From NCBI GenBank assembly GCA_051294905.1, contig CM119372.1, positions 9,922,001-9,986,000 of the forward strand: a stretch of 64,000 nt of DNA, written 5' to 3'. Under the pieces are notes generated by a model. The model was not told the origin of the DNA and ran no database searches. It was given only the letters and a program-made list of their open reading frames with translations. The stretch is from Botryllus schlosseri. Lineage: Eukaryota. This document shows, piece after piece, positions 1 through 64,000 of the stretch; the first letter of the stretch is position 1; each line of letters starts with the position of its first letter. A program made the translations under genes and the position numbers.

Positions 1-694
1 CAATCTGCTTTGTGGAATGACCAAGACCGAAAGTGATTTTCTGGTATAGCGATTGGGATATTGATCGCGTTAAATATGACGAAGTGATCGCTACCAAGTA
101 AGTGATCTGTGACCGTGGTTTCTATTTTGAGTGCGATATCTTTTGATGCAATGCATAGGTCTAATAGAGATGTGACACCAGAATCCGACGCGATGTTGAT
201 GCGAGTGCCTGCCGTGACGTTGGTAATCACAAAATCATTGCCGTCTATCACTTCGTACAGGTTCCGCCCATATCTGTTTGTACTGCTGCTACCCCATAAT
301 GGATGGTGCGCATTAAAATCGCCTACAATAATTGATTTCGAATACAGGGAGTTGAAGCATGCTTCTAGAGTGGTCTTAGAAAGTAATCGATTTGGTGGAG
401 CGTACAGGTTCGTGATGTTGATCCCTTCAACCTTGATAACTGTGCTTCTATCGGGTCCGATCCGGTCAGTTCGCTTTCTTCGTACTGTAACATTTCCTTG
501 ATAAATAAGCAGACCCCACCCCCATGGATATCTCGGTCTTTTCGAATAAGCTTATATCCACGGATTTTCGGCTTGTAACGGGACACCAAGTGTGACTCTT
601 GAAGTGCTATAATCTGCGGCTCTTCCGCTAAGCCTTCTAAAAAATGTTTCAGCTCATTGATCTTTCTATATATGCCGCGGCAATTCCATTGCAT
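1..694 (-). pseudogene. LINE ORF2 N-terminal apurinic/apyrimidinic endonuclease domain with one frameshift (partial)
   Basis: Reads MQWNCRG...IALQES...GGGVCLFIK. After a 1-nt shift near 440 it continues VIKVEGINITNLYAPP...IIVGDFNAHHPLWGS...LLDLCIAS...GSDHFVI...WSFHKAD to the window edge without stops. Confidence 0.9.
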
Positions 695-2163
695 TATTGT
701 GAAGAACGTCCTTTGTTCTTCCCCGACTTTTTCTGGACCTCTTGTACGTCTTTCGCGAGGGGTGGACCCCCACCCTCAGTCATATTCGTGATGCTGTAGT
801 TGGGCATATTTTCGATTGTTGGCTGGCTCGTTTGTTGACTGTTATGTGACTCTAGGCACTCTAACTTATCCACCTCATTTCCTCCACTAAATGTTAGATC
901 GATCGCACCTCCAATATCGACTTCAGGAGTCGCCATCATGGCATTGAGTTGGTCAACTTGGTTCCCGTTACTCTGACTGAATGCGTGATTTTTTGTCACC
1001 GGGATACCAAGATTTTCGCCCGCTGATTTTTCTATGATTGCTTCAATGTCGATGCTTCGTTTTTCTATAAAGCTTGTTAGCGTGTTTTTCATGACTTCGG
1101 CAATGAAATTAAAGATACCAGAAATTGGGATCGTGATATGATCCGCTCTCTCCTGCACTACTGAGCTCTGTTGCTGAGATACGTTTCGGCGATACTGGTT
1201 TTGGCCTGGTAGGCCTGGTACGGCGTTTTTATTCGACACGTCGGGAGTAATATCCGCAATTCTATACGAAGTAGCGCTCGGTTTCGGCAATGGTGGGAAT
1301 TCACTGAGAGGTGGCACTACCTGATCACTAATTTCGTTTTGCAACGTATTCCTTGCAGTCCAATAGTCTATGTTGGCGTTCGCCATTATTTTCTGAATCC
1401 TAACTTCCTGTTGATACCTTGGGCAACCAGTGTATCGAGCAGAGTGAGAATTGCCGCAGTTAACGCAGTGGAGAACAGTACTATCACACTTGTCATGCGT
1501 GTGGCGGTTTCCGCATTTAGAGCAACGCTGCGCGCTTCGACAATGCTTCGATTTATGACCGAAGCGATTGCAATTATAGCATCTAGTGGGTGGTTGATTG
1601 TATACGCGTGGCCTGAATCGTAAGAATCCTATCTTAACCACGGCTGGCAAGATTGTCGACGCGAAGCACAAAAGCACTGATTTACCCCGTATAGTTTCGC
1701 CGTCAGCGCGATAGGAGAATCTACGCGCGAACGTAACATGTTGGTTTGCCAACGAATGCAATATCTCCTCATCCGACATTTCTAGTGGAACGTTTGTAAT
1801 AACTCCTTTCACTTCTACTGGTCTGGTGTTGTATAATTCCGTTCGCACCTCTATTGGATTTGTGCTCGATCCGAGATCGGTGCACGACAGTAACTTAGAA
1901 ACTTGATCACTATTCGCACATTTTACACAGATATCCCCAGAAGGAAGGACTTTGACATCCTTGTAATTACCGCCTAGAACTGCGTACAACGACTTATTTA
2001 TAGTCAACGGATTGTATTGCCGAATGCGCTTATTTACACCTTTTATAATCACCGACTCATCAATCCCAAATCTTGCTGAGTTCCCTGTCGCTACCTCCTT
2101 CGAGGAAGGCCCAGGAAGATCTGAATCTGCGGAGCGCTTCTGCGCCCCGCCACTACTTGACAT
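694..2163 (-). CDS. LINE ORF1 gag-like nucleic-acid-binding protein (489 aa)
   Basis: Intact ORF with knuckles CYNCNRFGHKSKHC, CSKCGNRHTHDKC and CVNCGNSHSARYTGC, preceded by an RRM-like region (VKGVITNVPLEMSDEEIL...LPAVVKIGF). Confidence 0.93.
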   Translation of the reverse strand: MSSSGGAQKRSADSDLPGPSSKEVATGNSARFGIDESVIIKGVNKRIRQYNPLTINKSLYAVLGGNYKDVKVLPSGDICVKCANSDQVSKLLSCTDLGSSTNPIEVRTELYNTRPVEVKGVITNVPLEMSDEEILHSLANQHVTFARRFSYRADGETIRGKSVLLCFASTILPAVVKIGFLRFRPRVYNQPPTRCYNCNRFGHKSKHCRSAQRCSKCGNRHTHDKCDSTVLHCVNCGNSHSARYTGCPRYQQEVRIQKIMANANIDYWTARNTLQNEISDQVVPPLSEFPPLPKPSATSYRIADITPDVSNKNAVPGLPGQNQYRRNVSQQQSSVVQERADHITIPISGIFNFIAEVMKNTLTSFIEKRSIDIEAIIEKSAGENLGIPVTKNHAFSQSNGNQVDQLNAMMATPEVDIGGAIDLTFSGGNEVDKLECLESHNSQQTSQPTIENMPNYSITNMTEGGGPPLAKDVQEVQKKSGKNKGRSSQ

Positions 2164-2317
2164 AACTTGGCTGTTTTATATCACGCAGATATGCGATACA
2201 ACTATTGTTTACAGAGCTACAGAACGCCTAAAACTGATATAAGGCTACTGCTACGCGACTGTCGACTACGCGGCTAGTCGTTAATTAGGCGAGTCACTAT
2301 ACGAGATCACGATAAAA

Positions 2318-2351
2318 CGTCCTATCTCGACGGCGCTCAACACTCGAATGA
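2318..2351 (-). promoter_or_regulatory. LINE internal Pol II promoter: initiator plus downstream promoter element
   Basis: Minus-strand TCATTC (A+1 = 2349) and GGACG at 2322-2318, which is exactly +28 to +32. Confidence 0.7.
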
Positions 2352-4032
2352 TTTATGTACATGATATCATCTGTGAAAGTCTCCAATTATGATAAATCTA
2401 ATACCCCGAAATATAATTCTGTTGATGTATTTTGATTTAAAACAATCTTCAGCGTGTCAAAATAAGAAGTAGGTTCAATTTCTTAACTTTATAGGACGAC
2501 TGAGCCAATTTTTTTTATCTAGCGCAGACATCGAAAATATGAGATTTTAGTCAAAATAGCCCCATGGATTATCTCCAAAAATAGAGCCAATTTGAAAAAA
2601 AAACTAAGGTCATATTCGGAATTAGTGCCCTTCAGATTCCCCAAAACCACTTTTATATGTTTTGATCAGTGCTGTATGCGCAATATATTTAGATAAATTT
2701 ATCAATCATTATAGCCTTACTACTTTTTAACCCACGTGTCGACTGTACTGCGCCCTTTTTCACTATACGCGATAAATGATGCCTCACGCACAGCTTATTC
2801 AGTTGTAGACCAAACAGCAGAAACCCGGTACTGCTGTTAACTGCTAAAATGACGTCCACTGCGAGAGCTTGGCACAGCCGAAACTGCTATACCACTCGCT
2901 GCCTTAGCTATCTTACCACTTAGAAGTCGCTTAGCGCGATGTCTCTTACAAGTACGTGCCTTGATTGTGAGAATAAAGTATCATAGATACACTAGAATAG
3001 ACCGAGGCCGTTGGGTTGCTGGAGTTTTCGACGAAGTAATTAATAAGAATGAACCCGCCCGAAGTTAATAATCTGCGACAAGCTCATGAACATATATTCT
3101 TATGACATGTACGATGTTAAAAATTATAATAAGTGTCGTAAATTTTCGAAGAAGCTACTTGCTCGAACACGCAGCAATATCATTGATCAAATTCATTCCC
3201 GCGGGAGAGTTTCCCTAAACTCATAAAAATTTCAGGAATACTATCCACCTCATCTTCATGTTCCCCTATTCGGCCCACCGGATGGAGAAGTTACCCGCCC
3301 CTGATCTATACAATACAAACGAAATGAAGGTTGCAAAAACATTTTAACTTTGTAAACAATTTTGACAAAATTTTGACTTATATTAATATATCAAAAAATA
3401 TCGCCCTGCTGATAATACAACATATTTCAAATATGTATATTAAATAAATATTTACCTTTAAATGCCCCTTAACTATAGTATTCAATAACATTTATAATGA
3501 AAACACCTGACAGTGTATCGTTTATAATTATAGTTGAATCACCAAAATTATCTGCAGAATTTATCGTTATGTAGCTGCTACATCAACATAAAATACTAAA
3601 ATATAGAATATGGAGTCTCTGGACCTACAATCCCTACGTTCATTTCATCCCATAAAGGGCTCTTCTCTGACATTGATTTAACTTAAAGTCATCACAGGTT
3701 GGTTCTGAACACCTACTCCGATCGCTTACCCAACTCGAAGGGTGCGTCAAATATATTTTTGCGACAACTGTATGCATAATCATTCCTAGGATACTGTGTC
3801 CTTCTTTTCACGATCCTTGCATTGACAAGGCTCTTACACATTATTCAATTCCCAATTTCAGCTTATCGCTGTAATGATATGGATCGTGAGTTTCGGATGT
3901 GCATTTGTGCCTATTTCGATTTGGTTTGGACCTCGGATAAGGGATCGCTACAGCGGCTTACCAGACGCACGGTGGACTGCGTGCACCTTAAACATGGAAT
4001 GGTAATTGGTATTACTTTTACAAGTTGTTTTA

Positions 4033-4318
4033 CTGTGTGCGTGTGTGTGTGTGTGTTATTCATTGTGTTTGTCGACTACAATGGTCATTTACACCAGGCT
4101 GATTGTCTTTTATTATTTTTTAATTCCGTATCTGAGCACGGCTCAAGTCTAGGCTTTTTTAAGACACCCCCACGCGCGGATCAGATGGCGAGGAGGAGCC
4201 TTGTAGATAACCCTCCAACAATTAAGTAGGAATTCTGGAGTCGACCTCGGTCGGTCTCGAACCCGCAACCCATCGGTGTCGCAGCTGCGGGTAATACCAT
4301 ACGCTGTCTCGCCAAGGT
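4033..4318 (-). mobile_element. tRNA-derived SINE with (CA)n tail, in an intron of GPCR gene 1
   Basis: B-box GGTTCGAGACC, central GGAGG..GGCTCCTC block and (CA)n tail. Its 3' region (CCTGGTGTAAATGACCAT..GACAAACAC.ATGAATA) recurs at ~60650-60725 (+). Confidence 0.65.
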
Positions 4319-5381
4319 TAGAATATGCATTGGAATCAATGATTGGACGCGGTTCGATAGTACTGATATCCCGGTCGATGCTGAAGGCTGATACTGTTTC
4401 CCAATTTGGAGGTCTGGATCCAAAAATATGTCGCGTGACGTAAAATAATAAAATAATCAGTGACCTTGTCTATTATCGAATACATGATCACGTGGTGCGA
4501 TTGATCAAGAAAAAGCAATGAGATGGCTTCAAAGTAAGCAGAGAACCATCGCTATTTCCAATTGAAAATTGAAATCTTCGTTCCGCATATAATCCTAGTT
4601 CTGGAAGGTTTACTGACTCCTGTCTTGCCTGGTTCTGGGTTCAAGCATTCTCTGAGCGAAGGCACACGCAGTTGTGACGTTTAAATCATAACCCGTCCTG
4701 AACTTAATAATGTATATAGGCATATACGGATATACCTCATGAATTCTTCTGTCAAATAACAGGTACGGACAGTTTACGGTGTTCCAGAAGCTCGGGTATT
4801 CTCTGTTCCTCTATATACCTTTGATCCTCGTCCTATTTATATCTGTTCTCACTTGCCGTCGATTGTATGCTACTAACCACTCCTCGATCACGCCAATAAC
4901 AGAGAAAAAGCTGCAAAAAGAAAAGCAAGCCGTACTTCAATTGACACTCATCGTAGTATCGTTTATGGTGGGATATCTCCCGTTTACAGGTATATGTCGA
5001 ATTTACTGACTTTGTGCCAAAATATATGCCATGCGCTGAAAGTACAACCCTGCCGCAAGTTAACTACAAAATCTGATCACAAGTCAAAAAGAAGGGAAAA
5101 TCTGAGAAGTCTGAGAGAAGAACTATATCTAGCTTTTTTGGACATCTTCCTTCCAACAAAGGACAAATTTGAGAAATAAGGACTGTATGGCAAACCTGTT
5201 CATATGCCGAGACCCAGCCATCTGGTTCATGAACCACGACTAAGCCCTATAATTTCTCACACCTCATTGTAACACTGCCGGCCTTGAACAGACCACCTAG
5301 ATTACGTATATAAATCACCAGACATCTGTGATAACGGCTGTCCTGAGACTATAATCCTGCAAGATTTACTACGCTATATGA

Positions 5382-5726
5382 TAGGGTTACCATACGTCCT
5401 CTTTTAACAGGATTTGTCCTCTTTTTTGACTTTTGTGAAAGAGTCCTCGGAAAACGCCCAAATGTCCTCTTTTTTGAGATTTTGTCCGCTTTTTTGATAA
5501 TTTTGGTTAAATATAGGGCAAAATCCGACTGACATAGAGTAAATCAGCATTGAAGTGACGCTGCGGCGACTATTTCCGGAGCTGAGCCTGAAAGTTGACC
5601 TTTTTCAGTTAAACCGACCACGAAGTAGGAAAAATTTACCATTTCTTCAGGACTCTCATCCGGTATCGCAAGTTTGAAAATTGAAAAAGTGTCCTCTTTT
5701 CAGATTTCCAAAATATGGTAACCCTA
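5382..5726. mobile_element. hAT-type MITE (TAGGGTTACCATA TIR, Blackjack-like)
   Basis: 13-bp TIRs TAGGGTTACCATA/TATGGTAACCCTA, 8-bp TSD ctatatga/ctatgtga, and internal GTCCTCTTT repeats. Confidence 0.85.
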
Positions 5727-6189
5727 CTATGTGATATCTCAACTGGAGACTATACTGCAGTGGTTCCCAAACTTTTTCGGATTGCGGCACGCTAGTAAAA
5801 TTGAAAGCGGTGACGGCACACTGACAAGAGAATAATCATTGCTTCAAAAATACATTTTCACGTTTAATTACGGCTGAGTATACCTGAGTGATTAGATTAC
5901 GAGGCTAGAATACTATGACGTCATAATAGTAATCGCCACTTGAAAAGTTCCAAATGTAGCCTATCCAGTTTTTAATGCTGAGCTACGGTCAACTGGGGTT
6001 TCACGGCTCCAAAGGCGGGGCTACGTCATTGGGACTATATTTCTCTTCCATATTACATTACTCTTGGTGTAAAGGTGTATATTTTCATTAACGGAAGAAA
6101 TTTCGCCTCACTATTCGACTCGAATCATTACAATTGACACTCAGTTCCAGACAATCACTCTCGCTTACAACTTTTGATAGTGTCAAAAC

Positions 6190-7371
6190 CAGGGCTGTGG
6201 AGTCTGTGAATTTTTTCCCCCGACTCTCGAGTCTTTAAACGCACCGAATATTTTCGTCACAGAACTCCGACTCCAACTCCGACTCCAACAGCACTACAAA
6301 TTTACTCCGAAAATCATAAGTCACAGTGATGGTTTAATGACTTTCATATAACCATTAAGCATATGCAAACATATTATTCCCGATGGCATGCATAATTGTT
6401 TCATTGTGACACATCTCCAAATACTCACTGCACAATTAGCATGGAAGTATTTATTTCGAAATATCCTTCCTGTTTTCATATCTTTCAATTTTATATATCA
6501 TAGACTCTAATATATTCTATAATATGTATGAATCATTCAATCATGACATATATTCAATCCTGTATAATTAGGATTTGGATAAAAACGATAAAAGTGTAGC
6601 TCTTGTGTATGAGTCAGTGACGATTACAGAGATGTACAACTTGTCTCACTATACATTATGCTGATGACAAGCACACACTCTTTCACTACTAATAAACGGT
6701 GGCCGGAAACAAAATTTACGGAGTAGACAAATAGCATATATCTATACATGCACATTTAGTCAAGTATTCATGGACTAGGACTATACTTGCGTTCTTTATT
6801 AAATATTTGTTCGAACCAAGCGGCTGAGCCATTTATTATTTTCATTTTGTCAAGTGGGAAGCAGCGTTTGGCTATATTTGCATAAATTTTACAAGTGATG
6901 TTTCACTTACAAAACCAAACGATTTATTTACTCTTTCACAGTATCATGGCATAATTCCTAAAAAAATGCACTAATTTGTGATTGCATCAGCACTTTTGCG
7001 TTGGTCACGAAGATGCATGCATCTTGCAATGTTCTTCCTGTGCAACAGAATTGCAATCTGCGAATAATGTCCAATGTTATCAATATCGTTATTAATAACA
7101 GGGATTGTTGGTACATACGACTCCTATTATATTTATTATGAGTAATTTTAGGAGATCTTTGAAAGCACTTGCTTTCATATGAAAGAAGTTGGAGTCGGAG
7201 TCGGTGTCAGGAGCATTTTCATAAACTCCGACCGCAACTCCAGCCAGTATTTTTAACGACTCCGACTCCAAGGAGTGCTAAAATAATTTTGAGACTCCGA
7301 CTCCATTACGGAAAAATTAGCGAAATTCCGACTTCGAATCCACCGACTCCGACTCCGACTCCACAGCCCTG
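6190..7371. mobile_element. hAT-type MITE (CAGGGCTGTGGAGTC TIR, GACTCC arrays)
   Basis: 15-bp TIRs and TSD gtcaaaac/ttcaaaac. The duplicated copy (~11253-12248) lacks the left TIR and has right flank gtcaaaac. Confidence 0.88.
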
Positions 7372-7764
7372 TTCAAAACAGAGAGGTGAGGTCAACGGAG
7401 CCATTAAGACGCAAATGAGAATATAGTTTGCTTTTGCACCGATCATGAAATAAATTTGAAAGCAAACAACTAAAACCTATCCATTTATTTCTGGAAACAG
7501 CATTTCAAAAGGGCCGTTTCGTAAAACGATTCGTAATTTTAAATATTTATACATAACTTTTCAAAAATTCCTGCGATAGTGTTGTCCACGACATTCATAC
7601 GTGCAGGTTCACTGCAACTGGCGTGCAAGCATTGAGTGTTGATAAATCTAAATAGGACATCATAGCAATGGTTCTTGATCGGGGTTCCTTGGATCATTGA
7701 GCCATCTTTGGATGCAGGCAATTAGGCGAAATCAGTCTCGAGTCCTGACTGATGCAGTGGTACG

Positions 7765-8345
7765 AAGGACCGAAACAGCACTTCGTCAGCCCCCACAGGG
7801 TGATAAACTGAAATTACGTACTAAACGTACAAACTAAAAGACGTACAGGATTTCAAATTAATATTATTTCTTTACTGGTAAATAATGTTCACACAATATG
7901 GCATTTGTCTTGTGGGGCTCAGGTCGCCAGGACAGGAACGTTCGGCGCCAGCCATTTTGGTGGCTATGGACAATCAAACCTGTATGCAGGCCTATACATA
8001 TCGAAGTTTTCGGTCAGCACAAGGGCAATCCTTTTCGGACCAGGTCTTCTACCTGCTCATCGTTCTGGCACGCTTCGTGGCTTTGCTTGTTACATGGCCT
8101 ATAACTTCATATGTCTTGGTGCGTCGTGGCGCGGTAATGTTGGGGAAATGGTACCCAATAGTCAATATATTTGACATAAAATCGCGCGCGGCGCGAAAAA
8201 TCTTTTGAAAAAGTTTCATCAAATTCCAAAAAATAAATAAAATAAAAACTCTATAATTTTTGCTAATTTACGAAATAATTTTGGGCCCCCTTCGAGCTCG
8301 CCCCTCCCAATTGGGAGGGTTTGTGGTGCGGCAGTTACGGTCCTG
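7765..8345 (+). mobile_element. hAT-type MITE, CAGGRCCGTAAC family (short form); duplicate at 12658-13247
   Basis: Ends AAGGACCGAAACAGCAC...GCAGTTACGGTCCTG with flanks gtggtacg/gtggtata. Further fragments at ~16380-17290, 33480-34020, 40650-40876 and 52852-53250. Confidence 0.75.
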
Positions 8346-8644
8346 GTGGTATACGTCGTGAGCAGTAGCGTACCCATGGGTAGGGGTGCGTTTAAAACAA
8401 CTGGTGTTTTAAAACAATCTGTTCAAAACATGTTTTGCATGTTTTAAGCAACATTTTTTTTAAAGTACCATTCATTGGTAAGTTGTATAATCATACGATT
8501 ATTGTGTAAATATTTTCGGCAAATCATGTACTATGAGCCTACGGGCGATTTGCACCAGATGCAGTCGACGAATGCGATATTGATAGTTGAGCTCCCCATC
8601 GACGATCTCACTACTTCGGTAGTGCATTGAAAAAGCCCTGACTG

Positions 8645-8855
8645 AAAGTGTCCGTATGACTAGTTCTTTGTTGCCGACTTTTTGGCACGGCTCACCATCA
8701 CTCTGGGCTTTTTTCAAACACTGCTATGGCAGCGAGATTAACGATGAGGAGCCCAGCTAAACCTCCGACACATAGAAGTTGGACTGAACCGAGATTGGAA
8801 CCACCGCCATTGGTGTCGTGACGCTAGTGCTTAGCCAACTGCGCCACTCGCTTCC
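8645..8855 (-). mobile_element. tRNA-derived SINE; duplicate at ~14352-14505
   Basis: Minus strand reads GGAAGCGAG-TGGCGCAGTTGG (A box)...GGTTCCAATCT (B box), then GTCGGAGGTTTAGCTGGGCTCCTC. Confidence 0.75.
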
Positions 8856-11800
8856 AGCGACACATATATAGCCTATAGATGACCGTCGACCGTATAAATG
8901 CTGCAAAACGATTTAGTTCTGGTCAAAGATATTTTAGTCCATGGGACCATATTTACCCTATATTTTCAATTGTCAATGTCAATCCGCGGTGTCGTCACAA
9001 ATAATGATTCGTGACGTCATAGCTAAAAACCAATTGAAAACATGTTTTAAGCATGCTAGTTTTAATTTGATTTTTGTTAACCCAAGGGGTTGGGGTTCGA
9101 AATCAAAATCCCGTCATGCAGAAAGAACCTATCTCCAATATTTTAGCTCATTTGCAATTAAGCCACAGCAACAACAACTGTTTCGTTTCGTTGGAGCAAT
9201 ACGAAAGCACGTTCTAAGAAGAAGCCTCGCATTGCAAATTGGTCTCTGAAAGGGAATAGCAAAAGTCACAAATGTTTATTACTGTTCGCGAAATCATAGC
9301 GAATATGAAATCATATTTCAATGCTTTTGTTCCTTTAACAAGCTGTTGACGCTCTGCTCATTTTATGCACCAGCAATCCATAGCGATGTATTGGGTGTGT
9401 ACTTATATGTATAAATGTCGTCGAATTTATTATTAAACGTGAAGAACCACGTCCCTATATTCAGTAGGATTCGTGCACAACGTAAATATTTCCGTTTTCC
9501 AGCATATGAGTTCTGGTCGGTGCAAGATCATGGAAGTTCTCAATATTACCTAGCAGTTGACTACTACTTCGGAGCAACCGAGTATATTCTTCTGCGTTAT
9601 CCGAGTGCATGAATCCTATCTTCTACAATCTCGGCTCTACAAAGATGAGGAAGCACAGTGTTCTTTTCATTCGGGAACTATTCAAGCTAAAGCCAAAATC
9701 GAAGCGATCAGCTGAAGCCAGTCCTTATCATGAAACAGGCAATATCAATGTATAATGTTTATACCGCAGTTTTTTTCTTTACCATTATTGTACTGGGTGT
9801 TACAGAATACCCATATGTGGCCGATAAAAATGCGATTTCAACTCGCAAATTTTCACAATATCCGCTCGATATTTTGGTGTGTAAAATTATCTCAATGCAG
9901 AGTTGTGTATCATGCGATATTCGGGCTAAATCTGCCCACTGCGAAAATCCTGTTCGACCCGAAGAGGCGTATTTATTCTGAATGATGACGCGAGTTCGTT
10001 ACCATTCATATATATATGAAATAGCTTAGATGAGCTCTGCTTATGTTACTTCTTCAATAAACAGTGAAGTGATGAGTTTGTTAAACTGGTATAGCCTAAT
10101 ATATATGATGCATCTTCCATTTAAATTATCGCTTGTTTCGTTATTGTCCAAGTTAGACGTAGCCTGGATAGAGTCGTTTTCTTACAATCTGCAGGATAGA
10201 GGGCATATGCGCGATAAAGCTCAGTTGAGACCAGAAATCTCACGTTTGGGTTGTTCCACCCAAATCTGGGTTCTTCTAGCATCCCCTGGGATACTGTTCC
10301 TTGAAATCTCTTTTCAACGTTTGTTGATGGCCATAGCCTTGCCTAAAAAAGCACCAAGTTTAAGTGGTAAACCAAATGTCGCTACACTATAACGCATTGC
10401 AAAAACAAATAAACTGAGCCCGGAGACGCCGGTGTGAGTCCCGGTAAGTGAGAGTAATCTGTTTTTGGTAAGGGGAAGAAACCCTGCCCAGTGCTCTGAT
10501 CCTCTAAGACAGTGGTTTTCAATCGGGTGTCCCCGAAGCATTTTCATGGGGTCCGCGAAGCCGCAAAATAGTTGATGGGCTAATTTTTATTTTTTCAAAT
10601 TTGGAAAATCACCAGGCAGTTTCGCTTCATTACTAGTAAAACTCCAGAGCTCACATCAACAGAATGGCAGTTAGAGATGAAATATTCTACAGTGCAGACT
10701 CGTTTTAATCGCTTAATAGCCAGTAGCCAACGGATAAAAACATTTTCATGTTTGGAGATGTTTTGTTGGAGATTGCGGAAAGAATGGATGAGTAAGGTAA
10801 AGCACGGTGACTTCGAAATGTTTACAAAAATTCATTTTATCTTGTGATATATATGACCTTTTGATAACTTTAAGATAAGCTGCTGGATAGAAATGACCAG
10901 GCTTGGCTTTATTCAGGGGAGGCCAACTTCTCCAATTGGCGGGCCGGGTATGGGAAAATCAAGTATTTGGCGGGTCGGATTCCTAAATTGATACATAAAT
11001 CCACGGTTGTAACCAAGTCGCAAGGCGCCGAGTCACAAGTCAATCTCACTTTTATAGTTTTGACTCGAGTCAAGTCCGTGTCCAAGTCAACGAGCAGAGG
11101 GTCGAGTCCGAGTCATGGTATAATGACTCGAGTCTGAGTTCAAGTCATGGTATGTATGTATGTATAATTGGATATGGTGCGTATATAACATCCCCTCATT
11201 ACCCGACTCGAATCATTACAATTGATATTCAGTTCCAGTCAATTCCTCTCTACCGAGTCTTTGAGCGCACCGAAGATTTTCGTCACAGAACTCCGACTCC
11301 GACTCCAACTCCGTCAACAACAGTAGCCTACCTCAAATTTACTTCGAAAATTATAAGTCATAGTGATGGTTTAATGACTAATAACCATCAAGCATATGCA
11401 AACATATTATTTCCGATGGCATGCAAAATTGTTTCTTCGTGACACATCTCGAAATACTGCACAATTAACATGGAAGTATTTATTTCGAAATATCCCTCCT
11501 TTTTTCATATCTTTCAATTTTATATCATAGACTAATGTATTCTATAATATGTATGAATTATTCAAGCATGCTATATATTCAATCCTGTATATTTAAAATT
11601 TGGATAAAAACAAAAGTGTAGCTCTTGTGTGTGAGTCAGCGACGATTACAGAGATGTACAACCTGTCTCACTATACACTATGCTGATCACAAGCACACAC
11701 TCTTTCACTACTAATAAACGGTGGCCAGAAACGAAATTTAGATAGCAGTCAAATAGCATATGTCTACATGCACATATAGTCAAGTATTAATGGACTAGGG

Positions 11801-13734
11801 ACTATACTTGCCTTCTGTAATAAATAGTTGTTCGAACCAAGCGGCTGAGCCATTTATTACTAGAAATATTTACATTTTGTAAACTGGGAAGCATATTGGC
11901 TATAGGCCTACTTGCATAAATTTTACAAGTGATGTTTCACTTACATAACCAAACGATTTATTCACTCTTTCACAGTATCATGGCATAATTCAAAAAATTG
12001 CACTAATTTGTGAATAATATATATTATAAGTAATTTTAGGAGATCTTTGAAAGGACTTGCTTTCGTATTAAAAAAGTGGGAGTCGGAGTCAGGAGCATTT
12101 TTACAAACTTGGACCGCGACTCCAGCCAGTATTTTTTCAACGACTTCAACTCCAAGGAGTGTTAAAAAAAATCGGGACTCCGAATCCATTACGGAAAAAT
12201 TAGCGAAATTCCTACTTCGAATCCACCGACTCCGACTCCACAGCCCTGGTCAAAACAGAGAGGTGAGGTCCACAGAGCCATTAACATGCAAATGACAATA
12301 TAGGCTACTTTGCTTGTGCACTCATCGTGAAATAGATTTGGAATGCGACAACCAAAACCCATCCATTTATTTCTGGCAACAGCAAGTTTCAAAGGAACGG
12401 CCGTTTCGTAAAACGATACCTACTTTTAAATATTTATACATAACTTTTCAATAATTCCTGCGATAATGTTGTCCACGACATTCATACGTGCAGGTTCACT
12501 GCAACTGACTGCAAGCATTGAGTGCTGATAAATCTAAATCTAAATAGGACATTATAGCAATGGTTCTTAACCGAGGTTTCTGGGATCCTTGAGCCATTGT
12601 TTGAATGCAGGCAATTGGGCGCAATCATTCTCGAGTCCTGACTGCGGTAGTGGTACGCAGGACCGTAACAGCACTTCGTCAGCCCCCGCCCCAAACATTG
12701 GTGTTGGGCCCCCACAGGATGATAAACTGAACTTATGTACTAAACGTAATAAACTAAAAGGCGTACACGATTTCAAATTGGTATTTCTTCACTGGTAAAT
12801 ATAATGTTCCTTCAATATGGCATTTGTCTTTTGGGGCTCAGAACGCCAAAACAGGAACATTCTCGGCGCCAGCCATTCAGGCGGCTATGGACAATGAAGC
12901 ATGTATGCAATATCGAAGTTTTCGGTCAGCACAAGGGCAGTCCTTTTCGGACCAGGTCTTCTCGCTGCTGATCGTTCTGGCACACCTCGTGAAATTGCTT
13001 GTTACATTGTGCGTTGTGGTTGTGACGCGGTAATGTTGGGGGAAAGGGTACCCAATAGTCAAGATATTTGACATGATATCGTGCGCAGCGCGAAAAATCT
13101 TTGAAAAAGTTGAATAAAATTCCAAAAAAATGTAATATAAAAAAACTCTATAGGCTAATTTATGCTAATTTACGAAATAATTTTGGGCCCCCTTCGAGCT
13201 CGCCCCCTCCCAATTGGAGGTTTTGTGGTGCGGCAGTTTCGGTCCTGGTGACATACGTCGTGAGCAGTAGCGTACCCAGTGGTGGGGTTGCATTTAAAAC
13301 TAATGATGTTTTAAAACAATCTGTTTAAAACATGGTGTAAGCAATATTTTTTTAAAAGTGCCATTCAAAAATGCCTTTTGATAAGTTGTATAATTAAACG
13401 ATTATTGTGTAAATATTTTCGGAAAAACATGCTGTATGAGCCTACGGATGATTTTCACCCGATGCAGTCGACGAATACGATACGGAACGGCCGGAACCCT
13501 CGAAACCGTCGTCGGTTTAACAGGCAGTTATAGCACATGATACTGCTGTTTGTTTTATTTTTATGGAACAATTTTGGCGCTTATCGCGTAACCAGATAAT
13601 TTGCGCCATGATATTGAAGGCAGTAATGTTCGTCAGTGTCTTTGCCTTTGGTGCTCTTCCATACGGACGACTTCCAACCAGTAGCCACGCATCTATTCAC
13701 CAGCAGTTACCATCGCTTTCATGTTTCCGTATAA

Positions 13735-14337
13735 GGGAAGCGAATGGCGCAGCTGGTTACGCACTGCAGTCAAGACACCGATGGAAGTGGGTTCCAATTC
13801 CAGTTACGTGTCGCACCATAACATACAACAATAAGAATCAGAAAAAATCCAATTGCGCAGATCTGAAAATGGAATGTGAGAAAATGTGGCGATGCAAAAT
13901 AAACATTGTACCGATAGTCATTGGCGCTACAGGGACCGTAACCAAAAAACTCATGACACATATCTAACAGATTCCGGGTAACGTTCGATTCAACACGATT
14001 CAAAAGATCACGTTTTTGGGCAATGCGCATATTCTTCGGAAGGCCTTGAATGCACCACTGGACTAAAATTACACTTATGAATCACTGCATAATTTATGTC
14101 ATTTCGATTCTTCATTTTCAATCATTTCTACCTCTGCTCTATAATCCTTGCCAATGCTTCATGTACTGCAGTTCTGTAATCTGACTTCTCCATGTATTGC
14201 AGAGGAATAACAATTTGACTGCATTACTGAAATTTTAAAAATTTACTCCAATCTCGCCATTTTCCTTTTGGGGCAGGTTGCTCCCCGAATTACGTGTGTA
14301 TTTACCAGTTTTACTATGAATAAAGACCATAATAATA
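13735..14337 (+). mobile_element. Chimeric retroposon: tRNA-SINE head plus 3' end of a restriction-like-endonuclease (R4/Dong-like) LINE plus (TAA)n
   Basis: A box 13745-13756 and B box 13790-13801. 13829-14066 encodes ADLKMECEKMWRCKINIVPIVIGATGTVTKKL...*...IQKITFLGNAHILRKAL*. AATAAA at 14319, then a TAA tail. 14-bp TSD atgtttccgtataa (13721-13734)/atgtgtccgtataa (14338-14351). Confidence 0.85.
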
Positions 14338-15163
14338 ATGTGTCCGTATAACTAGTCCTTTGTTGCCGACATTGGCAGTGATGTTGGTGATGAGGAGCCC
14401 AGATGAACCACCGACACATAGAAGTTGGTCAGAACCGAGATTGGAACCACTGATGCCATTGGTGTCGTGACGCCGGTGCTTAACCAAGTGCGCCACTCGC
14501 TTCCCAGCGGCACATATATATAATATAGATCATTTGTACGGAATGAATGTTATGATGATGATGATGACCGTCGACCGTAAAAATGCTGCATAACGATTTG
14601 ATTCTGGTCAAAGATATTTTAGTCCATGGAACCATATTTACCCTATATTTTAAATTGTCAATGTCAATCCGCGGTGTCGTCGCAATTAAAGATTCGTGAC
14701 GGCATAGCTAAAAAAAACAATAAAAAACACGTTTAAACCTTCTTGTTTTAATTTGATTTTTGGAGTTAGAAATTCAAATCCCGTCATGCTAAAAGGGCGA
14801 TTCTATCTCCAATATTTTAGCTCATTTGAAATTAAGCCACATGCAGCAACAACAACTGTTTCGTTTCGTTGGAGCAATACGAAAGCACATACTAAGAAGA
14901 AGCCTCGCATTGCAAATTGGTCTCTGAAAGGGAATAGCAGGAGTCACAATACATGTTTATTACTGTTCGCGAAATCATAGCGACCATGAAATCATATTTC
15001 CATGTATTAGTTCATTTAACAAGCTGTTGACGTACAGCTTATTGTATGCACAAACAGTCTATAGCAATGCATTGGGTGTCGCCGAATTTATTATTAAACG
15101 TGGAGAGCCGCTTCCCTATATTCAGTAGGCTTCGCGCACAAAGTAAATATTTCCCTTTTCCTG

Positions 15164-15372
15164 CATATGAATTCTGGTCGGTGCAAGATCATGGAAGTTC
15201 TCAATATTACTTAGCAGTTGACTACTACTTCGGAGCAACCGAGTATATTCTCCCAAGTTTATCCGAGTGCATGAATCCTAGGATAGCTATCTTCTACAAT
15301 CTCGGCTCCACAAACATGAGGAAGCACAGCGTTCTTTTCATTAGGGAACTACTCAAGCTAAAGCCAAAATAG
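15164..15372 (+). pseudogene. Duplicated dead last exon (TM7/C-tail) of GPCR gene 1
   Basis: Paralog of 9503-9755. The acceptor CAG has become CTG (15161-15163), a 9-nt insertion breaks NPIFY (MNP-RIA-IFY), and TCG>TAG gives a premature stop at 15370. Confidence 0.88.
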
Positions 15373-16153
15373 AAGCGATCAGCTGAAGCCAGCCCTTATC
15401 ATGAAACATCAGGCGATATCAATCTATAATGTTTATACCGCATATCTTTCTTTCCTACTATTGTGCAGGGTGTTACAGAACACCCTAATGCGGCCCGCAA
15501 AAATGCGATTTCAACTTGCCAATTTTTAAAATATCTGGACTATATTTTGGTGTGTAAAATATCTCAATGCAGAGTTGTGTATCCGGCGATATTCGGGCTA
15601 ATTGCGGCCACTGAGAAAAACCTGTTCGATCCGCACAGGCGTATTTATTCTGAATGCTGACGCGAGTTCATTACCATGCAGATTTAATTGAAATACCTTT
15701 TTTGAGCTCTGTTTATGTTATTAAGTTCTTCAATATATACCGAAGTGATGGATTTGCTAAAAATGGTTCAGCCTAATATATATCATGCGCATTTCATTTT
15801 AATAATTGCATGCTTCAGTATTGTCCATGTTAGACTTGTCCTTCATAAATGTCGGCGAAGCGCTTTTTGTGAGTCCTTCTCCTACAATCTGCAGCATAGA
15901 ACGCATGTGCGCGATAAAGCTCATATGAGACCAGAAATCCCACGTTTCGATTTTTCCACCCAAATCTAGGTTTTTCGATCCCCTGGGATACTGTTCCTTG
16001 AATTTTTTAACGTTTATTGATGGCCGTAGCCTTACATTAGAAAGCTCCAAGATCAAGTGGTAGGCTACACCAAACGTCGCTACACTGCAACATCATGCAG
16101 AAACAAATGAACAATCAATCATTTACTAACAAACTATATAAAGGTCTATAGAT

Positions 16154-17451
16154 CAGTAGTTCCCAACCTATTTCGACTCATCGCCCCCTTTTCAAACTCC
16201 ACACCGATCATCGCCCCCCAAATATTGGTAACCGAAAAATGGGTATATAGTCTGAAATCACCGGCGAGTTGACTAAGAATAAGGATCAACTTTTCGGCTG
16301 AGATCGAAATTACACTTTTCCAGTTAAACTTTGATGAGTTGACTAATGAAAAAGGTGATTTGTCCGACTTGATAACAAAAGGACCGTAACAGCACTTCGT
16401 CAGTCCCCCCTCTCAATACGTTGGTCTTGACCCCCCTCCATAGGGCGATAAAGCAAACTTCTGCACCCCTCAGACCAAACTTCCGCGATACCTCTTTACC
16501 GCTACTTCTCAGCACAAATTGCTGGACTCTTTAGTTAGTCGGCTTAATTCGCGGTTTTTTATCCTCTCTCTGCTCATGTATTCAGATTTACCGGTAAAGC
16601 TGCGTGAGGTGTTTTGGAAAATGTAAGGCCCGTAAATAATAATTGAACATATTCGGGCGGACCCGTGGGTATAATGACTTCGTTACGTGGTGATATTTCG
16701 TGGCCTGTCTGCTATGTCAAAAGATATTCAAATCGCCCATATGTACTAAACTAAAAGACGCACACGATTTGAAATTGGTATTTCTGCACTGGCAATAATT
16801 AATTTTTCTCTGCGAGATGGCATTTTTGTGGGGTTCTGATCGCCAGGACAGGAACATTTGGCGCCAGCCATTTAGGCGCCTGTGGACAATTAAATATATA
16901 TATGTATATTGTATATCGTATACATATCGAAGTCGGCCAGTATAGAGGCAGTCCATTTCCGCCAAGGTTTTCTCGTTCTGGCACACTTCTCGGAGTCGCA
17001 TGTTACATGGCCTGAAACTTCATATGTCTTTGTGCGTCATGGTGTGATAATGGCTGACGCTGAGATGGCCATTTCTATAACTCACGCGTATTATTTCTTG
17101 GAGGAAGGGTATCCAATAAGCAAGAAATACGTGACCACGAAATGGCGTGCAGCGCGAAAGTTTTTCGAAAAAGTTGCCAAAATTTCCAAAATAATACTCT
17201 ATAATTAATGTTAATTCACGAAAAAATTGTGGGCCCCCTTCGAGCTCGGGCCCCCATCCCAATTGAAGGTTTGGGTGTGGCAGTTATGGTAATGACCGCC
17301 AATATAGCCATTTCAACTCGCCATCGCCCCCTATCGCCCCCTTCGTCCGTTTTCGCCCCCCTATCGCCCCCTTGGCTATTTTCTCCCCCCTGGAGTCTGG
17401 ACCGACAAATCGCCCCCTGGGGGGCGATATCCCCCACGTTGGGAACCACTG
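16154..17451. mobile_element. hAT Charlie-like MITE with ATCGCCCCC repeats, containing a nested CAGGRCCG-family copy
   Basis: TIRs CAGTAGTTCCCAAC/GTTGGGAACCACTG. Flanks gtctatagat/gtctagat resemble an NTCTAGAN target. Confidence 0.8.
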
Positions 17452-18903
17452 GTCTAGATGCAACCAATTTAAGCCTGACAAATTACTTCACTACACACGT
17501 CGTTTTAGGAACATGACACCGAAGGAAATAAATATCACAGTATAAACCGGGGAAAATCTCTTAACCATGACACCCAGCATTGTTACGTTTGAGCGTGGCT
17601 AAAAGAATGAACTATAGGAAATTCAATATCAAGGGTTCAAAGTTACTTCTACGTCAATTTGACTGTAGTTATTAACTGGCATTTTCCAGTTGTCTCATAG
17701 AATTTTGAGTGAAATACAGGATCTGGATTTTCAGGGCATTTTGGCGGCCACGTGTTTTTTCCGAAATATCCCTGTCGGACCCTTTAATGAGACAGACGCG
17801 ACATTGCAACACAGTGATATAATCAATCTGGTGCTTTATAGTTGATTTGGTATTGTAGGGGTGGCATATATCGTTGCCGTAGCTTGATGACTGCTACGGA
17901 TTACGCGTGAAATGATCAATTAATTAGTCCAGAGATGGGAAACTTGGCATTTTCAGACTATATCACCAGGCATCGCAATTAATAGATGAAATCGACCTTC
18001 ATCAGCAGTGATCAAAGATTGTATACATTTCTCTCTGCCCTGCGAATTTTAGTTTACCGTTAACATTGCAAGTGTACAGACTCCATATTTTACGTTGTGT
18101 TGGTGAGTGATTTATCAGGGTCACAGTTTTCAGTTGAGAGTTAACAAATGATACACGGGATGCAAAGGACTGGCGAGATCGCGACAATAGTAGTAAAAGG
18201 TTATATGGAGCTGTAACGTACGTTCAGTCAAACGACCGTACGTTATATTTTGATTAGAAATTCGACTATATGAAGTTTGGCTAGTCGAGAAGCTTGCCAA
18301 CTCGGTTGCAATTCTACCTTGCTTGTAATCACTTCGTACCTCCCAAGGCCTACGCTTGAGACGCTGTCAATACAAACCACTGGTTTATAGGTAGGAAAGC
18401 AATTTAATGGCTTGCTAAAGTTCCCGCCAATTTAAAGTTAGCAGTCGCAACAGGTTAACAATAGTCAACTCCCTGAGCTAAACGTCTATCTAAATACAAT
18501 AACAATACAATCGACAAAACAATATCACATTACAATCTATTCTCCCTAATTCCTAGCTCACAAATACCTGAATGAATCACGCAAATAAGCAACCTTGAAA
18601 CCGCGAGGGCAATGCCGCTACAATATGGCTCATGTGCGAAACGAACAATTTCTCGTGCTAGAAGCCAGTAACTCTTCGTTATAGAGATAAGTTTGTGTAC
18701 CTTATAAAACGAACCAAACCCCACTCTTTGCATCCACCAATTAGGCATAAATGCATGTGTAGGCATCCCTAATCCGTTAAATATCCTGTTTATGTATTGC
18801 CTTCCTTCTTGGCCGACACCAACCATGACAACTCTTCTGCTATACCTATTTCCGCTCATTATCAGAAGACGACGGTGTGGCGGGGCCGCAGGTCCTCTTG
18901 AGG

Positions 18904-19574
18904 CAGTACTTCTTAACCGGTGTTCCACGAAACACTAGGGTTGCTCTGAGCCAGAATCTGAGATCCGTGTATGTCGAGACACACACTCGACCCATATGAT
19001 TTGTGATGATACGCCAGTCTTTGCCATCACCGTGGCAAGTAAATAGGCCCGATCAGTGGTCGAATTGTGACTGTTTGTGGCAGTGTAGTCGTTTGCAGGT
19101 ACCGTACGCATAGGGGAGGGTGATATGGGGTTCGAAATCGAACCCTCTTATTCTGAAATGTCAAATATATTTACAAGTTCATTTGAAATTAAGCAATTGG
19201 TATATCATGCACTCTGTGGCGCCTCGCCGAATAATACCACGATGACACGTTCCAAGAAGAAGTCTCGCATTTCTAACCGTGATATCTTAAAGGGAACAGT
19301 AAAAGTCATAGTGATTTGCAATGAGTTGCGATCAGTATTTATTACTATGTCTTCGCTTTGTGTGAAAAATATGTTCTAACGTTGTTTCTTTCTTTTAACA
19401 CTCTGTTGATGCACAGTTCATTTTGTGCACTAGTATTCTGTAGCATGATATGCGTACTTAAATGGGTATAATGGTAGATTTTGGGTTTTATGACTCAGCG
19501 AAAGTTTGGGTTCTGCGATAAGGCTTACAGATTGGCGTAAGTGTTCCCAGGCCAGTATAGGTCAAGAACCACTG
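18904..19574. mobile_element. Degenerate Charlie-like MITE
   Basis: Ends CAGTACTTCTTAACC/GGTCAAGAACCACTG; TSD not convincing. Confidence 0.55.
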
Positions 19575-19899
19575 TATGAGCGCGCTGGATCTAGGTAAAG
19601 CTAGGTGTCTGATACGAAGGAAGAACAATATTTCTCGTAGTGATAATTTTTCACGAGATCGGCATAATTCTCGCCATATCTCGGTCACTTACTTCGCAAG
19701 CTTGCGACACTCTCTCACTATGGATTGCATGAACCCTGGGTATATAAACTCGTTTGCAGCGTTTTAACTTTTATACCCATTCGCGCAACCTGAACAATAT
19801 CGACGTATCTGTATCTGTGGATTGAGAATTCACTCTCCGGGACAACAGCGGGCGCGAAGTCAAGTTGCATTAGGTTAGCTATACCATTGTACTTCCGGT

Positions 19900-21152
19900 C
19901 AGCACCGTAACTGCCGCACCCCAAACCCCCCAATTGGGGGGCGAGCTCGAAGGGGGCCCAAAATTATTTCGTGAATTAGCATAAATCATAGAGTATTTTT
20001 TGAAAATTTATGCGAATTCAAGTAGCCATTTATCTATATTATTGGATATTGGGCCATTACCGCGCCACGACCCGCCAAGACATACAATCAAGTTTTAGGC
20101 CATATAACATGCGACTCCAAGAAGTGTGCCAGAACGATCGGCAGCGAGAAAACCTTGGCCGAAAAGGTCTATGCCCTTATGCTGACAGAAGACTCCGTTA
20201 TATATACAAAATACATATAGGTTTAATCGTCCATAGGCGCCTAAATGACTGGCGCCGAATGTTCCTGTCTTTGCAATCTGAACCTCACAAGACAAATACC
20301 ATCCCGCTGGGAAAAATTTTATGCCAGTGAAGAAATACCAATTTGAAATCGTGTGCGTCTCTTAGTTTAGAAGCCTACGTTTGGGCGATTCTATATTTTT
20401 TGATATAGTAGACTGGAAGTCACGAAATAACATCATGTAACGAAGTCATATCAACGGGTCCGCCCGCCCGAAGATGTTTTATTATTACTTACGGGCCCTC
20501 CCGTTTTCAAGACACTTCACTCAGATCTACCGCTAAATCTAATTACGTGAGTGGAGAGGACAATAAATTGATAGCATAATATATATGCAATCGCCGATCT
20601 GATTGACCGATTTTATCATGAATTATCGAAAATTTTCGCGCTTGGCGCTGCCTCACAATACAGTACAAATAATTTCGTGACGAACGCGAACAACGTGATG
20701 GGGAGTCGTTTTACACCCCATGGGACCCCAAGACCCACGTTTTTGGGGGCCTGACGAGGTACTGTTTCGTTCCTGTCAACGGGTATACGCCCGAAGATGT
20801 TTAATTATTATTGAGTGGTCCTACCTTTACAAACACACCTCACTCAGCTCTACCGGCAAATCTGATTACGTGAGCAGAGAGAATATAAAATTGATAACGA
20901 TATATCTGCAATTCCCGATCATGCTGACCGATTCAATCATGAATTCTATGAATTTCCCGCGCTTCGCGCGCTTAGGCGACAAGAGCTGATTCACTAGAGA
21001 AACTCCTAATGAATATGATAAATAGCGGTAAACAGTGTATCGCTGGAGAGGGGTCTGGGGAGGTTGGGCCCCCAAAAGTTTGGCATATAACCATATGGGG
21101 GGCCCAAGACCAAAGTTTTTTGGGGGGCTGACGAAGTGCTGTTACGGCCCTG
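19900..21152 (-). mobile_element. hAT-type MITE, CAGGRCCGTAAC family (long ~1.25-kb form)
   Basis: Ends CAGCACCGTAAC/GTTACGGCCCTG. Alignable along its whole length, inverted, to 45154-46422. Confidence 0.85.
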
Positions 21153-21813
21153 CCTGTAATTTCCATATTCTTTTATTAATATCTGTAGACCAAGGTGGGT
21201 TTTGATTGAATATACTAATCCAGGTCGTTTAGAAGCGTTCCATCTATTCTCTTTATCGCGATCTTGTGGTATCCATGAATGACGAAAAAAATAACTAATT
21301 ATGATGACGTACAAGAAATTATAAGTTATCGAGTCGAGTCCTTTATCAGAATTAGATAGACAAAGGATACCGCAGAAATTCCCATCACATCGCATCCCAT
21401 GTTATGAGTATATCACCAGCAGGGCCAGAAATGTCGCAGCCCAAATTCAAGCTCGAAGTAGCCCGAAACATAATTCGTAAATTAACACATATAAATACTA
21501 TTTGGGAGATTTATTCAACATGAAGATTTTCGTCGCGCCTCTCGCGTTTTGTGTCATTTGATTTCTCGATTTTTATGGGGCTACCCTATACCCAACAAAA
21601 AATTCCATAATTTATAGAAATGACTCCGAATATATTCGCAATTATGAGAGAATGGCTTATTCCTAATATCTTTGAGGCCCTTGCCATGCGTGGCTCAGGG
21701 TTCGTATTGGCGCCGACCATTACCGCGCCACGGCACATTAAGAGGTATGAAGTTTAGGTCAAAGTGTGGCTAGGTGTACTTCCAAAGTGGCCAACGCGTG
21801 TTGGTCGAACACC

Positions 21814-23105
21814 CTGAGGTGGTCAGTAACGAAGTACTTTTTCGGAGTACTCAAGTAGTTTTCCTCTACTTCTGGTACTTACTCAAGTAGATCTCATTTT
21901 CGCTACTTCTACTTCTACTTCGTAATATTTTGTGATCTACTTACTTACTTTTCGCTATTTTCAGTTTGTCAAGTAGAAGTAGTTTAATCTTCCAATCAGG
22001 AAGATATCCTGAAGAATTTCGGGGCTGTTCTCACGGAGTATCAACATTTAATTTTCATAAAAGTTTAATAAAGTCTAGAATTTTCGTCGAGCTTCGCGCG
22101 CAGTGCCGGATACGGAGTGACCAGTATGATTTCACAAAGGATCGGTGAATACAATTTAGGTAGAGGGTTGGCGTGGTTCCGTTCACACCACATTGTCGCC
22201 CTTCGTTAATTTCAAATAATTCATCACAGTATATATGGCTCATCATAACGTTTGAAACTGATGTTTCGCAATCTAGCATTCACTTGTCATATTGTAATCT
22301 AGCATGTCCACGGCGTGTCCAAATCTGGAAAAGTGGACTCTGACTTTTTTTAGTTTTAGAGCTGTTTTAGTATGCCACCTTTGAAACTTTCTAGACTAAA
22401 AACATGAAATACATGTGCCGCTTTTAGAAGTAGTATTTATATTTTACTTTCAATTCCCAGTATCATATACTTTGAGTTCTAATTAATGTCAGTTCTTGTG
22501 TCTGAATAACATACATGTTGAAGTATACAAGCAAGTGCAGTAATGCCTTCAATTTCTGGAAATAAAGCTACACAATATGGCATTTTTACGGTCCACCTTA
22601 TTTTTCATTAACGTTTACTAATCGCGCAAAGTGTTTACACCGTATCCTATACAACTTCTCGGTATTATTCTTCGACTAAACTACGGGCCTCATAATATCG
22701 GAAATGGCGTCATACCATGCTATTTTCTAAAACGTGTTGTTCGAGACGACTAAGGATTAGCATCACATTTTCATATCAATACTATCATTTTCATCCCATG
22801 ATGTGGACGAATATCTCATGCTATCGACAATTGGATACCTGTTGGTATGCATCAATATGAATCAGACTCGCCACCTATGGCATAGCTCAATTTGCACCTT
22901 TTTGCAATCCATGTGAACGAATTAGGATCGTTTTCATAACTACTTACTTACTTGAGTACTTTTACATCAGTCAATTTTACTTCTACTTCAAGTAGTTTTA
23001 GGTTGCTTATAGAAGAAGTACTTTTACTCGTACTTGAGTAGATTTTTTTCGTCGCTACTTCCGCTTCTACTTGAGTAGATTTCTTGACTACTTTGACCAC
23101 CTCTG
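21814..23105. mobile_element. hAT-type MITE (CAGAGGTGGTCA TIR, AGTAG/TACTT arrays)
   Basis: TIRs CTGAGGTGGTCA/TGACCACCTCTG with perfect TSD cgaacacc (21806-21813, 23106-23113). Relatives at 24503-25620 and 60142-60443. Confidence 0.88.
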
Positions 23106-23892
23106 CGAACACCCTATATCTCCATTGTCCATTGTCGAATTGTCCATAAGCACCTAAATGACCGGACCCTAGTGGTCCTGTCCTTGCAATCTGAGACCCA
23201 CAGTACAAATGGTACCCGCTTAAGAAAATGAGGCGCCCCTGAAGAAATGCTAATTTCTAATGGTGTTCGTCTCACGAAAGAAGTTCTCGGTTTAGTTTGG
23301 CCTGATACATCTGAGCGATTCTGATATCTATAGCGACAATCCAGACGGGAAGTCACGAAGTAGCAAAATCAAACAAAGTATCGCATAATTAATAAAAAAA
23401 GGAGCCAAGGAGAAAGCAGATGGACATGTTTTCTACAGCATCGACGAATTAATATAAAGCAAGCAATTTATTGATTGGTCTACGTACACGTCGTACATAT
23501 ACCGTGTATACTTCAATCATCGAGAGTGGCATGAAATCATCCTTTACCATGCCGCGTGATGCTTCTGTGTCGTCTTGAACGTTGTTTGAATTCCGGGGTA
23601 GCCTACTTACAACGGATCAAATATATTTTCACATTTTTAAAAACGCACAAGGCAAGGCATCTCCCTGCCAACAATTTCCTGATTCGACTAAGATAAGAAT
23701 GATTTAGGTTCCGAAGGTTTTGAATTTGGGACTTAAATCCAGACCCACCCAAATCGGATCCAATGTCTAGTAAAGCCAACGCGCGGACTGGTTTCTCTGA
23801 TCACACATTCAACAAAAAAATTCTCCAACTTGATACATGACGTGAATCTATACCATTCAATAATATATATTAGATTTTGTTCCGCGTGTGGC

Positions 23893-26800
23893 TTAAAGTC
23901 CAGTCACAGTAACGCGCAGCACATCTGAGCTCCCCGTCTCTGAAGTAGCCTGCTTCGTGCGATTGTCACCAAGGCTGCAGGAACTGAAGAGACGACGGAG
24001 ATAACGACTCGTGTGGCTGCGCATTTTCGGCGAACTGATGTTGTAAAATATCGGGTTCATACACTCCGACAAGCGCAGGCAGAAGTATTGAAGCAATCCG
24101 AACCAGTAGTCCGCCACGGGATCGCTCGCGGATAAAGACCATAGCTCGTATGCTGAAATACAACATACGAAGTACAATCGGCAACAAACCGCACTAGATT
24201 AGAAAGAAGGACTTACTGACGAAAGGAAGATACCCGAACAGGAATGACACGACGATAAGGGCCAGCTGTAATACGGCCTGCTTCTCTTTTTGCACCCTTT
24301 TGTTCATTGCGGTGTCGTTAATCCCACGTGACGACACGGTGTGTTTGTGCACCGACCGGCAGATGAAGGGAGACACGATAGCGACCATCAACATGGGCAG
24401 CAGGATGAAGAGAATGTAGCTTGACATCGAATACTTTTTGTAGTGCTCGACTCTGTCACGTGAAAGAGCCGAAGTCAATAGCGATGCGGATTATTTGATG
24501 TGTAGAGGTGGTCTGTAACGAAGGACTTCAACTTCCTAAAAATACACCACTTACTCAAGTGATTATGTCGTTAGGTTGGAGTCGTTAGACTTTACGTCCA
24601 TTTTTAGTTGAAGGTTTTTAGAGAAAAACAACTGTCCGCTTTTTTACTTAGTCAAGAGGAAAGTCGTTTTTGTCAGGAGTGGTCATTATTATATTTCTAG
24701 TTTTCTAAGTACTGAAGTGAATTTTGTCCAAGTCCACTGCTTATTCAAGTGCTTGAGTTTCCACACTACTTACGTGTCTACTTGAACCGTTTTTGAAGCC
24801 GAACTACATACTTAGGCGTTCCAGATTATCTCAATTACATAGTAATAGTTAAATGGAGTTGCATCACACTCATGAGTGAAATTGCAATGACAACTGGGCG
24901 ATGCAGATTGCAGAGCCTGTATGAACTATGAAGGCCGCAAGAGGCTCGGCTGACGCTCAGCAGCGACAACATACGGAACAGCGCCAAATTTATTCTCACT
25001 CTTCGTTCAGCGATGACGTGATCTCTCGTTTTGGCCAATTTAGTGAGAGAGTGAGAACCGTATGCGCGTACGATTTTACGCGAATGTGACCCAGCCTTAA
25101 CAGATTGTTATTTCGAACATTTCGAAAACTGGAGCCCGCTACTGATTAAAAATGATCATCGACGCCTCGATGCGATTTATTTGTTCAAACTCTAAACTTG
25201 AATGTTTCTCGAAATAAATAACTTGAGTGGTCTTTCCATGCATAGAAATTGGATGATTCTTCTTGTCATTGAGTTTACATTTCTGGCATTACTTCTACTT
25301 GCTCTTGAGGGTCAGTGGACATAATAGCATGTGACACTTCAGCATTCGACAATTGGACATGCAACACTTGAGCATGTGAGTAAAATTTGAGGTTAGAACC
25401 GGGTATGATATTGATTGAGGATTGGGTCAGGGTTATGTTTGGGGTTAAAATATATATATGTGTGGATTTCGGGGTAAGGGTTGAGGTTTAGGTTAAGTTT
25501 TGGGGTTGCGAAACCACATGCCAAAGTGAGACGTGCTGTTCTGTCGTTTTGCATTGTGTCGCACGCACAATGTCGGGCAACCGTTTTTGAGTACCAAAAT
25601 GACTACTTTGACCACCTCTGCGTATGTCTATATCTGAGATTTTGCAGCTTGACATTTACCCATTAGGATACGAATGGCACGAGGGTACTATGAATTTTGA
25701 ATTTCCAGTATCAGTTTAACTGCAGTATAAATGACACGTGCAGAATGGGCAATTCGATGATATTTTCGTATCCTTGAATGTCTGCAATGTATGCCTCTGT
25801 AAAAACTGTATATACATTATACATTTGTTGCTCGCCGAGGACAGTATCTAGTTGACTTCACCAAGCCATTGCAATGCCTTCCCGTTGCAATACGATGTTT
25901 CGATATGATCGCGTCAACAAAAAAAATAATACAACTACCATTCACTTACTGATCTAACAGTACAGTGCATGCAGGCCACTTCGCCTTCGTTTCCCCACTG
26001 GTTCTATTCCTTGGTACACCAGGATCAGCTCCTGTAAATATCGCCATCGGCAGAAACCCGCATAGGAACGCCACCAACCATGTAATGCTGATCCATGCCT
26101 ACGAACATCAAACTCCAATACAAATTACAGGTTTCCAGACATCCGAAGGCCGAATGGATTGTGTGAAGATTTGCCCCCTTCAGACATATTGGTGTCGTAA
26201 TTCTGACCGGATTTCTGCTAAACATGGCTCATACTTCAATTTGTGGTGGAAAGAGGAATTTATTTCGCTATATATAGTATACTTTCGAACGAATTCGACT
26301 TGCGTTGCGTTTGTACTTGGTAGGTGCTTAATAATTTGGGATTTATAGCCCTAATATACAGCATGATGTCAGATTAAGAGAATATCAAGTCTAACACAGG
26401 TAACTCTATTTCATTCACCAAAAGTCATTGTCTGAATTACCATCGCAGTTATGTTAAATATTATACGAAAAACTAATCACCGTTACAGAAATAGTTAAAA
26501 CTGATCGCGGCTATCACCTTGCGTCGTGGCCTCAAATGACGTTCGATAACTTGGTATCTGACGTGAATGTATACTGTATACAAATGTTATGTGACCGTGA
26601 CTATTCCATTAACCAGCGCGAGGGCGCTTCAAACCTATAAATGTTCGAAATTCCTAATTTGTAAGTATAATCTATAATCCTGTGCTAGAGGCGAGTTCTG
26701 GAAGCGATGATGCTATCCGTCGAGTCATTTTCAAGCTAGAAATAATCCGAAAATTCTGTTAATACATTTGAAATCGGAACCACGCGTATACAGGAATCGT

Positions 26801-28951
26801 CATAACATTTCAACCGATAAATATATTCACATAGAGAAAGCGGCTCATTGTTAACGAGGTATACCCGATCTTTCGATTCGACTAGGAGTATCCGAAAAAT
26901 ATAGGTATATCATGCAATGTAAGCAATTCCTTCCAGTATCATGCGCTACTGTAGCTGTTACTAAACGCAGAGGGCAAGGTAATATTCCTCCTACCAACCA
27001 CAGACCTTGGCGCGTCTGTCAGATATGCGACGAAAGACGACAGAATGACGGATCGACAGAAGACGCAGAATTGCAAAATTCAAGATGTGCATCGCGGTTG
27101 AAAACGTTGTCATCAAATCGACGGACCAGTAAAGCTGAATAGAATACACTGTGAATAAATGGGTGGAAATGGGTGCATTTACAAGATTTGCACTATAGCG
27201 TAGGGAAGTGGTTAACAATCGGGGAGCCGATAGGACAATTCAGGGGTACCACACGAAAATGGGATAAAGAGGGTTGCTGTTAAGATAAGGACATCCAACT
27301 TATTGTGAGTAGTATTTGGAATGCAAGGATATTAGGATCGGTATTGTCTGTGGTTCAATTATATTTATCCGCCCAGCACATACAATGTACAATGCGATAC
27401 ACAAGACATAATGCTATATAATGAATATATACGACCAAGAGATGTCTCCCTAATCCACTTAAAATGTATAATAACAGATGTAACAGTATGTTCCCTTCCT
27501 CGGTGTCATTCCCTTCGATGTTATTCGTCATTGACTGAGAGTTTTTGTAAGGGGTAGGGAAGGAGGGCCCAAAAAAACTTCAACACTTCGACACTCTGGA
27601 ACGTGCTACTGCCACGAATTGAGCCGGAGTAACCTGCGTCGACGACTGAATTTACCGCTACGCCAAATCCTACTACGGTGGCTACAAAGAGGTCATTCCC
27701 GGCTTGGCCGAAAGGGATAACATTTTTAGTCACCACCATCAGAACCTTGGGATGAACAATGGTATGACGTATAGTTTGATGAACTATTTTGTCATTCGCT
27801 CCCAGAGCGTTGCACTCAGGGTACTCAAAGTTCTAGGGTGGCGCGAACTATGCTCCCTTTCAGAAGGTGACGCGAGATTGAAAAGGTTGAGAACCGCTGC
27901 TGTAGGATGCAAATCAGGTCACCGTCACCTTCTCGTTCAAAGTTCTGCTTCCACGCCTATTCCAATGGATGGAAACGAGTGGAATACACAAAATGTTTAT
28001 TGAATAGTATATTTATATTGAAATGAACCCGAAAATTTTCGACTGACACTCGTCAGGGGTAATCGTCAGCAACTAGTAGAGAATTGGAAAGAGCATTGTA
28101 TATTAACAATCGTATCACAAAATTCTCTACTATAGTTGCTGACGATTACCACAGACGAGTGTCGGCCGAAAATATTCGGGTTTATTTCAATATGAATATA
28201 CTATTCAATATCAACAATCGTATCACATAATATGTCGTCACCAGCATGAAATTTCGAATACGAGAGCGTTCAATGTACTATTTTCAGATGGTACACAAAC
28301 TATTTTTGTTGACACAGCCTTGGCTGGTGTATTTTGATAAAAGTCGACTCCAAGGCACACAAATGAAAGTGTGAACGGCCCCTCCAATTGTTGGATAATC
28401 CCGGTTGTGCGAAAAATTATCGAGACGACAGATTTCGTGTCGTTGGGAGGGGCCGTCCACAAGAGTTTTCGCCGGGTACAATAGGTAAGAAAGAATGTTT
28501 GCGTGACACCCTATGCAATGGTGGAAATCCGGTGAACATATACGATTTTCATTTCCATTCAACCTGCGTGTCATTCCGCTTATAACAAGCTTGTTGCTTT
28601 TGATTGCAATCCAACAGCTTATACCTTGCAAAAGAATTCCGGTGGCACCCAAACGTCAAATCCCAATGTTCTACGATACCAGAACAGCGGACTTATAAGC
28701 GCCGACATCAGGTCGGAGACGCATAGAGAAGTGATGAAAAACATGAAGACATCTCTGCGAAAAATCATACATACTTTTAGATCTTTTGTACTGTGTAGAT
28801 ATCATGGTGTACTTCTACTAACCTGTGAGCTGCCGTACTCTGTATCACTATGATTGTGATGGTGTTCAAGACAACGCCGACGATAAGAAAGAAGAATATC
28901 ACGACACCAGAGATTATTATGATGTCGTCTTTAAATGGGCGGACGTAGGGT
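23893..28951 (-). CDS. Class A (rhodopsin-like) GPCR gene 2, apparently intact, six TM-coding exons
   Basis: Exons 28951-28823 (PYVRPF..VGVVLNTITII, TM1), 28754-28625 (SLCVSDLMSALISPLFWYRR..FFCK), 27134-27006 (LYWSVDLMTTFSTAMHILNFAILRLLSIR), 26098-25950 (ITWLVAFLCGFLP..KWPACT), 24452-24217 (KEKQAVLQLALIVVSFLFGYLPF) and 24152-23893 (RLSECMNPIFYN). All introns are GT-AG, phases are consistent, and there are no stops. Confidence 0.92.
24503..25620. mobile_element. CAGAGGTGGTCA-family MITE with internal insertions, in an intron of GPCR gene 2
   Basis: Ends TAGAGGTGGTCTGTAACGAAG/GACTACTTTGACCACCTCTG match the 21814-23105 family. TSD not evident. Confidence 0.65.
27998..28210. repeat. ~90-bp inverted repeat (palindrome) with CTGACGA/GAAA boxes; possible Penelope-like relic
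   Basis: Arms 27998-28085 and 28121-28210. A 15-bp direct repeat aacaatcgtatcaca (28105-28119, 28213-28227) flanks the right arm. Confidence 0.8.
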
Positions 28952-29710
28952 CTGAATTAATACACATCGACAAATTTGGTGTCTGGTGGTATAGATCTAT
29001 ATGTAAAGTAGTCTGTCCAATGTCATAAACAAAAACACCATTGCGATTTGTTTTCTAAGCATCGTAATCGAGTTTAATTTCGACTCACGTTTGAATGGTG
29101 ACTGTGAAAGTACGACGATCGCCTCGTGCGAATTTGGGACAATTACATATCATAAATTACAATATGATGCAAGCTGGCATATCAATAACCGACTTGACAA
29201 TCAATACTACAAACAACATGGTATGGCCAGTATTGGGTAATTCCTATACTAAGTTACTAAGTACAAGTATAGGCTTATATACATTGCAAGGTATCGCAAT
29301 AATTGATCGACTAGGCAATGGCAACGAAAATGAAACCTTTGTCCCCATATTGAATCCGTCGGTAAGTGAGATACTAGTTTAGGCAACTTCCGCTAGACGT
29401 CGATATAGGTACACAGGCAATACAAACTGAAGATCAGTAAAAAAGATAAATAAATTACTTTTCCAGCACCCTCACCGGCTTCGTAGTGACTTTATTTGTG
29501 GTGCCAATACAACTGCCATACCACACACGTGAGTATTGTTTTGAATTTGAGATCGTAAAAGAAGGAATCAAAAATCACGGCCGGATTCGGATCGAATTCG
29601 ACTTGCCGATGTCTGACAAGCCAAACTCGGATTAGGATGCGGCAGTTAAATGGATTTGGCTTGGGTTTGAAAAATATATTGAGTGCCCGCGCCTCTGCTT
29701 TACCCACGAG

Positions 29711-30135
29711 TAGGGTCGCATTTATAACATACGGTGTTTCAAAGCACTTTGTTTAAAACATGTTTTAAACAGTGTTTTAAGCAGAGGCCTTTTAAAAAAA
29801 TTGTGTTTTTTTAAGTTGTAAAATCATGGCGTAATTGCGTAAATACTTTCCAAAAACATGTTGTATGAGCCTACGGACAATTACCACCGGATATAGACGA
29901 CGTATATCGATATGGGATGGTTGGAACCCTCAAAATAGTCGGTTCAACAACAATAGTACAGATATTTCGTCAAAGGAATCCTATAATTTCAATTGTCACT
30001 GTCAATCCACTATGATGTCACAATTGAATAATCGTGACGTCATGGTTTAAAATAAAATAAATAACCTGTCTTTAACAAGGGCCTTGTTTTAAAAATGTTT
30101 GTTTTAAATTGATTTTTGTTTTAAATGCAAAACTA
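29711..30135. mobile_element. hAT-type MITE (TAGGGTTGCATTTA family)
   Basis: Ends TAGGGTCGCATTTA/TAAATGCAAAACTA with perfect TSD cccacgag. Relatives at 51067-51452, ~53270-53668, ~8380 and ~13280. Confidence 0.85.
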
Positions 30136-30386
30136 CCCACGAGTTTATGACACGACGTATAGCTTCTGTTCCATAAAAGAATGCATGGTGTCTCAAAGAT
30201 TTGGAAGGCAAACTTCTAATTACAGATCTCCTGCCAGTTCCAAGTCACGATATGTATTAACTATGTATGTGTGTGTGTGTGTGTATGTGCTGTACAGTGT
30301 ACACACACACATATCATTCCGATATATAATGTAGCCTACCTATACTCGGAACTAAAATGAAGCGATTTGGGTAAAATAAGTCATAC

Positions 30387-30436
30387 TTGGATTCTGCATC
30401 GTTTAGAAATGACGATGAAGAAGTATTATCAAACAT
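30387..30436 (-). CDS. Candidate first coding exon of GPCR gene 2 (MFDNTSSSSFLNDAES-K)
   Basis: ATG, an N-glycosylation sequon NTS, and a phase-2 donor AA|GTATGA compatible with the acceptor at 28951. This gives 1083 nt = 360 aa plus stop. No paralog support in the window. Confidence 0.5.
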
Positions 30437-33400
30437 CTCGTGTCTTTGTCCGATGGAGAGACTTTGAGTGGTCGTAATCTTATTTCTAGCCACAAGATTC
30501 TGGGGAGGTAAGGTGTGAAAAGTACGCAACATGGTTAGACCAATGGTTAGACCAACCACCATTGCTTCAACAGTAAACTATATCTCCATTGTGAGCCCGA
30601 CACGCAACAGTATCACTTTAACGGTGCAATATCTTTGATTGGTCGATCAAGGATCATCACCCAGAACCCAATCAAGTTCCTGTAAGTTCTCTCCTATCTC
30701 CCAATGAGGATAGAAGCAGTTTTAGATCACGGAAATTTGTGCACGGCTTATACTTAAAACATCTCTATTTCATTCCAAGTACTGATGAGTCTCAAGCTGG
30801 TAATTTGACGACTTTGCTGCGTTTTTAGCGTTTGCATATGAGCCTAATCTATAGTATAAATTACCTTCATACCTGCGTGATATCAGTCGAGATATATTTG
30901 CACTACGCTGTACGAGTAGGCCTACACGTGTTATATCACGCTGGACTTCAAATAATTGTACCAATCAATTGTGTGAATCTTTAGGCAAAACAACACCTCC
31001 GTATCATATCTTCTCAGTGAGTCATGCCTGGTGGAATCAGGCGTAGTTGACTTCACGAAGTACCTTGCGAAACAGCGTCTTGCTAGAAAGTGATGAGATC
31101 GACAACTTTCGCATGATCCTCTGTATCTCCTATCCAGAATAATGTGTAAAGCCAAACTCACCGACGGCCATTCGTAAAGACAATGTTTTGAATTTAAGAT
31201 GAAATTCAACAGATATTTACGATGGATCGTAGGGCACTTACTGTTCCCGTGTACAACACTCCAGGCGAGATCAACGGATTATGACAATGTAGTGTTTTGT
31301 CCTAATGAGCTTTGGTTTGAACGCATTCTAGGGTACAGTAGTACGTAGTGATTTTTACAAACACGGTAGTGGCACTGGAAATTAATTATGATCGCTATTA
31401 CGGGAATATCCGGACTTGCTCAAAACACGAAACAACTCGAACTAAATATCAAGAAGAATGATAATAATTTGACTATGGCACCTTGGAAATACTTTTGTTG
31501 TTGGCTATAGGTAACCTTAATAGTAATACGGGTGACGCGTATACGTACTTTACATCTGGACGTTGTTCCAGATTTTACCCACTTCTAAATTATATAGCAC
31601 GCAGCTACAACCTAGAAATGTTTGGATTGATTTTCATGCAACGCAAACCATGATTATCTGTAGAATCCTTTCAATAGGATTCGCTACACGCAATCTTGTG
31701 GGTGGTACTAGAATTAACCGCGTCACGGTATGAATTTTGTTGACTGGACGATGTGATGTGACAGCCCATTTACTTAAAACGGGGTGTCTTGGTTAAGGCG
31801 CGTGTTATATGAATGTCACGTAATCGAGACAATCGAGCAGTTCCTGATCCACTGTGGCGCAACCTTTTAGTTAACGTCCGCTGTGGCCCTTCGTAATATC
31901 TTGTGGTTAGTCACCACTTTTTCCAATAATAGTAATACGAATTATAATCATAGCATCAAGTAAGTTCTTGCCACAAAAATTACTCATATCCGTCGTGACT
32001 ATAGCTACCTACAGATATTTTACTCGTCGAAAACATACATTTGTTACATAACATTTCTTCGAACGTCGATTAACAGAAGTAATCACATATACTGTTGACT
32101 TATTTTCGCTTTGCGAGTGCAACGGGTGGCCTCGACTACCCTAAATCTGAAATAGGTATTGCGTTATACAAACAAGTGGATATACACCGTGAAGGTAGAG
32201 GCTCATAAGATCAAGGAGCGTATCACCATATGAATCACAGATGACACATCTTAGCAACCATCAAAAGTACATTGTTTCTTGGTTACGATTAGCTCGTATG
32301 CGTGCGCAGCCCATGTTCCTATGTCCATCGTGATAAGAATGACATGATGTATAACAGACGTATTTCATTTGACTTTCGCACGTCATAGAGCTGGGGTAGG
32401 CAACCTCCGGCCCGTGAGTCAAACCATCTGTTTTTATCCACCCGCGAACACCTGTCTGCGCGCAATTCTTGAATGTTTTGCGCTTGTGTATATCCGTTCC
32501 TTTGCAGTCTTCTATAAGTCATAACATGTCGTTTTAGGAAAGCGCGGCTAACCACGGGTACTAACTAGGGATGGTGTGAACGTGAGGTTCACGTTCGCGT
32601 TCTGTGTGTGAACCTCAGAAATGTAGAGGTTCACGTTCACAAACGAACCTTGGTAGGTTCTGCACTGTGAACATTTTTCATATATTACAATTTTCACGCC
32701 ACTTTAACATCTCTGGTTTAAATTATTTGCATTTAAACTTCGGACCACTCTATGCAAGGCGCTGGCAGCATAAAAAATCAACACTGAACGAGCATACACC
32801 TCCACTCAAAAATAGTACTTGCTTTGCTACAATTCTTTTTTTTTTGAATTTTTTTCAGCTTTCTGTTTGTGAATATTTAGTGACTCACTGCTGTGAGCGG
32901 TGAGATTGATCGGCAATCACACAACATCAAGAACGAAATGCACTATATGTACAGGTAGTCAGCGAATGATGCTTATTCCACCAATCATTCAAATTGATAT
33001 AAAGAATACGTCGTTGTCTAATGTAAAAATTCCAGCAGGGGTACGGGATCCATTTTGATTTGCTATGTTAATTGTAAAATAAAACCCAAATCTACGCGAT
33101 TGGATTGTTGTCTACTGTATAACTTGTTTATGGGGTAATATCGGTAGCAAATATAGAACCCCGTTTTACACTCTGCTCAATACCAATGTGTAGCAATGCC
33201 AAGCAGACATGGGGTGATTACTTCATGAATGTAATCGATTACGATTACGATTGCAGCGAAATCCGCAAGTAGTCGATGACGATTACGATTACTTTGGAAA
33301 AGTAATGACGATTACTCACGATTACATTTATTTTGCTTCTTAGAAGTGATTTTTGGAAGATAACAATGCGATGAATAGGCCTCATGAGAGAAGGTCTTTC

Positions 33401-34422
33401 TTTTTAAATGAGACGTCATGGCGTCATTTCCTGTATATGACATAATATACCATTGTATGATTTACAGAAATATAGGCATTTCGGTGCCAGCCAATACCGC
33501 GCCGCGACACACCAAGATATGCTAACTTGGCCAAAACATTGGGTATTTGTCCAATGTTCATAGCTGCGCTGGATGGTCGCGACGAATATTTTTCTCAATC
33601 TCAGCCCCACAATACAAATGCCACCCGGGGCACCCACTGAGGAAAAAAATGAACCCCGTGTAGAAATAAAAATTTCTGGGTGCATCTCACGAAAGTTTTT
33701 CGTTTAGTTTTCTTATCGTCTGCAACGTTTTGGCGGATCCAATATCTTTTGACTATATAGCAGACATGAGGTCATGAATTAGCATGCAATAAAGTTATAG
33801 TTGTAAATTACGTGCTTAAATATTCGCGTTTGGCGCGACTTGACAGCAAATAAACAGCGAATCCATATTGCATCAATTCGTGTTTTCCAGTTCTTGTAAA
33901 AATCCCGGTCGGTAAAGGGGGGTCTGGGGGACTTCGCCCGCCAGAATTTTTATTGATCGCCTTATGGGGGGCCAAAGATCACCATTTTTGAGAAGGGGGT
34001 GGCCAAATATTGTTTCGGTACTGATTCTAGCTGCAATCCACTCTAACACGTGATGTGTAAGCGGATGGCTATAGTGGCAGATCCGAATGTTGAGTATAAC
34101 ATTGCGAAATAGCAATTGTTGCCCGTTTTAAGTAGAGCTGGATGAGAATATAAGGTAAACATACACTTCTGCCTACAATCCACTTGATACAGATATACCG
34201 AGCAGCCGTTACACGAGTAACGGAGAATAACGGCTCGGTTATGATTTTTTTAATCAGCAGCCGTTGGTTTTTAACGCTTTGATGTAGAAATTATCATGTT
34301 TAATTTGACGAGTAAAATATTTCAAATCTTTGTACGGTGTATACGTAAATAGGCCTACCGCTCACCAATCATCAACGGTCAAACTGCGTTTACATAACAA
34401 AACATCAATACATAGTACATAC

Positions 34423-35418
34423 TAGGGGTGAACGTGAGGTTCAGAAATTTAGAGGTTCACGTTCACTAACGAACCTTGGTAGGTTCTGCACTGTGAACCT
34501 TTTTCTGATATTACAATTTTCGCCTAATTAAAACATCTTTGGATAAAATTCATTGCATTTCAACTGCGGGCCACTCTATGCATGGCGCTGGCAACATAAA
34601 AAAATCAACACTAAACGAGCATGCACCTTGACAATCCCAAAAATTTTACTTGCTTTATTATGAAAGTTTGCTCGAAATATCCAGCTTTCCGTTTGTCAAT
34701 ATTTATTGATTCTCTGCTGTGAGCTTGACCCGCAATTACACAACATCAAGAGTGACATACACTACACGTAGTATTGCAGGTATAGTCAGCGAATGATGCT
34801 TATTCAACCAACCAACCAATCAATGAAATTGGCATCGTTGTCTGATGTAAAAAATCTAGCAGGCGGGGTCAATTTTCATTTCATATGTTTACTGTATCAT
34901 GAAAACCAAATCCTGGCGATTGCGGTGTTGGCTACGGCCATATAACTTGTTTAAGGGGTAATATCCGTAGCAAGTACCGAAACCCGTTTGACACTATGCT
35001 CAATATCAACGTAGCATACTCAGACGCCGAATACATTGTCCGGTCTGGCCTAGACTGTTAAGGCGTAAGCTTATATATTCCCTTGCAAGACCTCGTCGAG
35101 TTTGTTGGCAAAGCAACGGAAGATATTGATTTAATGGGATTATTATATCATTTGATTGTCGCAGTTGATACAGTGGCGGTGTTTAAAACGTCAAAATGTG
35201 CTTCAGCATTGCGGCATTATGTGGTCCGAGTCGTCGCCAGGTATCGTGTACAAACTGTACATTAATATAGGCTATCACTTCACTGAAATGTAGGGTTGGA
35301 ATTAGCAATATGACGTCACGTGACGTCATGAGGTTCACGTTCGCGTTCACACAGAACCTTTCAAAAAGGTTCGCGTTCACACAAACCTGAACCTTTCGGA
35401 GGTTCCCATCCATCCATA
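34423..35418. mobile_element. Second copy of the TAGGGATGGTG/GTTCAC MITE
   Basis: Perfect TSD gtacatac (34415-34422, 35419-35426). Collinear with the split outer element. Confidence 0.85.
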
Positions 35419-36590
35419 GTACATACGTTACTATTCGAAACTAGGCAGAGTGGTGATTATTATCCTGCTGAGAGGTAGTGGCGTCTGCAGTGTATTTATA
35501 ACCTGACACAATGCATAGCGGGTGATCTTACAATCACAGCACTACGTACACATGCCGCAGCGAAGAACGATCTAAATCTGAGCAGTACTTGGGCGGATAT
35601 ACTTGCGACCACATCTGTGGCTCGAGATTACCTACTATACGAGAAGTAATGAGTTACTTTCTGCATCTGAAAGAGCATTGTCCACAGTCAACCCCTACTC
35701 ATGAACTCTGTAATGTGTTCGTGGATGATGTAATGACAGTGTGGAAAATGGCAAGAATTGCGACAATGCAGAAATCACATGTGGTGCGATCACTTCAAAA
35801 CCTGCACGAAAGATGGCGTGATCACATGGTATGCCCACCTTAAGAAGTCCTTGAGCAGTCTTGACAGAAAACAGCAATTCAAGACTCTGACTATTACTAT
35901 ATGTTTTAAAGAACGAGCAGCAATGACAGTTGATAACTTCAGGCTACTTCTTGCGTCTTATATTCTCTGCATTACTTTTCGTTCAGTGTGCATGCCTCTT
36001 CTTTACTTCGCCTAGGCCAGAGGTCTCTAACACCACATACTCCAAGTTGTTTCGACACCTTCCTATCTTTTCATTTTATCGCAGTCTTGTGGTGTTTTGA
36101 AACGAAGAAAATATTAATAAACCTGATTGATTGATTGAAAAGATTTCATCATACGGGATGACTAAAGATAATGTGTGACTAATGCTCTTGCTCTTCTCGG
36201 TGTAGGTGAAGATATACATCATCACAAACCTGGTGCGACACACCAAGCAAGATGGATGGGCACAATTATGTATGCTCAGAAGATGTTCATGTGGGCTTAT
36301 CAGTAACATTGGAAATCTGAAGAAGTGGAACTACTGCATCGCTTCAATTTATTTTGAATTCTCTTTAATATTCCTGCCTGGGTTGATTCCAGTATCGGTT
36401 TTGATGCAGCTGGTAATGATTTGAGATTCATCCAGAACATGTTGAGTTACAAGGAACATGATGAACAAGTTTCCAAAGCCGCTTCACAAAAGCTTTTGAA
36501 GCATGACTGGTGTATCGTGGAGGAAACCGGTGTATATGCCTTGTTTTCACCGAGTGAAAGTAATCAAACCCGAGAAAATATGGCAAAGAC

Positions 36591-38340
36591 CAGAGGTCTC
36601 AAACTCAAATGTGCTCGCGGGCCAATTGCTTAGTTTGGATGAGGCCGCGGGCCGCACCACCAATAATAGGGATATTCAACGCAGAATTACCAAGTAGGCC
36701 TTATTTGACGGGAGCTTGAAGACAGGTATTTCAGAACCATCATGAATATGTGATTTACTATTGTACTACAAATGCTTGACACTGAAAAAATCATATTCTC
36801 AAATATTTGAATAAAAATTGATTTTATGCCGGGCAATATGTGTTCAAATAATGAGTTATAGACATCATGCGAGAGGATGCATCATGACCAATGTTTCCTC
36901 CAAGCTGCGCACGTGCGCAAATGCGCAGTGCTGACTAGGTCTCTGCGCACAGAAAATCTAAGTTGCGCACAAACAAATTCGAAGTGATGACCTGTTTTTC
37001 AGTCGTTTTAGTGTTGTCCAAGGGTCTGCGCAGTAAGATGACGAGTCTGGGCAGGTGCGTCAAAAATTAGAGGGAGCGTTGCTCATGACATCGTCAAACT
37101 GTCGGCTTATATTATTGCAGCTAGTGGACCTTTGACGTGACACAATTTTATGTATAATATTTTAAAATCTACTGAAGATTGATCTGATATCAGAGCATTT
37201 GAGCGGTGTAGCATAATCCGGGTTATGATATAGTCGTGATAAGTAGGCTATTGATACTATGTCATTGCCAAAATTAAATTAAATAAGCGTCAGATTTTGC
37301 CTTCGATTATTATTGGAACATATCAATAACAACTTGAATATAATTATTATTGACCCATAGTAATAGCATTGTTTCTTAACCTTAACGATCGTACCCATCG
37401 TGCTTCCAATTACATTTCTCGTAGCCCCTGTTCATTTTCAACACAATTTCTGATTGTACCTATATTCAAATTGGAAAGCCCATACACGTAAAATCACGAG
37501 TAATGCGAAGACCATTTTCCAGTTGCGTAAATTGGTCAAAAATATTCCCAAGCATATAGGCCTAATTCCACAATGCATATTGTACCCCATGATGTGGTGC
37601 TCCGTATCCCGGAGGGGTCTACGGACCCTGGTTAAGAATAGAAATGTCTAATCGCTCATGAATTCATTGGTGTTACAGCTGTGGAGCGTACTACTACCTT
37701 ACTCGGAAACGATAATAACATGGATAAAGAGATCAGACAGCACCTAGCATTTAACCAATCATACGCCACGGGGGTCACATAATGCCAATGGTTGCCATAC
37801 TGAGCTGATTAGCTATATATGCCCTACGCAACGCAAGCTACCACCTTTTGATATATGACTATTCCCCGTGACAGTTTCATAGATTGTTACGTTCATAGGA
37901 TTGCCAAGTCACCGTTCCGCGTCGCAATTCCTACACCGAATTTAACCTTTGACTCGACTCAACTCGATTCATTTTTATTTAATCACCCAGTCAATCCGAA
38001 ATCGAGTAATTTTGCAAAGATCGCACAAAACCAAATCACAATATTTTCAGTCACGACTCATCAACTGGTCATGCCTTATCATCATGAGCTAGAAATGTGA
38101 CGTAATAGCTGATCTTCTACCGCACGGTAGCTTTTAAAAGTGATGTGATAGTGTAGTTCGTTGAGATTTCAGTGTTTTTATAGCAGTTTTATGTTGAACT
38201 TCAAGTTCTTATATCTAAAAAAGATATGCGGCACTGCAATATATTGTCGAGTACTTGAAATTCCAAAATGCCGTGGCGGGCCGCACAAAATGCTCTCGCG
38301 GGCCGCATGCGGCCCGCGGGCCGCGTGTTTGAGACCTCTG
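36591..38340. mobile_element. Charlie-like MITE (CAGAGGTCTCAAAC TIR, GCGGGCCGC repeats)
   Basis: 14-bp TIRs and perfect TSD gcaaagac. The transposase frame MAK|TILQ resumes across it. Confidence 0.92.
36889..37081. mobile_element. Small hAT MITE (CAATGTTYCCTC TIR, TGCGCA repeats) nested in the Charlie-like MITE
   Basis: Ends CAATGTTTCCTCCAA/TTAGAGGGAGCGTTG with TSD atcatgac/ctcatgac. Confidence 0.8.
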
Positions 38341-38439
38341 GCAAAGACGATCCTGCAGGTAGAGCGCACTTCAAGTTTCGGATGGGGCCCGCCCTCGTTA
38401 GATGCAACTGTACAGATCAACAAGAACACTACTTTGTCT

Positions 38440-39372
38440 CAGTGTTGGGATCAAGTCACTACCTTCGAGTCACGAGTCATTTCGAGTCATTGCACATTTC
38501 GACTCGAGTCAAGTCAAGTCAATCGATTTTCAAAGGTGACTCGAGTCAAGTCAAGTCACTCGATTTTTGGAGGTGACTCGAGTCAAGTCGAGTCAAGTCA
38601 AGTCAAGTCACGAGTCAAGTCACAATTCAAGTCAAGTTGCCTTTTCGAAGTATGAGGCATGATAACGTCATTGCATTTTGCTAGCTGTCTGAAATACAGA
38701 CTGAGTGGTCATTGATTTTGAACCGATGAACGCATATAGAGTTAAATATACACGCAAGAATGCGCTGTATCGATCACATGTAAGTAGAACTGCTAAATCT
38801 CAGTTTATAGTTACCAGCAATGATAGAGAATAGATACGAATTGATAAGATGCAATGCATTGTGCATTTACAAATCGACATGATACAATTCGAGCCAGCGC
38901 CAATGGTTGAGGAATATATAAACTATATTCGAATTCAGTTTCAATAAAACAATAGGTTTGGTTAAGGTTAAAACTGAGAACAGAATTTACTTTACTATAC
39001 TAGTTTACGACAACGTAAGCTGTAAGCTTCGATCAATTCGTTTGCGGCCAATTCATTTGTGAGAGAACAATGAAGGCTCAGTAAAACGCACGATCATTAA
39101 ATGATTGATCACTCTCACAGATCACACCAGCGTTTGGCGAACAATCCGAACATACGCAAGATGCAGTGATTTTGATCAAAGCCGATTATTTGATGACTTG
39201 AAATTGACTCGTGAATTTTGCTCCGAGTCACGAGTCAATCCACATTTCTGATAGGCCGAGTCAAGTCAAGTCAAGTCATTTAGCAAAGTGACTCGGGTCA
39301 AGTCAAGTCATACGAAAAAGGTGACTCGAGTCTGACTCGAGTCAAGTCATGACTCGAGTCATCCCAACACTG
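38440..39372. mobile_element. hAT-type MITE (CAGTGTTGGGAT TIR, GAGTCA/CAAGT arrays)
   Basis: 12-bp TIRs and perfect TSD ctttgtct. Confidence 0.92.
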
Positions 39373-40556
39373 CTTTGTCTGATTTTATTGTCCCGTAGTT
39401 GTGGTACATATTTGATGTTTTTAAATGCTTTGGGGCGTGGCTATAACTCAACTGGTTGATGTTTATCACTTATCAGATTCCTACACCAGAATGAGCTCCT
39501 TACATCAGTTCTGTCAAAGTCGTCAATGATGCCACAGAACGAGGTGTAAAGCTAAGCACAGACTATCCTGCCATCTTGACTGACAATGAACAACAAAGAT
39601 ACAGTCTGCTTCAAGCTGTGAAACAGCATAGTAACTAAGACAGTTAGAGACAGCAGGAAGTCAACTTTAATCAAAAGCCTGTAGTCTGCAACTTGTGCCT
39701 GACAGTGCAACACTTATCCTGCAACGTACTTTTTTTTATTGTCTTTTGTAAATAGTGTTTTTGCCTTCATTCAATCGTGAATAAAAAGTGTAATATGAGT
39801 TTGTTTACGGGTGAGACGTCGACTAGTCATAACAATTACTACTGAGTTGTTGACTACTAATGGGAAATTTTTGAGTTTCACTCACTGTCAGTAAGTTTTG
39901 GAAAGGTCGAAAGGTCGAAGGTAGTTAGATGCATGCATCTAGTTTAATCGTATCTCAACTGGCGAGAGCACCTGTGCAATACATAGCAACACTATTATAC
40001 ATGTTTTGCAGGTAGATAATAACTTGGGGGCTGCAATGTTGTACTATAGAAATTTTAATTTCTATAGTTGTACTATGGACTCTCGATGACAACATAGCAA
40101 AGGCAATATATCATGTCTGCAATGCTACCAACAGAAACGATTGCAAAACAGCAGACAGAAATCGGTACCAGCAGTGTTCACAAAGTCGGTCTTTCCGCCA
40201 ATCAGTAGCTTAATATTACCGGCTTCAACCAAACAAGATTATTGGCTTCTCGATTGGCTTCTCACTTCATCGATTCCCCGCCCACTCGCGGACGGCTACT
40301 TTCAAACGCATTTAGACAAATCTTACCGGCTTCCCTGCGAGATTCTTTCAGGCTCGTCATTGTTTTTTTACCAATAATCTACAGAATAAGCCACGGATAT
40401 GCAGTATTCCAAACATTTTCCAAATTTTGAACAACCCTGATGTACATTTGTACATTTACTACGTGCGGATAATTCGTTACGCAATGAAGAACCAAGCTAA
40501 TGCTTGTGACGCAATAATGAGCCGAGGCATTTGACAATCCGACATTTCTGCTATCC

Positions 40557-41786
40557 CAGGGGTTCTCAGCCCTTTCTTGGCCATGGCCCATTTTCCGATT
40601 TAAAAATGTGCTGTGGCCCACCTGATATCTTGGAGTCATAATCCTGTTTAATTCGTCGTCACGGACAGCGCCGATATGCCTATTTCTCTAATATATGCGC
40701 ATTTTGCTCTAACTGATGATATTTAAATCTCGATCTCTCGGGATATGAAATCGCGCGAAGCGCGAAAAAAAAAATCAAGATGAATAAATATCGTTCAACA
40801 AACGATCAACGAAATAATCTTGGGCCCCTTCGAGCTCCCTCAATTGGGGATGTGGGTGCCGCAGTTACGGCCCTGGTAGATCATAAGCTAAAACTCCTAA
40901 GTAGATTAATTTCGTCCGCTGCTCCATTCGCGTCGCGAAACACAATGATCAGATCCCCGCACTATGTGATTGTGACTTTAGTGATACTATAGTGGGGAAT
41001 ATTATATTCATTCTGGGCCAGCATCGAACAAGTCATTGGTGAATGGGGTACTACAGAGAAGTGGAGAAAGATTTTTCAATATGCATGATGTACTTTGCAT
41101 GTCTTGTAGCAAAACAACTGACGTTGCGATGTCAGAATATTCAATCCAATGATGCAATCAATTCCCGTGACTCTTTCAGTATGTACAATGATTTCCAGGC
41201 AGGACATTTTAAACCGACTTCAAATATTAATGCGCTCCGATAAATCCTCAATCCATTAAGATTCGTTGTTGCGGTGGTGCAGTATACCTCCGCCAGAAGT
41301 TGCTAATAATTTGCAATTATGGTTATGTTTAGCTTGCAATAATACGGCCTGCCGAACTACAGTAAATCTATACATCAATTGCACTTCATTGCGAGTTCAT
41401 TGCATACCCCTTCCAACGGGATACGACATATGACCCTGCCAGAATACTCGGTTACTTCAGCATTATCTTCCAGTTATTATAGACTTGAAATTATTTTAGT
41501 TTCTGTTAGCCGTAGGTTGTCATAGCCAGTAGAAAAAGCCACCGTTTCTCCCTAACGTTTTCGATTTGTACATGCTGACTTCATGCATGCCACTACGTCT
41601 AATCAGAGTCGGATGAAAAGCTTTATGTAGCCTACGTATAATTAGATAATACGAATATAAGCGAATAACATAAGAAATATAACTAAACTTACATTAATTC
41701 TAAAATTTTCTAAATGGCTCTGTGGCCCACCTCAAAATGCTCTGTGGCCCACCAGTGGGCCATGGCCCACCCTTTGAGAACCCCTG
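40557..41786. mobile_element. Charlie-like MITE (CAGGGGTTCTCA TIR, GGCCCA repeats)
   Basis: 12-bp TIRs and perfect TSD tgctatcc. Confidence 0.9.
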
Positions 41787-43619
41787 TGCTATCCAAAACC
41801 TGTTATCGCACTCTTCATTGTTCACGAATGTTCAGTTTATGCCATGGGCGTTGCACAAATGAAAAGTAATCGTTCTTTCACAAAGAAATCGATTAGATAT
41901 GTAAAGTAGTCGATTACTATTACTTCGGAATTTGTTCGAATGTAATCGATTGCGATTACGATTACTTGGAAATGCTGTAATCGTCGTAATCGATTACGAT
42001 TACTAATCACGATTACCCCATGTCTGATGCCAAGACGCCGAATACATTGTCCGGTCTGGCCTAAACCGTTAAGGCGTAAGGTCCACGTCGGAATCGCTGG
42101 CAAGGCGACGGAAGATATTGATTTTATGGGATTATTATAGCATTTGATTGCTTCAGTTGATACATTTGGTGACGTTTAAAAATCGAGCATATACTTCGGC
42201 ATTGTGGCGTAATGTGACCTGAGTCATTGCTAGGTATCGTGTGCATTAATATATCACTTCACTGAAGTGATGGGTTGGAATTAGCAATATGACGTCATGT
42301 GACGTCATAAGGTTCACGTTCGCGTTCACACGAACCTAAACCTTTTAGGAGTTCGCACCATCCCTAGACTAACGTACCAATAGCGAGAGTAGCGAATACG
42401 GCTTGTTCCACCGCTGCGAAACCAGTGTGTTCGAGACTGACGATGAGCGATTCTATACATTCTAAACCGCTAGTAAGTGTCTTAAGTTTATCCATAGTTT
42501 CCTCATCGTCAGTTGATCCACGTCGACCGTGTTCTACTATAGCCTAAAGCGATAGTGGGTCATACTAGCTGTATGTTGCTTAGACAAGTCCGGAATATTT
42601 ACAATTAACAATGTCGGCCTACTGCCAAATGGTCAATGATGTCGGAACACCAATGACAGCCTGGCATTAGATAACTGATCCACATTTAATGGCATTCTGC
42701 ATGCTTCGACTATAGATAACCAACGTAGAGATTGAGAGGAAACACGCGACTGCACGATTGGACAACCGGAAACATCTAGCAATTTCTGGTCGCTTCGTAA
42801 GCAGATATGGTAGCTACACCAAAATTGCCCTCAAAGGTCAAAAATAAACATCTTCGGAACAATCGGAGCAATGTAATAGTGGACGGTAACCTATAGCTCG
42901 CGAGCCTAATATGAGTCTTTGAGAAATTTTTAATTATGTACGTAATTTATCAACATTGCAGCAACTTGTTAGTAAATTTTCATGGCGGCGTGAATAATAA
43001 TTATTCTCGTGGCAGCACACACTTGTCTTTGAGATATCATGACAGTGGGGTGTGCAGGGATTGGGGCTCGCACCGCCCTCTTTTCAAAAATCCAAAATTT
43101 AAGTTGTTGTCGCACCGGCGACTACCACCACTCACGAATTCGATCTACCAACCATCGCGCGCCTAGCAATCTTTGATTGCATGATACCTTGATTGACCAA
43201 AAAGAATAACAGACATAGCAATACTTGTAGGACAATGCAGTTTTCATATACACAATGTCTTCCTGATATACAGAATCTAGTCGTTCATAAACATCGATAG
43301 AAGATTACAATAACCATTGACGGGTTCACAATACTCCTTCACTAATCCCTGACGACATCTGAGGCACTGCCTCACTTGCCTCCCCTAACCCCACGTCACT
43401 GAAGTATCACACGGTGGGTATGTACTGCTGTTGGGACTATGTTTGGCTCCACCTACGCATGTGGGCAGAAAAATATGGCGAACACTACGAATCCCATATA
43501 TTAGTGCTACCAATGCGTCTCGGATGTTCAATCGTGACGTAACAGTTGATTGACAGTCGAAAAAGGTTCCCGACCACTGTAACGATGACCATAACACTGA
43601 CCTATTACAGCGTTCTGAT

Positions 43620-44508
43620 CAGTGTTGGGATGACTCGAGTCAACTTTTTCACATGACTTGACTTGCCTCGAGTCACTTTTCAAAAATGACTTGACTTGAC
43701 TTGACTCGGCGCTTCAAAAACGTGGATTGACTCGTGACTCGGAGCAAAATTTACGAGTCAATTTCAAGTCATCTAGTAAACGCTGTTGATTAAATCTCTG
43801 CCTCTTGTTGATGTCCGGATTATTCGTGATATGACGGTGTGACTTGTAAGAGCAACCAGTCATTCACTGATTGTAACTTTCACTGTTCCTCCATTGCTAC
43901 ATCACAAATAAATTGACCGTAAACGACAGGATCACAGCTTACGTTTATGTACTAGCAGTATAGATTAGCAACGTTTCTTTGTTTGTTAGACGGCTCAGTG
44001 CTTACATCGCGAGTGCTCACCTTAGCCAACCCTCTTGTATGATTTGAATAGAACGAATATAGTTTATGCGTTTATAATCTCACGGATCTGTAGATGGGTA
44101 GTGTATTGTACCATATCAATTTGTTCAACTTCTCGGCGCTTCGTATTCGATCCTCTATTCTGGCTCACGTATTTTATTAGCGGCTCTAAGTGTGCGTATA
44201 TTTAACTTAAACTCGTTATGTTATTCAAGATATACGACTAATCAATCTGTCTTCCACATATCTAGCAAAATTTAATGACTTTGAATCATCACTCATACTT
44301 TGAAAATTCAATTTGACTTGAATTGTGACTTGACTCGTGACTTGACTTGACTTGACTCGACTTGACTCGAGTCACCTCCAAAATACGAGTGACTTGACTT
44401 GACTCGAGTCACCTTCGAAAATCGATTGACTTGACTTGACCCGAGTCAAAATGTGCAATGACTCGAGATGACTCGTGACTCGAAGGTAGTGACTTGATCC
44501 CATCACTG
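43620..44508. mobile_element. Second CAGTGTTGGGAT-family MITE, inverted relative to 38440-39372
   Basis: TIRs CAGTGTTGGGAT/ATCCCATCACTG and perfect TSD gttctgat. Confidence 0.92.
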
Positions 44509-45153
44509 GTTCTGATTGTCCGGAACAATGCCGATTTCCGACTTTAACGGCTTTTGGAGATAGTTGAAGCGCCTTGGCCAGACTATCTTATATATTTTCA
44601 GGATCAGTGCAACAGTAGCTTTCGTTAAGGACCATTTTTAATAAAATTTGCACTCGTATCGTACGCAATAACATCAGCATTACTTTACGAAGCAACCAGA
44701 AATTTCAACCCCTAACCCAGTGGTTCTCAACCGGTGTGCTATTTACGTCTCGCAAGTGTGCCGCGAGCGAATTCTTCGAAATTTTGAAATTATGCTCAAA
44801 CTAATTCTAGTCTATAGCCAACGATCAATAATCTAAATCGAGCTTGTTGTGAAGTTTGTACATTTGACAAAACAAAATTGATGTTATGCTCGCAATCAAT
44901 ATCCCCCGCGAATTTGCTTTACCCGACATAACGCGTGCCTTGAAGGCTGAATTCAGTTTGGCACAATACGTTGATTGATCGCCGAACATTGCCATTTTGA
45001 TCTCTCTCCACTTGTCATGCTAAATACGTTGATAGGAAAAGAAGTCTGAGGTTTCGGTATCTCTTTTGAGCAAACCAATCAACCATTTTTGGTTTTCTAT
45101 CATCGTATCATGGCGGGAGCCCCATCAATAATTGCAGTCAGTTTTGTCAAGTT

Positions 45154-46422
45154 CTGGGCCGTAACAGCACTTCGTCAGCCCTTCCCCAAAACGTTGGTCG
45201 TGGGCCCCCCGTAGGGTGATAAACCTAACAAGCCCCCCAGACCCCCCTCAGGCTTTACCCTGTTTGTGGCTACTTATATCATCTACATTAGGGGGTTGTT
45301 TAGTGAGTCAGCTTTTGTCGCCCAAGCGCGCGAAGCGCGAAACATTTATAGAATTCTTGATTGAATCGGTCAGTATGATCGGGAATTGCATATATATTGT
45401 TATCAATTTTTATCTTATCTCTGCTCACGTAATCAGATTGGCCGGTAGAGCTGAGTGATGTGTGTTCGAAAAGGTAGGACCACTCAATAATAATTAAACA
45501 TCTTCGGGCGGATATCCGTTGGCAGGAACGAAACAGCACCTCGTCAGGGAACCCAAAAACTTGGGTCTTGGGCTCCCATAGGATGATAAAACGACCCCCC
45601 CCCCAATCACGTTGTTCGCGTTGTCACGCAATCAGCTGTACTGTATAGCGAGCCAGCGCGAAGCGCGAAAATTTTCGGTAAGTTATGATAAAATCGGTCA
45701 ATCAGATCGGCAATTGCATATATATTGCTATCACTTTCTTGTCGTCTCTACTCACGTAATTAGATTTACCGGTAGAGCTGAGTGAAGTGTCTTGAAGACG
45801 GGAGGGGCCGTAAATAATAATTAAACATCTTCGGGCGGGCGAACCCGTTGATATGACTTCGTTACATGATGTTATTTCGTTACTTCCAGTCTGCTAAATC
45901 AAAAAATATAGAATCGCATGAACGTACTAAACTGAAAGACGCACACGATTTCAAATTGGTATTTCTTCACTGGCGTAAAAATTTTCTCAGCGGGATGGTA
46001 TTTGTCTTGTGAGGTTCAGATTGCCATGACGGGAACATTCGGCACCAGTCATTTAGGCGCCTATGGACAATTAAATCTGTATGTATTTTGTCTTCGGTCT
46101 TTGATCAGCATAACGGCATAGTCCTTTTCGGCAAAGGTTTTCTCGCTGCCGATCGTTCTGGCACACTTCATGGAGTCTCATGTTATATGGCTTAAAACTT
46201 TGATTGTATGTCTTGGTGGGTCGTGGCGCGATAATGGCCCAATACCCAATCATAAAGATAAATGGCATCTTGAATTAGCGCGCAGCGCGAAAAATTTTGA
46301 AAAATTGCATAAATTTTTTAAAAAATACTCTATGATTTATGCTAATTCACGAAATAATTTTAGGCCCCCGTCGAGCTCGCCCCCCCAATTGGGGGGTTTG
46401 GGGTGCGGCAGTTACGGTGCTG
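45154..46422 (+). mobile_element. CAGGRCCGTAAC-family MITE (long form) nested in the transposase relic
   Basis: Ends CTGGGCCGTAAC/GTTACGGTGCTG with TSD gtcaagtt/gtcaggtt. Confidence 0.88.
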
Positions 46423-46606
46423 GTCAGGTTGATGTTTTTTGGCTGGTCTTCGATAAAAATATCGTCATTGCAGAACAACTTTTCCCTCATCACGTTATCT
46501 CTGCCATCATTTAGTCTGCAAATGTGTCCACTCTGACAAAATGCACCCAGGTTATTATAAGTTATGCAATGTCTGTGGAGTCGGTGGATTCGTCCGCTGC
46601 TATAGC

Positions 46607-47016
46607 GGGGGAGATAGTGTAGTGGTTACGACAAGCGCCCACCAATTTGACGGACCGGGTTTGATTCCCGTCGGAGGTTTTTCTGGGCTCCTCTTCCCCC
46701 GCCGTTGCCGTTCTAACGGCGACAAAAAAACAGTAAGAGAGTCGACGATAGAAAGCACTCATCAGGAATGGAAAGAACTAGTAGAAAGGGCCGCGGCATC
46801 AAAAAAGATCAACATCGAAAAGAACTGTGACATCGGGCATCGGGCATCCAGGCCGAGGTGGATGTTAGAGTAAAGGATCGCCACTGATGCGTCTCGTTCG
46901 ACATCCTCCTATCTGTTCATTACATTGCATTGTGTCTTATCGCATTATACATTGTGTGTGACTTGTTCAGATGAAAAATATAACTCAACGATGTTATGTT
47001 ACGTTATATTATGTTA
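46607..47016 (+). mobile_element. tRNA-derived SINE inserted in the transposase relic
   Basis: A box TAGTGTAGTGG (46615), B box GGTTTGATTCC (46658), GTCGGAGGTTTTCTGGGCTCCTC block and (TTATG)-like tail. It separates YFS from IAADESTD. Confidence 0.7.
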
Positions 47017-50000
47017 TATAGGCTGAAGTAGCCTACGGGGCAACTTGCTTCAGAAACAGCGATAAAAGATCAACTGAAATTGATGCTATTCATTTGGACA
47101 CGGTTGGATCAGACAACTGTAGCTTCAAGATTTGCCTGGCTGCTAAACCTTTCTCGGATTTCATCTTCTCAAGCTGACTTCTTAGCCTTAGCAATACTCC
47201 AAGCAATGTGTGAGCACTGGGTCTGTAACGTTGCCGGCAATTTTAACAATGACTCAAAAATAGATTACCGGGCTTGACACTTAGCTAGCTACGTTTTTTC
47301 TCCAAGAAGAGGTGGATATGTAATTTAGAACTACGGATGAAACTGGGTCATTGAGGTCGTTTTAAACTTCCTCACTTCCTCACTTCGACAACTGTTCTTC
47401 GACAAATAAGACACAGCGGTTTTCCATTTATCTCTTCGAAAGATAATTTATTTTTCCACATTTAGTTGAAAACTCAGTTTTCGTGGTATAATCTCCCTTT
47501 TCTTGTTGAGATCTGTTCGAGTCGGTGGTGGTGAGTGTAACACTCTTTAAAAGTGTACCACCTAGCTGGACTCTCTTAAACCAGACTCTATCAGACGAAT
47601 ACCGATTATGAAAACAGTACCAATTTCAACTCGATAATATCAGGAAACTAGTCATCAATAACCAAAAAGGAACGGCGCGATGAAAGAGTCAAGTAGCTAA
47701 ATTAATATGTAACAATACCATATCCCATATCAGTAGTAATTGCTCTCATAATCGACGATGTTGCGGGACGCAAAATAAGCGTCTTCGGGCCCCGTGTTGA
47801 GAACCCCTGTTGTAGCATGTTCTCCAATTTCTTCGAAACTAATACCAGGGAAATCGTACCATTAGTTGTTCAGCATCTCAAATGTTTGCATGCAAAAATG
47901 AACAATTATTTTCAACACTAGTCACAGAAAACTATGCATGGGTAAGAAACTCATTTTTTACACAGGGAACCCATATACATTGAATCTAAAAGAGGAGGAA
48001 GAGCTGATTGACATCCGTAGTGACTGAAACTTGTAGTTATTTTACAATGAAACGTCTCTCTACGAGTTGCGGATTAAAATCCATAAGGAATGTCTTTGCA
48101 TTGAAGAAAAGGCAATTGGGGTTTTACTTCAATTTTCCACGTTGTATCTGTGCGAGGCCGGATTTCCGTTCTGGTCAAAAGAGAGATGAGAGTTGAAAGG
48201 ATACGCGCTAGTAGTCAAGCGCAAATTTCGCACGGACTTTGTTTGTGATGAAATTCAATAAATTGTTTTGATTTTGCCAGAGCTGTTTAATTTAATACAG
48301 AAACATTTTGGATTGTCACATTAGTCAGTGTTACTACTGATTCTGCTGAGTATTCTGGCAGTTTACAGGTGCCGTAAGCCAAACAAGTACAGAACCACTG
48401 TGCAGGTGTGCCGCGAACTATTTCTCATTTCCAAAGGGCGCCGCGAGGTCAAAAAGGTTGAGAACCACTGCCCTAACCGGTTTCCCAACAGTGCAGTCAC
48501 GTATTTCGCAACCTCAACAGCCAGCCTCAGTCATACAAAATTAAACAAGCGACAATCATTGGGGCCGACCTGGTCCCATTAACGCAATGTATATAAAACG
48601 AAGGAAATATAACACTTTCTTACTAACAATTTACCACGTGATCGGCCAACTACTCATCTTATCACGGTAACTTTCTTCGTACTTCGATATTCTCTCATTA
48701 TTGTATGAGACTCTTTTACGCTACCTACGATAACGACGTATCTGAATAAACTGTATTGTGTGTATCTGTCGATTGAGAATCCACTACCAGGACAGGAACG
48801 GATGCAGGTCAAGTTACTGGTACAGCGCTAACCATAATAATTGGTCAGCTACCATTGTACTTCGAGCATAGCAAATCCGTCAAGCTGCTGCACCATCCCA
48901 TTGGAGCCCCCACACATCATAATTCGAAAATAGAAACATTTTGTTTCTAATAGGCTGTTGTGAAGAACGTACGGTCACCTATCATGAAAATCTTCGCACC
49001 TTGGACGTAAATGTGCTATGATTGATAGTCATATATGTGAGCGCCGAGCCAAACATGTTGTCAACAACCGACAAAGGGTCGCAGATTGACATTGTTTCGA
49101 ACATGCGAAAACAACACTGTTGAAAATGCGATACCATGTAAACCCCCCTATTACGGCATGGCGATTCTATTAACACGGAATTGAATTCCACGTCGCAGCG
49201 TGCGGTGACGGTCCTCAGTCCTTGGTGAGTTATGGTTGAATTTTGAACAAGGAAGAATGTTTCCTTGCTCTGACTAATCAAACGTTGATGACACAACAAG
49301 GAAACGATGGTTCTGCAAAAAATACCAAATGAGCTTCCGCGTACGCTTTGCAACATGATGACTCGTATAAAACCGATCTTGATAGTCGCAACAAACCTGC
49401 TCGTATATCTTAAATCAAACAGTGTTTGGTTATACACGTGGTCAGTATCCTTGTGATAGCAGGTTTCATCTCCCTGGTCAATAGACAAACGACGCAACTG
49501 GTTTTGCGTCATGCGTTCGCTAGAGACGGAATGCAACACAATTTCGGAGTCTGGAATCCCAGTAAATGGCTCACGGCTCGCCATCCAAAAACAAACATGA
49601 CCCGTCAAACCTGTCATCGGTGGATATCGGGACTAGGAGGACATGATTCGTATTTGCACAATTCAATCCATCTTGCTTTGTAATATTGTAAAATTTTGGA
49701 TGCAAATTTAGTCACTATGTCAAACTTAGTAGTGATATTAAACAGAGGCTCGGACGATTTCGATGATGGTATGGAATAGGAGTGAGAACATGTCTCAATG
49801 TACGAGTTCTGTCACCCACGGGAGTGCGTCAAAATAGTAGCCCTGCAGACGCAGAGCATAATAAATTAAACGTGATGGCCCATTTTGCATTTACTCAACA
49901 TCTCAACCAGTAGTGATGACTGTTGCGGCTTGATAACACGCCAGTTGATGAAAGCGTCGCGTTTCTTCCGTCTTGTACTTGAAACGTTTCAGATGGAGCA

Positions 50001-53000
50001 GGCGATAACCAAGAAGGAGACATGCGGCGTTGTTGCTGTTGCTGCTCACAGGTCGTGATTTGTCATATGCAACTCATATAGGTCAGTGCAAAATACTTTT
50101 AGAAGTCGAGCACCAAATGTCAACTCATCAATGAGGATCCGAATTTATTAGCCACTCTGCATCAGGCTGATATTATCTCTTGATATCTGAGCTGCTGACT
50201 TTTAGCATTGCCGGCTGTCTTTCCGAGATATTTGACAGACATAGTTTACGCGAATCGGATGGCTGCAAGGAGCGTAGCTGGATTTCCAACACATGGGTCG
50301 TGCGCGGAATTCCCTTTTTGCGCGGCCAAGTTCAAAAGTTGAATGTAAGAAGCCCGTGACGCGCGACAGCCTTTTAAACTTTTCAGTGTGATGCAGTATC
50401 AGCACGATAACAAAAACCTATCAATAGCACCTGCGCGAGAGATGAATTAAAGAATGGAATCGGTCTTGAAAACGGAATTGAATTGGGGATCTGATTTGTG
50501 GGGGAAAAAATCTTTATATATAGACGATGTTGAACATAGTCCTGTTAAGGTTCCTACGCCGGTTCACTGCTACTACATTGTACATTCATTGTATTGCAGA
50601 CATTGCCATGTAACTGTACAAGACCAAAGTTTGGCACACCTCAAGTTGCGGGTTGGTGGACAGATTCACCAGGAGTCATGTCCAGTCCATCTATATCCGT
50701 ACAATTTTCATCCCCGAACCGATTTCTCATTTCCCGACTTTTTGTTGTTTTTCTCGGCATTTGTGTATCCTTTCTTGAGTGCGTTCGCGCCGAACAATGG
50801 CACTGAAGGGAGAGCAAATGCTGCCCACGGCGCGAGCGTTGACCAGCAATGATGTTTCATAATGGAAGTAGTTTTTCCAACCCGGGTAAAGCTGAACCTA
50901 TTTTTGAATATATTTTGCTGTCCAGAACCTGGGTTTTGAATCAATGGCCACATGTTTTTTCCACACTATAGACTAGATACTTTTCATTGTTACTGCTCGT
51001 CACAACATCTACTATATGTTTTCCTAAGCGAAAGAGCTGTCTGTTTCGTTCATATATTTGGTTCAGTAGGGTTGCATTTGAAATAAAAATCATTTTGAAA
51101 CAAACATATTCAAAACAAGGCTCTTGTTTCAAACATGTTTTCATTGTTTTTTAAGTCATGACGTCAGGAATATTCGATTGTGACGACATAGTGGATTGGC
51201 ATTGACAATCGAAAATATAGGATAAATCGAGGAAGCGCAAAAATATCTACGTACTGTAGCTGTTGAACCGATTAATTTGAGGTTACCAACCATCCACTAT
51301 CGTATACGTCGGCTATATCGGGTAATAATCGTCCGTAGGCTCATACAATATATTTTTTGGAAAGTATTTACACAATTATGGTATAATTATACAATTTTGA
51401 AAAAGAAATAGTTTTTTTTTTTTTAAAAGCCCTTGGTATAAATGCAACCCTATAGGGTAGCAGTATTTGACAAAGTAGCCTAAAAGTGGGCCTTTTCGCT
51501 GTTCGCCGTATCAAAAAAAAAAACGAAAACCGGGACATAATTTAAAGTAGCCATATTTTGTTATACATATTACTCAATATTGGGCTATGTATATTACTTA
51601 ACGCACCTACTATCGTCATTAACGTCTGAATTTACTGAATCAGTTGTTAAACCATAAAGTTTTGAAATTCAGGTCACGAGTCATTCCAGTGTGGGTCACG
51701 AAAAATTCCAAATTTATCACCTTCAATAAAAGAACACTATATAATAGTTTGCCTTTTGGTATGATATATCGTCAGCTGTATTATAGGCTTGGATCTTGAG
51801 AAATCCTACATGGATGTTTTAAAACATTATTTAGTCAAACGGAGGAATGAGAGTATAAAGCTAACAACTTCGTCTATGACGTGCATTCATGGGATATGCA
51901 GTATCAGCTTTTGTTTTGTTCAATATGGATTATCTTCCCTTTTTCCTGCTTCAGTTAACTACTAATGAAACATACATCTACATATGTCATGTAGCTTAAC
52001 ATGAAACGTTTGGAGCAACAGGTTCTGCGTTCTTTCCGAGTGCGCGAAGAATTGTTTTCTCGTCCAAAAACCACAAATGTATCCGAAAACCATGCCATCT
52101 GTATATATTGAAAATATGTATATTGGAAATTCCGAGATTTTCACAGGAGGCATCAATAATGCCCAGATTACCTAATGCTTTCGGAGTTGTGAGTTGGTAG
52201 ATTCGTGAATAGTCTCAAATTGGATCGCACTGTATAGTTCCGTTGAATTTCTGTTGTTTAACGAAGATTGGACTCCAATTTTACTACTCCCTCTAGGAGT
52301 CTCGGTTATGTCGCTGCACACACTTGAGCTTTATAAATTATTTGCAGCACCTGTAGCAGAAATTCAAATATCGTTTGGGTGGTACTGCATCTGAAATTTT
52401 TCAATTATAAGATTTATCCCGTATCGATCAAAGTTTTGTGTAACTGAGCAGATCAATGGTGCTTTATTTCGGTATTTGGTTTTATATGAGAGTTGGTGCA
52501 AACATATGATGGCAGTCTGAATCGTGTGTGCGGCTTCGTCGTGTCATTGTATAGACTCTATAGAGGATCGAAGTGGGCATGATGTATGCTTTGTGTTTTT
52601 CAGATCATATGGGCATTTGTTACGTGTGTTTTAATTTATGGTAGCAATGAGCGAGGTCGTTGGAAATTGCATTGCACTCACGGTTCTCTTATCAATGGGC
52701 GAAGAGAAAAAGAGAGGTGATTAATCGTGCAGGAAAGCAAAGATCCAGGTAAAATCAATGTCGAGGTGAGATTTCGATATTAAATATTTCACAGTCGCAT
52801 CATTGTTGCAGTCAGATTGCAAATCATTAACTCTGACGAAGACGAGAACTGCAGGGCCGAAACAGCACTTCGTCAGCCCCCCCTCAAATAAAAAACGTTG
52901 GCTTTGCCCCCAGAGAGATTTATTATAATCAGCAGTGAGCCGTTTTCTATTGCCTCATTGTATTTGATTCATGATTGAATCGGTCAATAATATCGGGAAG

Positions 53001-54211
53001 TGCATATATATTTCTATAAATTATTTGTCCGTAATCAGATTTACCGGTAGAACTGAGTGAGGTGTTGTCTTGGAATGTAGGACCCGTAAATATGAAGGAT
53101 AAACACATTCGGTCGGGCTCGTTGGTATAATGACTTCGTTACATGATATTATTTCGTGACCTCCTGTCTGGTATGTCAAAAGATATTGAAATCGCCCAAA
53201 CGTACTTAACTAAAAGACGCACATAATGTCAAATTGGTATTTTTACACTGACACTGGAAAGGTCTTCTTAAACAGTACTTAAAAATTGTCATTTTCAAAA
53301 GTTGTATATTATGCCATAATTGCGTAAATACTTTCGAGAAACATGCAGTTAATAAGGCTACGTACGATTTGCACTGGTTACCGTCGACGTATACGATATG
53401 GAATGGTTGGAACCCACGAAATCGTCATCGGTTCGACAGCACGTATATATAGGTAAGTGGCACGGAATTGATGATCTGATGCCGGAAGACGCCGCATAAC
53501 GGTCAAAGATATTTGGAGGCTATTTACGTATATTTTCACAGTCGATGCCAATCCACCCGACATCACGATTAAAGATTCGTGACCTATAGGGTAGAAAACA
53601 ATAAAAACAACAACAACAACAAAAAAAGGTATTAAACATATTTTGTTTCTGTTTTAAATGCAACCCTACCTGTCACATTGTTTTGAGTTTCAGTATATAG
53701 ACACGGCTTATTCTCAACTGCCATGTTTTAAACGTTAAAATTTAAATGTAACCTGGTGTCCACTCCCATCACACGAGATCCTCGTCTAAAGGAAATATCT
53801 ACTTACCCCCACCCAATAGCAACTTAACTAAGAGGTCCATCGACTACTCGGGACCTATCATCTAGAATGCATTACCACCACATATCCGTGAATTGCCCTA
53901 TAATAGATTCAAAAAACCCCTACTTGAACACCACTTATCGTTACACTAACACTGTTGCCCTACCTCGCCGAGACATTGATCATTTGCTACCATCGTTTCA
54001 TTTTTCTTCTATTTTTTTTAACTACTGTAACATTTTTACAGCCAGACTGTTTAGAGTCAAGTGTACCTGTTTGACGCTAGTGTGATCAGACTAGATGACC
54101 GTCACGGTCTTATCGATCATTCCTATCTAATACCGAATACTCTGCATGCATATTTTCTGTACCACCACCACTGCCATGTGTTATGTATTTTGGTTTGATG
54201 AAAAATCTTTT

Positions 54212-54216
<5 letters not shown>

Positions 54217-54255
<39 letters not shown>

Positions 54256-54260
54256 TCTCT
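54217..54260. repeat. (CT)n microsatellite
   Basis: Run of about 21 CT units with one interruption. Confidence 0.9.
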
Positions 54261-54950
54261 TGTGTTTCTGACAATACTGTTTGCTATTTCGCGTGATCCG
54301 TTAATATTGGAACTTTCTCCATTCGTAGTGAAAACGCATGGCCGGAATTGCAATAATAATCGGAGAAGGTGCACCGGCGATTGTGTGATCTGTTAACCAA
54401 CGGTGTCGATGGATGAATCTTTGTTTTTGTAATTATTCATAGCAGTTATAAAACAATTCAATTCGGCAGTGCTCATGACGTGTAATCCCCGCCTTTGCGC
54501 ATCGCCTCAGAAATAATATTGATATAGTTTTGCGTATGATCGGAATATTTGTGACTTATGGGTACAGGTATTGTATTAGGTATAGGCGAGTGATTGCATT
54601 GTAACTTTTCCAGGGTGTCTGACACATATTTTCACGGAAGCCTGGCTTCCCTGTCATTGGAGAGTTCTCGAGAATCCCTACAGTTTTCCATGATTGATCA
54701 GTCCGTCTTCTGGAATTTAGTAACAATAAAGACGAGACGTTGGTAAATATATTTCTATCTAATGCAATGGATTCTGTGAGACAAAGTCATCAGTCTAGCG
54801 ATGATGCATTTTATCAACAAATCAGTCGAGGATCTTTTTCGTTTCAGCTACCAAACCGGTGTCGCCTAGAATTATGGACGTCGACATTAATTACAATGCA
54901 TCCTCAACGCCAAGTGTGCTCAGCTCGACAACAATGGAGTGAGTGTGACT

Positions 54951-55734
54951 GAGTGACGTGCAGTCAGGGGAAGCTAGTGAGGCAGTGTCTCGCCAGTCAT
55001 CAAGCTGAGAAAAAAGAAAATGTGACACCTTTAATGACTATAACACTAATCGTTATGCTATTTTCCATTGACGTTCATGAATGACTAATTTTGAAACATT
55101 TTGATACACAAAATCACGGAATTTACATATTTATTATTCAAAAGTACAGCGCGAAAGCAGAGGTGAGGCACAGACTGACCAAGCCTAACCCGTGATAGCG
55201 CAATTCCTCATAAACAGCTCAGAATTTTAATAATTGACATTAATCGAATGCTATCGTCGTACTGATTTCGAAAATCTAAATATTAATAATGTCAGAACAC
55301 CAGATTCCCCTCAAAATCGCCGAGGAATGTGAAATTCGGGATTGTTACGTACAATGACAGCACAGAGAAACAATGACCAGGTGAGGCACATATGAATTTG
55401 CCTCGCCTACTGTTAGGTAGCATAATCGCACAATCGCAGCGCAATGATAAAATGCGTGATCAATGTATGGATCGTGTAGTTGCGATGGCGACCATGTAAT
55501 GCAGAGCAAATAGGCCTACATTATCTTACTGATCTATCTGTTAATGTATTTTCCGTCCACACCTATACCTCCAATTGTGGTTACCTATTCTACCTTCTTG
55601 CGAAGCCTGCGTGTAAATAGTACGAATGTGATAAGAAACAAATGAATCAGCTACCATTTTGATTATATATATTTGTAAATATGACTCGAAAGGGTCAGTG
55701 TCTCACCAACCATGAACCTCACCGCGCGTCACTG
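54951..55734. mobile_element. hAT-type MITE (CAGTGACG TIR, GAGGCA repeats)
   Basis: Ends GAGTGACGTGCAGT/ACCGCGCGTCACTG with perfect TSD gtgtgact. Confidence 0.85.
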
Positions 55735-55927
55735 GTGTGACTGTATGTTTTTATATGTAATTGAATATCTATTCCAAATAAAAATACGTGACCGTGAACT
55801 TTTTTAATGTTTTCGAAATTGAAATGGGCGTCATCACTCATAGTGTTGCAACCGGCGCTTCACAAATATACACAAAATCTCGATTTTAGTTTCAAATGAG
55901 TCGGATGCATTTCCTATTAGTGAATAG

Positions 55928-57538
55928 CAGAGTTGGATCAATTGTAATTTGTAATTGAGCTGAATGTAATTAATTACATTTTTTCATGTAATTGTAATTG
56001 TAATTGAAGCATTTTTATTTTGTGTAATTGTAATTGTAATTGTAATTTGATCAAAATTTTGCTCAATTACAATCTCAATTACATTTTCATGGAAACCTGG
56101 CAATCACAACATAAAATATTCAAATAATCAGTCATTTATTCGTCGCACCAGTGAAATCCGGTACGAACCAGACTGACGACGAGCGGCCTTACGGCCTTAG
56201 TAAGTAAACAGTCACCACATGTAATAATTAGCCTATTTACATCGGTGTTTTATGCGTGCTGCGTTATTACTAGATAATTCAGTCACGCTAAACTGTTTCC
56301 CATACTTCATTAGCAACAGAAAACTTTTTGAATTACAATATATGCTAAACCAGTGGTTCTCAAACTGGGCGCGTGCCCCCTTGGGCGGCGTGAAAGCATC
56401 TGAACGGGGCGCGACGCTCCAGTGAGCTGAAATTTTTTCCGCGCTTGACCCGATTCACCTCCGTTTGATGGTTATTGCTCTGTGTAGAGTCTGAATTTAG
56501 TATTGGAGAATTCTCTCATCAACAGTCATTCATAACCTTCCATACCATCAAATTATATGTAAGGATTGCTAGCTTTCTGGTTTCATTGTGTGCTATAATG
56601 ATAAGGGCGGCACGAATTATTCACCGTCATAAATGGGGGGGGGGCGTGTCTAAAAAAGTTAGAGAACCAGTGGGCTAAACTAAATCTTAATATTTCAAAA
56701 ATGGTTGAACAGCAAATAAACTCTCCTGAAATCTGTGCTGAACCATTTCCTACACCACGGTCAAAGTTTTTTTTAAATAATCTCTGACCAGTACCGAGGC
56801 CTGTTGTAACAATAATAGCAAAAAAAATCAAGTTTTCAACCAAGGCTTCATTGAACTTGATCACGCATTTGTAGAGATGTTATCCCAGTCTTACCTCCAA
56901 TCTTGGCCAAATTTACTGGGGCCAGAAACTTTTCGCACCGTAAGGTTCATCAAATGCAATCCAACAGTTTCCGAGCAACTGAAAATGTAAATGCGAACCA
57001 AAAATTGTAATTCTTAGTTATCAGGAGGTTCTTTCCTTTTGCATTTATTTTAATTTTACGCACCTTATCGGTATCATCCTTATCGCTGACGCCTTACCAA
57101 TTACATTTCATTATCCTGACTCAGCTCAGATTAGCCTAATCGTTTGATTACATTTCATTGACTGTCCTGTAGCCTATTCGCTGTTAGTCGCTCAAACCTT
57201 CTTAACAGTCGCTTGAAACATTTTTCTGTCCTTGTAGTTTTCAGTACTCATGATCAGGAATAGTTCAAATACGCTCGAGTTTTTGTTTTATATTAAAGGG
57301 TATTCCACATGTCAGGAATGAAACATGAATAGCTTGAGATTGTTGCCAATTACGTCGCTACGGTTGTCAAAGAACACCTCTTTACTGAATCAATTACCTG
57401 TTTAAAAGTAATTGTAATTCTAATTCTAATTGTAATTAATTACATGTTTAACAGTAGTTGTAATTGTAATTTGATATTTTTAGCATTGAGTAATTGTAAT
57501 TGTAATTGAATTGAAATATTGTAATTGATCCAACTCTG
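55928..57538. mobile_element. hAT-type MITE (CAGAGTTGGATCAATT TIR, GTAATT arrays)
   Basis: 16-bp TIRs and perfect TSD gtgaatag. Confidence 0.92.
56351..56672. mobile_element. Charlie-like MITE nested in the GTAATT MITE
   Basis: Ends CAGTGGTTCTC/GAGAACCAGTG with TSD tgctaaac/ggctaaac. Confidence 0.8.
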
Positions 57539-57747
57539 GTGAATAGTACATTCCGGTGTATTCTATCTTCTTGTCAATATCAATTTGTTTCAAACTAGCT
57601 ATTTTCAGAAGTCTAATCGGGTCAGTGTGTGCTATGTGTAATATTTTAAGGCTGCATGCGCCTGTCAAAAATTGGGTTGGAAAACGAGCTTCATTAATCT
57701 GGGAGCTTGACTATTATCGCTTTGCAAAAATTTTGTCGCGAGTATAT

Positions 57748-58271
57748 GGTGACTCGACTTGACTCGAGTCATTTTTGCAAATTCGCAAAATGACTCGTCT
57801 CGACTCGAGTAAATTTTTGTATTGAGCCGACTTGTACTCGAGTCACTGTGCACGACTCGAACGAAGTCATATGACTTGAGACTGTATGACGGCCAAGGCA
57901 GACATTTCATTGTAAGTTCGAAGAATCGTAAGTCACCACATCATTGGTATTTCGTCTATCATTCATGATACTTGGAAAATAGGGCCAGAAACTGTTAAGA
58001 ATGAGGTAACTTATTATATTAATAATGCGAGTCATTACATATCACTCGAGCAGAGTTGAAAAAAGTCGATTGAGCCGGAATGAATTCGAAACTAAATTGT
58101 AAACATAATGACTTGGACTAGAGTCAAAATACTATGACTCGGACTCGACCCTCTACTATAGCTGACTTGAACTAGGACTTGACTCGGTGGTGAATTGAAA
58201 ATGATTCGACTTGACTCGACTCAAAACTATAAAAGTGAGATTGACTTGTGACTTGGAACCTTGTGACCCTG
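57748..58271. mobile_element. Degenerate GACTCGAG-array MITE fragment; related fragment at ~11005-11150
   Basis: GACTCG/GACTTG arrays. 58220-58265 is similar to the reverse complement of 11015-11075. Confidence 0.6.
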
Positions 58272-58330
58272 CTTTCAAGTATACTTAATATTGCCTGAAT
58301 ACCTCAATATTTCATCCTTCATTCCTTCAG

Positions 58331-59739
58331 TCCATACACAAGACCATTTAGCACTACGGCAATTTGGGAGTCGGCAAGATTTTTATTCAGCATGCTCGTC
58401 ATCGGGATGGCTTTGAACATTTTGACAATGTGCGTGTTCCTCAAGTACAAAAAATTGAGGTTTGTTCAGCCACACTTGTCAAACTCGAACATCAAGAATG
58501 ACGCCGAATCACGTGTATTTTTTAGGAATTTGTTCGTTTATTTTATTTTCTCCCTCTGCGTATCGGATCTGGTATCTGCATTGATAAGCCCGTTGTTTTG
58601 GTATCGGCGCACTGTGGGATTTGATCATTGGGCAGCTCCTGGATTCTTTTGCAAGGTATGGGAAAGTATGCTGTACGTTTACATTCAGTCCATTTGACAA
58701 AAGTATAGCCTTGCGCGAAGTAATTGTTGTTTCATCTTTATTGGGCAGCAGACCTCCTGACTTCTTTCGCGACCGCTTTGCATATCGTTTCTTTCGGGAC
58801 GTTCCGACTTATATCGATACGGTACCCGCATTTCTTCACAACCATTTCAAACAAGATTGGAGTTGTGGGTGAATCGTTATGATGTCAATTCGATCACAAT
58901 CGGTAATACGACATATTGCATACCTGCAGGTTGTGGTGATTATAATTTGGATAGTAAGTTTCACCTGCGGCTTTATACCTTACTTCGTACGGTTCGACGT
59001 AAGGCAGAGAGATCGCTATAGCGACTCACCGGATGCGAGATGGCCCGCTTGCACTATAAACATGGAATGGTATGTCACCAGCATGAAAAACATTATTTTT
59101 ATCGTTTGTCCCACAGACATTGTCTGTCTATCTGTCCGTCCCATTGTTTTTATATGTTCCCCTGATCCTCGTCGAAATCATATCTCTGATCACCTGCGCT
59201 CAAGTATACGCGACAATACGCTCAACTGTCGTCACTTCCAAAACGAACAGGCAGAGATTGAAAGAAAGGCAGGCTGTCCTTCAGCTATCACTGATCGTCC
59301 TCTCATTTTTGTTCGGATACATACCTTTCACGGGTGAGTTAGTACAATTCGAGCACGTTGACGCCTTACTGTGTGCAAGTTGCAATGACTTCGCGCATCC
59401 TCTTCAGCATATGAATTTTGGTCGGTACAGGAGCACGAACACACTGACTACATTCGGTCGTTTGACTACTACTACGGTCTGATCGAATACATTCTACTTC
59501 GATTATCGGAATGCATGAACCCGATATTCTATAATCTTGGATCTTCAAAAATGCGAAGATATACTAGAAGGTTCGTGCGTGATCTGCTACTCAAGTTAAC
59601 CGGGAGCGGGACCAATAGAATCCGTACCCGAGTGCCTTCTGAAAGCAAACAGATTCGGCCCGAGCGTAAGGAAAGGAAATTCATCCGCGAAACCTACCGA
59701 TGTATAGATATTTTATATTGCTTACTATTTCACCAGTAA
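58331..59739 (+). pseudogene. Class A GPCR gene 3 (TM1-TM7), probable recent pseudogene
   Basis: Exons 58331-58459 (129 nt), 58526-58655 (130), 58736-58864 (129; acceptor is CAT, not CAG), 58930-59069 (140), 59117-59333 (217; wrong phase, giving TG|A stop) and 59408-59739 (RLSECMNPIFYNLGS). The first four exon sizes equal those of the paralogs. The first exon was not found. Confidence 0.85.
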
Positions 59740-60012
59740 TAATCACAATAGTATGCCGTATATGGTGTGGAAAGGGTGGAGAAGCAGATTGAGAAGCAAT
59801 TGATAACACCCTGAAAAGAGACTGCTTTCTTACAATATCAACAAATGCCATATAAATTCACGATAAAAGGCGGACAATACCACATTTGAAATACCATTGC
59901 ACATTTTCGGTCGACGATCGGCGACAGTTATTCTATTCTTCAACTATGAAATGAATTTAGTCAATTGCATGCACAGTTTTTGTAGTGGATACCTTTTTAT
60001 GCCGATATATAG

Positions 60013-60981
60013 CAGTGGTTCTCAAAGTATATGGGTCGCGAAGGGTACAGATTTGGCTCGCGACCGCACCAAAGCCATCGTTTAATCACAGGTATAGTAT
60101 CTGCATATTTCCGGAAAAACGAATTCCAGTGTGTTGGGTATCAGAGGTGATCAAAATAGTCAGAGCTGCTACTCAAGTAGAAGTAACGGTAACGACGTAA
60201 ATATCTGCTCAATTGCAAGTAGAGGTATCAATTTCCGAGATATATCAAAACTATTTCAAGGGGTAACTTATCCCCATACTACTTTCTACATTTCAAAATA
60301 TAAGTCAGTAGCTTTCACTAGACAACATTTCACGTAGAAGTGGAAATAGTACAGAAGATTTGGAAACACTTTAGTAAAGTACACAAAGATTACTTTAGTA
60401 CTCCGAAAAAAGTAAAAGTACTTCGTTACTATGCCCCCCTCTGTGTACTACAGCCAATAAGTGACTCAGAGAAAAGCGTTTACGACAATATGGCTTGGTC
60501 ATACGACCCCTGTATTACGCGAGTCGATTTAATGTCACTAGCGGGTGTAATGGCATCGCAGAACAAAACAACTCAAAAATCTAGAAGTTCAGATCTACAT
60601 CATAACAGGATTTCATATTGGGGTTGTTCGTGCTATAAGTCGGCAGTTACGGAAAATAAAAAGAATATCGGCCTGGTGTAAATGACCATAGTAGTAGACA
60701 AACACCATGAATACCCAAAAACAAAACAAGGAAGCCTAAATTTCAGAGAAATCAAGCTCACTACGAAAGACATTTTGTTAATGAATCATGATTCTTAGAA
60801 CTGCATAGCGTCTGCCTGGAAGCCAGTGGCTTCTCTCATTTCATGTATGCCATAGACGAAGAGCAAACAGACATATAATACTAACATTAGAATTGCATTC
60901 CATTAGATGTTTGAGGATTGGGTCGAGAGATGTGAATAAACTCAGATTTGGGTCGCGCTCTAAAGAGTTGGAGAACCCCTG
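60013..60981. mobile_element. Charlie-like MITE containing a CAGAGGTG MITE (60142-60443) and a SINE/LINE 3' end (~60650-60725)
   Basis: Ends CAGTGGTTCTC/GAGAACCCCTG with TSD atatatag/ctatatag. Confidence 0.82.
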
Positions 60982-63165
60982 CTATATAGTACTATACTGC
61001 TACTATGCTCTATACTATAATAATCGAAGGCTGTATAATGTACATAGCGTACCGATTTATTGTTTTCACGAGTAGTATAACTGAAATTTCGCTGTAAATA
61101 GTTTTACAACCAAATTCGTGATATGCGACCAACAGAATATTTATTTGACATTCAGAGGATATTTAATTCCCAGATTGCTATAATAAATATATCTATTTAT
61201 ATATATATTTGCAAATAGCCTATCCAGATGCATATAACACGCAACTTTTGTCTCGTTTTATACTGGTGAGTGAGAGAGCTATGAGGGAGAGTCGTATGCG
61301 TTTGGTATATTGTATATTGAGAAAAGGAATATAGCAGTAACAGTAACCCATCGGGCTATGAGGGGGGAATACTGAGGCATTTAAAATATCCAAAACACAG
61401 AATACATAATGCGGCTCAAATAATTTCGAAAGGGAAGGGAAAATCTCAACAACAACAAAAAACACGTAAGCGAGCACGTCCGAGCGCTCATACGCATTTT
61501 TTAAGGAGACATAAAGGCGAACTTCAGATCATATCGTTACATTACCGCGAGCAGGACCTTGATGATCTTGATTCGAAAGCCTGATTTGAACCATAGTTCT
61601 CATTCAAAGGGGATGGTGCACGGACCGCCCATTGCACAATTCAGTCTTAACTAGCAGGGTCGAAGCAGCAATTCGTAAGCCTACCCTCCAAAAACGCATT
61701 GGTCCTGGCCCCCATAGCAAGGTCAATCGAGCTTCTGGGGGTTTCACCTCACATACGCCCCATTTCTACTTTCTCAGTTGCAATAAGTAAATGACTAGCT
61801 TACGTCGCGGTTATGAGGCTGATACGGGTTGGAGCAGTGATTCTCAACTGAGCTGCCGCGAGAAAATGATGTAATGATACGGTTGTCGCCGATTTATCAA
61901 AAATTACGCACATACAAATTCTGGGTAGCATGTGGGAAGCTGATGACCATAAAAGGTCATCATTGGCAGGGCCAATTCCGAAAGAAAACAGTTGAACAAT
62001 TACCTTAATATGCTTTCTTTGCAACCATGAACAGAACCATGACTATATTTACTGATTCATCAGTATCATCAGCAATCGCCAATGCAACAGGAGATGCGAC
62101 TACCATCACGTAAGAAATGTATATGATCTATATATTGTGTTTTGCAATGAATTATTGAATATCGAACAACTTCACTTAACGAGATAACCTGAATTTTACT
62201 GTCTCAATCCTAATGATACAGCAGTCTCTTTCTTTTATAGAAGCTCCGCAAAATTTTATAGAACATAGGTGTAAGTGCATGTGAATCAGCGAACTGTTGC
62301 GTATGGTACGCCTAATCGAGGGGTGTTCAACCTCCTTGATATTCACGGCCATGCTTCGATTCCAAATATAGCATACGGCCGCATCATTCCGGCGGAGACT
62401 CGTCATGGCTAATCTCTACGTCATTTACTCATGATAAATCGGCTACTGGGAACTTCACACTGCGGAGGGACTTGTGGTGTACTGTGCCATCACTGATTTT
62501 TTAAGATATACTTTACGTATAAAAGTTTTTATTTGTAGCAGAAGAACACCTCCGCAGGCTTACTAAAATCGCGAGCAAAAAGTTATGAAAGTTTTTTTGA
62601 TTCCCTTTCGAGTCGCGCAAAGCGTGAAAATATTTTCCATCTGGAAAATGTATTTCGTCGATAAGGTTGGTGGTTCCATATATTACTGCCATCAGGGCAT
62701 CCAGCACAGTGGCTTCCAAACGCGCGACCCCCCTCCCCCCCCCAGAGACACCCTGGCTCCGCCCCTGCCACGATGTAAACTGCTCTATTTGTGGGTTTCT
62801 CGCAGAAAGTACCAATTCAATATTATTGAGCTATAGCGACGGTTTCCTCGAGAATCTTTATCGACAGATATCGCCAGCGGAACACATATGAACTCCATCC
62901 TGTTCTACTCCAAAAGGAACCAATAATAATTACATTACCAACTTTTAAATGAGGATAAACATTTGCTTTTGATATCACAAGAGGAATGAAACTTACAAGC
63001 TTACCCGTACGATTGTACGATATTGCACACCCGGTCAACATGTTTTGAAGCATAAACTTGCCTGTTTATTGTGATGGCTGTGGTCATCGGTCTATATTAA
63101 TTCGGAACTGCTGGTACACCCTATCTGAGTAGTACACCCTTTTAAGATTTTGGTACACCCTAGGG

Positions 63166-63232
63166 CAGGGGTGGGCAAACTTTTCAGCTCGCGGGCCGCA
63201 TTCAACATCTGAATCCATTCGCGGGCCGCGCT
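63166..63232 (+). mobile_element. Left end of a Charlie-like MITE (another left end at 63851)
   Basis: CAGGGGTGGGCAAACTT followed by GCGGGCCGC repeats. The partner TIR is not in the window. Confidence 0.6.
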
Positions 63233-64000
63233 ATAAATAATTGGGATTATAAACCAAAACGCAATATTGGTTTCTGATTATATAGTGAAGACATGGAGAT
63301 AATATATATGCATATTAAAACCAAACCGAACATTGCTTTGATGATATCGTACACGCGTCAGAAACGGTAGCGAGATTTCATAGGCTGGTCGACCTCAATA
63401 AACAATTTGTCGAAACTATCAAGATGAAAGTCGGTTTTCCCGATTCTTAGAACAGGATTGAAATTGAAATATCTATGAAAAGCGATCTGTTCATGGATAT
63501 ACTCTTTCCACTATTGGTTCAGTTCTAGGCCACACAATGGTGACAGCATCATAGCCATGTTAGAGTCAAACACGCTTCTACTATGTGCAGATAAAATATA
63601 AATACCCTAATTCTACGCATACAGAGAACGAATCTACCTAAGACACGCGCGAATCGTTTTAATTAGCATATCACTGAAATAATTTAAACTGGAGTGGCCA
63701 ATTTGAAATCCCACTCGTGATCCGAATTATTCCAATCTCGTTTAGAATTTCTGTGATGTTTCGCTTTTCAAACTGCGTGGGCCTTAAGATGGCGCTGTCG
63801 TGCCAGAAATTAAACATGAAAAATATTATAGGAAGAATTTACCTTAGAACAGTGGTTCTCAGACTTTTTAAGACACGCCCTCGCTATGACAGTGAAAGAT
63901 TTCGCGCCCTCCCCTTTTATCGTCATATCACAAAACACAAACAGAATACTAGAAAACCTAACGGATAGTTTAATGGCATGGAAGGTTACGACTGTGGATG

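Follow-up and report, generated by a model that had tools for sequence, protein, structure and literature searches.

At one locus of the Botryllus schlosseri genome, the head of a tRNA-derived SINE is joined to the 3' tail of a LINE, and one 14-bp repeat encloses both parts. The account that we prefer, and hold to be probable, is that the SINE came first, that the LINE inserted into the SINE tail and that a deletion followed, leaving a nested and decayed composite and no retrotransposition unit. The composite is most likely ordinary genome debris, dead and single-copy, with nothing to indicate that it acts as a gene or in regulation. It lies in a window of 64,000 nucleotides, the whole stretch of DNA that was analyzed (assembly GCA_051294905.1, contig CM119372.1, positions 9,922,001 to 9,986,000). 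An earlier note had read the locus as a SINE carrying the 3' end of an R4/Dong-type LINE and inserted as one unit, either as a member of a SINE family or as a one-off chimera. Every structural item in that note was found at its position; the interpretation changes below.

Head, tail and flanking repeat

The SINE head occupies positions 13735-13813 on the forward strand. Within it, 13735-13804 correspond to positions 1-70 of the SINE consensus and 13805-13813 to positions 84-92; an internal gap of 13 nt separates the two blocks, and identity is 71 of 79 over the aligned bases. The A and B boxes of the Pol III head proposed earlier are present as an A-box-like TGGCGCAGCTGG and a B-box-like GGTTCCAATTCC, judged against the box consensus, and the latter deviates from the GGTTCGAATCC-type box of the SINE family. 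With the minus-strand SINE at 8794-8855 the head shares 81% identity, and the consensus also aligns at 14505, in agreement with the head family suggested for these sites. ARAGORN called no tRNA, either in the window or among 25 head loci, and Rfam at gathering thresholds gave no match in the window.

The source of the head is an abundant tRNA-derived SINE with a consensus of 378 nt, built from 12 genomic copies. We obtained 40 genomic matches to the head (83-92% identity over head positions 1-63 or 1-70), and all 29 of the 29 other head loci run on into the SINE body. The family has its own 3' end (..GATAAGCGCCACTGTG..(TAA)n), in which a by-eye comparison with the LINE 3' end revealed ACTGTG plus the (TAA)n tail as likeness and nothing else. 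Its copies occupy sites other than (TAA)n, and six of them carry 11-15-bp duplications, identified by eye, at unrelated sites. As the SINE and the LINE both end in (TAA)n, the LINE may mobilize the ordinary SINE family. On the other side stand the non-(TAA)n sites of the SINE copies and the TAA repeats in which I-clade LINEs likewise end (PMC3747384); I-like LINEs of this genome are further candidates for the partner.

Homology to the SINE stops at 13813, whereas BLAST homology to the LINE starts at 13817 and is unambiguous from 13820; the stretch between the parts, CACCAT (13814-13819, forward strand), is not assignable with certainty to either. The tail, from ~13817 to ~14337, corresponds to the final ~524 nt of a LINE that is abundant in the genome. 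At full length and 90% identity, 13817-14339 align with the 3' ends of many LINE copies; the search gave 1285 first-look candidates, of which 40 were scored, and 53 matches. Its first part (13817-14066, forward strand) is by translation the decayed end of the LINE ORF, comprising the last ~83 codons and the C-terminal part of the endonuclease domain. The frame from 13857 reads ADLKMECEKMW..IVPIVIGATG..ILRKAL, is interrupted by an in-frame TAA at 13965-13967 before the natural stop at 14064-14066, and corresponds approximately to residues 440-522 of a LINE protein fragment (P0001) and to the end of an intact 1229-aa ORF (P0122). The 3'UTR follows at 14067-14337 on the same strand, sharing 90% identity with LINE 3' ends at 29 loci, with the AATAAA (14319-14324) and the (TAA)n, here (TAA)3 at 14330-14338, that had been noticed behind the ORF end. 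One other locus, L033, came into question as a sibling of the composite, as its LINE 5' end lies at nearly the same place (reference position 1493). It was rejected: upstream it has no tRNA-SINE but merely a similar 3' motif, and it is 88% identical to the tail in the window, no closer than other old copies.

The 14-bp repeat with one mismatch described around the unit is equally real. Its left copy (ATGTTTCCGTATAA, 13721-13734) and its right copy (ATGTGTCCGTATAA, 14338-14351, its first 2 nt overlapping the LINE tail), both on the forward strand, share the form ATGT[T/G]TCCGTATAA and agree at 13 of 14 positions, against 3-5 of 14 at neighboring offsets. The locus is no assembly artefact, because contigs from two runs cover parts of it: one from run X5 (another sample, from another study) crosses the junction over 13500-13895 with 8 differences, and those from X1 cover 13500-13846 and 14297-14435 with zero differences. 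In the RNA run X23, all 99 reads were partial fits that continued unlike the window; they therefore derive from other repeat copies and are uninformative on the composite.

A head with A- and B-box-like motifs, a LINE 3' end with its tail and a flanking repeat would suit a true SINE, that is, a member or founder of a family with a tRNA head and the tail of a restriction-like-endonuclease (RLE) LINE, transcribed by Pol III and mobilized as a unit. Such a birth, in which a small-RNA head is added to LINE-derived RNA, has been proposed (PMC5786205). For the examined assembly, this possibility, raised in the earlier note, is refuted, and we regard it as extremely improbable altogether. A 24-nt junction word occurs once in the 495-Mb genome with up to 3 mismatches allowed; a 101-nt junction query gave 8 candidates, all scored, and none but the locus in the window extends across the junction; and 29 of 29 other tail loci have no head within 130 nt upstream. 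The B box is degenerate, and the copy is 10% diverged with no relatives sharing its junction. Runs of four or more T terminate Pol III transcription. There are six such runs in 13817-14340, compared with three over the final 540 nt of the LINE reference and 0 in the 378-nt SINE consensus, so that a Pol III transcript would stop before the tail.

The LINE and its landing sites

A candidate for the autonomous partner of the tail is encoded in the same genome by P0122, one intact ORF of 1229 aa with RT, CCHC and PD..K motifs. RVT_1 matches its residues 517-782 (E = 3.3e-30), and its best matches among PDB sequences are R2 proteins (E = 8.9e-30), with L1 ORF2p at ~1e-14; when the 522-aa fragment P0001 was used as the query, phmmer gave no match among PDB sequences. 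The AP endonuclease domain Exo_endo_phos had no Pfam match in P0122 at E <= 0.1, nor in 6 full-length relatives at E <= 0.01. Toward the C terminus, a CCHC knuckle is followed by a putative endonuclease of the PD..(D/E)xK type, and C331, C334, H343, C348, R359, H360, P417, D418 and K449 are invariant in 38 aligned sequences. The AlphaFold model of the C-terminal half has a pLDDT of 88.6, and its top 7 Foldseek matches are all R2 proteins (E from 4.6e-13 to 2.5e-8), with Prp8 and bunyaviral cap-snatching nucleases next in rank; the predicted fold of this half is thus R2-like. By its motifs, its modeled fold and the missing AP endonuclease, the LINE is of the RLE type, with predicted endonuclease catalysis, as had been claimed for the segment joined to the head. 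A diverged Myb/SANT-like domain at the N terminus, lacking zinc fingers, is characteristic of the R4/Dong clade; the N-terminal 500 residues of P0122 have no Pfam match, and the alignment consensus contains a conserved W-containing block (R.KWT.E...CYY.A...TY..WR). With its 1229-aa open frames and with copies that are 98-99.9% alike, this is a very abundant Dong-like family that is apparently still intact.

R4/Dong elements encode an RT and an RLE, and Dong targets (TAA)n in most insects, molluscs and cnidarians (section 14 of PMC7998251). The LINE resembles them in its single ORF with RT, CCHC knuckle and PD..(D/E)xK-type endonuclease, in having no AP endonuclease and no Pfam-recognizable N-terminal motif, in the (TAA)n at its 5' junctions and in its head-to-tail arrays. 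The RLE character and the (TAA)n habit in the earlier R4/Dong label are thus upheld, but the clade name, which draws on habit and motifs, is provisional. Families of the HERO clade can also be microsatellite-specific (PMC4640811).

The landing habit itself is pronounced. At least two tandem TAA-type units lie within 20 nt upstream of 26 of 40 distinct 5'-truncated LINE copies in the loci examined, compared with 486 of 20000 windows drawn at random from these loci (2.4%), and one full-length copy likewise sits directly behind a (TAA)n tail. LINE copies also form head-to-tail arrays whose members are unequal in age, with identities to the reference of 99.2, 99.0, 98.0, 99.4 and 94.4% in one array (L011) and of 90.8, 97.1 and 94.2% in another (L003). 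These unequal ages favor separate insertions over one event with multiple jumps. LINE sequence follows directly after the SINE in 6 of 29 head loci (not de-duplicated), five of them recognized by BLAST (L044, L049, L050, L057 and L058) and L042 by eye; such counts describe the ~70 loci picked by similarity to the query and are no genome-wide census. By eye, the SINE's duplication encloses the whole composite in L042, L050 and L009. Six target bases (GCATAA) lie between the SINE tail and the LINE in L050, which fits insertion beside a resident SINE and not a jump onto SINE RNA. The SINE 3' end can be lost at the LINE 5' junction, as in L003, where the SINE ends at about position 358, L044 (about 362) and L057 (189). 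SINE (TAA)n tails are often landing sites of this LINE, which settles in (TAA)n tails that belong to other retroelements and forms arrays.

The tandem paralogue and the order of events

The composite interrupts an older antisense SINE. The 5' part of this SINE, the insertion target, lies at 14341-14505 on the minus strand (consensus 1-118 aligns to 14505-14386, 86%), and its 3' part with a decayed tail lies at 13549-13720 on the same strand (consensus 204-374), in order with the 5' part. The empty site reconstructed by joining the two flanks aligns end to end with the SINE consensus, with a gap in the middle; the first 66-69 nt of the antisense-SINE query are common in the genome. The paralogous site in the tandem duplicate (copy 1) has the target once, as described earlier, together with the start of the paralogous antisense SINE, at 8645-8678 on the forward strand (91% identity to 14337-14370).

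Left of this target, copy 1 is not collinear with the locus of the composite (copy 2), a feature that the earlier note missed: 13483-13735 has no counterpart, and 253 nt are replaced by 67 nt. Also missed was a fragment of a plus-strand SINE at 8588-8650, directly left of and adjoining the single target, which corresponds to consensus 103-164 (85.7% identity, E = 2.4e-16). Because the paralogue has this piece there, the sequence suggests that a whole plus-strand SINE sat at the target first. The pieces in copy 1 (consensus 103-164) and copy 2 (1-92) are complementary and do not overlap, so that their common origin is not checkable by sequence; such a pattern would result if a single complete plus-strand SINE had been in place before the duplication and its two copies had then decayed in different ways.

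From these observations, we infer the following order of events. An old SINE copy would have been present on the minus strand, and a second SINE of the same superfamily would have inserted into it in plus orientation, generating the 14-bp target-site duplication. A 5'-truncated, ~524-nt copy of the Dong-like LINE would then have entered the (TAA)n tail of the second SINE. Finally, a deletion would have taken away SINE positions 93-378 together with the upstream portion of the tail, either at the 5' junction of the LINE during integration or later, which would have joined the SINE head to the LINE tail within the SINE's own duplication. Since SINE tails are the usual landing site of the LINE, the flanking repeat can be the SINE's own. 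A duplication at a non-(TAA)n site is normal for the SINE and unusual for the LINE, and the SINE duplications around SINE-LINE composites elsewhere, together with the precedents of SINE 3' loss, support the nested account. Indels are also common at the locus, as seen in the 13-nt head gap, the gap in the antisense SINE and the 253 nt absent from copy 1. On the other hand, no intermediate was seen at the locus, whether a complete SINE carrying a LINE in its tail or a complete SINE by itself, and the head-tail junction has no (TAA)n remnant. The nested account also requires three events instead of the one needed for a template switch, as well as two further deletions in copy 1, and head and tail are about equally distant from their families (90% each), which fits a single event too.

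That single event would be a one-off template switch, in which the RT, in one round of target-primed reverse transcription, copied the last ~524 nt of the LINE RNA, hopped to about nt 92 of a Pol III SINE transcript and continued to its 5' end, so that one insertion gave the 14-bp duplication. Reverse transcriptases of the R2 type are known to jump between templates, as a rule end to end. The head begins at SINE base 1, the unit ends in the LINE tail and one repeat encloses both; the signs of a switch are therefore seen here, with two transcripts fused, the 5' partner starting from its own 5' end and a single duplication around the pair. Moreover, the junction is single-copy, head and tail have diverged about equally, six bases at the junction are unassignable, and the same LINE has SINE-internal junctions in L057 (with a 4-nt overlap, CTGA), L044 and L003. 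However, a (TAA)n-seeking LINE would have to start at a non-(TAA)n site, the jump would leave the LINE and enter the SINE at internal positions, and the plus-strand SINE fragment that the paralogue carries at this target would be unexplained. This fragment points to a resident SINE as the 5' partner, with the reservation that the two pieces do not overlap. A nested insertion equally yields a repeat around a composite. We therefore consider the template switch, which the earlier note had offered as one of its two readings, unlikely, weakened as it is by the paralogue's SINE piece and the (TAA)n landing habit. Likewise, the structure behind the claim of insertion as one unit stands, but the single insertion is weakened by the possibility that the repeat belongs to the SINE and by the SINE piece in the paralogue.

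Joining of separate SINE and LINE copies at the DNA level, by ectopic recombination, conversion or repair and with the 14-bp repeat made in some other way, appears very unlikely. The locus does lie in a tandem duplication with many indels, and the replacement of 253 nt by 67 nt in copy 1 has no explanation. Nevertheless, the repeat sits exactly at SINE base 1 and right behind the (TAA)n tail, and the flanks are contiguous halves of one antisense SINE, a signature of retro-insertion.

Known chimeras and significance

Chimeras of LINEs formed by template switching have been described (PMC2104539). The composite shares with U6/L1- and MINE-type chimeras the fusion of two unrelated transcripts in one orientation, with the LINE 3' end in the 3' position and one duplication. 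Another study reportedly deals with LINE template-switch chimeras as well. Those chimeras, however, are single events at ordinary LINE targets, whereas the 5' partner here is a mobile element whose tail is the preferred target of this very LINE, and a same-strand SINE piece lies at the target in the paralogue; nested insertion explains the composite at least as well. Our literature search found no report of a Dong-like RT hopping from its own RNA to a Pol III SINE transcript.

In some known SINE-LINE pairs, the two partners have a 3' tail in common (stringent recognition, as in tRNA SINEs with L2, CR1 or RTE tails), and the composite is like these SINEs in having a tRNA-derived head followed by LINE 3' sequence. 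In contrast to them, there are no multiple copies of one junction, and the SINE family has its own 3' end. Among the articles that it covered, PMC11481361 included, the literature search found no tRNA SINE with an R4/Dong or other RLE partner.

The variation at R2 5' junctions offers a further parallel. When LINEs of the RLE type insert, their 5' junctions are often imprecise and target sequence upstream is lost; R2 derivatives with internal deletions (SIDEs) have reportedly been described. The loss here would be ~290 nt, larger than usual for R2, and may have come with integration or later.

It is important to consider that the composite itself, a dead, single-copy joining of two common repeats, matters little. 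If the template switch were true, the locus would be an example, caught in the act, of a first step by which a SINE could gain an RLE-LINE tail. More generally, a flanking duplication around a SINE and a LINE is no proof of a single insertion when the LINE targets the microsatellite tail of the SINE, and this calls for caution in annotating chimeric retrocopies and candidate new SINE families. A census of junctions such as those of L003, L044 and L057 could show how the second-strand steps of RLE LINEs resolve in vivo.

Anatomy of the composite

Window positions 13500-14700 were read directly and compared with the 495-Mb assembly in which the window lies on contig C2, and the anatomy given in the earlier note was borne out. 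The plus-strand head consists of two parts, 13735-13804 and 13805-13813, which match positions 1-70 and 84-92 of a 378-nt SINE consensus derived from 12 genomic copies (71 of 79 aligned bases identical, with a 13-nt gap between both parts). The tail (13817-14339, plus strand) matches, with 90% identity from end to end, the 3' ends of a LINE that is very abundant (53 matches listed, from the best 40 of 1,285 first-look candidates). It retains just the last ~83 LINE codons, 3' of the PD motif: the frame from 13857 reads ADLKMECEKMW..IVPIVIGATG..ILRKAL, interrupted by a single in-frame stop at 13965-13967 before the natural one (14064-14066), and is followed on the same strand by a 3'UTR, AATAAA (14319-14324) and (TAA)3.

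The ~14-bp repeat with one mismatch described around head and tail is present: ATGT[T/G]TCCGTATAA, at 13721-13734 and 14338-14351, is identical at 13 of 14 positions, while nearby offsets match at just 3-5 of 14. Outside it, minus-strand SINE sequence matches consensus 1-118 (14505-14386) and 204-374 (13716-13549), and computational removal of the unit and one repeat copy left flanks that together match the consensus from one end to the other. Judging from these alignments, the outer flanks are two halves of one older minus-strand SINE. The composite is real and not an assembly error: a contig from another sample and study (X5) spans 13500-13895 with 8 differences, and those of run X1 span 13500-13846 and 14297-14435 with none.

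Sources of the head and the tail

A genome search with the head scored 40 of 70 candidate places, which are 83-92% identical to it across positions 1-63 or 1-70, and all 29 other head loci examined run on into a common SINE body. This SINE family is ~378 nt long, lacks runs of at least four T in its consensus and ends in ..GATAAGCGCCACTGTGTTGTACC(AAT)n. Target duplications, read by eye in six copies, are 11-15 bp long and lie at unrelated sites, none of them (TAA)n.

In 25 of 29 other tail loci the 130 nt that precede the window's junction point are LINE coding sequence throughout; in the other four (L010, L012, L015 and L017) the LINE begins inside those 130 nt. A full-length copy (locus L072, G000:C2:29643100-29647500, 3981-292, minus strand) has a 5'UTR of ~98 nt, which begins immediately after a SINE-like element's (TAA)n tail, and a single intact ORF of 1229 aa. 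Pfam found nothing in this protein beyond RVT_1 (E 3.3e-30) and a weakly matching zf-RVT, and no AP endonuclease; its nearest solved structures by sequence are R2 proteins (E 8.9e-30), with L1 ORF2p at ~1e-14. Across the last 522 aa of the LINE protein and 37 relatives from other organisms (38-48% identity), C331, C334, H343 and C348, a CCHC knuckle, are invariant, as are R359-H360, P417-D418 and K449. Modelled with AlphaFold (mean pLDDT 88.6), these 522 residues gave R2 retrotransposon proteins as the top seven Foldseek matches (E 4.6e-13 to 2.5e-8); Prp8 and bunyaviral cap-snatching nucleases came next. The motifs, the R2-like predicted fold and the lack of an AP endonuclease therefore confirm that the tail comes from a restriction-like-endonuclease LINE.

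A protein search of the same genome listed 39 matches, 28 of them stop-free within the match, and 18 of these 28 sit in open frames of 1226-1255 aa (37 best of 2,810 candidates scored). Given these 18, the family looks recently active. Precomputed PF02338 (OTU) annotations occur in two of 120 listed full-length relatives, P0058 and P0059; an OTU-like cysteine protease domain was confirmed in P0058 before the RT (residues 26-118, E 1.3e-13), and Pfam found none in the intact ORF of this genome.

Nested insertion or a single event

Some HERO families are microsatellite-specific, according to an excerpt of PMC4640811. R4/Dong elements carry an RT and a restriction-like endonuclease, have no recognisable N-terminal motif except a diverged Myb, and target (TAA)n in most insects, molluscs and cnidarians (PMC7998251). 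The (TAA)n habit and domain make-up of our LINE match that description. Among 40 distinct 5'-truncated copies from the fetched loci, 26 are preceded, no more than 20 nt away, by two or more TAA-type units in tandem, a pattern shown by 486 of 20,000 random windows from the same loci; the upstream (TAA)n is often the tail of another LINE copy, a SINE tail or a plain microsatellite. Head-to-tail arrays of truncated copies (L011, L003, L022, L026, L027, L030 and G000:C1:29796911-29800042) were also observed, each copy beginning in the preceding copy's (TAA)n tail. Identities to the LINE reference are 99.2, 99.0, 98.0, 99.4 and 94.4% in L011 and 90.8, 97.1 and 94.2% in L003, and such unequal ages argue for repeated (TAA)n landing and against one multi-template-jump event. 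The LINE works like Dong, "Dong-like" being a name for its behaviour and not a clade assignment.

The flanking repeat does enclose head and tail, as the earlier note held, but since this LINE lands in SINE tails, it is no proof of one insertion. The LINE lies directly behind the SINE in 6 of 29 head loci, not de-duplicated (L044, L049, L050, L057 and L058 by BLAST; L042 by eye), and the SINE's own duplication encloses both in L042, L050 and L009 (by eye). Six target bases separate SINE tail and LINE in L050, an arrangement that agrees with a LINE inserting next to a SINE already in place but not with a jump to SINE RNA. The SINE lacks its 3' end at the LINE 5' junction in L003 (ending at ~358), L044 (~362) and L057 (189), and the window's end at 92 is the extreme of this series. 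L057 (G000:C12:9732553-9735608, ~1487-2113) is another SINE-internal junction, in which SINE position 189 meets the LINE's final ~110 nt and the two share 4 nt (CTGA); what may be an 8-nt flanking repeat there (TGGCTTCA) could be chance.

The window also holds a tandem duplication (7000-16000; unit ~4.9 kb, arms 74-96% identical), spaced by 4877-4912 nt left of the composite and 5646-5700 nt right of it, the difference being the 13483-14337 region. The target occurs once in the other arm, as had been claimed (8645-8678, 91% identical to 14337-14370). A plus-strand SINE fragment (8588-8650, consensus 103-164, E 2.4e-16) adjoins it on the left, and 13483-13735, 253 nt of antisense SINE 3' part, has no counterpart. 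In that arm, around 8580-8650, 67 nt stand in place of the 253, including the fragment, which ends exactly at the target; the breakpoint coincides with the composite's insertion point within ~3 nt. Because the pieces 1-92 and 103-164 are non-overlapping, same-strand and at the same target, they would most simply be one complete pre-duplication SINE that decayed differently, although a second aberrant event at the site could conceivably have left the fragment. Both arms also contain GACTCC/CCGACTCC-rich stretches (7126-7356 and 12014-12239), seen too beside a truncated SINE in L045, which look like another repeat family.

We consider it probable that an old antisense SINE received a plus-strand SINE, making the 14-bp duplication, that a 524-nt LINE 3' piece then entered the latter's (TAA)n tail, and that SINE positions 93-378 were lost at integration or later. 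The SINE-tail landings, a duplicated site that is not (TAA)n (usual for the SINE, off-target for the LINE) and the paralogue's SINE fragment favour this order. One event in which the template switched from LINE RNA to SINE RNA seems unlikely. In its favour, R2-type enzymes can jump templates, head and tail are about equally diverged, and six junction bases are unassignable to either; against it, the target is odd for this LINE and the paralogue carries the plus-strand fragment. Chimeric retrocopies are on record (PMC2104539, in excerpt). In layout the composite is similar to U6/L1-type chimeras, but nested insertion accompanied by a loss of target DNA explains it better.

A lone junction and the SINE's partner

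The proposal that the composite is a SINE family was not upheld, and the genome search with its junction gave no further copies. Searching with 101 nt around the midpoint of the junction returned eight candidates. All eight were scored, and just the locus in the window crosses the junction, the other seven matching the LINE side only. The 24-nt junction word (up to three mismatches) occurs once in the assembly, as does its reversed control. The lone composite is also ~10% diverged from young LINE copies that are themselves 98-99.9% alike. Pol III terminates at T runs, and six of at least four T lie in the LINE-derived part (three in the last 540 nt of the LINE reference); transcription that Pol III began in the head would therefore end before the tail.

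The shared (TAA)n tail hints at the Dong-like LINE as the SINE's partner, whereas the random targets point elsewhere; TAA repeats also end I-clade LINEs (PMC3747384, in part). Several different-looking elements share a 3' motif, GATAAGCG(C/T)CACTGTG, after which come 8-25 variable nt and then (TAA)n (L033 1440-1500; upstream of LINE copies in L016, L017, L019, L022 and L058). No tRNA SINE with an R4/Dong partner was described in the literature searched, and the composite does not supply one. There is no new kind of element here, and the shared 3' motif may represent the true LINE partner's recognition tail.
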